This document shows, piece after piece, positions 1 through 64,000 of a stretch of 64,000 nt of DNA. Under the pieces are notes generated by a model. That model had not been told where the DNA came from. It made no database searches and saw nothing but the letters and a program-made list of their open reading frames with translations. The stretch's first letter is position 1. Each line of letters opens with the position of its first letter. The DNA is from Podarcis filfolensis (lineage: Eukaryota), in NCBI GenBank assembly GCA_964270895.1, contig OZ185446.1. One strand, 5' to 3'. The position numbers and the translations under genes are program-made.

Positions 1-299
1 GTAGGGAAGTATTTTTGCATTGCTCTCCAGCTACCCCTTCCGGCCACTTCAGAGAACTGCAACAGGATCCTTATTTTCAAAGGCAGGTTGGCTTTATTAA
101 TTAATTATAATGCTTCTAAGTCCACCTTTTTGCTGCAACAATCTCCAAGATGGCTCATTAAGCAAAACAACAACAACAACAACTCTCAAAATGTAAGTTG
201 TGCTCCAGGTGGCAAGGGCAAGTGTAGCAACACCTCCAAAGAAGTTCTGAATATGCATGTAGATCACGTCAGCAATGAGGCTTCTCAGTGGATAGCAGT

Positions 300-551
300 G
301 GTACCCAGTATAGAAGCCTTCAGATGCTGTGGGCTACAACTTCCACCATATCTGGGCAGATAGAAAGACATTTGAGCCCTGGGCCTGAGGTTCTCAGCCT
401 CTGCAGTCCCAATGGCTCAGGGCTGCAACACCTCAATATAACCATCCTTGACTCTGTGTTCCCCATATAAACCATCCTGGACTCTGCGTTCATCATCTGA
501 GTCCCTTCTTGGTATTCCTCCTCCACAAGAGGTCCAGAGGGTGGCAACAGG
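300..551 (+). mobile_element. L2-like LINE 3' fragment, left part (interrupted by the LTR element)
   Basis: 463-551 translates as PYKPSWTLRSSSESLLGIPPPQEVQRVATG, matching the L2 ORF2 C-terminal PYxPxRxLRS..LLxVP pattern. The frame continues at 5466. The left boundary is approximate. Confidence 0.7.
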
Positions 552-881
552 TGTTATGTACTGAGTTGAATAGGATCCAAACTGCAGCAGTCTGATTGGT
601 CCTAGAACAATAGGATCCAAACTGCAGCAGTCTGATTGGTCCTAGAACAATGCAGCAGTATGATTGGTTGGCAGGAACTACCCAATCATGCTCCAGATAG
701 AAGTGAATCCACAACCTGATTGGCTTACAGTAGAATTCCGGAATTAGCCAATCATGTGCAGCCCATTGTGTAAATAATGTATATAAAGCAGATACTTTGA
801 TGGGACATTCATTCATTCCTCCTCACCACTATGAGCTGAATAAAGAGCATGAAATCACTTCGCGACTCTGAGTATATTTCA
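552..881 (+). repeat. 5' LTR (330 bp)
   Basis: Starts TGTTATG and ends TATTTCA. Two 40-bp units (569-608, 609-648), six CCAAT/ATTGG boxes, TATATAAA at 780-787, AATAAA at 839-844. Confidence 0.97.
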
Positions 882-882
882 C

Positions 883-900
883 TGGCGACGAAGGTGGGAT
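883..900 (+). promoter_or_regulatory. Primer-binding site, probably tRNA-Ser(GCU)
   Basis: TGGCGACGAAGGTGGGAT starts 1 nt after the 5' LTR. It is complementary to the recalled 3' end of vertebrate tRNA-Ser(GCU), ...AUCCCACCUUCGUCG-CCA. The tRNA identity is from memory. Confidence 0.8.
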
Positions 901-1005
901 CCCGCTGAGCTGACTGCCACACACAGCACCGCAGCACCGCCACCTGCCGCACCGCTGCCTCGCACCGTGTTCCAGGCTTCAGCTCCGGGACACAAGAAAC
1001 TCAGA

Positions 1006-4000
1006 ATGGCAACCGACAACAGCTTCTCGCCATTCAACCCAGCATCTGGAGACTGGGAAGCGTACGCCTCCCGTTTCACCTTCCTCCTAGAAGCCAAAGG
1101 GGTCACCGACGAAGAAGACGCCAAGAAGAGGGCGATATTCTTCAGCGTCTGCGGAGAGGAGACGTTTGAAATCGCCCGGGCTCTCCTTGCGCCTGAAGAC
1201 GTCGCTACTGTTCCATACAAAACAATAATGGAACAGCTGAAGGGGCACTTTTCGCCGCAGCCCTCAGTGGTGGCTCGTCGAAATGCCTTCTACGCAAAGC
1301 GGCAAGCCCCTGGGGAAACCATAACTGGGTTTGTGACCTCTCTCCGCCAAGCCGCCCGGTTCTGCAACTTCTCAGAGCTGGAGAACATGCTTCGTGACCG
1401 CCTCGTCGGTGGCCTGAAGGATGAGAAGCTGCAACGACGCCTCTACGCTAAGAAGGACCTAACGTTCCAGGTCGCTCTGGAGGAGGCCCTGGCAACGGAA
1501 GCTGCCAAGAGGTCGACGCAAGAGGCACGGCCGAGCCAGCTGTCCCAACTGAGGGTCCACCACGAAGACCTCACCGACGACTCAGGACCCGACAGGGAGG
1601 AGGTGCACCGAGTACAGCAGCGCACTCAAGCAGCCCACATACCACAGCTGCCTCGACGAGAAGGAGGGAACTGCGCAAGCTGTGGAGAAAGTCACGAGAG
1701 GAGGACCTGCCGTTTCCGCAACGCAGAGTGCAGGCAGTGCAGAAAATTGGGACACATCGCCCGGGTGTGTCGGGCTCGGCCCACCCGACGCCAGGCATCA
1801 GATGACCAATCCAAGAGCCCCAGGTCCCGGGGCCCAACGCACCAAGGCAACTCGACAGAGCTCACGGACTTCCAGGTATACCAGTTGCCCCACCCCAACG
1901 TAGAGAAAATTTATGTTGACGTACAGATAGAGGGGGCCCCATGCCGCATGGAGCTTGACACGGGTTCAACTCTATCCATAATCTCGGCAAGGACCTTAAG
2001 GAAACTGTGTCCTACTGGGGGTCCCAAACTCAGGCCGGCCCCATTCACCCTCCGGGACTTCCAAAAACGTAAGGTCCCCACAATGGGGGTGGGGACCTTC
2101 AGGGTGCAATACCGAGGGCGGACGCGGCAACTGGACTTGCTTGTGGTCAAGGGCCCCTACATTAGCTTACTGGGATTGGCATGGTTTGGACCACTGGGGC
2201 TAGCCGTCACCGGGGTGAACCACACTAGCTTACAAGTGGACGTGGACGCCATATGCAAGGAATTTCCGGGGGTTTTCGGTGGGAAATTGGGACAGTATAC
2301 GGGCCCCCCCATTGCTCTACAGCTTGACCCCGCAGTACGACCGGTCAGGCTCAAGGCCCGCCGGGTCCCGTTCGCCCTGAAACCCCGTATAGACGAGGAA
2401 TTGGACCGGCTCGTGGAGCAAGGAGTGCTGGAGCCGGTGCCTAATGCCCCCTGGGAAACCCCAATCGTCACGCCCGTCAAGCCTAATGGTTCAGTCCGCA
2501 TCTGCGCAGACTACAAATGTACCATAAACAAGGCCCTCACGGCCCATGCATACCCAGTGCCAGTGGTCAGCCATGTTCTTGCCACCCTGGCTGGGTCGAA
2601 AATTTTTGGCAAGCTGGACTTGGCCCAAGCATATCAACAGCTGCCAGTAGATGAGGCCACAGCAGAGGCACAGACGATTGTGACGCACAGAGGAGCATTC
2701 AGGGTAAAGCGGCTGCAATTCGGTGTCAGCGTGGCACCAGGCATATTCCAGAATCTAATGGACTCTCTACTTAAAGGGATTCCTGGCGTCACCCCCTTCT
2801 TCGATGATGTGTTGATTGCTGGGCCCACACCAGAGGAGTTTGAGGACCGCCTCCGCACCATTCTGCACCGTTTCCAGACGGCGGGTCTCAAGGTGAAGCG
2901 GGAAAAATGTCTACTAGGAGTGCCTCAGGTGGACTTTCTGGGATTTATGGTGGACGCAGAAGGGGTCCACCCGACTGGGGACAAGGTACGGGCCATTTGT
3001 GATGCCCCAGCGCCCAAGAACAAGACTGAACTTCAGGCCTTCTTGGGACTATTGAACTTTTACCATTCCTTCCTTCCCCACAAGGCGGCGGTAGCAGAGC
3101 CCCTACACAGACTCCTGGACAAGCGGGCCCCTTGGGTGTGGGGCCAGCGCCAGGAGGCCGCATTCCAGGCAGTCAAGGACTTGCTTGTCTCAAACTCGGT
3201 CTTGGCACACTTCGACGAGAGGCTGCCGGTGGTGCTAGCATGCGATGCCTCGCCCTATGGAATTGGCGCTGTCCTGGGACACCAACTCCCGGATGGAAGA
3301 GAGGTACCGGTGGCATACTTTTCCCAGACACTCAACGCAACCGAGCGGAACTACTCGCAAATCGACAAGGAGGGTCTGGCAATCGTGAAGGGAGTAAAAA
3401 AATTCCATGATTTCTTGTACGGGCGGCCCTTCACCGTGGTGACTGACCACAAGCCGTTGCTTGGCTTATTTGCCCCTGAAAAGCAGACCCCCCAAGTGCT
3501 GTCTCCTCGCGTCCTCAGGTGGTCAATTTTCCTTGCCAGCTACCAGTATGCACTGATTCACCATCCGGGGAAGGCGATGGGCCATGCGGATGCCCTCAGC
3601 AGGCTACCACTACCGGAAACAGGCCCCGACCCAGCACCTGCACAAGAGGTTATGAGCCTGGAGCTGCTTCCCGACCGCCCCATTCAGGCACAAGAAGTTG
3701 CACACCATTCCAAGAAAGATAGGGTCATCTCCCGGGTCCTGGACTGGGTGTGGAGGGGATGGCCCAGCAGCAGCCCCGGGCCAGAATTTGCCGGCTACAC
3801 AACCCGCAAACATGAACTGTCGGCCCACAAGGGGTGCCTGTTATGGGGAAGCAGGGTCGTTGTTCCCCAGCCCCTCCGCAAAAGGGTCCTCACAGCCCTA
3901 CACGAGACACACCCAGGGGTAGTAAGAATGAAGGCCCTTGCCAGGAGTTATGTGTGGTGGCCGGGGATCGACGGAGAGATAGAGGCCTGGGTCAAACACT

Positions 4001-5082
4001 GCCAGGCCTGCCAAGAATCCCGCCCAGATCCCCCAAGGGCCCCAGTCCAGTCCTGGGAGTCCGCCCGAGCACCATGGTCACGCCTGCATGTGGACTTCGC
4101 TGGTCCCTTTCAGGGGAAAACATTCTTCATAGTGGTGGACTCCTACACCAAATGGCTGGAAGTCGCACTGGTACCGTCCACTTCTACGTCCGCAGCCATC
4201 CGGGTACTACGCAGGCTGTTTGCAACCCACGGGCTCCCTGACACTCTCGTCTCAGACAACGGGACTGCATTTACGTCAGGAGAATTCCAAACCTTCACAG
4301 CGCAGAACGCCATCCGCCACATCCGTTCGGCGCCATTCCATCCTGCCACCAATGGCCAAGCAGAACGCATGGTGCGGACCACCAAGGACACCCTTCGCCG
4401 CATGACGCAAGGGGATTGGGAGTACCGCCTTGCCACATTCCTTCTAGCACAGCACAGCACCCCCAGCTCAACGACTGGCTGGAGCCCCGCTGAACTACTA
4501 ATGGGTCGGCGCCTTGCAATCAGATTGGACCGCCTTCACCCCGATAGAGCTCAGGATGAGGTAGGAGTGGGGGAAGGCAGGAACCCCTGGACCTTCGAGG
4601 CCCAGGACCCAGTGTACGCAAAGAATTTTGGGGCAGGCCCAGCATGGGTACCCGCCACAGTCACCAGGGTCACTGGCCCCGTGTCGTACGAGGTGCTAAC
4701 AGATGGAGGGCAATGCTGGCGCCGTCACTGCGACCAGATACGGCGACGATTCCCGGGAGAAAACCAGGAGGAGGAAAGTTCAGAGGAGTCCCAAGGGAAC
4801 AGAGGGGCAGTGAGGCCCATAGAGCACGAGGGGCCAGCAGGAGAGGCAGAATCAGTAAATACAGAGAGGACCTGCGAGGCCGAAAGGACACCGGAACCAG
4901 AACCACGACTGAGCGAGCCAGTTGCGCCAGACCAAATAGCCCCATCACAGCCAGCATCCTTGGAACACGAGCCAGAACCTGAACCCCGGACCAGGGAACA
5001 CCCCAGGCCGCAACGCACACGTAGGCCGCCAGCGTACCTCGAGGACTATGAATGCAACCTCCCGGGCAGGACTGGAACTTAG
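1006..5082 (+). CDS. Gag-Pol polyprotein, 1358 aa from the first ATG
   Basis: Gag with two Zn knuckles (CASCGESHERRTC, CRQCRKLGHIARVC), protease LDTGS, RT (KLDLAQAY...FFDD), RNase H (CDAS...E...TDH), integrase HHCC (LHETH...CQAC) and D,D35E core (HVDFAG, VSDNG, QAERM). No internal stop. The ORF track starts at an upstream GTG (967). Confidence 0.96.
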   Translation: MATDNSFSPFNPASGDWEAYASRFTFLLEAKGVTDEEDAKKRAIFFSVCGEETFEIARALLAPEDVATVPYKTIMEQLKGHFSPQPSVVARRNAFYAKRQAPGETITGFVTSLRQAARFCNFSELENMLRDRLVGGLKDEKLQRRLYAKKDLTFQVALEEALATEAAKRSTQEARPSQLSQLRVHHEDLTDDSGPDREEVHRVQQRTQAAHIPQLPRREGGNCASCGESHERRTCRFRNAECRQCRKLGHIARVCRARPTRRQASDDQSKSPRSRGPTHQGNSTELTDFQVYQLPHPNVEKIYVDVQIEGAPCRMELDTGSTLSIISARTLRKLCPTGGPKLRPAPFTLRDFQKRKVPTMGVGTFRVQYRGRTRQLDLLVVKGPYISLLGLAWFGPLGLAVTGVNHTSLQVDVDAICKEFPGVFGGKLGQYTGPPIALQLDPAVRPVRLKARRVPFALKPRIDEELDRLVEQGVLEPVPNAPWETPIVTPVKPNGSVRICADYKCTINKALTAHAYPVPVVSHVLATLAGSKIFGKLDLAQAYQQLPVDEATAEAQTIVTHRGAFRVKRLQFGVSVAPGIFQNLMDSLLKGIPGVTPFFDDVLIAGPTPEEFEDRLRTILHRFQTAGLKVKREKCLLGVPQVDFLGFMVDAEGVHPTGDKVRAICDAPAPKNKTELQAFLGLLNFYHSFLPHKAAVAEPLHRLLDKRAPWVWGQRQEAAFQAVKDLLVSNSVLAHFDERLPVVLACDASPYGIGAVLGHQLPDGREVPVAYFSQTLNATERNYSQIDKEGLAIVKGVKKFHDFLYGRPFTVVTDHKPLLGLFAPEKQTPQVLSPRVLRWSIFLASYQYALIHHPGKAMGHADALSRLPLPETGPDPAPAQEVMSLELLPDRPIQAQEVAHHSKKDRVISRVLDWVWRGWPSSSPGPEFAGYTTRKHELSAHKGCLLWGSRVVVPQPLRKRVLTALHETHPGVVRMKALARSYVWWPGIDGEIEAWVKHCQACQESRPDPPRAPVQSWESARAPWSRLHVDFAGPFQGKTFFIVVDSYTKWLEVALVPSTSTSAAIRVLRRLFATHGLPDTLVSDNGTAFTSGEFQTFTAQNAIRHIRSAPFHPATNGQAERMVRTTKDTLRRMTQGDWEYRLATFLLAQHSTPSSTTGWSPAELLMGRRLAIRLDRLHPDRAQDEVGVGEGRNPWTFEAQDPVYAKNFGAGPAWVPATVTRVTGPVSYEVLTDGGQCWRRHCDQIRRRFPGENQEEESSEESQGNRGAVRPIEHEGPAGEAESVNTERTCEAERTPEPEPRLSEPVAPDQIAPSQPASLEHEPEPEPRTREHPRPQRTRRPPAYLEDYECNLPGRTGT

Positions 5083-5092
5083 AGGGGAGGGG
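5081..5092 (+). promoter_or_regulatory. Polypurine tract
   Basis: AGAGGGGAGGGG directly abuts the 3' LTR. Confidence 0.9.
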
Positions 5093-5462
5093 TGTTATGT
5101 ACTGAGTTGAATAGGATCCAAACTGCAGCAGTCTGATTGGTCCTAGAACAATAGGATCCAAACTGCAGCAGTCTGATTGGTCCTAGAACAATAGGATTCA
5201 GAATGCAGCAGTCTGATTGGTCCTAGAACAATGCAGCAGTATGATTGGTTGGCAGGAACTACCCAATCATGCTCCAGATAGAAGTGAATCCACAACCTGA
5301 TTGGCTTACAGTAGAATTCCGGAATTAGCCAATCATGTGCAGCCCATTGTGTAAATAATGTATATAAAGCAGATACTTTGATGGGACATTCATTCATTCC
5401 TCCTCACCACTATGAGCTGAATAAAGAGCATGAAATCACTTCGCGACTCTGAGTATATTTCA
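5093..5462 (+). repeat. 3' LTR (370 bp)
   Basis: Identical to the 5' LTR by eye except for a third, slightly diverged 40-bp unit (5190-5229). Confidence 0.97.
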
Positions 5463-5765
5463 AGGAGAATGGGCCTTTTCTGCGATGGCTCCCTGTTTGC
5501 ACAATTCTCTCCCCAGGGAGGTTTGTCTGGCACCTTCATTATAATCTTTAGGTGAAAATGTTCCTCTTCAACCAGGCCTTTGGCTGATTAATATTCCACA
5601 GCCTGATAAATGTTTGTTTTTGTATGGGTGGGTGGGTGTGTTTTGTTTTGTTTTTGTCTTGGTTATTTATTTGTGCATTTATCCTGTATTTTTATCTTGT
5701 GAACTGCCATGCTATCTTCGGGCGAAGGGCAGTGCATAAATTTAATTAATTAATTAATTAATTAT
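5463..5765 (+). mobile_element. L2-like LINE 3' fragment, right part with simple-repeat tail
   Basis: Continues EWAFSAMAPCLHNSLPREV (L2 AFSxxAPxLWNxLP motif), then a T-rich 3' UTR ending in (TAAT)n at about 5740-5764. Confidence 0.7.
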
Positions 5766-6679
5766 GCAGAGTCTATGTGCATACAGCAGGCTCCACAGCA
5801 GACGTTTGCCCATCAAAATGTGGAGGGCAGGACAAACTGGCCTGAGGACATGACAGAAGGGGCAGGGCTAGCACACACACCCCTTGCCTTCTGCCTTATA
5901 ATACTCATGCCTTTTGACAAAACAGCTTTATTGCATGAAGGAAAGACTACATTTTGTAAACACATGGTGCACACATTGGTTGTGGGTCCCCAGCATCTCA
6001 AAAGCCCCCCCCCCCCAGGGCAAGTGTCCTCAGACTCTCATTTCCCCTTCAAACGCTACAGCAGTCACCAAGAGAGAAGCACCCGATGAGCAGCCAATTT
6101 GTAAAGTCTGTACTGACCCACAGGCATCCTTTTAACCCAAATGGAACTCAACTGCAGGTTGTCATCCCCCTAGATTTACTGGCTGCGAGCAATTCCTCTC
6201 CCTTCCTCCCTCTCTAATCAAACCAAAACATGCTCTTGGGTTTTCTGTTCTTTTCATTCTGCTGAAATCAGTGGGTACCTATTTGTATACACAAAACAAC
6301 CAGAGGGAAGGATTTATGGACTTTCAGGAACTGAACCCAATAGCAGAGTAAGGCAATAAGGACATAGGCTTTGCTGCTGATGTTTTAAAGATGGAGACAT
6401 GGAAGAAATAAAATTAACCAAGGGGAAAGCTATTTACTCTTCTTGGAACCGGAATTATAACTGAGCTGTTTGCTCCCAGCTCAGCCAGCCTAAAAACTAA
6501 AAATCTCAATTCTCAATTAAGGAGATTCAAAAAGGGGTGGGGCTTTTTGTAGGCATAAGAGTGTTAAAAATAAAGTGGAAATTGTAAAAGGCCTGAGAAG
6601 CAACAGCTATTGAAAGAAGCTGTGTGCAATCCTAGAATAGCATTTTCCTATACACCCTTCATGATCACCACTAGGGCTT

Positions 6680-6805
6680 TGGGATGGACTCTCATGGACT
6701 CTCCCTCATTGGAGGGTCTTGAAGAGAGGTTTGATGTCTTTCTTTAGCTGTGATTCCTGCATTGCATTGACGACCCTTTGTGCCCCTTCTGATGCTACAG
6801 TTCTG
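6680..6805 (+). mobile_element. Degenerate CR1 3' end
   Basis: GGACTCTCCCTCATTGGAGG...GATTCCTGCATTGC...ACAGTTCTG resembles the recalled CR1 3' UTR. Confidence 0.55.
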
Positions 6806-7563
6806 GTAGAAAGTGGATATTGGAAACAAAGGGGTGCCAAAGAAGAAAAAACAAGGCAGTTCAGAATCTCATATTAAAATATATATTGGACTGTGCAATA
6901 CTATGCATGCCTAGGAAGAAGTTATTTCTTTACTGCATCTGTCTTTCCAAGAACCTTGAAATGACGGGCACCAGCCTTTCCAAACCTGGTGTCCTCCATC
7001 TGTTATAGGACCCTGGTTCCCATAAGCCACAGTCCATGTACCCAGTGGCCAGCCCTGTTGCACAATCTGATGTGTTCTTATGCCCACAAGACTCGCTTTT
7101 CATGTAAAGCACCCCCAAATTCCACAACATATTGCTCACCTTAGTGGATGGCCTCTTAGGATGCCAAAGCTGCCATCCATAATCCCTGTGCTTATCCCAC
7201 TACGGTTGGAATGGGTTGGGGGGATTTTGCATGCTCCATAGTTAAGCCATACCTTCATTTCTTGCACCTGGAGCACAGCTTTTTGCTTTTAAAATTGAAC
7301 TTCTTTGCTCCCAGAGAAAACAATGGGGACCTACTGTTATGGGTTTGAGAGGGGGACAGATTCCCCTAAAAGTCCTGGGTACAATATCCCCCCTACCCCC
7401 ATAATTTCTAGAGTTAATAAATGTAGAAGATTACTAGATGCTTGAAGTCTTCACCCAGGTGTGAGGCAGCTTAGCAGTGTAGTAATTCAGGCTGAATCAG
7501 TTCCCTGGAATTGGCTGGGGAGAAGAACTATCATGCAGTATAAAGCAAGGTAATGGGTAATTA

Positions 7564-7921
7564 GGGATGCAGGTGGCACTGTGGGTTAAACCACAGGGCC
7601 TAGGACTTGCCGATCAGAAGGTCGGCGGTTCGAATCTCTGTGATGGGGTGAGCTCCCGTTGCTCGGTCCCTGCTCCTGCCAACCTAGCAGTTCGAAAGCA
7701 CGTCAAAGTGCAAGTAGATAAATAGGTACTGCTCCGGCGGGAAGGTAAACGGTGTTTCCATGTGCTGCTCTGGTTCGCCAGAAGTGACTTAGTCATGCTG
7801 GCCACATGACCCGGAAGCTGTATGCTGGCTCCCTCGGCCAATAAAGCGAGATGAGCTCCGCAACCCCAGAGTCGGTCACAACTGGACCTAATGGTCAGGG
7901 GTCCCTTTACCTTTACCTTTT
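7564..7921 (+). mobile_element. Sauria SINE (lacertid type)
   Basis: tRNA-like head with B-box GGTTCGAATC (7627-7636), (ACCTTT)n tail, 12-bp TSD TAATGGGTAATT (7551-7562 and 7922-7933). Confidence 0.92.
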
Positions 7922-8224
7922 TAATGGGTAATTGACACAAACAGTTACTCTGTGCTGGGCAGTGAAGGAGAGTGTGAGCCTCTCCTTCCATGAGGGGATG
8001 GTGAGCAGAGACAAAGGGCAGGTAAGAGATCTTGGGGGTTTTGGTGGACAGCTCCATGAAAATGATGACCCAGCTGTAAAAGGTGAGTAATGGTAAAGAT
8101 TTGTAAGAGTATGTATGCTGGAAAGAAAGTGTGTGGGGGGGTTCTCCTTCTGTCAAAAGAGCAGAACTCTGGGTCGTCTGGTGAAGCTGAATAGTGGAAA
8201 GCTCAGAAGATACAAATGAAGTAC

Positions 8225-8560
8225 ATCTTCACACGGTTAAACTATGGAATTGCGGCAGTGGGCACCACCTTAGGCAGCATTCAAGGGGGATTAGACAAAT
8301 GCATAGAGGACAAGGCTATTAACCCATACTAGTGATGGCTATTTGCTGCCTCCCGATCCAAGAACATAAGGTGCATGTTTCTTAATAGCACTTGCTGGAG
8401 AGCAACAGCAAGGGAAGCTATTGCCCATTAGGGCAAAATAAATATTGCCCTAACGTTAGCTTGCAGGATTCCCACTGGCATCTGGCTGGCCATTGAGGAA
8501 AACAGGATGCTGGGCCAGATAGGCCTTTGGTCTGATCCCACAGGGGTCTTATTATGCTCA
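8225..8560 (+). mobile_element. Degenerate CR1 3' fragment
   Basis: Ends AACAGGATGCTGGGCCAGATAGGCCTTTGGTCTGATCC...TTATG. The same tail recurs near 10510-10625, 15590-15675 and 36180-36250. Confidence 0.55.
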
Positions 8561-9187
8561 GATCCTCAGCAACAGTCATTCATAAACTTCCAGCATAAAG
8601 CCGCCGCAAGAGAGATCGTGCCGTTGCTCCAAGTCAGCCATGCATTCTGAAGCTTTGGGTGACAATGTTGCAATAGTTTCAAAATTGGACCAAAACAGAG
8701 GAATTGCTGTTATGGCTCTTTCACAAAGGCCGCTTGTAGGAAGTGTCCTCGTCCCGTGCTCCTGCTCTGTCGACTTGTGCAGCAAGTGTTGTTGGCGGAG
8801 GAAGCCAGAAACTCATCCAAGTGTGCTGTGGGGTCCCCACGCATTGAAAGGTTACAAGACCCATAATGCTTTCTAAATGCCATCTTACTCAGAAAACATG
8901 TCTAAGGAGTCCTGTGCTCAGGGGCTAAGAACAAACTGGAAGCAGAGACTGAAATGTGGTCTTTTGAACCTCTTTCGTTAGGAGCAGAGAAACCATAGGC
9001 CTGGGGACCAAATAAGGCTCTCTGGACTTGAGGCTTTCCTCAGACCCCACCCCTTCTCCGCAGGTCATGCTCTGCCCCAGGCCTCCTTCAAGTGATTTTG
9101 CCTTTCTGGAAACTATGATAAGGTCTCTTTCTTGCCTGGATTGGGGTGGGTGCATATAGAAGCCTGAAGCTTTTGCATTGCTGGAAT

Positions 9188-9678
9188 TGTTGTTTAGTCG
9201 TTTAGTCGTGTCTGACTCTTCGTGACCCCATAGACCAGAGCATGCCAGGCACTCCTGTCTTCCACTGCCTCCCGCAGTTTGGTCAGGCTCATGTTTGTAG
9301 CTTCGAGAACACTGTCCAACCATCTCGTCCTCTGTCGTCCCCTTCTCCTTGTGCCCTCCATCTTTCCCAACATCAGGGTCTTTTCCAGGGAGTCTTCTCT
9401 TCTCATGAGGTGGCCAAAGTATTGGAGCCTCAGCTTCACGATCTGTCCTTCCAGTGAGCACTCAGGGCTGATTTCCTTCAGAATGGATAGGTTAGATCTT
9501 CTTGCAGTCCATGGGACTCTCAAGAGTCTCCTCCAGCACCATAATTCAAAAGCATCAATTCTTCGGCGATCAGCCTTTTTTATGGTCCAGCTCTCACTTC
9601 CATACATCACTACTGGGAAAACCATAGCTTTAACTATATGTACCTTTGTTGGCAAGGTGATGTCTCTGCTTTTTAAGA
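9188..9678 (-). mobile_element. RTE-BovB LINE, 5'-truncated
   Basis: Minus strand encodes ...VFPVVMYGSESWTIKKADRRRIDAFELWCWRRLLRVPW...RWLDSV (BovB C-terminus). (AAC)n tail and 9-bp TSD TGCTGGAAT (9179-9187, 9679-9687). Confidence 0.93.
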
Positions 9679-10821
9679 TGCTGGAATGTAGCCTATGGTT
9701 AAAGTCATTGCCCCAACCACTTTTGCCTCTGGCCCTGACTACCACTGGCATGTGGCCCCTGAAAGGTTCCTAATGGTAGAAAGTGGCCCTTGGACTGGAC
9801 CTGCTTTAACTTCTTGCCTGTAGCTGTTGTCTAGGGTCCATGCTCATGCAACACTAAGAGTTAATCATTTATTGTCTTTTTTTGTGCAAAAATAAATGAA
9901 TTTCAAATTATGCCCGAACTATTTTTTTTTTATGTTACACTAAGCTTTTGGATATTCAGACCTAAAATATTATGTATTAACACACCCCTGCCCACCCAAC
10001 TCTCATTTTCTTTTTGAGGTCACACCCAGAACGTTGGTATTAGCTAACCCCAAGTCTATAAAATGACTGCAGTGTTTGATCCAGTCCCATTTGTCTGTAA
10101 TTAACGCCAGTTGGCTTCCATTCCCATTCTTCATTAAACTGGAAAATCTCTTTTTGCGAGTGGGAAAGGACCGAGCAGTGACGTAAGACATCAGAGGTTC
10201 AGCTCGGTGCCACCAAAATGTTTCCTTGTGTGGCTCTGACTAGTCATATTAAAATGACTTTTCTCTTCTTGGAAGATTTAGAGCCCAAAGTCTAGTCAAA
10301 TGAACTGCAAGAAAACAGATCAAAACAACACAAGAAGCATGGCCACAGATGAAACTTGGCTCCTGGCTCATCTCTTGGTGGTGGACAGCTAAGAAAGAGA
10401 AGCTGGAGGGTTGTGGTCAGCATCACTCCCTAGGTCTCTGGTATCTCTGCTGTCATTGCATGACCAGCAGTGAGCCCAGGGGAGATGGTGTCTCATGGAG
10501 ACAACACTGTTGCATTTAGATCCTGCTTCCAGGTTTTACATAGACATCTGGCTGGTCACTGTGAAGGCAGGATGCTTGACTAGATGGACCACTGGCCTGA
10601 TCCAGTGGGATTCTTATGTTCTTAACACTGGGTGTCACTGTCTCCAGGAGACAGGGCTTCTCTTCGTCCAGCCAGATGAAATTTGGCACCTGGCTTGCCT
10701 CTGAATTTGGATGCTGGCGATGTGTGATGCTAGAGGCATATGATGTCAAAGTCTCCTCCCCAGGTCTGTGGTGTTCTTGGTGCTGTTGTCCTTGCACACT
10801 CACAACAGGGCCTGGCGAAAT

Positions 10822-10823
<2 letters not shown>

Positions 10824-10895
<72 letters not shown>
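10824..10895. repeat. Compound microsatellite, about (TC)22(AC)14
   Basis: Read directly from the sequence. Confidence 0.95.
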
Positions 10896-10897
<2 letters not shown>

Positions 10898-13858
10898 CCA
10901 GAAGCTGCCAAGAGGTGCTACGTGTATCTCCATAGAGCATGGCTATATTAACGAGGTGAATTCTAATCACTTTCCAGTGCTACATTATCTGGATTGGTGA
11001 CTTCTCATACTCTTTTTTTTTTTAAAAAAAGATACAGGTGCAAGACAAATTTGGGAAATGAGTCCATCACTACACTTTTGATGTCACTACGATACTTGAA
11101 AGTATGTGTGCTAGTCAACTAAAGCCATGATTCTAAGGAGACTTGATGGAGAAAAAATATGCTCATTGAATGGGCTTACTTCTAATGAAACATTCTAAGG
11201 ACAGCATGGCATAGCCAAACTCTCTCACACATACACTCACTAACATAGATCTTTAACACTAGAGATTTTGTACATATTGTTCATCGTATTATTCCAAGAC
11301 CTGAATGCTATTTCCTCTAGTTTAGTTCTGCATGAGTAACTCCAAATGTGCTTAAAGGGCCAGGAAGTATTTCTGGGGTCGCAATACAGTAGTAGCCAAA
11401 GGAAGGTAGACAGAGATTATACTAATGTTGATGCAATCAGTAGATTTGTGCTGTTAGCAGTGTTTGAAACTCCTATTGTTCTAGGCGCATTTTGCAACAG
11501 GGAATTTAATTAGTGCGAGCAGTTTCTGAGCTCTGGGCGCAGTACTGCGCCCAAGATTTCAGATTAAAACCATAGAGTAGAAGGAAAGGAGGACCTTTTT
11601 CTGCCTCCCCACTTCCAGCTACTCTATGAAGACTGGAGAAGAGACCCTCTTAAGAATATTAGGTGGGTGGGCTTGGGAAGGACTAGACCATGTGAAAAAT
11701 GAACATAATATTTTAGTTGAAATTCATTCATTTTCAGCTTTGTATTGTCCTTATTAAAAAAGTGTGCCTATACATTCCATTGTTGCACCCATAACCTATA
11801 TTCAAGGTTCCATTTAGCACCTAGCTTTTATATCTCAGTTTCTAACACTGTCTCCAACCTGTTTCTGCATTCCTGTGCTCCCTACTTCTGAGAGCATTGA
11901 TCCACTACTGTTCTTTCCTTTCCTACAAACCTTTGCCCATAAATTCTCAGTTCTGAGAACCTGTTTTCATGACTGCATCTGCAAATGTCAGCTGCAAGGA
12001 GATCATGTGTGCTTGCCTACAGACATAGGAATCCAGGTTCTGTTCTGCCACCACTAACTCACATTTAGGAGAGCTTACAGAAGTTTGTCAAAAGACATCA
12101 TTCTGTGCGCATTGGTGGCACATCAGCAGGCATAAATGACCAGCTCTCAGTGGGCTAGGGAAGTGTTCTTCAACCTAGAGTTCAGGGATGATGGAAGCTG
12201 TGGTTCAGCAACATCTGAAGCGTCAAAGGCTCCCTACACTTGCCGTGGGAAAACACATACGCAAAGAATGTAAGTAAACTCAACATTCTGGTCGTACAGC
12301 ATGGACATTCCCTCAGTGTACCTATTTCTCAATCTGCTTTGTTTTTACTAGAGTCTCAAGGTCCATCAACTGGAACCTGCTGCAAAATAGTGACCAAGTG
12401 GTGGTGGTAGCAGTAGCAGACATAGCATGTTTAGGATTAAGGGGCAGGGCACCTCTGAACACAAGTTCAGCTCAGGAGTGTCCGTTTGGTACCAGAACTG
12501 AGTTCAGAACTCTTTAACACAGAAATCTGCGCTCTCTTTTTTTTCTCCTTAAGCTTCCTTAACAAGGACTTTCTTTTTCCTCTTTTAAGTGGGTTCCTGC
12601 AATAAAGAGGAAAAAGAAAGCCCTTGTTGTTGCAAATTTGAAACAATTGGGAACCAGGAATCCCTGCTGATCTACCACAGATCACCCAGAGCTCTACCAG
12701 TAGACCCTGATCCAACTTCTGCCCTGCTATAGATCCCAAAGTAAATTGCTGAGAGATATGATTACAGGGGAAAGCACCCTGTCACCTGGTCAAACATACC
12801 TCCCATTGGGGGAGTCTTGTTTGGTTCTCAAATAGAACTTTGACAACACACTTAAAAGTCTGGGAACTATATAGCTACATGGGGATTCTTAAAGCTATTG
12901 TGGGGTGGGAACACCATGGTTTCTTTGTAACTGAGTCATTACAAAGGACTGTGTCCTTAAGATTTCTTTCTCTATTGTCCCACAACCATTTCATGTGCTC
13001 AGGCAGGACATAGGGCGAATTACACAATACTGTACAATGTTTGTACCCATCTAAATTTTGCTTGTTGAGCTGAGTTTCACTTCCAGCCTCCTTACTGTAC
13101 ATGAGTCTGAAGGAGACCTCCCCCAGAAGACACTGGTGTGTCCAAAGGTATCACCTTACTAATTTTGCCTCCCTCCCAGGGAAGTTTTGAAATAGATGTT
13201 TGCAGAAAGGGGGCTGGGTGTACCCATGTTCTCAAGAAAGCACCACTAAAGTTAAACTAAGTTCCATGAATCATAGCCCCCATCCCTTCTAAAGATCAGA
13301 TCTGACTAAATTAAAACCTTTCAGTTTTAATGTTTCAGAAGACACTAGCACTAAATGGTTTTCAAGGGCCATAAAGGGAAAACAACAGCAAACATAAACA
13401 GCCCGAATTGTCTCAAATGTGTTTTCCCTTTAATTAAATAGGAACCATCTGTCGGAGGGGGTGGGGGAGGGGTTTGAAGTGGATGCAATCCATCCATATG
13501 ATGCCTACACTGGTTTCCACCCAGCCTCCATTATCCTGAAAGTTCTCCCCTCTGAAAAGAATTAAATAAGCATGCAGCGCAAGGGTACCTTTTTGCTCCA
13601 CCCAACCAGACAGAAATCCCTGCGCATATGGAGGGAGATGCAAAAGACTGGGTGCTAAACACTGAGTGCACACAGATTTCAGCTTCAGAGAGGAACACTG
13701 AACAAGGAGCTCACTATGTAAAACTCAAGGCCGGCCCTCTTAAAAAAGAAATACGAAACAAAAACAAGGACTCCAGTGTAAATCACATTGCATGAAAACA
13801 TCCGGGGTGGGGGAAGGTTCAGGACACCCAGGAAAGTTAGTGAAGGTGGAGAGCCTAA

Positions 13859-14552
13859 GACCACATTCACAACACCATGGTGCCACTTTAAAGACTTCTG
13901 ACTTCCCCCAAAGAATTCTGGGAACTGTAGTTTGCTAAGGGCGCTGAGCAGGGCTGGACCAATACTTGTTGGCACCTGAGACATATCGCAGAATGCTCCA
14001 TGTCCCCTGCTATGACAAAAAAAGGGTGAGTGAAGATCTATATCGGGAACGGGATGGGAATAATGAGCTACATCAGGAACAAGGGCGGTAGGAGACCAAC
14101 AGTGCCTCCTATTTGCCAGAAGGCTGCTGTAGAGGTGGCATGGGGTGGGGGCGCTGCCAAGGTAGTGTCAGATCTGGCCTCCAAGGAGCGTGCCACAGCC
14201 ATTGTTGCCACCATGGCGGCGGCAGCAGCAGGAGCAGGTGGCTATTCATTTCTTGGAGACTTGATCTGATGGCCCTGTAGATCCTGCCACCTGAGGCAAG
14301 TTGTCTTACCTTGCCTCATGGGTGGGATAGCTCCTGTGCTGCGAGTTGTTAGGAGACCTTTATTCCCCAGTGTTACAATTTCCAGAGTGGTTGAACAATC
14401 AATCCTTCACAGGGAACTCTGGGAATTGTAGCTCTGGGAGGGGGGAAGAAACTCTCAACACCCTTAACAAGCTATAGCTCCCAGAATTCTTTGGAGGAAG
14501 CCATGTTCAAAATAGTGTCATGGTGCTTTAAATGTATAGTATGAATGTGGCC
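13859..14552. mobile_element. PIF/Harbinger-type palindromic MITE with a nested insertion (about 13949-14336)
   Basis: TIRs G(A/G)CCACATTCA / TGAATGTGGCC with TAA TSD (13856-13858, 14553-14555). The nested piece has CAGGG..CCTG ends and resembles 60913-61095. Confidence 0.75.
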
Positions 14553-14798
14553 TAAGTAGAAGCACTGGAGGTCATAGCACTGCTATCTCTTTGGGGAACC
14601 CCATGGAATCCTTCCTCACAAAGCACATACATACAAACACCCAAGAGTGGTGTTTCCTCCTGGGAAGTTGCAGAGAGTTAGGTCAGGCAAATGACCACCA
14701 TTGGAGGGAATGCCACAGGGAGTAGGCACAGCTTCATCAGAACTTGGGTTCAACTACATGTTTCCATACCGATGTTGACACAGAACCAGTTCACTTAC

Positions 14799-14923
14799 TT
14801 GTATTATCAAATGGGATCTGTTTACAGTCAGCGGCTGGCCAAGGGCAATGGTAGACTGCTCCTCCTTCCACGATGTCTGGTTGGGTAGTGTTGGCCTTAG
14901 GAGCTCCAACTAGGACGCTTACT
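14799..14923 (-). CDS. ITGA8: Integrin alpha-8, coding exon 2
   Basis: [49 protein letters not shown] acceptor, GTAAGT donor, 125 nt, phase matches exon 1. Confidence 0.95.
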
Positions 14924-15139
14924 CTGCAAAACATCCATAGGCGTTCATGAACAAGGATGAAATAGCAAAAGTCAGCCATTTCATTGAAACATGGCTGTTT
15001 GCTGAAGGCTAGCTCAATAGCTAATTAAAAAAAACAACTTATAAGCATTCAACAAGAATAAATAATGGTCAAGCACTTTTTGGAATAAGTAATTAAACAG
15101 TTGGTTGGTGAGCACTTAGAAAAGGATGCTGTGATTACT

Positions 15140-15445
15140 AAGATTACTAAATATGGGTTTCTCAAAAACAAGTCATACCAGATGAATCTCATTTTTTTCT
15201 TTTTTGAGTTACAAGCTTGGTGGATAAGGGAATACTGTGGACATAGTGTGTCTTGATTTCAGTAAGGCTTTCGACAAAGTCCTCCATGATATTGTTGTGG
15301 AGAAGCTGGTAACCAAATCCAAAGAGTGCTCACAAACAGTTCCTAATTATCATTGGGGAAAAGTGCTGCAGGGTTCTGTCCTAGGCCCATTGTTGTTCAA
15401 CATCTTTATAAATGACTTGGATGAAGGTATTGAGGGGTTGTTAAT
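15140..15445 (+). mobile_element. CR1 LINE reverse-transcriptase fragment
   Basis: DIVCLDFSKAFDKVLH...QGSVLGPLLFNIFINDLDEG, with an internal deletion. Confidence 0.9.
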
Positions 15446-15967
15446 CCAACATACATGCCACCTGAGAAGCTACGCCATGAATTCTGCCTTCTGCCTTATT
15501 CTTTGGATGTCTAAATAGGGTTACAGGACAACTTCTCCACCAAGCTCATCATTAACATGCCCCCATGCCCTGCTGGTGGGTTTCACAGAAGCATTTGGCT
15601 TATCTCTGTGGGACACAGGATGTTGGGCTAAACAGGCCTTTGGCCTGATCCAGCAGGGCTCTTCTTATGTTCTCAACTTAAGGAAAATTCATTGCCACAT
15701 TACATTGTGAAGTCCAGTAGAGTAGACAGCTTTCAAAGCAAAGATGAAAGGGATTCACAAGGGATAGGTCTGTCAGTGGTCATGACATTGCTACAAACAA
15801 GCTCTACGTATGTTTAGAGGGAGTGTACTACTCATCGTAAGAAGCTAGGAACAAACAAACAACTAGGGGTTGTGAACTGTTTGTGAGCCATCTGGGGGAA
15901 ACTGCTGCATAAACAGACTTTTGGCTTCACCAGGCAAATTCTGTTGATCTCAGTAAGAAGGCCAAAG

Positions 15968-16121
15968 GGCTCATTCGGTACAGCATGAGACCCTTCATCT
16001 CAAGGTCATGGGTTCGAGCCCAACATTGGGTGAATAACTCTTGCATTGCAAAGGGTTGAACTAGTTGACCCTTGTGGCCCCCCTTCCAGCTCTGCAATTC
16101 TATGATTCTGTGAGTCTATGA
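15968..16121 (+). mobile_element. tRNA-Lys-derived SINE with CR1 tail (Squam2-like)
   Basis: GCTCA...GGTTCGAGCCC head and CTATGATT tail. A second copy lies on the minus strand at 31871-31997. Confidence 0.75.
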
Positions 16122-16830
16122 ACTAGCTCTCACATCACCACCATCCATTGGCTGGTGCATTAGGGGCGTCAGTCACTACTGTCAGCACCACCATCATATG
16201 CTGAAGGCAGAAAGGAGGCAGGTTTGAGGGACCCCACCCTGCCACTGATGTTGTTGGACTCCAGCTTCCATCAGACCTAACCAGCTTGGCCAGTGGTGAG
16301 GAATGATGGGAGTTGTAGTCCAGCAAAATACAGAGGGCCACAGGTTTCCCATACCTGCTTTAAGGTAAGTCAGTATTAGTATCTCCCAATTTTGGAGACA
16401 GGAGGACTAATGGCTGAGAAAGAATGGCTTCGTCTAAGGCTACCATGAGAGTTGGTGGTGGAAGACTCAAACCAGGGGCTTTCATAGCTCATAGACACTA
16501 TGCTCTATTTGCTCCGTATAGGCGTTGGCCCCAAAGCTGGCCATAAGCCATACACCAGCATCTTCTCTGCTCCAGAAAATCTGCTTGCAGATCTCCAATG
16601 TGACACCAACATTCCATGAATTCATTTCTCAAATATTGGGATGACTCTCTCCTGTCCCTGGTCCACATTCCCTCCAAATATTTGATAGACCCAGGAGCCA
16701 TTCATATGTGTACATTCATCACTAGGTTACTGCAAACACCACATGTATGGGTGAATGGGACATCACAGATCAAACATTGCAAACAGAACTCATCTCAAGC
16801 ACCATGCTTTTCAGTGGATTAAATCTATGC

Positions 16831-16966
16831 CAGGCATAGGCAACCTCGGCCCTCCATATGTTTTGAGACGACAATTCCCACCATCCCTGACTACTGGTCC
16901 TGTTAGCTAGGGATGATGGGAGCTGTAGTCCCAAAACATCTGGAGGGCTGAGTTTGCCTATGCCTG
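16831..16966. mobile_element. 136-bp palindromic hAT MITE
   Basis: TIR CAGGCATAGGCAA / TTGCCTATGCCTG, perfect 8-bp TSD ATCTATGC. Confidence 0.92.
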
Positions 16967-18195
16967 ATCTATGCATTCTGTTACTACATGTACAGTAATA
17001 CAGGGTAGACTGATGGCATGCAAGCCTGCCTATGGCCACACCGGGTCTCATCAAAGCAATCAGCTCAGTCTATTCAACCTGGCAACAATCCACAGCCTAC
17101 AAGAGAGAGGTTTTAGTGCAGCACCCACTGACGTCTAAAGAGAGAGTCCACAGAACTACTATCAATAGAAAACTGCTGTGCACCTTAAATTGGACAATTG
17201 CAGTTTGATTTCCTGCCCAGTTAAGGCAAAGTAATTGGCTTTAATCCTGTCAAATTCAGTAGGGCTGAATCAGCAGAAAAATGCGCTTCTATTTAAGTCG
17301 CAGAAAGCATTTCACTGTAACACACACACAACTTGTTCTTAATGGGCTTCACAGATGCTCTATGAAATACACAGTCTAAACCCGGAGGGTGCATCTTAAG
17401 TGACTTGCCAGTGATACTGTCAGGCTGTGCCACTGTGCCTATATGTGCCCCTGACGCAGCCTCACAGAAACTCCTACTTAAATCTAGATTTCTACAATTG
17501 CATTGATTTCAGCACCATGGTTGTGTAGAGTGTGGGCACCATGCATTTAAAGCAACCCCCCCCCCCAAACAATCCTGGAAACTTTAGTTTCCCTTCACAG
17601 AGGTACAACTCTCAGCATCCTTGACAAACTGCAATTCCCAAGAATCTTTTAAGGGAGTGGGGTGGGATATGCTTTAAATGTGTTCTTCACATCAACCCAC
17701 GGATCGGTAGACCTGCACATTGTGACGCTGCTCTGGAGGAAAAGGATACTGGATGCTTCGCGATCTGTCCACATGCATCAAATAGCAAGAGACGCTGCAT
17801 TTGGTTCAACTTAACTGCCTTGAAATCAGTCCGGACTCTGCGGTCTGGACTAAGAAGGATACAGGATCCACTCCATTCTCTAGTCCAGATCGCAGAAGAC
17901 CTATTGGTGGAACTTCCCACCAGCCCATTGCAATCTCTCGCTGTATGATAACTGTATGATTGAACTCTCTACTTGAGTTCAATGGGCTTACTCCCAGGTA
18001 AGTAGCCTTGCCTATGTAAACCTATATGTACGCCTACTGGAAAGTATGTCTCGCTGGGCTCAGCGGAGCTGCTGACTTTCGAGAAAGCCAGCTGCAATCC
18101 CTTCACTGACTTGGGAGTAAGTACTTCTTTGGACTTGCTTCCGAGTAGCCGCGCCTAGACGGCTCCCGCTAGGAAAGAGTACGCGCATTGCTCTT

Positions 18196-18375
18196 GGCCG
18201 CGGGCTCAGGAGCAGAGCATCTGCTTGGGATGTAGAAGGTCCCGGGTTCAATCCCAGGTTCAGGTAGGAGCTGGGCAGAGTCCCTTGCCTGAAACCCCGG
18301 AGAGCCTCTGCCCGTCCACGCACCGAGCTCGATGGACCAGTGGGCCTGATCCGGCAAAAGGCAACGTCCTCCGTC
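18196..18375 (+). mobile_element. tRNA-derived SINE (Squam3-like) in ITGA8 intron 1
   Basis: GCTCAGGAGCAGAGCATCTG head, B-box GGTTCAATCCC (18245-18255), CCTGAAACCC.GGAGAGCC body. Family name from memory. Confidence 0.7.
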
Positions 18376-19100
18376 CGTCCCAAGGGCAGCCGACCGACTC
18401 CCACCAGCTCGCGAGGACGGGCGGCGAGGTCTCCGCAGCCGCTGAGCCCTATATATATATATATAAGCGCCGGGCGCTACTTACGCGTGGGGCGCCGGGC
18501 TGTAAAAATCCAGCGCGTAGCCGAAGTAGCTGCCGTCGGGGCCGCCGTAGACGGCGAGCTTCTCCTGGTCCAGGTTGAAGGCGCGCAGCGTCCCGGCCAG
18601 CGGCGCCAGGAGCAGCAGCAGCGAGAGCAGCGCGCCGCCGCCCGCAGCGCAGCGCCCGCACCAAGGCGCCGCCGCCGCCGACGACGACCCGAGCAGCGGC
18701 AGCAGCGGCACCAGCAGCAGCCTCCGCCGCCGCCTCCACATCCTCCCGGCAGCCGCTCCCTCCCTCGCTCGCTTGCTCTCCTCAGGAGTCCCAAGCGGCG
18801 GCGGCGGCAGCGAGGAGCTTGAAAGGCGCCGCTGGGAGCCTCGCCGGGCTACCTCTGGCCGCCGCCGCTGCCGCCCCCGCGCCTCGCTCTGCGCGCGCCG
18901 CCCGCCCGCCCGCCTGCCAGGAGGTGGCATGGCGAGGGAGGCGCAAAGCCCGCCGCTGCCGGCCGTCGGGGCAGCGCGCGAGGAGTGCCTGACTGGGCGC
19001 CCCCTGGTGGCCTCGGCCGGGCCGCGACGGGGAGGGGAGGCGGGGGGGCCGAGCCCGCCAAACGCAGACGCCGCCGCCCCGCTGATGGCCCTTCCATTCC
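18250..19100. promoter_or_regulatory. CpG island / ITGA8 promoter and first exon
   Basis: Very GC- and CpG-rich with GC-box runs (CCCGCCCGCCC), against an AT-rich background. Confidence 0.9.
18485..18741 (-). CDS. ITGA8: Integrin alpha-8, coding exon 1
   Basis: Leader followed by FNLDQEKLAVYGGPDGSYFGYALDF (integrin-alpha N-terminus; recalled human ITGA8 FNLDVEKLTVYSGPKGSYFGYAVDF). GTAAGT donor. Start codon uncertain: an in-frame ATG also lies at 18930. Synteny with MINDY3 supports ITGA8. Confidence 0.92.
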
Positions 19101-19729
19101 CCCCCCCCAAATTTTTTTTATTGGTTTTCACAACATTATAAACAAACAAACAAACAAACAAACACATAAAATAAACAAATATAAATCATAGCCTTATTAA
19201 AAATTACACTTATTAACATTGTTAAGTGACTTCCTCGCTTCCCCTTGGTTGAATTTCATTGCATGTCCTTTTAACTGTTTTCCAAATCACAGTTCTTAAA
19301 AAAAATGAACTTAAACATTAACATCCTTAGATCTTCACATTATGAAATTAAACATATTAATTCATCACTTAACTTAAATAAAATCCTAAGCCAATTAAGT
19401 ATCTGCAAGCTGTTTTCAGTTAATCGCTGATGGCCTTTCCAGAAGAGCTTCCGGGCTGGAGCTTCTCTGGAGAGGAGAAAGCTCATTTCCCACAGAAGCA
19501 AGCGGCTGAAGTCACTTTACGACACCCACAAGGTCTGGCGTCCGCACGCTGCTCTTGCGAATGGTCCTTGTTGTCTTCATTTGGCATGCTTGCGACTTCG
19601 CGGAGGGTCGTCACGGACTTGCGCCGTTTCGGGGCCACTTAACTTCTCTGTACTCCGTTTCTTCTTCCCGTCTACCCTCAGATACAGTTATTGCACTTAC
19701 AGCCTCTGCATTTTTCTCCAAGGAGCCAG

Positions 19730-19885
19730 AGGTGTTCTCCCTGGTTCTCACGCTCCTCCTGTACTTCCCAAACAACCACCCTGTGAAGTAGGTTAGACTG
19801 GCCCAAGGTCACCCAGTGAACTTCATGGGGAGGGGGGATTTGAACCCTGGTCTCCCAGGTCCTGCATCCAACCACACTGGCTACT
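19730..19885 (-). mobile_element. MIR-like (CORE) SINE remnant
   Basis: CAACCACCCTGTGAAGTAGG...CCCAAGGTCACCCAGTGA...GATTTGAACCCTGGTCTCC. A related plus-strand copy lies at about 62120-62320. Confidence 0.6.
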
Positions 19886-19940
19886 GAGGCAGTTCTTCAT
19901 CCATCTGATGAAGAGGACTATGCTCCACAAAACCTTATGG

Positions 19941-20270
19941 CAGGGGTCAGCAACCTAAGGCCCATGGGCTGGAAGCAGCCCACGGAGGGTGTTTGACCGG
20001 CCCACGAGCCGCCCCCAAACCGAGCTCCCTGCTCATGTGCTGCACTAAATCGGTACAGCGCAGGGACTCACTTCTGTGGCGCCAGAAATCATGTCGCGTC
20101 TGTGCATGCGCAGACACCGGAAATCACGTCTGCAGAGGCGCAGACGATGGAAATCACGTCTGCACAGGCGCAGACGATGGAAATCATGGGCGCACACACG
20201 CGATCCTGCCCACAGAGGGATCTCCATGGGACTGATCTGGCCCAGGCAAGATAAACCTTGCTGACCCCTG
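19941..20270. mobile_element. 330-bp hAT MITE with internal 30-bp tandem repeats
   Basis: TIR CAGGGGTCAGCAA / TTGCTGACCCCTG, perfect 8-bp TSD CCTTATGG. Confidence 0.93.
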
Positions 20271-21615
20271 CCTTATGGCATAATACTCTCAAAAATGCCC
20301 CAAGCTGCTGCTGCTTTTTCTTCACCCCACCATGATTCCTCCCACCCCCTCTTCCAGGACTTCTTGCTTTTCAACAAACTAAGAAGGCTGTGCTTCTGAC
20401 TTTTCCCCAAAAGTCAAGCTGGGTATTCTTTTGCCAGAAGGAAGAATGAGGAATGGCAAAAATCTTCAGAAAATGCTTATCTGTGGCCATATTTCTCAGC
20501 TTTCAGGGTTTAAGTTAGGAGGGGAACCAGTGACCTTTCAGGATTTTTCTTAGGAGAGCAGACTTCTGTTTGGGAGGAGGGCAGAACATCAGATTTGTAT
20601 TGGTTTTATTGATACGCCCGTGCAGCCAGATGTTGCCAGACTCCAACCCCGATCAGACCCAGCCAGCATGGCCAATGGTCTGGGATGATGGAAGTTGTAG
20701 TCTGAAAACATCTGGATGACGACTGCTTCCCTATCCATGGTTAAGGCAAAGTATTGACAACTTTCTCTCTCAAAAAAACCTCTACCTTTCCTGAGTTCTG
20801 TTTATCAGTGTTGTTAATATAGGTAGGACTTGCCTGTATTGTAGTTTTCACTAAAACAAAGGGAAGGGGGACAGAGATACACCGTGATGGAGCCAAATTG
20901 TCTGGTGTGTTTTTTTCTGGCATGAGAAAAAGGCCCTTCCTCACACACATCTGGGTACTTCTCTAAAAACGGCTTATCTTGTAGCTTTTGGCAGGACAAA
21001 CAAAAAGCCGTGGAAGGAGAGAGATGGAGGAGTCAGTTGAGAACATTCTGAACGAAGGCATTTAAAACAAAGTCAGAGACAGTGTAGGGTGAATTTATAT
21101 ATATATAGTAGTGGTGTGAATGCATATGAGAGCGGCAGGCAGAATTACTTGGCCACATCCAACCACTGCAAGCAAAGAGCAAAATTTATTTCCAAGGTTA
21201 AGTGCAGCGCCTTAAGCTGTCATCACCAGCTTGCCCTGCCTCATGCTATTTGACTTTTGAGACGCTCCTATCAGCTGCAGTGTTAAGTGAGATGTAACCA
21301 GAGCTGTTGTGCAGATTTTTAAGGGTGAAATGAACACATCAACTTCCCATAGCGGTGGGAATGGAGCCACGGAGGCCTCTCAAACTCAAGAGGGGGAAGG
21401 GAAATATTTGGCCCTCTTTCAGCATAACTATGACAAAACAATCACATCATATACATTACAATTAATTTATTTCCCAACATCTGGTTGTTTTCTTAAAAAG
21501 GAATAAAATCGGCTGAAATTTTAAAAAGCAGGATGAAATAATCTGATAAAAAAGAAAATTTTAGTTGAGAAACTTATGGCAAATGTTAAACCTTATTAAA
21601 TCTTTATTTCTGGTA

Positions 21616-21841
21616 CAGTGGTACCTCGGGTTACATACGCTTCAGGTTACAGACTCCGCTAACCCAGAAATATTACCTCGGGTTAAGAACTTTGCTTCAG
21701 GATGAGAACAGAAATTGTGCTCCAGCGGTGCGGCAGCAGCAGGAGGCCCCATTAACTAAAGTGGTGCTTCAGGTTAAGAACAGTTTCAGGTTAAGTATGG
21801 ACCTTCAGAACGAATTAAGTACTTAACCTGAGGTACCACTG
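21616..21841. mobile_element. Tc1/mariner (Tigger-like) MITE
   Basis: TIR CAGTGGTACCTC.GGTTA, TA TSD. Confidence 0.92.
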
Positions 21842-22016
21842 TACTTCAAACAGGTGAATATGGTTTGACAGAGTTGTAGCTAATAGTGAACTGTAAGACA
21901 GGGGTGGGGACGATTTTTCACATCAAGGGCCATAATGGGCCACAGGCGTCACTGTTTCCCCAATCAAGGCAAGACGTGGAGGCGGCAACCATTTTGCATC
22001 CGTCCAACTGATGTGT

Positions 22017-22369
22017 GGGACGTGGGTGGTGCTGTGGGTTAAACCACAGAGCCTAGGACTTGCCGATCAGAAGGTCGGCGGTTAGAATCCCCGTGATGGG
22101 GTGAGCTCCCGTTGCTTGATCCCTGCTCTTGCCAACCTAGCAGTTCGAAAGCACGTCAAAGTGCAAGTAGATAGACAGACACCGCTCCAGTGGGAAGGTA
22201 AACGGCGTTTCCATGCGCTGCTCTGGTTCGCCAGAAGCGGCTTAGTCATGCTGGCCACATGACCCGGAAGCTGTACGCCGGCTCCCTCGGCCAATAAAGC
22301 GAGATGAGCGCCGCAACCCCAGAGTCGGCCACGACTGGACCTAATGGTCAGGGGTCCCTTTACCTTTTT
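22017..22369 (+). mobile_element. Sauria SINE
   Basis: Same family as 7564-7921, 11-bp TSD AACTGATGTGT (22006-22016, 22370-22380). Confidence 0.92.
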
Positions 22370-24417
22370 AACTGATGTGTAACCACCGATGGGCAGGTCC
22401 TTTTTGACTTGGAAGAGGGCAGAATGGGGGCAGAGCAGGCTAATGTGGGTTCTGCAGATGCACACAGGGGCCAGGAACGGAACCCCCGTGCAAAAAATAA
22501 ACCTATATTATTTTTGTGGATCATAAGTAACTACCCTACTGCCAGAAGAGGAAGGGTATGAACCTTTGGTTCCCTGTTTGAGACAGACAGTCATTCTGAC
22601 ACATCAGTAAGTTTTGCAATTATTTCTGGTTCTGGAGGGGAGCATTAAAAAAAATGCGAGTAAGAACAAAAGCAGCAGCAGCAGTATCCTGTAACAGAAG
22701 GAAGTTGTTACCTCTCTCCTTTAGTCTATCTCTTGAGGAAAAGCAAGCCAGTAACTGTGAAATATGGAGAGATAGTTGACCTTGAACCTCTGCTGCTCCA
22801 GGGTAGTGAGTGCATTGAAATAAAGCAGGGAAAGAAACAATGTCACCCCCTGCCCAATATAATTACCCTAACAAAAATCGTTATCTCCCAGAACAAGGGC
22901 AGGGTCTCTGAAGGGGGGGGGGTGTTTCCAAAGGAAACTCTGATCAAGCCAAACACACTTTTCCCACAGAGGGCCTGAGTTTATTTTACAGGGCCCTTGC
23001 CCACCCAGAAGAACAAACAAATCCAAACCAAAATCCCAGGGCTCTCTCTCTCCATCTTCCCCTCAAAGTCAACATGAAAAATATGGGGCCATCTTAAAAC
23101 ACAAACAAGATACCCCTTTGCTTCATTGGCTAAGGATGCTTCAAGTGCCTGATCCCTCTGCAGTCAACCCAGCTTTATCTGGGAAAACAGAGTTCAACTG
23201 CACTTGATTCTCTCTCTCCAGAAACACATTCTCTGCTGGGATTTGACAATGAAACTCTACATATCAGTTCTGGGCCTGCTACTTCATTTTTCCACAGGTG
23301 CTACTGAGGAATGCAAATGACACAGTGTTTAAACAGGGGGTTGAGTTTTGTTAGATATTTGGCAGCAAATTGCAGACATTGTCAAACATAATACAAAATA
23401 GCACAATTAGGTTAATGGTACTGATAAGTACCCAAGACAAATTTCTGCAAGGAAAATGATGTGCTCTGGATATTATAAAACAGAGCCACAGACTACAGTG
23501 CCAGTTACATGATCATGAGACTGGGGTGCGGGTTACAAACCTCTAATAACGAACTGGAACAACTTGGTTTCAGCAGCATTTTACTGCTACTAAAGCACAT
23601 GCTAGATCTTCCTAGACACATGACTCCTGCATAATAGTACATTTGTGTGCATTTGTAACCTTCAGTAATATGCCTTCTCTCCTGCAGTCCAAGAATTTCT
23701 AGCCATCTCCAACTGTTCTTTTTGGAGAAAATAACTGCAAGCCAAGAGCAGCTGAGACTATTAGCATAACACATGCTTCTAATAGTTATTTTGTATTTGC
23801 CAGAGTACAGCAACACTGATTTTTTTAAAAAATCTGCAAGTTACCATCTCACCTTTTCAAACAGTTCTGGCCTTTTGAAAAAATACTATTTGTAGTACAG
23901 TCCCTGGTCAACGAAAGGCTCCTTTTAATAGCACTTATTTCTACAGAATAGCTGCACAGATCGGCAAGGTTTTGCATTTGAGAAGATGCACATTTCTGCC
24001 TCTTCTGGTGGACTAAAGCAAGGACTGAGGAGAGGTTAATAGTGAATCAGGTTGCATTATAGCAATAGATGTCTGAATATTTTTGCTAGGGCAAAGTAGC
24101 CCATTTATTGAAAGGAAAAACAAGAAGATTGTTTACTCCCAAATTCATTAGAATATGCCTGAAGTGTGTGCGTTTTAAAATAAAAATTCTGTGCAACATC
24201 AGTGACACTTGGACCAAGGAATTTACGTGAAGAGCTCCATGCATGTGACGCTGCCTCTAACACTGAAGTGAACAGAGAAGCCTTGAAACACAGGAACATC
24301 AGGTGGAAGTGGGAGGAGATGAGAATATCAATGGGCACAATGTATCACTCTGAAGGCCACACAACACCTTTCCTTAACATTCTGAAAAACAGGGTAGCCT
24401 TAAGTATGACTTAAGTA

Positions 24418-24639
24418 CAGTGGTACCTCGGGTTACATACGCTTCAGGTTACAGATTCCGCTAACCCAGAAATAGTACCTCGGGTTAAGAACTTTGCTTC
24501 AGGATGACAATAGAAATCGTGGTCCGGCAGCACAGCAGCAGGAGGCCCCGTTAGCTAAAGTGGTGCTTCAGGTTAAGAACAGTTCAGGTTAAGAACGGAC
24601 CTCTGGAACGAATTAAGTACTTAACCCAAGGTACCACTG
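24418..24639. mobile_element. Tc1/mariner (Tigger-like) MITE
   Basis: Same family as 21616-21841, TA TSD. Confidence 0.92.
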
Positions 24640-25810
24640 TATAATATACCATTACTCAATAGCCATAGAGTTACTCTATGACATTAAAAAATAACGAATA
24701 AATGTGACCAAATTGGGTAGGCAAGGAGGCAAAAATCACTAGTTCACTATTTGGGTAGATTTTTATTAAGCCCTGCTAGAGAATAAATAATGGACTATAC
24801 TACTTGAATAACAGATGTTTTCATGCATGTAACACATACAATAGTGCTGGCTTATGTTTTTTGTTAGGACATGTTGAGAAGAGGTATTTGGCAATAATAA
24901 CATGAACAGTTTCAAAAATCGCAGCACAAATTCTCTCTGCTGTTAAGGCTTTTTTATATTTCTTTTATACAATATCAAATATTATTATTATTATTATTCT
25001 ATTCTTCTTAAATCTTGCTTTGACTTTCAGTGTGCCAAATATGTAAATTCTGGGAACAATACAACTGCCAATAAATAGCATTAATCATTTATAATTAGCC
25101 ATTTTAAAAACAAAAAATACCCCACATCATTTTTTTTGCTGTTTGTGCAATGCCATGTAGATGAGTCTTAAGATTTCTAGAAGAGAGCAGCAGAAATTTA
25201 ACTCATCTATACATATTCAGTGCAAATGCCAATCTAGTCCCAAAGTTGTGATACTGCAGTGTATGCCAAAACCCACCCAACAGCTGCCTTGAATAAGCCC
25301 TGAGAACTGGGTAAAAGCTACCATGCTCTTGCACAGCTCTCATCCATCCTTTTAAGTGGGGTGCATGTATGGAAATTTCCCGATGGGTTGTGCCCTAAGG
25401 CAGAATGATCCAAATAAAACATATGGCCAAACAAATGTGTAAACGGGTGAATACTATGATGATGTTTAAGACCAATTTCATCTAATATGCAGATACTGCA
25501 CTACTATACCATTTCCCAGGTTATTTTTGGGCTGAACAAGGAGGCTTCTGGGTGAGAACTCACAATAACTGTACTACAATGGCCAAAGAGGAACTAGTTG
25601 GTATAATAGAAATCAATCCAATTGTTAAAAAAATTAAATAGTCTAATCAACACTGAAAAGTGTTTATTTACAGTTTCTCGGTGACACCAGTGTATAGCCA
25701 CGCAATCAAAAGTATAGTTTGCTTGTGTGTTTTTTTAAATAAAGGCAGCTGCCTACCCAACCCTCATTCAAAATGTTGGATATTTATAAGTACATGGTCT
25801 TTTCTTAGCA

Positions 25811-25960
25811 TCAATTTAACGAAGGGGATCGATCTGTGGTCCAGAGTAGTTCTATGTATGGCCATTTAGTCTGCAAACAGCGCTTGACTGGAGTATCATC
25901 AGTTTGTAACATTGGGTCTTCAAAGCCCATAATCACTGCTGTGCCTTCGACGTACATGAC
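25811..25960 (-). CDS. MINDY3: MINDY3 exon 15 (last coding exon)
   Basis: VMYVEGTAVIMGFEDPMLQTDDTPVKRCLQTKWPYIELLWTTDRSPSLN*, with TTTTCACAG acceptor. Confidence 0.96.
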   Translation of the reverse strand, partial: VMYVEGTAVIMGFEDPMLQTDDTPVKRCLQTKWPYIELLWTTDRSPSLN

Positions 25961-27039
25961 CTGTGAAAATGTAATTATCTTATTTAATCTCCTGTTCCAA
26001 AGAAATACCATGTTATTTTAAAGACCAAAACCAAGCCATTCTATTTTTAAAAGATCACTTCGAGAGCAAAGGTTCAAATCAATTTAAATCTTCTGCACCT
26101 TATTAAGAAGATGAAATGAAACACTCATAGAACTCTTATGTTTTTGTGCCGTACTACACGTTCACTATTAACCAGAAGCATACATGAAGAAAGGATATAA
26201 GAGGGACTCTAGAACCAGCTTGGTCTTTAGTTTGTTAGTCTCTTCTGGGGGGACGGAACATGGGGCCTTGAGGACAGGCTGTAGGGAAGGAAGAGACACC
26301 TAAACTCTTAGCCCTTGCGTCTGACTGAGCTTGCTCTGCTGCCAACATGCAGAGGCAGCATGTGGAATTCTCCACCTCCATTAATTTTGGAACGAGCAGG
26401 TGGGGAGTCTTTAAAAAAAACAAAACCAACACAGTTGTGCACATCTCAGGGATCCACCTAAATCTGCAGAAATCTCCCTGGGCCTGTTTTTTCACTCAGT
26501 GCGCCCACACAGGGAACACTACATAGTTTACAATATAAGATGGGGTGGGAACCATATCTCTAGGCACCTAAACTGAAATGGGAGAGAAAACCCTACAGCG
26601 ATGGGCACAAAACAGATTATTCCATAAAATAAAAGCTAGTTCCGTAATAATTTATGTTTTAAATAAAGCAAAGCTGGAAAATTGTTTTAGTGATTAGTGC
26701 AACAACTGCCTAGTACTCTCCCCCAACTCTTTTCTTGACATTTTGAAGCACAGTTATTAAAAATTTCATGATAATTCTAAATTCGCTTATTTGGTGGAGA
26801 GAACTGGTGACAAAACGCTGACATTTCCAAATGCCTCCGTAATCATTTGCATTTCCGTAGTTTTCTATTTGTTCTTTTTTTTCTAAGAACATGTGTCACC
26901 AGCCAAATGGTAAGTGGTGGTTTTATCACACTGTGGACTGTCCACTTAGAAATAGGCTGAACCCAACTTATTTCCATGGGATATCTGCTATAACATGCAG
27001 CTGCCTAATTAGGTGTATGAGATGTCACTGCTGCCATAC

Positions 27040-27111
27040 CTTTTCATTGTAATTAGATTGCTTCAATCCATTGTAGTGGTATACAGTGAATGATTCTTGA
27101 ACCTTGGACTC
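27040..27111 (-). CDS. MINDY3: MINDY3 exon 14
   Basis: ESKVQESFTVYHYNGLKQSNYNEK, 72 nt, AG/GT flanks. Confidence 0.95.
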
Positions 27112-27446
27112 CTAAGAGAACACACAAGACAGTTACTTTCAAGTCATAGGTTAATATCATTGAAGGTATTTGTTCCCTTTCTCCACTTTGAATGAAACAA
27201 GAAACTATAGTTAATGGGAGAGTTCCTGGTTTCTTTGCTGGCTTATGAAGGGAGGACTGAAGCAGCTGCATGAAGAGGCTGCATGCATGGATATATGGAT
27301 CATTCCTAGCTTTACTTATTAAGCCAAGATACGATCATCCAAATGCAGCCATAATGTATATTAACTACAGAAAGGTGAATGCATCACTGACCCCCATTTG
27401 TTTAAAAATGCCCTATTGCAAGAATAGAAAGAAGGGGTTACATTAC

Positions 27447-27534
27447 CTGTTCAGGGAAAAATTCTTGAAGAAAGGGACCTAGTAATATGATTCCTAGTCC
27501 TTCTGGATCTAATTTCGTTTTCATGAGATTTACA
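27447..27534 (-). CDS. MINDY3: MINDY3 exon 13
   Basis: (Y)VNLMKTKLDPEGLGIILLGPFLQEFFPEQ, 88 nt. Confidence 0.95.
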
Positions 27535-28385
27535 CTAAGATAAGATGAACAACACAAAAATATCAGTGTGGTGCATTCATATTCTGGCATGACTAAGCTC
27601 TATGGTTCTACAACACTTTTAAATGCCAAAAACAATCAGGCTGTTGTATTTAGAATCCTAATAGCAATTGCAAAAGAATGGCATCTGGTTGCCAAATAAA
27701 AGAGTTATTTTTAAACCAAAGTAATCTTATTTAAAATCAATGTAGCAACAACAATTGACACACTACGCCTTATTAGGTAAAGCTTTCAGAAAAAGTACAC
27801 TGTCTTAATTCCTTGGATTTTGTAGCAGCAGAAGAGAGTGAAGATAAGTCTTGAGCATTAACACACACATCGTCTTTCTAACTGTCCTGAGAAGACCCAC
27901 CCTTGTTTTATCTATTTGACAGGCCACGATGAACAGAATTCAGCATGTAGAGATGGGGGATTTGTAGCCCTCTAGATGTTGCTAGACTACAGCTCCTGTC
28001 ATCACTAACAACTGACCATTATGGCTGAGGCCAGTGAGAGCCCAACAGCACAGAGGGCTGCAAGTTCCCCATCCCTGCACTAAAATAGACTGAGGAACGA
28101 ACGCTGTATTCACATAGTACATTTTACATTTATCTTTGATACAATGTTACATTCATGCTGAGAAGGAAATAACCAAGCATTTCTCCATTCATGTGAATGA
28201 AAATCTCTCTCTCTAAAACTAGTCTTGAATTTGTATGTAAGCACCTTGCTCCTTACAAGTACAGCTGATACGTATTGAATTAGTTGTGTGCGCTGTAGCA
28301 AAAAACAACAACCATTTAGGTGGAATTTCATCCTGGCAAAGGTTTTCTAAACAGTGTTCTAAAACAGCTGCCAATTTGCGCTTAC

Positions 28386-28458
28386 TATTCAGGATCTGAT
28401 ACAAGGTCCAAAGCCTTCATTACATCTTCTAGAAGACTGTCTGGTATAAAACCATTAT
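28386..28458 (-). CDS. MINDY3: MINDY3 exon 12
   Basis: (D)NGFIPDSLLEDVMKALDLVSDPE, 73 nt. Confidence 0.95.
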
Positions 28459-29098
28459 CTGAAAAAATAAGGAAATGTCATTAGCATGAACTAGCAGGTG
28501 TCCAAGAATTAAAAATATTTATATGGGCTGATTAATACTGCCTCTTCTGAAATGGGAAGTAATGTGCATCTCTCTAAATATAGATATGAAAAAGCAGACT
28601 TTGAAAATGCAATTTCTAATGATTTTCAGGGCATTGTAACTTGCAGTTGCAATTTTAACCAAGCATAGCAATGCATTTACTTTTAGAATGAGAGAACTGC
28701 ATTCCTGCAAGAGAGCATATCAAACAATGCAAAGTTTCATTTAATGAGCCAAGCTATACCAGTGCCAAACACCATAAGAAATGAGAAAGCGTGAATATAA
28801 CTCATGCAATTTATATTCTCTGTGGAGTAAAAGGGATAACTGATAGTATCTGAATGCTTTTAAAGCATTATTTTTACTGTCATTTCAAAACATATTGTGA
28901 ACTTGTCAGAGAGTGCTTTTTTCTATCATCATGTCACAATGCATACTCTTCTATTGGTCACTAAGAGCAAGAATTTCTCTATTTTATGCCTACTTTAAAT
29001 CATCCGATGGTCCTAATTTGGCACCTTAACATTTAAGAGTGAACTCATTTGCATTTGGTTACAAGTAAGCATACATAGGATCATACTACATATCTTAC

Positions 29099-29171
29099 CT
29101 TCAGGGTCATACGTTTGAAAGACTCGTCTGGCTTGTTCTGAGGGAGCTTCAGGAGCAACGAGAGCTAAATC
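29099..29171 (-). CDS. MINDY3: MINDY3 exon 11
   Basis: DLALVAPEAPSEQARRVFQTYDPE, 73 nt. Confidence 0.95.
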
Positions 29172-29685
29172 CTTAAGAGAGAATTCCACAAGATTAAATA
29201 CATCACTGGAAAAATGATGAAAAGCAGTAAACACAAACAATGAAATGCAGAATGTCATCTTCATAAATGAAACATCTAGGAAAGTGAGGCATATGTTTGT
29301 TTGTTTGTTTGTTTGTTTGTTTGTTTTAGTACTAATAGAAATTGGTAATTAATAATCAACCCTAGTGAACAGTAGGACCAAGCCATAGTAGTAGTAAAAG
29401 ATGTTGCAGTAAGTGAAAGGCCAAAATGGTTCACTTCAGACACAACAGCAAACAATAGTTAAGAAAGCTCTATTACAGTTTTAAATCATGTCCTAGTTGA
29501 TAAATATAGTGACAAACAAAAATCACAAATCATAATTTGAAATAACTTTGCAGAAACATTGCTTGGCACAGTATCAATCGACCAACCATAATTGTGGCTG
29601 TTTCTCTACCATCAGGGCTGAATGCATGTACAGACTAGTGTGCTGAGTGGATAAGCAGTTCTAAAGCATGGCTTGCCATCTAGAT

Positions 29686-29751
29686 CAGGGGTCAGCAAAC
29701 TTTCAGCAGGGGGCCAGTCCACTGTCCCTCAGACCTTGTGGGGGGCCGGAC

Positions 29752-29803
<52 letters not shown>

Positions 29804-30033
29804 CGAATTCCTATGCCCCACAAATAACTCAGAGATGCATTTTAAATAAAAGCACACATTCTACTCATGTAGAAACACCAGGCAGGCCCCACAAATAACC
29901 CAGAGATGCATTTTAAATAAAAGGACACATTCTACTCATGTAAAAACACGCTGATTCCCGGACTGTCCGCGGGCCAGATTTAGAAGGCGATTGGGCCGCA
30001 TCCAGCCCCCGGGCCTTAGTTTGCCTACCCATG
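29686..30033. mobile_element. hAT (Charlie-like) MITE containing (CTAT)12 and an internal 71-bp-period duplication
   Basis: Imperfect TIR CAGGGGTCAGCAAACT / AGTTTGCCTACCCATG, perfect 8-bp TSD ATCTAGAT. Confidence 0.9.
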
Positions 30034-31360
30034 ATCTAGATTGTTATTAGTGCAAACTATGGTGTGACACTGAGTTACTGTATGTTTTCAGCACCAGAAA
30101 CAGTGCATAAAGGGACTTCCTGGATTATACAAAACAATAAAGAAAGCAATGATTACATATATCACAAAGCAGTGCACACACCCACACATAAACAGTACTG
30201 CTATTTCAATTTTAGGCCTAGGGTCACTCAAATTAGAGTGCTTTGGATTTTTTTCAATCAAACAGTTCTCATGAGTTGAATGGTTAGCTGCTCCTTTTCT
30301 CCCAATTCCTTCCCCTTCCCCCTCCTTTTCTCTATTCCCACTGCCAAATTTCAGTAGTTGCTATAAGCATTACGATGGGCAAAGAGGGAAAGTATAATTA
30401 TTTCTTCCCAATCCTAAACTGATAATTGAGATAGAGAAAGAAGCAGCAAAGGTCTGGGGATGGTAGCTACTCCAAGAAAACACTGGGGCAGGTCTAGGAA
30501 AGAAGTAGACCTGGCAGTGATCCTTGCTCTGTCAAAAGCAACAGCCTCAGTGATTTATGGGGTAAGCGGGTAGCTCAACAAAAAGGCTCTACCACACTTC
30601 CTTGTCTTATTATGGAGGCTGTTGCTGCAGATACAAGTGGAGCAGGCTGCTTCTGCAATCCTGTCTTATGCATGCTTAGTCTGCACCAAACCTGCTCCAC
30701 ACCCCAATCAAAAAGTACAGCTTTAGTTTTTGCAACATTTGTATTTTGTAAAAAGCAAGCAATTCATTCACTTTGGGCAGCAACACTTATTTAAAAAACA
30801 AAATATCCCAAAAATGAACTTCATCTGCCAAGCATTTACAACTTCTGCCAAACACAAGCACCCAGACCTTGCAAAACTGTTGTCTAACAACATCCCAACC
30901 CCCAAATCTTCCATAGAAGGAAATCCTGTCAGTAGTTTACCAAGCATTGTTCAAGTACACCATGTCCTAAAGGCAAAGAGGTTCATGTTTTACCCTTTGG
31001 ACTTTGTAATATTCCTGCCCAAAACCATTTTGGTGTATTTTTAAATGCTATTCTGATAACACAAATTTATTTGAGAATCTCATGTTTACCCTTGGAGGCA
31101 AACACACACCGTTAGTACACTGTGAAAAAATCTCAGCCGCTTTTGTTCTCAAAAATCAAAAACAGCACATACAATCTCTGTAATAACTGCAGAGCTGATA
31201 AACATCATTTAAAAAAATACATCACTTTTTTTTTAAACTTTCTAAATACCATGGCTCTAAAAACAGTACATAGCTGTGGACAGACACTGTCATTAAACTA
31301 GCTAAAAGACAAGACATATTGAGCTTAAATACCCTAAGAAGGAACAATATGGGCATAGCA

Positions 31361-31724
31361 CAGAGGTTTTTAACCTTTTGGGGTTCACCTCTCCCTTGAC
31401 CAACTACATTCTTTCTGTGGCACACTGTGGGGCTCAGCAGCCCAGTTATGCTACCCCTTGCCTGCAGAGCAGCCTCTCACACTTTTTCAAATAGCCTCCT
31501 CTCCTTGGGAGTCCTCCAGGCAGCAGCTGCTGCCCGCCCCAAAGAGAGGTGCATTCACCTTATAGCCAGTGCTGCTGCAACAAACGGCTGTGCAAGCCTT
31601 TGGGAAGCAGAGACATGAGAGGGCATCAGAGGAAAGAGGGACAGAGGCCAGTGTTGCCTGCAGCACCCCTGACCATCATTCAAGGCACCCCAGGGTGCCA
31701 CAGCACACTGGTTGTAAACCACTG
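31361..31724. mobile_element. Older hAT MITE
   Basis: CAGAGGTTTTTAACC / GGTTGTAAACCACTG ends, degenerate TSD (5/8). Confidence 0.6.
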
Positions 31725-31870
31725 GACTACCAGACTGCTTAAAATTCTTAAGATCCAGAACCATTTAGGACCAATGTCTGTCAGCTGCTCACTCTACCCT
31801 CACCACAGAGTCTTCCACCTACATCCTAAATTTGAATTAGGCAGGGATGGTAGAACAATTGTGACAGCAA

Positions 31871-31997
31871 CATAGAATCATAGAATTGCAGAGCTGGAAG
31901 GAACCATGAGGGTCATCTAGTCCAACCCCTTTTGCCCAGTGTGGGGCTCATACCTACAACCCTGAAATTAAGAGTCTCATGCTCTACCGACTGAGCT
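31871..31997 (-). mobile_element. tRNA-Lys-derived SINE with CR1 tail
   Basis: Reverse complement reads AGCTCAGTCGGTAGAGCATGAGACTCTTAATTTCAGGG...TCTATGATTCTATG. Confidence 0.8.
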
Positions 31998-34704
31998 GTA
32001 CAGAGGTACAAGATACTGCACAAGTTGTAAGACTTTCCAAATCCAGCAGAGCTAATGCTATACCAGAGTCATCATGAGGCTGAAAAATTATATTTAAATT
32101 ACAGCTTGCCTTCCAATAAAACTTAAGGCATGAAGATCACATCCACTGATTTTGCTTTAAGCAGGTCCTATTCCCAACAGGCAGGCTCCTAAACCATTTG
32201 ACGCAATTTTAAAGCAGCAAATATTTTCGCAAATTATAGCATGTTTTCATTTTGTAAGAATTACTATTTCTTGTTTACTGGATTTTTTGGAGGACACAGC
32301 AACACAGCATTAATTTTATTATCAATTTGCTAAGTTCTTATTCTTCTTCTGTTGGCTTAAAGTAGGTTACAAATTTAAAACAACAATAACATGTAAAGAT
32401 ATTATGTCAGTAAATGCATACTTTTGCATTATAAAAGTTACCTCGTAACAGTATTTAACAATTACATTATGCTACACTCAAGGCACAGTAGCTCAAATTG
32501 GTTATACATGTATAATATATACTTCTTCAAATACACTAGTGACTTAAGACATCTTGACTATTAATTTAAAACTCATGCATTTATTTATGGGCTTAGCTCA
32601 TGGTCATAAGATATCAGTGTTAGTGGTTTGCTAGATTGTCCTTGATTCAGCAAAGGTGAGACGTGTGAGGGTCATCATTCTTAACTGGGACTTATGCATG
32701 AAAAAGGATGCTGGATACATTCTGGGCAATATCCAAGTTGCTCAATCCCATAGTAGACCATGGAAATTAATATTACTTAAGTCCATTGATTTCATTGGAT
32801 TGGACTCTGTTTACACCAAGTTTCAGAACAAAATCAAGGTATTTTTATTTGAAAGTATTTTGCCTGATGTGTAAACAGGGCTTCCAAAATTCATGACTTC
32901 CTCCTCCCAAAGTAGCACTGATCTAATCTAGTGCTAAAAAACAAGAGAAAGATTCAACAATTCTGGATGTATTGGTGGGTCTTGGCAGTAAGATTTAAAG
33001 AGTCTTTAGAATGGTCTTACACATCCTTCTTGTCAGGAACTGCTGTCTTAAGGAAAAATCAAAAGCATTCATATGTGTCTATACAAAGATCTTCATCTCC
33101 ACACAAAGGAGACAATTAAGAGATTGCAAAACAAGCTTATCACAGCTTCAAAGAGGAGTATGAAATGGATTTGCAAGGGTATTAATTGCACTTGTAAAGA
33201 ATGAAACTGAATGCTGTATCCAAGGTTATATGCAGTGTAGGTGGGCAGGCAGCAGCTGTCACATGCATTACTGTTTGTGCAATAATCAAACAGCTAACAG
33301 AAGACAAACTGATTTTAGTAAAGCTTTGTCATCCATGTAATTGTATCAGTGCCGACATTACTATTAGACGTATGTTAAGGTATTTAAACCTCAGCTGGAA
33401 AGCACGCAGCAGGCAACACAAATCCAAATTAAAGTCCAAAGACTAATGCTTCATTCACACTCAGGAGTACGGTGGGATCTGAACAGCTTTGTCAAGTATT
33501 TGCTACCAGTTGCTGCATCTTGTGCTGCATTAGAGGCTATACTGGACACCAACCAAGTTAATTTTTGAGATGGGTGGCAGAGCTACAGTGTGCACATGAA
33601 AAGAACACATAGTTCTTTGGATCCTAACCATATATACAGTAATGAATCTACAGAGACCAGAGAAGGACACAACCACCTCCATTTTCAAGTGGTAGAGTCT
33701 CAAAAAAAGAGTGTGTATCACAAGCCTTTTCTCTTTCTATAGATTGACCCTTATTTAAATAAGCTAAAAAATACAGGCTGGTCATAGATATGAAGTGGTA
33801 TTCAGTAATTAGTTAATATACAATGCATTGCAATGTAATTCAAGAACTATGGGATATATGCCTAAACACCACAAATAAAACCCATTTTAGAACTGTGCTT
33901 TTGTTGGTTTTTTTTGCTCTTCAGTTAAAATGCTTCCAGGCACTGAATTATGTTAAAATAGAATGTGCCAATTTGTGTGTTTTTTTTTCCTGGGAGTGCC
34001 TTATGTCTCTTCTATGAAGTTGCATTTCTTACAAAAGAGAATTGGATTCTGCATAACTGATTTCAGCACATTTTTTTTTGCTAACTAACCTTGTCAGCAT
34101 AGACTTTAAATATGGTAGTCCGAAAGATCACTGTTCATGGCTGAACGTAGACCATTAAAAGGTAATTGTATATACCTCTAGGTGGTAGAACAAATTATTT
34201 CCTTTAGGGTAGGGGAGGGGTCTATCAGCTTTTCTTCAAGATTTTAGCAGCAAAGTGTAAAATCACAGAAAAATGTTTTTTATGTTATGTAGGTATAGAA
34301 CACTAAAGTGCTGAAATACAAATATTCAAAAAGTATGAGAAATCATGTTTTATAACTAAAGATATACTAATCTTTCTTCATATTACAGTCTCTTTAAAAT
34401 TACAGGGTCAAGCAATGTAATCATTATCATCAAACACTGAAGTTAACCATTAGAATGTTTCTGTGCTGCCTTTGTTTTACCTCCAATTTTAACATGATAT
34501 TACAGATTACTGCAACAAAGTACTATGAGCCAATAACAATGTACTTAGATCTTATTTAGTGTTGTCTGAAAACAACATGCCCATTATCAGCTTTGACTAA
34601 AAAATGTGCAACATCTCCAGTGCTAAAAAAATAATTAAAGTTTCTCTGGTCCTCTTGCAAGTTTGGGAGCACTCTGAGACAAGCGCACACACATCCTTCT
34701 TAGT

Positions 34705-34840
34705 CAGGCATAGGCAAACTCAGGCCCTCCAGAAGTTTGGGACTACAATTCCCATCATCCCTGAACACTGGTCCTGTTAGCTAGGGATGATGGGAATTGT
34801 AGTCCCAAACATCTGGAGGGTCGGAGTTTGCCTATGTCTG
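34705..34840. mobile_element. 136-bp palindromic hAT MITE
   Basis: Same family as 16831-16966, perfect TSD TTCTTAGT. Confidence 0.92.
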
Positions 34841-35508
34841 TTCTTAGTATTAATAAATATTCCAACTATTATCTTGAATTCCCTAGCTTCCACCTCCCCA
34901 AATACCCCTGTTCTTGGATGCTTTCCTACATAGTCATTTTTGAAAAATCCACACAGATCCTGCAGTTTCACACTTATCCAGAAGTTAGCTGTAACACAGA
35001 ATTCATGCTGAATAACTCATCTAAGTCCAGAAAGCAGGAGGAAAATGTCATCCTTTCCATTCACCAAAGATCAGTGGAATGCAGCTGCAGCACACCCCAT
35101 CCCTTGTTTTGATGAAGTTTCAGGATCAGTCAGAGAAAAATGTATTACTTCCACACTTGGTAAGACATAGATTGCAATGCTCAATACATAGCTTTGCACA
35201 AATAGCCATGTATGGTAATAGTTTTAGCCAAGCAGAAGGGTCTTTGGGACTTGATTTCTAACTACTCAGAAAAACTCAAGAAGATCCTGAAGATGAGTTG
35301 TTTTCAACCATAATACTGACTGAGTAGTTTGCTTAAGACAATCTCAGAAATCCAGTATGTTTTCATGTAACAGGTATGCCAATAAATTATTTTAAACCTT
35401 CGGTGCTGTGTAAGAAGAGTATACTGTAGAAAATATTTGAACTGTAGACTTAAAATAAGATGTATTTGACCTAGGGTGATGAAATGAAACAAAAGAAAGG
35501 AATCCTAC

Positions 35509-35589
35509 CTTGGCAAAAAAGACTGTGAGATGAGTTTCACTGCCAAGTATCCAAATAGGGAATTTTGGGGACTTCAAATAGGAGCCAAC
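35509..35589 (-). CDS. MINDY3: MINDY3 exon 10 (catalytic His motif)
   Basis: VGSYLKSPKFPIWILGSETHLTVFFAK, 81 nt. Confidence 0.96.
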
Positions 35590-37122
35590 CTAAAATGAAA
35601 AGGAAAAATATGTAGCAAGTCCATAACCTAACACCATACAACATTTTGTCCTTAAATACAGCAGTGTACGCTGGGCTAACAGTACTCTGCAACAGAATAG
35701 CTCTGCACCCCAAGAAAATAAAAAACAGACATGGTTTGGCGAATTAAACCATCTATGGCCTTTTAAACTGTGTGTGGGGTATTGTTATTGTTCGTTACTG
35801 TTGAATGTCTTTTTGTATTTTAAACTGCCCTGTGATCCTCCAATGAGGGGTGGTATAGGAATTTAACAAATAATAATGCTGCTGCTTATTTTCTATTCCA
35901 AAATCCAGGTCAGGTTTCCCCATATGTATGAAGGAGCTTGGTATGAAAGGACTAAAAGAGGAGACAGTTACAAAAACTGGTGAAAGCTAGCTATGTACAG
36001 TATTCATCACTGTGACTCCTGATTGTGTTTGGATCCTGCTTTGCCAGACAAAACTGCACGTTGCAAGGTTCACTCTACCATTCTAATAGCCATCATCATG
36101 AACACCACCATCTTGATTAATAATAACAACCAACACGAAACTGAACACTTTAAAAAAAATAAGTAAAACCAGAACTGGCCACTGTCAGAACAGGATGCTG
36201 GATTAGATGGGCCACTGACTGGATTCAGCAGACGACTCATATGTTCTTAATTATCAGGATGAATTCTGTATTATAATGAATGCTGTACTTGCATGGTAAC
36301 CGCAAATACATGTGCAAAAACTAAATTTAGGGTTCCAAAGTTTTATTGGTTTTTTATGCATGAAATAAGAAAGTTTCAGAACTGAACAAGTGCATGAGTG
36401 ATCCTCAGAGGGACAAATCAGTGTGGATGCTTCAGTAATGTATCAAATATATTGGGTGTAATTCCTGCACCTGCAGGATTCCTATAGCTCTGTTTTCCCA
36501 TCTTCCCCTGCTTACAAGGGCCCATTAAGAGTGAATGGTATGCTCAGAGCAAACTATTAATGGTTTGAAACAAAATTTATACTGAGGCAAGAGGGAAAGC
36601 TGGTGCAAATGGATTTCTTAACTACGTAAATAACTTTTCATAGGCAAGGGGAGGTGAGAAAACAGGCATTCATTGATCCTATGATAATTCTTAGGTGGAC
36701 TAGATTGTGCCTTTTAGATTCTTGTGACAGGAGAGGGAAGCGAAAGACAGACATAACTTGTAACTCTGAATAAGCTAAGTTTCTTCATTTCTTACTCATT
36801 AGCAAGACAGATGACTTTGCTGTTGCTAAAAAAAGGTGAGTCAAAAAAAGTTTTTAAACTTGAGATTTGAAAAATTTAGATGACATATGCTTCATCTGTG
36901 ATTTCTCTTCAACAGTTAAAGGCTGAAGTTGAAATACCAAGTTTTCAAAGAAATTTCTTTCTGGAGTTAACACCAGCCATGCTTTTACCTAAGGAGCGAT
37001 ATCCAATTAAGTCATACTGAGACAAATACCTACAGAAATAAATTGACTTCAATTATTTCAATGGGTCTACTCTTAAGTCTGAATAACACAGCATATCACC
37101 CAATGACTATAAACTATCTTAC

Positions 37123-37193
37123 CTTACAGTATCTTAGAGATTCCATAAGTGTCAAAAAACCAACAGTTGCTTGTTTATGTATTCCAAGTAGTT
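37123..37193 (-). CDS. MINDY3: MINDY3 exon 9
   Basis: (K)LLGIHKQATVGFLTLMESLRYCK, 71 nt. Confidence 0.95.
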
Positions 37194-39400
37194 CTGAAGA
37201 GAAATAGAACTCTGTATTAGACTGCAAAATTTGAGTCATGCTACAGTTTCCTTCTTAAAACATGCCATGAAACTTTGGCCTACAATCATGTAACAGAGCA
37301 CATAAAAACTAGGCAGAGAAATAAGGGTGCAATCCTATTACTAAAATCCTCTGACTGAATAGACCTTGGAAGTGACAAAACTACTGAATGACTCATGGAG
37401 AGCAAATCATGTTGATGGAATGAGATATCCACCCCCAGAATGATGGTGGAAGGCTAGAGACAGAGGCCAAAGCATGGTGGTGGCATTCTTGGCCCAAGCC
37501 CCATTACAAATTTTCAAGAGTAACTTATCATGGAAATCAAGTCATAACAACAGAACAAAAAACTGATAAACACATACAATATAATAATTCTTTCTCTCTT
37601 TTGTTTACAAGAAGCTTTTTGTTTTAAACAAAGCAAATGATGCCAAATATATGATAAACTCTTAAAAGCAAACAATGCTAAGAACTAGAACATCCTTCTC
37701 AATGGGCTTTTTCTTTCCATTGCCAACTTGTCCTCTGTGCAGAAAATTTTGAAGAAAATTGGCTTGTAAAAAGGCCACTCTAAGAAAAACTGAAAACACA
37801 GTTGGTGGACTACAAATTTATCTGAACTCAAGAGCATACTGTTAACATATCAGCAAACTCTGCCCCAAACCTGCCTGCTTAACTTGAGGCAAACTCCTCC
37901 TCTCCCCCAGTCCTTTTTGCATTCTGTAAGGGAGAGTTACAAAACATCTCAAGAAAGGTGCACACATGTTGCCTGGACCAGTGGTTCCCCAAACCTCCCC
38001 CTCCCACTATGAACCACTTGAAAATCAGTACTTTTGTTTATTATTATTATTATTTCTTTAATTGATTAATTAATCAAAATTGAGTGGGCTACTTTTTATG
38101 AAATAACAAATAAAATATAACCACCAAACTGAGTTATTCTAGTTCTTAATCTGTCAAAGGAATTAATAAGGAATACCTCAGAGAAATTTGTGTGTGGTTA
38201 AGATATAAGAATATTCTTTGAACAGGGAATAGGGAATGGAAATTGGCTATAGATCTGGGGAAATTACTCATTATCTCAAAATGGGGGTGGGGGATAAGAA
38301 CAATAGAAAAGAAGAGGAAGTACCAACATTTAGTGTGTTGGCAGAAGAAATTGAGATGTTTTTGAGTAAAGAACTGAATGATGTTGAGGAATGAATGTGA
38401 ACTCTTAAAGTTATTTTCTTAGAAAATAAAAAGGAGAGTAAACATGTACCTGGAATGCTCTCAGGGATATAATTTTAGAGACGGGTCAAACAGAAGCAGA
38501 AAAACAAGTTGGCAAGGAAAGGGTTAAGAATCACCCAAGAGTACTTTTTGTTTGTTTGTTTGTTTAAAAGAGTGGCCTTTGGGGCTTCATTGCAGACATT
38601 TGTGGGTAACATACAATTTGATTTTTAGCCACTTTTGCCCAAGGAATACATTAGTACCCAATCAGGTAAGTACTACAGACCCCATTTTTCAAAAGCCAAG
38701 CCATAAAAAAGGATATCTCTATGGTAGTTTTTGTTATGTGAATGATGCCATGAAACTCTGGGTGGGTTGCACAGACCTCCTGGGGTCTGCAGACCACCAG
38801 TTGGGAACCACTGCATTACTGTATTGTATCTAGGCTGTATCTGAACATTACAGAAAAAAGTCAGGATTATCAGCAACCGATTTTCTTCATTTTAATCTTG
38901 AAATTCTGGAAAGACGAAACAAACTACAGCTTCAAGTTTCCTCATCCTTTTTCAGTGATTCATTTATAACCAAATGGCTATATATGGCAATATACTAGGG
39001 ACAAACACTCTGTGGGCAAACAGATCAGATTGGGTGGGGTGGGGGGAGTGACATGGGGATTAAATTAGTGAACATTTTACATGTATTTATTTTTCATTCT
39101 ACTAGGAGCATAGTTCTAGATTCAAGGAAGAATTCTATCAAGTTTCTTATAAGCACATTGCCAAAGAGCTTGATTACATGAAACCACTACCAGCCTTCCT
39201 ATTTCAAGATATAAATGCTTATTAAATGGGAGACAAAGGCACTGCATAGCTATCCCACAGTAAATACCTTGTGCAATGTCTTTCATAGCAACTAGATGAT
39301 TTTGGAGAAGTTTACCCACATTCTAAACTCCTATTTTTCTTCCTTAGGACCTACTGCCATCTTGTGGTAAACTAAAGAGTACAAGTTTCCTTGTGCTGTA

Positions 39401-39608
39401 CAGACGCTTCAGGTTACAGACGCCACTAACCCAGAAATAGTACCTCGGATTAAGAACTTTGCTTCAAGATGAGAACAGACATTGCGCGGCGGCGGCGGGG
39501 CGGCGGCAGGAGGCCCCAATAGCTAAAGTGGTACCTCAGGTTAAGAACAGTTTCAGGTTAAGAACAGACACCCAGAACGAATTAAGTTCTTAACCCAAGG
39601 TACCACTG
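39401..39608. mobile_element. Tc1/mariner MITE lacking the outer left TIR
   Basis: Same family as 21616-21841. The right TIR and TA are intact, while the left end starts at the internal TA|CAG. Confidence 0.85.
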
Positions 39609-39940
39609 TACACAGTACTGGCAATTAGCTAACATGGGCTAATGCGAACTCCTGACACCCCAGACTCCTTGAATAAATTTATTAAAGCCCAGAACTCAAA
39701 TCTCACAGAACTTAGTGGGGAGGCAGTTTACCAAAAAAACAAATGACTAGAATTTTGCAGTCAAGTAGTATTTTAAAGTGGACTAACATGTCAATATTCA
39801 TAAATAGACAAAAAGAAACACAAGCATTCGTATAAAGCCATAGCTTTAGTTTGTAAGAACTATATACAATTCAAATGCAAAACATTTAGTATATCTCTTG
39901 ATGCTGCATCACAGCAAAGTCGTATCAAGTACAAACTTAC

Positions 39941-40020
39941 TCATTCCTGAGCATTCCCTGTCTCCATCCCAGACGTTAGATACTGCATGCCCCGTCAACA
40001 GGAGGTTAATTAAGCTTTGG
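39941..40020 (-). CDS. MINDY3: MINDY3 exon 8
   Basis: (S)QSLINLLLTGHAVSNVWDGDRECSGM, 80 nt. Confidence 0.96.
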
Positions 40021-40397
40021 CTTAATATGAAGAAAACAAGCTTTTAGATTTGCAATTTGCATTCACATTTTCCTAAACAAATTAATTTTGATGGCACTAC
40101 AACTTTTTTCTTGAGAAGCACATAGGGAGATAAAGCAAGCTACAACATGCACTTAACTTTTTTCAGAAGGTCTAGGTTCAATTTCAGTTCATCTGGTATA
40201 AAATCATACCTCTAACACAATGGGTGCTAACAATATGAGATGCTTCCAGATGAAATGATAAAAAACCACTGTCCCACATATTCACCATCAATTCCTTTGT
40301 AATTAATAATGGCTAAAACTGTGTTTCTAAAGTATGATTTGTTCAGAAAACAGGCAGTACTTTCCTTAAGGAAAGTATAGGACTAATCAGAGCTTAC

Positions 40398-40471
40398 CTT
40401 CCATGACCATACACTGGATCTATTAATGGCTCAGTTGAATCTTCAATTTCATTTTTTATGTTTTCAATGCC
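40398..40471 (-). CDS. MINDY3: MINDY3 exon 7
   Basis: GIENIKNEIEDSTEPLIDPVYGHG, 74 nt. Confidence 0.96.
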
Positions 40472-40827
40472 CTAGAAAACAGGAACGCTTTCTGGTATAT
40501 TTACTGGCATAGTGGCCACATCTTCCTGCTAAGAAATATTTTTTTTCTTTTAACAAATAACCAACCCTTAACATTTTGTCAACAAACCTAAATATTAGTA
40601 TCAGGAAAAACTGAAGGGTTAGTTTGCCCTTCATTTTGACTAACTTGTTCCAACAAGATAAATGAATTGCCATTCAGGCTGTCACTGAACAAGCAAAGGA
40701 TTAAACTGGGCATAGGACAGAGGGGTGCATGCAAGTCTTGGCCCCAGTGCTCCTAAGAGAAGCCAGCTGCTGTTTAAATCTTCGTAAAATGACCCCAAAA
40801 GTCTGAATGAGTTAAAAACCACACACA

Positions 40828-41250
40828 CCATATTTTTCCGGGTACAGTATAAGACGCCCCCATGTATAAGACGCCCCCTATTTTTTTCAACCCAAAATTA
40901 AGAAATTAAGTTGTTTAGCTTTTTGGGGGGGATGGGGAAAGTCACTTCCGCCAATCGCTCACCCGCCTACCCACCACTGCCAATCGCTTGCCACAGCCAC
41001 TGCCGATCGCACACCTCACCGCAGCCGCCAATTGTCTGCCCGCTCGCTGCTACCAACAGCCCACCTGCCCGCTTGCTGCAGCCGCCAATGGCCTGCCCGC
41101 CTCACCACGGCTGCCAATTGCTTGCCCAACTGCCACAGCCACAACCAATCGGCAGCAGGCCTTGCTGCAGCCACCAATCACCCGCCCAGTCGCCGCTGCC
41201 AATCTCCTGCTTGCTGCTGCCATTAATCGCACGTCCCCCCCTTTGCATTC
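40828..41250 (+). mobile_element. Probable Tc1/pogo-type nonautonomous fragment with a GC-rich CCAAT repeat array
   Basis: CATATTTTTCC...GTATAAGACGCCCCC occurs twice (40847, 40864), resembling a recalled pogo-like left end, followed by degenerate 23-32-bp repeats. No right TIR seen. Confidence 0.5.
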
Positions 41251-41875
41251 ACTATGCCAATTTTTTTTTAAAGTGAGACACTGCTGTCATAGACCCTGTG
41301 AGGTTGGGAGAGTGGGGTAGTGATTCTTCATTCTTTTGCTTAGTGTATGTGCAAAGTTTTTGTGTCAGCGTTGCGACGATAGTTTCTTAATTTTTCTGTT
41401 TTTCCCCCCACATGTTCTTGATTTAATTGCTTAGAAGCAGCTCCCACAACTCAAAAACCTGATAAGCCAGGGTTCCTACTTGCAGGGAGATTTCACAGTA
41501 CATTCAGTCAAACAAGCTTAAAAATGCCCTTCAAACCTATGCACTGATCAAAACAAAGATCTAAAAAGCAGCTGGCTTGGGGACACCCCCCCACCCCAGA
41601 TTAACAAGTGCCTATACAAAGCTCAAGGTTCTCCCACAGTGTAAAATTAACAGTTTACAGTATTAAAACATCTAATTATAGATTATGAAACCAAAATGGG
41701 AAGATCAGGCCAAACAACAGGAGGTTAATAAATACGCCTGCCTCATGCAGGCACACACATGGTACTGAAGGTGATGGGATGGAGGAAACAAACCCCTTTA
41801 ATCCCCTTCCTTCCTTCCTTTTTTTTTTTTTTGGTTAGTTTAAGAAAACAAACATTTTTAAAAATAGAAACAAAC

Positions 41876-41990
41876 CTTTGTCAGTATCACAGAATACAGA
41901 AAAAGCAACACTCCAAATTTGTTTGTCCAGACTGAATACTGATTCCAAACTGCTTCTTTGAAATCAGGAAAGCTTGTGAATGACTGCTTG
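41876..41990 (-). CDS. MINDY3: MINDY3 exon 6
   Basis: (H)KQSFTSFPDFKEAVWNQYSVWTNKFGVLLFLYSVILTK, 115 nt. Confidence 0.95.
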
Positions 41991-43119
41991 CTGAAGATTA
42001 AAAAGAAAAGTCCATTAGACATGGTACTGGGCTTTGACAGAGTTCAATTTTGTATTTGTTAGCTGACTAGCAACATAACGTAAGGTGCAACTGAATGCTT
42101 AAGGCATGCAATAGTATCTGTGACCAATACATTTGCAACACAATTAGCAGCAACTGTCTTAATGGAGAAAAAATAATGGTTATAGCATGTACACAGTACA
42201 AGTAGTGTCAATATGGCAGCACGCGTCACAATTTTAGAAGCCTGGTTTTGATTTTTCACCTGAAAAGTTCTCATACGACAGTGAAAATTGGCAGATGTTA
42301 GATTTAGGTCATCACAACTTTAATGACTACTTAAAATTTTGTTCTTGTTGATAAGACACAATGGGCAGATAGTGGCATTTGCCCTTATAAACAAATATTC
42401 TCAAATAGCAAATGCCTAATTAAGCTAATAGCCCCATATTGAACTCAGTTCAGAAAGCTGTAAGTACAGATGACTGCATGCCTAATGCTGTGCTTACACA
42501 ATGTTCCCTTCCATCACAAACCCCACACATTCAATTGGTGGTGTAAGTTCAGGTGCCCTTTCTTCACTCCTCCCTGGAGTCGAATTGTGCAGAGAGAATT
42601 CACTTAGATACCTCTCACAGCACAGGCCCATTGACATGTCCTCAAAGTGTGAATCACTGATTGGTGGGGATATGGGTCTGTCCATCTTTCATTCCCAACT
42701 TAGCTTTTGAGCATCTGGGAAGTGTAACCTGAGTTCACGTTAAGATAGATACTGCTGAATTGTGGTGACTGAGTAAGAAACTGGATTGCTTAAAACCATG
42801 CAGTATTTTCTAAATACATGTGGCTCTCAGGACAATTTTGTATTCAGGCCACTTGAAATGTTCAACCATGACTCTTCTAAGCTAATGCTGAAATTTTAAA
42901 ATAAACGCCTGAATTAAAGCAGCAACAAAATCAAGTTAAAATTACAGATTTGGATAGTCACAGTTGTTTTGATCTTAAAGCAATAGCTTTCTTGAGCCTA
43001 ATTATCTTTTAAACCTTGATGTTCAACTGCATTAAGTATGAGGCTTACACCTGAAAGAAGTTTTGTTTACTGGGGAACTACAAGATAGTGTATTTTAAGT
43101 GTTCCAACATGTTACTTAC

Positions 43120-43171
43120 TGAATTAATGAATGAAATCGCTCAAAGCCAAGCTCTTCGACAGCCAAGGCAG
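43120..43171 (-). CDS. MINDY3: MINDY3 exon 5
   Basis: (S)ALAVEELGFERFHSLI, 52 nt. Confidence 0.95.
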
Positions 43172-43938
43172 CTATACACAAGAGACACTTTTCAGCACTA
43201 CACATGGCAAAAAGTGACACAAGAAACACACAGCAAGCTAGAATACTTCCAAGTCTTTCATAATTTAACCCCAGCCCCCACCCTCTTTTGGACCAATTTC
43301 CACTTGTATAGTTACATGGCGCAAGCCAATTTAATGTAACCCAGTTAGGTCTCCACAATACAAGTACAAACAATTTAGCAATATTGAGTCTAGACTAGCA
43401 AACCATTAGTTCCAATAGCCTTGAAAACTTTCAAGTTTTGCATAAATTATGACAACCACGGCAGGAAGGTCACCAAGTGCAAGCAAAATGAACACACAAT
43501 TCTGCTATTTGAGTAAATTTTCCACAAGAGCAAGCAAGTAGTTATACAGATAACTTCAGAGCAGAACCGGTGTTAAGACAGCTGTATTTTCATTCCATTT
43601 CTCTCAACACATTTTGCTTCAGATTAGAAAAATATATTTTAAGCAATGCTCTTTTTAAAGATAACTATCCCCTATTATTCTACTCAAGTACGTGTTAAGT
43701 AACCCAACAGTAGGAAAAAATACAGCATTTAGTGCCTTCCTAGGTTCAGACTTTATACCACCTTTCCCTCATCCTCTGTAATTAAATTAGAAGTGGGGTT
43801 TTTCCTTTACCCAACTGATGCCTTCCCAGTTCACTAATGTGTTACCAAGTATTAGTGAAATGGGTTCAGCATAACATCATACCTGCATGGGAACCACATA
43901 TATGTTGCTTTGAGTGACGTGAGGCAGAATATAATATA

Positions 43939-44184
43939 CAGTGGAACCTCAGGTTGCGGACGTAATCTGTGACAGAGGCACGTCCACAACCCGCAGCGTT
44001 CGCATCCTGAAGTGCCGCGTCTGCACAGGCACGATTTGGCGCTTCTGCACATGCGTGAAGCATGATTTAGCGCATGTGCAAGTGGCAAAACCTGGAAGTA
44101 ACCCATTCTGGTACTTCCGGGTTTCCTGTGGTCCGCAACCCAAAAACACATAACCTGAAGTGGCCGTAACATGAGGTATGACTG
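43939..44184. mobile_element. 246-bp Tc1/mariner MITE
   Basis: TA TSD, TIRs CAGTGGAACCTCAGGTTGCG and (reverse complement) CAGTCATACCTCATGTTACG. Related to 58587-58832. Confidence 0.88.
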
Positions 44185-44476
44185 TAATATAAAACTCAGC
44201 ATCTAGGAAAACTAATGCAAAAACTAATGTTATCTGTATCACTGTTAATATGGAGTCCTAAGGAAAAGGTGATAGTGGCAGCTTCTGCAATTCTTATTAC
44301 ATGACAAGAATGACAAGCCCTCAAAATCAGACTAGCAGGATTCATCTTCCACGGAAGAAAACTTTGAAATGTACTAATTAACAATAGTGTCACTTTGGGA
44401 AGTGAAGAACACTGAAATTGTTACATACAACTTTAGTAACAAATGCCTATTCTGGGACATTCACCAGGCCTTACTG

Positions 44477-44692
44477 CAGTGGTTCCCAAACTTTCCCTTC
44501 CTCATGGAACACTTGAACGTTGCAGAGAATCTTGGCAGACCATTTAATTATTTTTCTGCCTGCTGTAGCAATTCATAATCTGCTGTGCTTAATGCTCTGA
44601 TTTTAATTGTACTTTTACAGACATGCTGTAGACCACCTGAATGAAGCTCAGGGACCACCAGTGGTCTGTAGATCACTGTTTGGGAACCCCTG
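44477..44692. mobile_element. hAT MITE
   Basis: CAGTGGTTCCCAAAC / GTTTGGGAACCCCTG, TSD CCTTACTG vs CCTCAGTG (6/8). Confidence 0.8.
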
Positions 44693-46598
44693 CCTCAGTG
44701 AAAAGTGTTCTAAAAGTAATTACTGCACCAATTAATTATTGCACCAATCACATCCAATAAAACCAATTAAATTATGAACACCACAACCTGAGGGACTTAT
44801 GATATAAAGGTATTTCTGAACCTGTGAATTAGCACTATTACAGTCAATGAATGGCAAACAAATCATAGTTGTGCACAACATAAAGCAGATGAAACAAGTA
44901 GACTTTGCATTGGCAATCTGTGGACCAGTTACTGTTGCCAATTTCACTGACCCTGCTGAACTGAATGGAATGGTAAGAACAGTATGTCAAGAGATGGACT
45001 ATGATTAGAGGAACACAAGTATTGTTGAGAGAAAAAGTCCTGTATAAAACAGGAAGGTTTGAATTAAGTTGCCTGATTCACTATTTAAGGAAGTATAAAA
45101 TGGGAAATGGGAAGCTTTAATATAAAGTATCTGTACAAAAAACATGATTTACTAAAGTTCCAAGGGGTTGTTTTTTTGCAGCAAACAACACACTCCATAA
45201 AATGTATTAGGGCTCTATGGTTACTAGAAAAAGAATCTGTTATAGTTTAGTTTCATGAGAAGTGTGTAGACAAACAAGGGAAAGTTGCTGACTTTTCAGC
45301 TAACAGTTTTTTCCCATATCTGTTCTTTGGGGGATGAGGAAGAAACCAAAAGTCCTAAAAATTTATATAAAGATATTGCCCTGGGTCATAGTTTTTCAGC
45401 CACAGAAGACTCCAGTATGTATGCAGAGAAGCATGTGAATGGGAAGGTAAAAACTGCCAGTTTTCCCTTCCAGCAGCATCCCTTGTGCCCTTTGGGAGGC
45501 TGCCACCAGAAGGGGGAGCTGAAAAGGCCTTATGAGGAACACTTTTTGTGGTACTTTGCATATATTCCTAAATATACATGCTTTTCTTCCTACAATAAGT
45601 TGTAGCTTCAAAATTGGTATGCACTGAGGAAAATGAAATTTGAGTAAAAGTCAAATACGAAAAACATGCCTGACGGGCAAAATGCAGGCAGGTGATCTGG
45701 TGTTAGTGTAGAGAGGAAAGAGAGGAAGCAGAAAGTTACAGGTGTTTATTTTCCTTACAAACTAGCAGAAGGTATTCTGTATAGCAAGTTTCAATATTAC
45801 ATCCCATTTTATGAACTCAAGGCCAATTTCTACACTGCATTTTACAGTCGCTTTGTGCAACCAGGAACTCAAGTCAAATCCCTCCCTCGAATTTAATTCA
45901 CTGTATGACAGGGACAGCAGTGTGAAAAAGAATACCAGGCTAAACCTTAAAAATGACAATCATCTTAAAAATACTATTCATACCTTTACAGTGTGTGTGT
46001 GTGTGTGTGTGTGAGTAAGAGTGGATGTTGAATGTTTGTCTATACATACAGGGCTCCACAACCTAAAGGGGAAGTGGGGCCACACTCTGGCCCCAACCCC
46101 AAAGCTGCATGCCTCCTCATCCCTGCCTTTCATGCAGGGCATCTGAAGGGAGCTACAATCACAACGGGGCATTATGTTTTCTTATTACTCCAGTTTTGTA
46201 AGACTATTGAATAAATGCTGGTTATTCAGTACTAGATATTACTTGTATCCTTATTCCAATAGGTCTTTTCTGTCCTATCCTGCCCTTTGCAGTCCCTGTG
46301 TGCCCGCCAAATAACTCCAGAGGGTTGGGAGACCCTCCAGAGCAGATGTGGATGTCCCATCACACCTACTGGTGAGACACTGGAACTTTCCTAAGATTTG
46401 AAGTGGGTTTCCATTACCTAAAGTCAAGACTGAGTACCGTCTGCTAGTGTTCTGACATAGTAAGCTGCGGCTTATCAAAACGGGAAGACAAAGCTTCCAA
46501 AGTGGAAAAGCAGCATGTGAGCAGAGTGGGAGGCAAAACTCATTCACATAATGCTAAGCTATGGTGTAGCATCACATATCTGAAAAAAGAAGGAGGTA

Positions 46599-47288
46599 CA
46601 TAGAGGCATACAGGACAATGTCCTGGCAACTGCTACTACTTAAAGGTCTAAAACTGATAAATGATGATATTATCAATCACTTCATAGTCACTTTCAGCAG
46701 CAGGCAAGCCAAAATGCATCCAAAAGAGACTTTTGGTTTTGGGTTTGGCTACCAAATGGTGGTATTCAGTACAATCCAAAGTACGGTGATGAGTCATAGT
46801 GAATAGAAATAATTTGGGACTGCCAGACAGCCTACTAGGTGGCAGAAGCAGCTTGCCATGACCACGGTACATGTTGGCAGTAGCGGTGACAACCTGCAAA
46901 GCCTCGTGGTGGCACCACAATCAGTGGCAACTTGCAAGACCTTGTAGTGGCAACGGGAGGGGGCAGCTGTAGCAGCGGCAGCCTGCAAGGCCTTGCGGTG
47001 GTGGCACAAACTGTGGTGGCTTGTGAAGCCTTGCAGCAGTGAGAGTAAGTGACTGCAGTAGCAGCGGCAGACTGTGAGGACTTGTGGCAGCGATGGGAGG
47101 CAGGGGCAGTAAGTGGTGGTGGCCTGCAAGAATGGGAGGTGGCAGCAGTAGCAAAAGTCCCTGTTGCGATGCGTTTTGACTTGCCTGCTGATGAAACTGA
47201 GTGTGTGATGATTGATAATATTGTCATTCATCTGCTTTAGACCTCTTTAGTAGTATCAGTTACTTGGACATTGTCCTGTTTGCCTATG
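46599..47288. mobile_element. Unclassified element with about 137-bp terminal inverted repeats
   Basis: 46599-46735 is the reverse complement of 47152-47288 (about 80% by manual alignment). Flanked by TA, with a GC-rich repetitive core. Confidence 0.7.
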
Positions 47289-48654
47289 TATAGTTCCATC
47301 CTTATTTCAGACATTGCGGATGATTCCAATGTTTAACTAGTGATGACACTGCAGTGTTTAGCTGATGATATTGTGAGGTTTAGCTGGTGATAACATTGCA
47401 GTGTTTAACTGGTGAGTTATTGCAATGTTGAAAACCAGTTATTGCCTAGCCCTTACACACATTTTGATTCACAATATATTGGTAGCTCAAATATTATGAA
47501 ACAATGATCAAACTGGTTTTGGACGATATGTTGATGTATCACCCAGCCCTACTGTAAGGAGCAAGGGTAAGTCCCACTATGTGAGCAGATGCCCACCTGT
47601 GCAATGTGAGATGTCACCAAAAGTTCCCTATATTGAATAAGTGTGGGTTTGCTTGTTGGTTTTAAAAGCCAGACTCTTCGCATGTACTTAGAACCTGATA
47701 ATGGATACTGAATACTTGTGTTACCGATATTTATTAAATATGTGCCCATTCTGTTGCAATTAAATCAGGAAAGAACAGAAAAGTACAAATCACGAGCTGC
47801 TGAAACTAAGCTGGTAAATGTCACACAATTATGCAAAAGTAGATACCAGTGATAGGAATGTGGTGTTCTCTTTTACTAAAAGGTACCCATAATAGCACTT
47901 TTCAGAATGTCATAGAATTATAGTGGTAGCATTCTCTTTTTTAAAGTAGCTTTTTAAATAAGAATATTTCAAAATGCAATGACGTGATGATAAAGTGTAT
48001 TTATGTGAGGGGGGAGGTTCAATTTCTCCTTTTATTTTTATGACCCACATATGAATAAATTTACTTACTTAAGAGAAAATGTTTTGACAAGAATATCAGA
48101 ACACTAATCACATGCAAGAGTCTTTAAATTATTTCTTGTCATAGCAACTCTCCTCTACTGACTGCCCATTGTGAATGACCTAATGATATCATATTAAATT
48201 GACTGCAGGTGGACCACACAAGGGTAGTAAGATAAATTTAACAGTGAAAAGTCATTTCCAAATCACTCACACTGGTCCTTCTCAATTAAATATATATTTA
48301 ATAGAACTGACAATTGATCAGTCGATCAATCTTATGCTTAATAAATATTAAACTGATGAAAATTTGCATATGAATACTTCTGAAATTCTTAAGTTATGCA
48401 CATGTCACATGAAGCAGATAGAGGAATGCCTCTTCAATATTATGCCTCACACCTACAGCATTTCTAAATTATTGTATCAGAAAAATATTGCTATACAGTC
48501 TGCTGCCTGATTCATTAGGGGCACCATTTTATTAAGTCAAAATGTGTTTATATAATCCAAATATTATAAACCTAATATTCAATAGCTAAGGGTTGCCTAG
48601 CACCATAAAATGGGATGCAACACTAGGCTTGAGTGTTTGTCAATGTCCTTAGAT

Positions 48655-48798
48655 CGGGGTGGCTAACCTGTGACTCCTCAGATGTTGTTGAACTACAACT
48701 CCCCTCAGTCTGAGCCAACATGGCCAATTATCAGGAATGATGGGAATCAAGTTCAGTGACTTCAGGAGAGGGGATGCTGCACAGGTTAGCCTGCCCTG
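48655..48798. mobile_element. hAT MITE
   Basis: Subterminal GGCTAACCTGTG / CACAGGTTAGCC, perfect TSD CCTTAGAT. Confidence 0.88.
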
Positions 48799-48976
48799 CC
48801 TTAGATCAATGGCACTTAAATGAGTCTGTATTGAGCTTAATTTTTGAAACTGAAGAGCAACTAGTGCCAGGATAAGAGATTTGGTATACAATAAAAAGCA
48901 TTCTTAAAAACAAAATAAAGCTTGTTAACAAAACCAAAGCAGTGTTCAGAATCATATTACACAAGGCATATCTTAC

Positions 48977-49150
48977 AAGGCTGGTCCTCTTGGTGGCTTG
49001 ACTCAGCAGAACTCTCAGAAATACTAGCAGTTTCTTCAGCATTCCTTCCTCTTCGCCATGTTACCAAACAGTATGATTCTGAATTATCAGAGGAAGCCAG
49101 TTCCAAAATATCACTTAAGGTATGACAGAGGAGATTCTTCTGCTCTTCCT
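48977..49150 (-). CDS. MINDY3: MINDY3 exon 4
   Basis: (E)EEQKNLLCHTLSDILELASSDNSESYCLVTWRRGRNAEETASISESSAESSHQEDQP, 174 nt. Confidence 0.95.
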
Positions 49151-50043
49151 CTGAAATATTCAAAGTCAGAACAAACACAAATTTTGACAGTGAACTTGCA
49201 TGAAAAACATCTGGCAATGTTCATACTATTCAGGGTTTTCCTTAAACCCTGGCAGCTTTAAGGAGGGCTAGGAGAAGGATTGGAACTGGTGGTTTCCAGG
49301 TCAAATCTATATCTTGCAGCTACCTAGACACCTAATCTACCAGTCCAATTTTTCTACTTAATTCAGCAGGGACAGAAGGATAAGAGTACGAAAATGGAAC
49401 AAGGGAGGCATGATGCGGAGCAGAAAAGATCTGTTGACAATTCATGTTATGATCACAATACAAATGAGTTCAACCTTAAGAACCAGTTTTTCTTTGCATT
49501 TATAATTTGACAACTTTGGCAGTTCACTGTTTTTTCTAGGGGGGAAACTAAACATACACACAATTAATTTCTACTGAGCCTTAGAAAATCAAGGGTAATG
49601 GGCAAAGGTTCTTTATTCATCAGAGTTCCAAGTGCCTCCACTTATCCCAATTGAATACAATGATCAATGAGGATAAGTCCACCTTCTCCAGTCCTAAGAT
49701 AAGAGAAACAAGTTCAGCAGAAACAGTAAGGCAAACTGTGTAGTAAGAATAAAGAATATACAGTGACATTTCTGCCACTTGCCTAATTTACATGACAATT
49801 CCATTTGAAGGATTTGGACTTTCTTGAGCCCCACTTAAATTCTGTAATGCTGAATTCTATATCCTCTATTTCAAAATCATCAGCAAATAATGCATTTGTA
49901 CACTAATTGTAACATCAAATTACTGCAGAAGCATATTGCTAATAGCTCGTGAATAATAGTGAACTATAATTTAGCTTAGCACTGTGTAATTTGCTGGCAA
50001 GTACTATATCAAAACCCTCTTGTGGAGGTAGGTTTATGGTTAC

Positions 50044-50101
50044 CTTGACATTGTCTCCAGGTAGATTTCTCACAAGTAAAAAGCTTCTTCAGAAGGAATG
50101 C
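50044..50101 (-). CDS. MINDY3: MINDY3 exon 3
   Basis: AFLLKKLFTCEKSTWRQCQ, 58 nt. Confidence 0.93.
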
Positions 50102-50754
50102 CTTATATTAAAGATAACATTGACATATCAGATATGTATGATTTGTTCTTCAGTGGTGCAAAGTGTTCCATTTTCAATATCAGTTTAACTTCTTTTAAAA
50201 GAAATAAAATACATTCCTAGTTACAGAAGGCCTTTTTCCCTATGCAAATGTACAGTTTACTTTTTTGCTCACTATCACTAAATTATTTACATAGCTACGG
50301 GATTAGAAATTGCTTAACTATAACAGCATGATAAATTTTCTCATGCAATTATATCATTCTCTCAAATCTTACAAATGTTTGAAGCATTTGATGGCCAATT
50401 TAGAGGACTAGATATCTGCCCCTACCTAAAACATAAAATGAACTTTATCAAGAGTTAAGTGCTGCAGGAACTCACAGAACAGGTTAGTTCTCAGATCTAT
50501 ATCTGCAACTGATTTAAGTAGGCATGTTGATTTTATGTATTATATTAATGCTGCAGACAACAGTGGCTCAAAACAGCAGCACTGGTAGTGCTCAAGCTGT
50601 ACTACTTCAACAGAGAATAATCACCTAAAGTAAACCCAACCAATATATATTTGTCATAGTGTTTACTTCAGGTTTTCACATAAGCCAAAGGACAGAAGGC
50701 AAAAATAGGTATGTTTCAAATTTACATAGTTTCCACAAGCTTCTATAGTATTAC

Positions 50755-50834
50755 CTGAATGGGCGCAATCACAGCGCAAGGGCCTCCTTCAAATTGTTCT
50801 AATGCAGTTGATTCTGATTCACTAAATACAAACC
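50755..50834 (-). CDS. MINDY3: MINDY3 exon 2 (catalytic Cys motif)
   Basis: (G)FVFSESESTALEQFEGGPCAVIAPIQ, 80 nt. Confidence 0.96.
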
Positions 50835-51199
50835 CTAATAGGAGGAACCAAAATAATGGGTTAGTTGTTTCCAAAGAAAAATGTCCATTAATAGAACAGT
50901 CTTTCATACTTATTCCTTATCAGAGTCAAACTACTGAGTTTTACTTTCAATATTCTGTCTCTGCCTAATAAAACTCAAACAACCCTGCTCAGTTCTTTTA
51001 ACGGTATCATTCATTGTACTGATGTTTTCAAGAAGCTGCATCAACCCCAGCCTAATTTTCGGAGTGGTAGTAGGTAATTATCATTTCCTAGTGTTTATAT
51101 CCTTACTTATCCTACCTTCTGTTAGAAATGTGCAAATGTTATTCAGTCTGGCTTGGCAAAGGCCATCAAATCCTCATTCCAATACAAGTGCTGCAGTGA

Positions 51200-51340
51200 N
51201 NNNNNNNNNNNNNNNNNNNNNNNNNNNNNNNNNNNNNNNNNNNNNNNNNNNNNNNNNNNNNNNNNNNNNNNNNNNNNNNNNNNNNNNNNNNNNNNNNNNN
51301 NNNNNNNNNNNNNNNNNNNNNNNNNNNNNNNNNNNNNNNT
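51200..51340. other. Assembly gap (141 N) in MINDY3 intron 1
   Basis: Run of N. No coding exon is missing from the reconstructed CDS. Confidence 0.99.
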
Positions 51341-53263
51341 TAAACCAGAACCTAAGCAGGTTCCAACATTGTAAAAGAAATCTTTTTCTTAATGTTTTAA
51401 GAAAAAGTCCTGGGGACAAAGTATAAATAAATGACTGGGGGTGGGGGAGTGGAAACCTACATGGTAATGTCCATATACTGGTGGGCGGGTGAGAGGGCAC
51501 AGTCATGGTCTCATCAAATGACTACCTTCAACTGGGTTCAACAAATAATAAATTCCATCTGAACACAGATATCCTAACTCCCCAATGGTACATTCCAGCC
51601 ACACACAAAAACTGTGCTCTGCAGTTTTGCTCAATTTTGTATTGAACTCCATGCACTTTCTAGGTCATATTCAATCTAGAGCAGTGTATTGCTTTGACAC
51701 AAACGAGGTATTGGAGTGAACAGAGTGTACAAATATGTCGCTTTTGCTTAGCTTTTCCAGTAGCTAAATGGAACCATGAAACAAACCAAAAACAATGGAT
51801 ACAAGTTTCATCTGCCATTTCAATATAAGGGGTGAAGGGGGTATTTTTACAAGACACAAACATTTACAAGGATACTGTAGGAAATGGTAAACAAGTACAG
51901 TCCATCCCTGAAGCAGGTCAACATAAAAAGCAAGACTTGCATGTAATTCCAAGGACTCTGTGAACTTTTTAAAAAGCGTATTTAGGGGGAATATTTTGAA
52001 TGTGAGTACTGAAGATTATAGTCACAAAACAATGTTAGAACAAACTTGCATTGAGCTCAGCAGCAGCTCTAAAATTGTTATATGATAGGACAGCAAAACA
52101 AGGCCAGGTTTTCTGACTTGACAATAACTGAAGCTTATATTAACACAAAGGCACTGTAAAGCTTGAAAGCTTCTATTCCAGTCCCAGCGAGTTGCTGGGG
52201 TGAAAGAGGGTGGGAAAAAGCTGCAACAGAACCAAAACCAGAAAAATCCAACTTAGAGGAGAAGGAAGTGAAGAATAAAATATATTAACCAAGTCAATAG
52301 AACAGATGGCAGCAGTCATCTATTTAACAGACACTGCAGCGTATACTGTATTTGTGACAGAGGTGTTTATCCTGTCTTACCAGAAATCTTCTAGCAGGTC
52401 ACACAACTTTCTCATATATCACAAAACAATTTTTCCATCCTGTGCAAACACAGAAATTGCAGCTGACTATACCCCCAGTCACTCAAGTTCACACACTGTC
52501 TACATGAGTGAGTACACGAGAATGTGATTTATTATGTACAAAAAAGGACCAGGGTGGTGATCGAAATGTTTTTTATCCAACCTTTGCAAAAACAAAATTC
52601 TTCTTCAAATTAATTACTTAGCTGGGATTTCTTCAACTTACGTTTCTTTCTTATTGATCCTTCAATTATAGGCACAAATATTTTAAATTATAACAAAACA
52701 AGCTTGCACTTCTGACCAAATTATTTCAGTACAGCCAGTAATTACTAATTTAATAGCCTGAAATACTGCCAGTCAAAGTGAACCTTTTTTAAAAAAGAAG
52801 AAGAAAAGAGAAGGCCAAGACAACTTTATGATTCATCCCTTTTTTTTGGTCAACACATTTCAGAGATTTAGGATTGTTCATCCATGAGATTTCCTGTCCA
52901 CTGTTGCCAGTATTTTTCTGAAGGCAACATGGAGCCCTAACATAACCCTAATCTGCTCATGAAAACAAATTCATTGATTAGCTCCTTAAAACAGACAACT
53001 GCCAGAACATACTACTTGCCCTTCCCTTTCTTATCAACATATCCAGCTGCCAGGTCGCTCAATCAAACAGACTTTAATATAAAAGCACTGACAGCAGCAG
53101 CCAAACTACAGAACCTAAGATAATAGCTTAACAATAACAAGTAACATAGTTACAAGCACATATAAGCTCCAAAATGTTAACTGAGCATGCACACACACAG
53201 AGAAATGCAATCAATGCAATACCCATTTATAACACTCCTCTCTATGTAAAACAGGAAAATAAA

Positions 53264-53443
53264 TTTAAAAAGCTTTCGTGTGCATGCACACTTCTTCAGA
53301 TATCTGGTATCAGAAGAAGTATGCATGCACACAAAAGCTTATACCTAGAAGAAACTTAGTTGCTCTCTAAGGTGCTACTGGACATTTTTTTAAAAAAAAA
53401 AAATTATTTCGACTGCTTCAGACCAACACGGCTGCCTACCTGA
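53264..53443 (+). mobile_element. Penelope-like element remnant with 5' inversion and hammerhead-like motifs
   Basis: TAAGGTGCTACTGG...AGACCAACACGGCT 3' end, about 19-20-bp TSD ATGTAAAACAGGAAA(A)TAAA (53244-53263, 53444-53462), inverted copy of the GTGTGCATGCACAC block. Confidence 0.8.
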
Positions 53444-53659
53444 ATGTAAAACAGGAAATAAAAGGAAAATAGCCGTTCCCAAGAGGGGACAACATAATGC
53501 GTGATTATTGTTTCAGCAGCCAACACACAAAGGAGAACAGTTGTAGAAAAATAAAGGACAAATCACATTGGTCTAGAATGCATATCACATTAAACCATAG
53601 TTTAAACAGGCTGTAGTGCTACTGCACACTGCTCAAAGTTCCCGTGGTGTTCTTCTCCT

Positions 53660-53870
53660 GCTCCTATTGCTCCACAGACAAAACAAGCCAGAGTCTGGCC
53701 TGTTATCTGAACCCAGGCTCATTGCTTGTTTCTTTCAAACCAACCATGAACAGAAATCAAGGTTTGTTCTTGGTTTATCCCTCGTGGTGTGGCTTGAGAA
53801 GAACAAACCACAAGCCCAGGTTTGAACAATATGACAAGCCAAATTTTGGCTTGTTTTGTTTGTGGTGCAG
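53660..53870. mobile_element. Degenerate palindromic MITE
   Basis: CCACAGACAAAACAAGCC ... GGCTTGTTTTGTTTGTGG inverted arms. Boundaries approximate. Confidence 0.55.
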
Positions 53871-54261
53871 CAGGAAGATTGAAGGGGGACCACCTTAGGA
53901 ACCTATCAGCAGCATATACCACCTCACTGCTCATTCACATTGAACCACAATCTATTTTTAATGTGATGTATGAAGTAGGCCACTGGAAGCAAAGAGGAGC
54001 ATTTCTATAACACCAACACATTTTGAACATGGTCATAACCACAAATGCATATTTTATTGATGATGAAACATCAACTGTGGCCAGAACTGAACTGAGGAGA
54101 GCAATTAGCAGCAGCATTCTGCTGCAAGAAGCCAAACTTCCAACTAATCGTTCTTGTTCTCTTCCCTCAGTTACCTTTTATTGCAAAACAAATTATTTCA
54201 TTAGAGTGGTTTGCCATGCATCTGAGATTCAAGTTGATGGAAATGATGGAATGGGCTAAGA

Positions 54262-54397
54262 CAAGCTTCCTCAACCTCGACCCTCCAGATGTTTTAAGAC
54301 TACAATTCCCATCATCCCTGGCCACTGGTCCTGCTAGCTAGGGGTCATGGGAGTTGTAGGCCAAAAACATCTGGAGGGCTGAGGGTGAGGAAGCCTG
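54262..54397. mobile_element. 136-bp palindromic hAT MITE (variant TIR)
   Basis: CA.GCTTCCTCAACCTC ends, perfect TSD GGCTAAGA. Confidence 0.9.
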
Positions 54398-55622
54398 GGC
54401 TAAGATATTGTCAACCCAGAAACAATAACTTTAGGGGGTGCTTTTTTTTGTAGATCTACCAAGGAGTTAGTTACCTGGGTACAACATTTGGAATGGTGGA
54501 GACGATGTATACTGCAAAGACAAGAGTAACTACACATGTTACTGACCAATTAATTCATTTAACATGTTTACATTTCCATTTAACTTATCAGTGCTACATG
54601 AGCATATACTGGCTAGGTCGCACCAGTAGCTATTTTAAATGGGGTATAGGGCTGAATCATCTTGTGTTGTCCACAAAATTTAGCAATTTCCAATTACAGG
54701 GTGGCACTTCTAAAAAGACATTATAAAATATTGTCAAATGAAAAATACGGAGAAATTAAAATGAGGACCATATTAACTTTCTAGAAAGATTACATGGATG
54801 ATTCCTAAATGCTGTTTGTTAGAGGGAGCTTTCGGTGCCATGCCCAAACACAGTAATTATTATTGGATAAATATTTGCGCTTCATTGTTTCTATTGCCAG
54901 TGCTGTAATAGGCAATTCAAAGCTTTTATTAACCTCTTGGGAATCAGTAGTATGGACACAATCCATAATTTTTTTCTACCAAGATCACAGCACATCAACT
55001 TTTAGGTTACAAAAAAAAATCTCCCAAAGCAAAACAGAAAAAACAGAATAACTTGTAAGGTTTTTATATTGATTATTCATGGACAAGCTGTTGATAGCAG
55101 TGTTTGCTATCAATGCAATCAATGCTGCATCATTATATGCATAGAGTAAGCCAAGTCAAGCTTAGAGGAAATGTTGAAACCTTTTTTTACATATTCCACA
55201 GCAATCTAGACTATAAATGTGAAATTTTACTAAAAGGATATCACATCCCAAGTCCATGCAGTACTTAGAAGAAAGCCTTGCTAACAAATCAAAAAGTATT
55301 TCAGATTCTTGGGCAAGAGCACCAATTTTCCAGCTCTGTGAAACCAGACCAAAAGCATAACATGCAGTACAACATGGCAGAAATTTATCAGAACTACTAA
55401 TGGTTAGAATGACCATCTTAAAGAAACCCAGGACCCTTAACTTATACACATGACGGAATAGCACCAATGTTACCCAACCATGTAGGATAGTTATTACAAA
55501 CAGCAATAAAACTGTGCTGAACATAGTAGCACTGTTTACAACACGGAGCTGGGAGAAAATTACTAGTTTGTCCTTGACCACAGGCAAAGGAGCAGCAGAT
55601 GTATCTTGTCACCTACTGGGTT

Positions 55623-56323
55623 TAGAGCTGGGTGACATCAGCTTTTCAACATCATGGTGTATCGCCAGCCAAACATCGCAGTTTGGCGATATACCATGAT
55701 GTTGAAAAAACAAGATGCATTGGCTTCTACCCACGAGACACCAGGTGAAACTGCCCCAGCTTTCACCTTGAGAGCTGAGGCAGTTTCACCCAGGCTCGCA
55801 GGCTAGGACAATGCAGTTTGTTTGTGCCGCTCAGCTGAGGGGAGGTTCCCCCCCCAGCTGAGACAGCCCCGGTGCTCTCACCACTCATGTGCCTCATGTA
55901 CAAAGCATTGGGGCTCCTGTGAATGCCCGCTGTGGGGAGTGGCAAGCGAGCTCCCCTCAGCTGACCAGTTTCACAGAGCCCCCACCACGCTTGCAGAAGC
56001 CAATGCCGGGTTGGGGGTTCTTTTAACTGCTCAGCTGAGGCAAGGGCAGTTGCACACTCCTCAGTTGAGCAGTTTAAAGATGCAGAGGGAGGAACAAGCT
56101 GTACTGGTGCCTCACCAATACAGCTTGTTTCTCCCCCTCTATCGTATGAGGGCAGAGTGGGATGGCTGTTTCACTCAGATATAGGAACTCTTGACTCTCT
56201 CCAGCGGACGCTGCTAGCAGAGGGACTCAGGAGCAAAGGCGGTTTCAACAGCGATATACCGCTGAAACCGACATCACGGTCTGCTCCTCGTACCGGTCCT
56301 GGGCGATATATCACCCAGGCCTA
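55623..56323. mobile_element. About 700-bp hAT-like element (TAG ends) in MINDY3 intron 1
   Basis: TAGAGCTGGGTGA / TCACCCAGGCCTA, TSD ACTGGGTT vs ACTGAGTG (6/8), internal hairpins. Confidence 0.7.
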
Positions 56324-56899
56324 ACTGAGTGGCAAATACACCCTTTCCCAACAGTAAATATACCGAAGACTTTTACAGACAAAGAGAAAGGGTTTGCCAA
56401 CCTTATGGTGCAAAAGATATCCCCAGCTCATACATAGATAGGGTGGGGGTGGGGAGGCAAATGACACATCTTAACAGCTATCATGATGACTGTGCCACCA
56501 CTATATTTGGGTCCCTTCCTGCCCATTTCAAAACAGGGGAATAACAGGCAAAGGAAGATGTATCAAGGGGAGAGAATATAACTCGGCTCACTAGTTACAG
56601 TGCGAAAAAAGGGGGGGATACAGAAGAGCAAGAAGGGTGGAGATCCCTTATTCTCCCAAGTCACAAACCACCCACCTCTCTGCCATGATGCAGTTCAAGG
56701 CTGCGCCAGCTGGGAGCGCTTGTCATGCCAGACACTACCGACGGCATCACGCTTCCCACCAGCGCCTGACGAGGAAAGGGGGAGAAGGAAAGAGCACAGG
56801 GGTCCAAAGGCAAGGAGGAGGAGGGTGTGTGAAAGGGGAATGTGAAAGTGAATGAAGGCGCGAAGAGGGAAGGAGGGAGGATGGCGGGGGGGGGGGGAG

Positions 56900-57900
56900 G
56901 AGGAGGCCGGGACGTACCTTGTGCCCACCGGCAGAAGATGGTGTCGGCGAGGCCCTGCGTGCCGGGCTTCTTGCCCCACACCAGGTGGACGACCTCCTGC
57001 CCCAAGTCAGCCATGGCGGCGGCTCCCGGCGGCGGCGGAAAGGCGGCAGCGGCGGCGGCACAGGCGACGGAGGGGCGGCGGCCAACCTGCGTTCGCTGAA
57101 CATGGGCAGGAGGCGGAGGAAGCGGCGGCGAAGCGGGCTCCTCACGAGGCGGCGGCTGCCGGGCCTGAAGGGGGAGAAGCGAGGGATGCTGAGAAAGGGG
57201 GACAGGGGCAGACGGAGGCCCAGCGCCGCCCGTTGAGGCGCTTCTCCCTCGACAGAGGGCCGCGCCTCCCTACCCCGGCTTCCCCTCAGAGGCCACGCCT
57301 GAGGAGGCCGCGCTTCCCCGCGAGGGGCCGCCTGGACCGACTCCCCCGTCGGGCGTCGCGGATGGTTATACTGACCGGCCTTTCTGCTCTTCCTCCTTCA
57401 CTGCTGCGCGCGCGCGCCCGCCTGCCTCACCCGCTCCCTTCCTCAGGGCTCAGTAGTAATACTGAATGGCGGGGTTGGGCACTACCGGCAACCCCCATTG
57501 GAGCAGCTCCTTGACAAGCAAGCACCTCGTCGAATGGGAGGCGTCGAAGCGGGGCTCACTTTCTCCCCCGCCCATCCTGACTCGGGGAGTTAACAACACG
57601 GTCAGAAGCGGGGCGGGGAAGGGAAGGGAAGGGATGCACACAAACACGCTCGGCCGCACGCCAATCAACAACAGGACTGGCTGTGATTCGACTGAGCTGC
57701 GCGACAGGCATGTAGGCGGGCCAATCCACGGCGGGCGGGCGGGCGGGCGGGCGGAGCTGGAGGAAGGGCGAGATGCTCATTCATAGGGTGGGTACAAAGA
57801 AGGGTTCGTTTCAAAGTGGGAGAGTCCCGCCCGGCTCTCGCTTCCTGTATGAATGCTCTGTGCGCGAGTGTCTAGGTAAAAATGGGAAGAGTCGTCGTGC
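56900..57900. promoter_or_regulatory. CpG island / MINDY3 promoter
   Basis: CpG-rich, CCAAT boxes at 57661 and 57721, (GGGC)n GC-box run at about 57731-57752, (CG)n run at 57406-57417. Confidence 0.88.
56918..57014 (-). CDS. MINDY3: MINDY3 exon 1 (coding part)
   Basis: MADLGQEVVHLVWGKKPGTQGLADTIFCRWAQ, perfect Kozak GCCGCCATGG, GTACGT donor. All 15 exons sum to 1338 nt (445 aa + stop). Confidence 0.95.
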
Positions 57901-58020
57901 ACGCGGGTTAGATTTCTATTTTTTTAGTTTTGGAGGTTTTAAAATATTGCAGAATAGAATTTAGAAAAGGAGGATGAAGAGCATATTAAGTCAACACAAC
58001 CCATAATATACCAATTACGA

Positions 58021-58240
58021 AACAAAATTTTAAAAAATTCCTTCCAGTAGCACCTTAGAGACCAACTAAATTTGTTATTGGTATAAGCTTTCGTGTGCAT
58101 GCACGAAAAAAGCTCGTTCAGTGCATGCACACGAAAGCTCGTACCAATAACAAACTTAGTTGGTCTCTAAGGTGCTACTGGAAGGAATTTTTAAATTTTG
58201 TTTCGACTATGGCAGACCAACACGGCTACCTACCTGTAAC
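58021..58240 (+). mobile_element. Penelope-like remnant forming an approximately 85-bp-arm palindrome
   Basis: Same 3' end as 53264-53443, 14-bp TSD TATACCA(A/G)TTACGA (58007-58020, 58241-58254). Confidence 0.82.
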
Positions 58241-58586
58241 TATACCAGTTACGATCCAATAATGTAAAGAAAGAAAAAGCAATTGGGTGCACAAGTTCAA
58301 TGCCGGTAGATCAGCTTTGGGGCCAAGTTCCCCACAGGAAGTTCTGAGCAAAGGAGTTTTTGACAGGTGGGTGGTACATAATGCATACCCTCCAACATTT
58401 CTTAGGTGAAAATAGGGACATCCTATTTATCATCATCAAGAGCAATTTTTATTATTTATCCATCTGACTGGGTTGCCCTGGCCACTTTTGGTTGCTTCTA
58501 ACCTATATGAAAACATAATAAAACATTAAAAATTAAAAAGCGTCCCTATACAGGGCTGCCTTCAGATGTCTTCTAAAAGTTGCATA

Positions 58587-58832
58587 CAGTCATACCTCAG
58601 GTTGCGAACGTGATCCATGCGGGAAGCATGTTCACAATTCGCAGCTTGAAGTGCTGCGCATGCGTGTGACGCGATTCAGTACTTCTGTGCATGCGTGTGA
58701 TGTCATTTTGTGTTTCTGCGCATGCGTGAGCGCCGAAACCCAGAAATAACCCGTTCCAGTACTTCCGGGTTCGGCACGGTCCACTACTCGAAAACACGCA
58801 ACCCGCGGCGTTCATAACCTGAGGTATGACTG
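58587..58832. mobile_element. 246-bp Tc1/mariner MITE
   Basis: TIR CAGTCATACCTCAGGTT, TA TSD. Confidence 0.92.
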
Positions 58833-59798
58833 TAGTTACTTAGCTCCTTGCCTCGGGTGTGGGGGTGGGTCGCATGATAGTCTAAATTGCTGTAAGTGAG
58901 CCATCAGGAGTCTCATTGTGCATTTCTCAGCATCTAATCCAGTTCAGCCCTAAGAATGAGGCCTTTCTTGAGCTTATGTAACATCCCTTTTTCTGCTTGA
59001 TCGCCATTTGAGCACCAAAGTACTTGAAAGGGTATCACATGTGTGTGTGTTTGTAAAATAGTAGCGGAAAAGTGCCAGCAGTAGAAAACTGGGCCTGATG
59101 GAAAGAAAGAGAAATAGGAAACAATTTCCAGTGGGGTAACCATTTTCATCTGTAGCAACAAAAACACAGTTTGTGGCCCTTTTAAAAGACTAGCAAATTT
59201 ATAATGGGAGAAGCTGTTATGAACTGGAGCCCACTTCATCAGATATATGACATGTTATCCAAGGTAGAGCAGTATACTTTTGACAGCAGAGGATTCTTAG
59301 CACTGACGTTGGAGGAAAATGAAATGCATAATAATAATACAGACTCTGATGATTATACGAAAAATCAAATCAATAGAGAGACCATTCACAAAGCAGCATT
59401 GAAGACAACACAAACATCCTGGTGTTGGCAACCTAATTAATACCTGCAGAGGTTGGGGGGGGGGGCTGTTCTTTTATCTCAGTTCAGGTCACAGGTGAAA
59501 AAACTGAACTTCTTGAGAAGTATAATTCAGCAGTTCCACACTGGAATTTCTCTTCAGTCATCGATAGTTCAAGTGTGACTACTGTAAGCTCAGTGGACCA
59601 TATTTTCCCATTTATTGATAACTCAAGATATAGATACTGCTATTTCTTTTCTCAGCTGCCCTGAGGGGAATCATAGATAGAAATGATGAAAATTCACAAA
59701 CTGTAGTAGACTACACACACGTAAATGGAGATGATGGAAAGTTCTACCAACGCAATTCATTCTTTCCCTTTAAAAAAAAAATCTGGCATGGAATTGGA

Positions 59799-60070
59799 CA
59801 GGGGTAGGGAACCTCTGCCCGTCTAGGCCTCCTCATTTGGCCCACAAGACTATTACCCCCACCTGCCCCACACCTGATGGCGTATGTGGCATCAGGTGTG
59901 GGGCAGGTAGAGGTATATCTGATCCCTGCAAAAAAGCAGAATTAGCTTGTGGCAAATACTTGCACTTCTGTGCAACCTGCCTATGTTGTGGTAATGGATC
60001 AGACCCCATATTTGATACTCCTATTAATAATTTCCCTCAACCTAATGTAGCCCAGCTGAGCCTATTGCAT
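59799..60070 (+). mobile_element. hAT MITE fragment with an internal perfect hairpin
   Basis: CAGGGGTAGGGAACC left end. Right end not identified. Confidence 0.55.
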
Positions 60071-60912
60071 GGGGAATGAAGGCATCATGTTTTCTATGAG
60101 ATTCCCTCATCATGAGAGGCAACACAGGCCATATTCACACACTGATCTTCTGATTCCCTCACCTTCTATCTTAAAACAGCATGACTTTGTCTCCCATCAT
60201 AAACCATAACACTTTTAAGCTTATTGTAAAGCCCTAAAACCTTGAATGGACTACATCTATTGCAAGCAATAAGCCACACTTACAACAAATCCATAAACTA
60301 CATGTGTTTAAAAAATGCTAATTGCTCCCAATTAGGCAGGAAGGTTTGTTTTCACGGAGACAGCAATCTGCATCAGAATCTTTAACTGACAACTTTTAGC
60401 ATGCCCAGTTGCACACCAGACATGTTTCCATGTCCAAAAGATTGAACGAATGTTATTCTAATAGTGGAATTTATTATTTTTCTTTTATGCATCCAGACAT
60501 CCTGTAGAAAAACCATCCTGCTATAATTTACTGTAAGTTTGTTTTCCACTTGTAATTGTGGTAGTTAGCAATTAAGTTTAGGAATGGATTGTGGATTTAT
60601 ATTCTTCAAAGGAAAATTTAGTATAAATATTCCTTCTTTGGGGCATCTTGCCAGTCTTCTCTTGGAATGACTCACAACTAGCAACCAGGTAATTATGGAT
60701 TAAGAATGCATAATTCGATACAGTGTCCCCTTACTTGCCCAACTCCACCGCCACAATCTAAAAAGCCCCACAGGCTGTAACTTTTTCCCATAGGGTAGTT
60801 GTTCTCCCCAATGATCATTCTGGTTGGCCTTTTCTGACAATATAGCTTCAAGAATGAGGACTGCTTGAGGTATGTGAGAGTAGCAACAGTGTTTTCCACT
60901 TAGTGCTTGGAA

Positions 60913-61095
60913 CAGGGCCAACCCTACAACACCCTTCCATGAGGCAAGATGAGGGGACTGCCTCAGGCAGCAGAATCCACAGGGGCAGCAGATCCCAGTG
61001 TAGATCTTTATTCCCCCTGTGTTCCTGATGTTGATCTTCGCTTACCCCTTTTCCCTGATTGAGAGGGGGTGCCATAATGTCTCAAGCCATCCCTG
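60913..61095. mobile_element. 183-bp hAT MITE
   Basis: CAGGG...CCCTG ends, perfect TSD GCTTGGAA. Confidence 0.88.
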
Positions 61096-61666
61096 GCTTG
61101 GAACTAGCCAGTGTCCTTTTTAAAAGCCCTTTAATTTTCAAAGCAATACTGCTTATCTAACACCAGGTGTCAATGCTGCTCTTCCAACTATCGGAGTTCC
61201 TGTGTAGGACCTATTTCATGAATATTCTCTGCACTTCCTCTGGCCTTTGATTTTGGTTTGGGTCCATTAGCTGCTGCTTTATATCAGTCAATATCTTATA
61301 TGGCTGGTGCATCAAATACTCTACTGCATTTGCTCACGGTAGCTCTTCACTGCAGTCTTGCAGAACCCGGATAAGATTTTAAAATCAAGATTAACTCCGA
61401 GTTAATTAAATTGAAGCCACTTGAAGGAGAAGTGGGTTTCTACCTAGAATAGCTTGTCCTTAAAATGATGGCTTCTGTTTTCTCAAGTTTTGCTTCCTTT
61501 TTTGAAATAAGGGACACAGTCTATAAATTGCTGGCATAGCTCACTAGACTTTGAGTAACTCACTATCAGCGTAATCTATTTCAGAAGCTTACTGCTGAAT
61601 CACCACTGTGAGTTCCTTAGAGGTAGTATTGGGGTAGCAGCTAGATTGTTGGACTAGCACCTGAGA

Positions 61667-62101
61667 TTGTTGTTGTTTAGTCGTTTAGTCGTGTCCGACT
61701 CTTCGTGACCCCATGGACCAGAGCACGCCAGGCACTTCTGTCTTCCACTGCCTCCCACAGTTTGGTCAAACTCGGGCTGGTAGCTTCGAGAACACTGTCC
61801 AACCATCTCGTCCTCTGTCGTCCCCTTCTCCTTGTGCCCTTCATCTTTCCCAACATCAGGATCTTTTCCAGGGAGTCTTCTCTTCTCATGAGGTGGCCAA
61901 AGTATTGGAGCCTCAGCTTCACGATCTGTCCTTCCAGTGAGCACTCAGGGCTGATTTCCTTCAGAATGGAGAGGTTTGATCTTCTTGCAGTCCATGGGAC
62001 TCTCAAGAGTCTCCTCCAGCACCATAATTCAAAAGCATCAATTCTTCGGTGATCAGCCTTCTTTATGGTCCAGCTCTCACTTCCATATATCACTACTGGG
62101 A
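61667..62101 (-). mobile_element. RTE-BovB LINE, 5'-truncated
   Basis: YGSESWTIKKADHRRIDAFELWCWRRLLRVPW...; close relative of 9188-9678. Confidence 0.93.
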
Positions 62102-62344
62102 TACTATGGTTCTATAGGACATGAGATACTATGGTTCAAATCTCTTCTCAGCCATGAAGCATACTTGAGTGACCTTGGACCAGTCACTTACACTCAGCCT
62201 ACCCTACGTCTCAGGGTGGTTGTAAGGATAAAATGGAAGAGGAAGAGAAGTATGTATGCCACCTTAAGCTCCTTGAAGGAGAGGTGGGATATAACTACAA
62301 TCAATCAATCAATCAATCAGTAACATTGTATAAAAGCTACATAA

Positions 62345-62545
62345 ACATCAGGTAGGACTTTCTGACAATTAGAGTCTGTTTGACAGTGGAACAGGCTCCC
62401 ACAACAGGTGGAGGACTCTCCTTCCTTGGAGGTTGGATGGCCACCTATCATGTATGATCTGGTTGAGATTCCTGCCTTGCAGGGGGTTGGACTAGATGAC
62501 CCAATGCAGTTGCTTCCAACCCTACAATTCTATATTTCTATGATT
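62345..62545 (+). mobile_element. CR1 3' end
   Basis: GGACTCTCCTTCCTTGGAGG...GGGGGTTGGACTAGATGACC...TTCTAT..TTCTATGATT. Confidence 0.8.
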
Positions 62546-64000
62546 TGCATTTAATAATGACTTGCTCAGCCTGAGGTTCACATTCCCTCCTTGGCATATT
62601 TCTGGTTGTAGGCATGACCTATGGAAGAAGCAAGGCCTTCTTCTTGCTTAATACTTTGAACGCTTCCAGGTTGTATATATGCACAAATAAACCTATATCA
62701 TAAAGACACCATGGTATCTGCTGTCTCTCATTCCGAAGGAAACACAAACTCTGGAATCTCTCACTGCTCAGTGACTGGGCTGGCATGCAACAATATGTAC
62801 ATAAGCAGGGGTTCTTGTAAACAGACGGTGGTGGCTTCGTGGAGGGATGCAGAGGGCCCAATCCATATATATAGTACACCAAGCCCAGGGTATTCTCTTG
62901 ACAGCCCTGCTAGTTGTGAACATGTGTTTATTATTTGATTCAGCTCGAAAGTAGTTTCATGGTTGAGCCACCCTGATATTAATGGTTTGCAAACAGATTT
63001 AAAACAGCAACAACTTGCAGGCAATCTTAAATATGGATGTTGAGACAATAATGGGGGGGGGGGAGAGGAATATAATAAGCTTTCATAAAGCTTTTTTTTC
63101 TTTCATGTAGATAGCTTGTATACGGCAAGTCGAGTTCAGTATAGACAAAGAGGAAATAATTAATCTGGGAGCAAGAGACCAGCCCAGGAAATGTGTGCCA
63201 AATGGAGCAATCAGCCCATATATTGGCTAGGGAGAGCAGCGGGGAATTTATTGTGGAAAGATCTCAAGACCGATCAGGTCAGTGCATAGCTTCAGTGACA
63301 ACCGAGGGTGAGCAATTTACTAGGTTGAATAACGGACCCACGCAGAATGCAAAAGCAAAAGAAATGGAACTTTGGTTAGAATGCAGAGGAATAACAGTCA
63401 GAAGTGTGTCCTGAGCTGTCCAAGGCTTTGTGCAGATATCCACAATTTTAGCTGGGAGCTAGAAATGCACTACCTAATATTTTGTGCCCAGAAATAAGAA
63501 TCCTGCATTTACCCCCTCTACCATTCCCCATCGCATAACAAGAAAGGAAATTGCATTTGAAAATGATAAAAGGGAAGAGAAATTATCATGGGTGGGGAAG
63601 TAAGGTTTGTGCTGTCTTCAGCTTACTTTTGAAGTGGCTAAGAGGTGCTTGTGAGTCTCACCTCATTCATCCTACAAATATTACTCAGTTGTTTGCACTC
63701 CGCAGACTTCCCAGGTTCCCATGCTTCCTGCAAACTGCATTATGTCCTTGACAAACCAATTCCTGTAAATGCCGAAAGCGCGATTCTGCCTACCAGGTGC
63801 CTGGGTTGGGCATTGATTGTAAAACAACAACAACAACAACCCTTCACCCATTTAGAAGAAATAATTGCAGAAAGAGGTAAGGAGTAAATGGAAGATCTTC
63901 CCTTAAAAACAAAATCAGCCAGTGCACTGATCTCAGGCAATAGGTAGTCACCCTCCCCGGATTCCCACAATTTGATTAAAAGACAGGAGAAGATACGAAG

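Follow-up and report, generated by a model that had tools for sequence, protein, structure and literature searches.

The 64,000-nucleotide stretch of Podarcis filfolensis DNA analysed here (the window; contig OZ185446.1 of assembly GCA_964270895.1) carries, at positions 552-5462, a full-length Ty3/Gypsy LTR retrotransposon of 4911 bp. We consider it very probable that this element is intact and very young and belongs to a large lacertid family, likely of the Mag lineage, that its integrase inserted it, after reverse transcription primed by tRNA-Ser, into what is likely intron 2 of ITGA8, and that the insertion is likely polymorphic and near-neutral. RNA of another family member would have entered Gag particles, where host tRNA-Ser(GCT) primed its reverse transcription before integration.

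The element is bounded by a 5' LTR of 330 bp (552..881, plus strand; TATA at 780 and AATAAA at 839) and a 3' LTR of 370 bp (5093..5462, plus strand), both with TG...CA ends. The two LTRs show no substitution across 330 aligned columns, and the 5' LTR is the shorter by one 40-bp repeat unit of U3. Between them, a single gag-pol frame on the plus strand runs from the ATG at 1006 to the TAG at 5082 (1006..5082), encoding 1358 aa in the order Gag-PR-RT-RH-IN with no internal stop. Two nucleocapsid zinc knuckles occupy aa 223-255 (1672..1770, plus strand), with the motif CX2CX3HX4C at aa 223 and CX2CX4HX4C at aa 242. Pfam domains were found in the order protease, RVT_1, RT_RNaseH, Integrase_H2C2 and rve. 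The aspartic protease (aa 304-394; 1915..2187, plus strand), with DTG at aa 318, matched below the curated cut-off. Reverse transcriptase and RNase H (aa 502-846; 2509..3543, plus strand) were delimited by Pfam and by a solved-structure match; the RT motif FFDD lies at aa 598 and the D/E/D/D residues of RNase H are recognisable. The integrase zinc-binding domain and the start of the DDE core follow at aa 953-1113 (3862..4344, plus strand), and both the HHCC and DDE motifs were identified. The polypurine tract (PPT; 5081..5092, plus strand) overlaps the stop codon of the frame and abuts the 3' LTR. No env was found between pol and the 3' LTR, since this overlap leaves no space for one, and a reading as an endogenous retrovirus or errantivirus was rejected for want of env. 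The observed/expected ratio of CpG is 0.62 in the element, compared with 0.10 at positions 1-551 and 0.21 at 5463-18000. These observations agree throughout with the preliminary description of this DNA, which had reported an unbroken 1358-aa frame with recognisable catalytic residues, two zinc knuckles, an intact primer-binding site (PBS) and PPT, no point differences between the shared parts of the LTRs, and a CpG-rich element in a CpG-poor host.

The PBS (883..900, plus strand) comprises 18 nt that can pair with the 3' terminus of a tRNA-Ser(GCT) isodecoder encoded in the same genome. A pattern search of the genome for the complement of the PBS gave 11 matches, as against none in the control. 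ARAGORN, run on six of the matched loci, identified tRNA-Ser(GCT) at four and tRNA-Ser(AGA) at one, and called no tRNA at the match in the sixth; the locus carrying the exact complement of the PBS is a tRNA-Ser(GCT). Three PBS variants occur among the family copies, matching three tRNA-Ser 3' ends of the genome. This is to be expected, because the PBS of an LTR element is recopied from the primer tRNA in every cycle, and the match between PBS variants and tRNA isodecoders shows that retrotransposition has been recent.

All structural features fit the Mag lineage, which includes Mag, SURL, fish Jule, pufferfish Mag1/2 and Xenopus Mag, and on these structural grounds the element would in all probability belong there. 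Two CCHC knuckles in Gag are associated with Mag, and the Gag of the window copy carries two knuckles of this type. The LTRs differ, being 330-370 bp here, with a variable 40-bp tandem unit, against about 200-300 bp in the Mag lineage. Pufferfish Mag1/2 elements are described as having a single fused gag-pol of 1330-1365 aa within 4.7-4.8 kb (PMC11117352), to which the 1358-aa frame and 4.9-kb length of the present element correspond. Mosquito Mag elements are reported to have a PBS for tRNA-Ser or tRNA-Leu, like the tRNA-Ser(GCT) site found here, and mostly a 5-bp target-site duplication (TSD) (PMC3286476); the window family likewise makes 5 bp, whereas the window copy itself has 3 bp. The lineage is described as dividing into A, B and C clades (PMC6238403), and its elements are recorded in frogs (PMC4131045). 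The label 'Mag-like' of the preliminary description thus stands on the fused gag-pol, the tRNA-Ser PBS, the 5-bp TSD of the family and the twin CCHC motifs, with the TSD of the window copy itself as a feature that departs from it.

Other Ty3/Gypsy groups were compared in the same way. Yeast Ty3 relies on frameshifting, is primed by tRNA-Met and directs its integration to Pol III targets, whereas the window family has one frame and tRNA-Ser priming, and no target preference is evident in the flanks seen. The Gag-Pol of Ty3 (PDB 7q5b, 4ol8) is the best solved-structure match to the window protein, with E=5e-87 over RT-RH-IN. Gmr1 and the V-clade chromoviruses, which are the remaining Gypsy groups of vertebrates, share a Ty3/Gypsy RT with the element, and Gmr elements are also described with a fused gag-pol (PMC11117352). 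In Gmr1, however, the integrase is reported to lie upstream of RT (PMC2774666), while in the window element it comes after RNase H; the Gmr1 reading was rejected on account of this integrase downstream of RT. A V-clade chromovirus was likewise rejected, as the seven Pfam matches (E<=0.001) include no chromodomain at the integrase C-terminus.

In order to describe the family, the exact LTR-end/PBS junction pattern was sought in the whole genome, where it matched 609 times, as against none for a reversed control. From a DNA search of the same genome, the best 29 of 1589 candidates were scored; all are full length, 97-100% identical to the window copy and 0-117 substitutions away from it. Within these best 29, the nearest copies stand at 10, 15 and 16 substitutions, a fourth relative at 56, and the remaining 24 at 92-117, the subfamily of the window copy being ~2% away from most family copies. 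The frame is free of stops in 25 of the 29 best-scoring copies, 28-29 of which carry unchanged catalytic motifs. A lack of close paralogues would have spoken against the preliminary description; the 609 junctions and the copies at 10, 15 and 16 substitutions, among the best 29 of 1589, show that such paralogues exist. A search with an LTR marker of the subfamily gave 10 matches, which represent the four full-length copies already known, a solo LTR and a rearranged fragment. The solo LTR is only 98% like the window LTR, and its membership of the subfamily is doubtful.

A second sample, which avoids the bias towards top hits, consisted of 38 position-ordered loci on contig C1, taken from the first 40 listed matches (one match was skipped as already in the set, and two fell in one tandem locus). 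Both LTR ends were parsed automatically in 26 of the 38 loci; the other 12, which are truncated, deleted, tandem or unparsed, were excluded from the scoring of open frames. LTRs are identical in 19 of the 26 parsed loci, and the mean LTR divergence is 0.13%. At least 20 of the 38 loci have an ORF of at least 1300 aa, from which ~320 open-frame copies (95% range 220-420) are extrapolated. The number of LTR repeat units differs within 3 of the 26 parsed copies, at 0-1 LTR substitutions; since such young copies show the same difference, the 40-bp difference in LTR length in the window copy was rejected as a sign of age.

The best 120 protein relatives of the element are mostly from squamates, and the nearest named proteins are lacertid. 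Zootoca vivipara XP_060126817.1 ('uncharacterized protein K02A2.6-like') is 96% identical over RT-RH-IN and has 1356 aa compared with 1358 in the window protein, which is sister to it with support of 100/100. The Zootoca protein belongs to a record cluster of 133 members, and the family also has members from Podarcis raffonei. Numerous full-length members of the lacertid cluster are present in NCBI annotation already, and in those records the family is known only under its automatic protein name. No literature on the lacertid K02A2.6-like family was found by title or abstract start, in a search that had subscription journals and Repbase/Dfam outside its scope. Within this very active and previously annotated lacertid family, the window copy is nothing out of the ordinary. 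The first proposal, that the insertion is recent and stems from a squamate family that is active, is borne out by the 609 junctions, by relatives only 10-16 substitutions off and by these lacertid proteins.

Trees of the automatically named relatives were built with FastTree (108 rows, 13 of 121 having been left out for coverage below 90%) and with IQ-TREE (29 rows, LG+G4). An element of the tick Rhipicephalus microplus, which forms a 41-member cluster from several assemblies, pairs with a cluster containing Ixodes scapularis, and this tick pair is nested in an otherwise squamate clade with support of 100/100 (FastTree, IQ-TREE). A constraint uniting the 18 squamate and squamate-like rows was rejected with a p-AU of 0.022, in a post hoc comparison under LG+G4, which over-rejects, and with 2 of the 18 rows being ENA records. 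The tick element is 68% identical to the window protein; the tick link is therefore an old event in a sister family and not the source of the window copy. No literature on transfer of Gypsy elements between squamates and ticks was found by title or abstract start, subscription journals again lying outside the search.

The pattern of coding change was determined from the same copies. Between the window copy and seven copies of the main subfamily, pN/pS is 0.17-0.21, and between the window copy and its four closest relatives it is 0.33-0.90. Across the 29 copies, variants shared between copies have a pN/pS of 0.20, compared with 0.49 for singletons (Fisher p=8e-5). Such a contrast is characteristic of selection on the replicating lineages with drift after insertion. 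CpG transitions make up 76 of the 211 singleton substitutions in the 29 copies, a share which suggests ongoing methylation of inserted copies, and the window copy would have begun to be methylated since its insertion, like its sister copies. Recent activity of the family is well supported by the dispersed near-identical copies, identical LTRs, open frames and purifying selection. In the anole, most families of transposable elements are described in a review as appearing recently active (PMC5381603).

The age of the window copy can be bounded by its private substitutions, which number three in 4911 bp; two of them alter amino acids outside the catalytic motifs. At an assumed substitution rate of 1-2e-9 per site per year, three such changes in 4911 bp place the copy at no more than a few hundred thousand years, and at less if some of them are errors of reverse transcription. 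Identity of the LTRs would also be compatible with a genuine copy of greater age that has gone to fixation in the species, its LTRs kept alike by slow mutation or by gene conversion between them: 0 differences in 330 bp bounds LTR divergence only below 0.9%, and the family itself is old in lacertids, given its 96% amino-acid identity to Zootoca copies. We regard this as very unlikely, in view of the small number of private substitutions and of the read contigs described below, although the evidence that these provide for an empty site is indirect.

The right flank of the insertion is partly present in 20 sequencing runs from seven studies. Read contigs were compared with window positions 5428-6100, a contig being counted as bridging when it has 31 letters on each side of the junction. 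In run X1 (sample S1), a contig of 58 nt spans the right junction without mismatch (5435-5492); its depth is 43, and with 28+30 letters it falls under the 31-letter rule. A second X1 contig starts exactly at 5463, as the branch between two alleles would, at a depth of 127; the depth is 91 in the distal flank and 114 in the left flank. The shared flank thus stands at 91-127 compared with 43 for the junction contig, depth not being equivalent to copy number. In run X3 (sample S2, of the same organism as S1), an 87-nt contig matches 5463-5541 exactly and leaves the flank at 5463 with 8 leading letters that are non-LTR. At the left junction (551/552), which lies in a high-copy repeat with more than 10,000 pieces unlisted, no listed contig crosses in X1, X3, X4 or X7. 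These contigs, which come from X1 and X3 and not from X5 or X7, suggest a filled site on one of the two chromosomes in S1 and an empty site in S2. The insertion had been described as perhaps polymorphic, and for this the junction contig at depth 43 in X1 and the non-LTR contig at 5463 in X3 are suggestive. Sample S1 is possibly also the source of the assembly.

The element lies antisense in the ~25-kb intron 2 of an integrin alpha gene, probably one of the RGD class. Exon 2 of this ITGA8-like gene lies to the right of the element at about 14799..14923 (minus strand, approximate bounds), followed by the coding region of exon 1 at 18481..18825 (minus strand, approximate), within a CpG island; exon 3 onward, also on the minus strand, begins ~10.4 kb to the left of the window. 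It follows from the position of exons 2 and 3 that the element is in intron 2, where it had been placed before. Host exon 4 is ~60% identical to the best solved relative, alpha5, with lower scores against alphaV and alphaIIb, and an ESM Atlas search with this exon gave no usable match. Exon 1 of MINDY3 lies at about 57 kb of the window, and we take ITGA8 and MINDY3 to be neighbours. By elimination among alpha5, alphaV and alphaIIb, together with this synteny, the host gene is likely ITGA8.

The preliminary description gave some weight to the host gene, which we do not follow, as the element is antisense, deep in a long intron and one of hundreds. Were the insertion to matter to the host, its LTR promoter could produce antisense RNA into exon 2 and exon 1, or its methylation could dampen the gene, and the insertion would be a segregating regulatory allele. 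The intact LTRs with their TATA do point to the 5' end of the gene, and Itga8-null mice are reported to show renal agenesis; the same report, however, describes normal ITGA8 protein with a single functional allele (10.1101/2022.02.03.479061). The distances from the element are 9.3 kb to exon 2, ~11 kb to exon 3 and 13 kb to the CpG island, no AATAAA or ATTAAA poly(A) signal is present within the element on the strand of the gene, and in the sister copies CpG has decayed in the manner typical of silenced elements, all of which renders such a role highly unlikely. An effect of the insertion on the integrin gene is unsupported, and that it lies in this particular intron is most likely fortuitous.

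The insertion interrupts an older high-copy host repeat, presumably L2-like, whose left half (460..551, from alignment of repeat copies) and right half (5463..5605) are colinear. It is flanked by a 3-bp target duplication (549..551 on the left; 5463..5465, AGG, on the right), where the family norm is 5 bp: a 5-bp duplication is present in 23 of the 24 top-hit copies outside the window subfamily, and in the C1 sample it is perfect in 26 of 31 scorable loci and has one mismatch in two more. The host repeat aligns gap-free at the junction with two other repeat copies if three bases are counted once. The AGG duplication, which had been assumed in the preliminary description, is therefore real, though the family makes 5 bp. 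That the assembly, through polishing with sister-copy reads, created both the intact frame and the unusual junction is extremely improbable: hundreds of ~98% identical copies would allow mis-polishing and no listed read contig crosses the left junction, but the private variants, the distance of ~2% between the subfamily and most copies, the exact right junction in the X1 contig and the colinear host repeat argue against it.

We suppose that joining was normal at the right (U5) end and imprecise at the left (U3) end, which would leave a 3-bp and not a 5-bp duplication. The left end, which carries the last GG of the PPT before processing, may have been resolved 2 bases short, perhaps via GG microhomology.

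Abnormal junctions were found in four of the five full-length insertions of the window subfamily compared with 4 of 55 elsewhere (Fisher p=7e-4; p=0.003 against the C1 sample alone), the background of the family being ~7-10%, in a post hoc comparison with n=5 in which L002 and L004 could be assembly slips. Besides the window copy, L002 has a 5-bp duplication with an extra unprocessed GG, within a microsatellite, L004 has a 4-bp duplication, and L005 has a 3' LTR 12 nt short and a 7-bp duplication (its near-duplicate L068, with the same junctions, was counted once). L003 has the sole normal junction in this five-copy subfamily. The abnormal copies outside the subfamily are L030, L053, L064 and L078, and a normal 5-bp duplication is present at a solo LTR that shares one subfamily marker. 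The four core copies of the subfamily differ from all 24 others in 55 columns, evenly spread, and in eight fixed amino acids, two of which are in the integrase and none in RT or RNase H. It is possible, though rather doubtful, that these copies represent a small, recently spread subfamily with heritable sloppy integration, caused by a natural variant of the integrase or att site in a vertebrate germ line, within a burst of ~600 copies that still segregates in wild lizards and belongs to a wider clade that has crossed between squamates and hard ticks.

The window copy alone adds little beyond one example of its family. In mammals and birds, no Ty3/Gypsy elements are known to have survived as mobile elements. 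This makes a lacertid family with ~220-420 open-frame copies well suited, as a natural system, to the study of LTR retrotransposition in the amniote germ line and of how it is silenced, and the family offers presence/absence markers in abundance. Should the junction anomaly prove heritable in the subfamily, it would offer a natural means of studying how the spacing of target sites is set by Gypsy integrases.

The U3 region of the LTR contains a 40-bp tandem unit, which in the window lies at 569-651 in the 5' LTR and at 5110-5232 in the 3' LTR. The number of these units was observed to differ across the family, giving LTRs of 290, 330 and 370 bp, and in three of the 26 sampled copies it was unequal between the two LTRs of the same copy. 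At the left junctions of two copies, L002 of the window's subfamily and L064 outside it, an additional GG was retained 5' of the 5' LTR. Since these bases are the same as the final two of the polypurine tract, they are likely to be the footprint of an unprocessed cDNA end.

Several copies in the P. filfolensis genome were rearranged or duplicated. L063 (G000:C1:25285200-25295000) is a head-to-tail tandem of the element with one LTR in common, its two primer-binding site junctions being separated by 4.6 kb. Another copy, belonging to the window's subfamily (L088/L046, G000:C7:35033698-35036724), was interrupted after about 450 internal bases and continued into an inverted LTR start. L005 and L068, spaced about 30 kb apart on contig C2, have identical flanks and an identical truncated 3' LTR, and we read this pair as a local segmental duplication or an assembly duplication that followed insertion.

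Elsewhere in the window, MINDY3 exon 1 was located on the minus strand at 56,900-57,010, in a CpG island upstream of the integrin gene and in the same orientation. Fragments at 7,560-8,230 and 9,190-9,770, noticed from their ORFs, resemble a Sauria SINE and the 3' end of a BovB/RTE LINE. The sole N run, of 140 bases (51,200-51,339), is distant from the Gypsy element.

In our trees, a Podarcis muralis family (P0019, P0059 and P0120; a 121-member cluster) with many copies of 1370 aa grouped within snake elements and not with the other lacertid ones. It is possible that this placement reflects lizard-snake transfer or old lineage sorting. Gypsy elements of hard ticks, P0016 of Rhipicephalus microplus and the P0013 cluster, which includes Ixodes scapularis, were placed inside the squamate clade of the lineage with support of 100/100, and a post hoc AU test rejected a tree that keeps the squamate and squamate-like rows in one group (p = 0.022). 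This nesting suggests an old horizontal transfer between squamates and ticks in a sister family.
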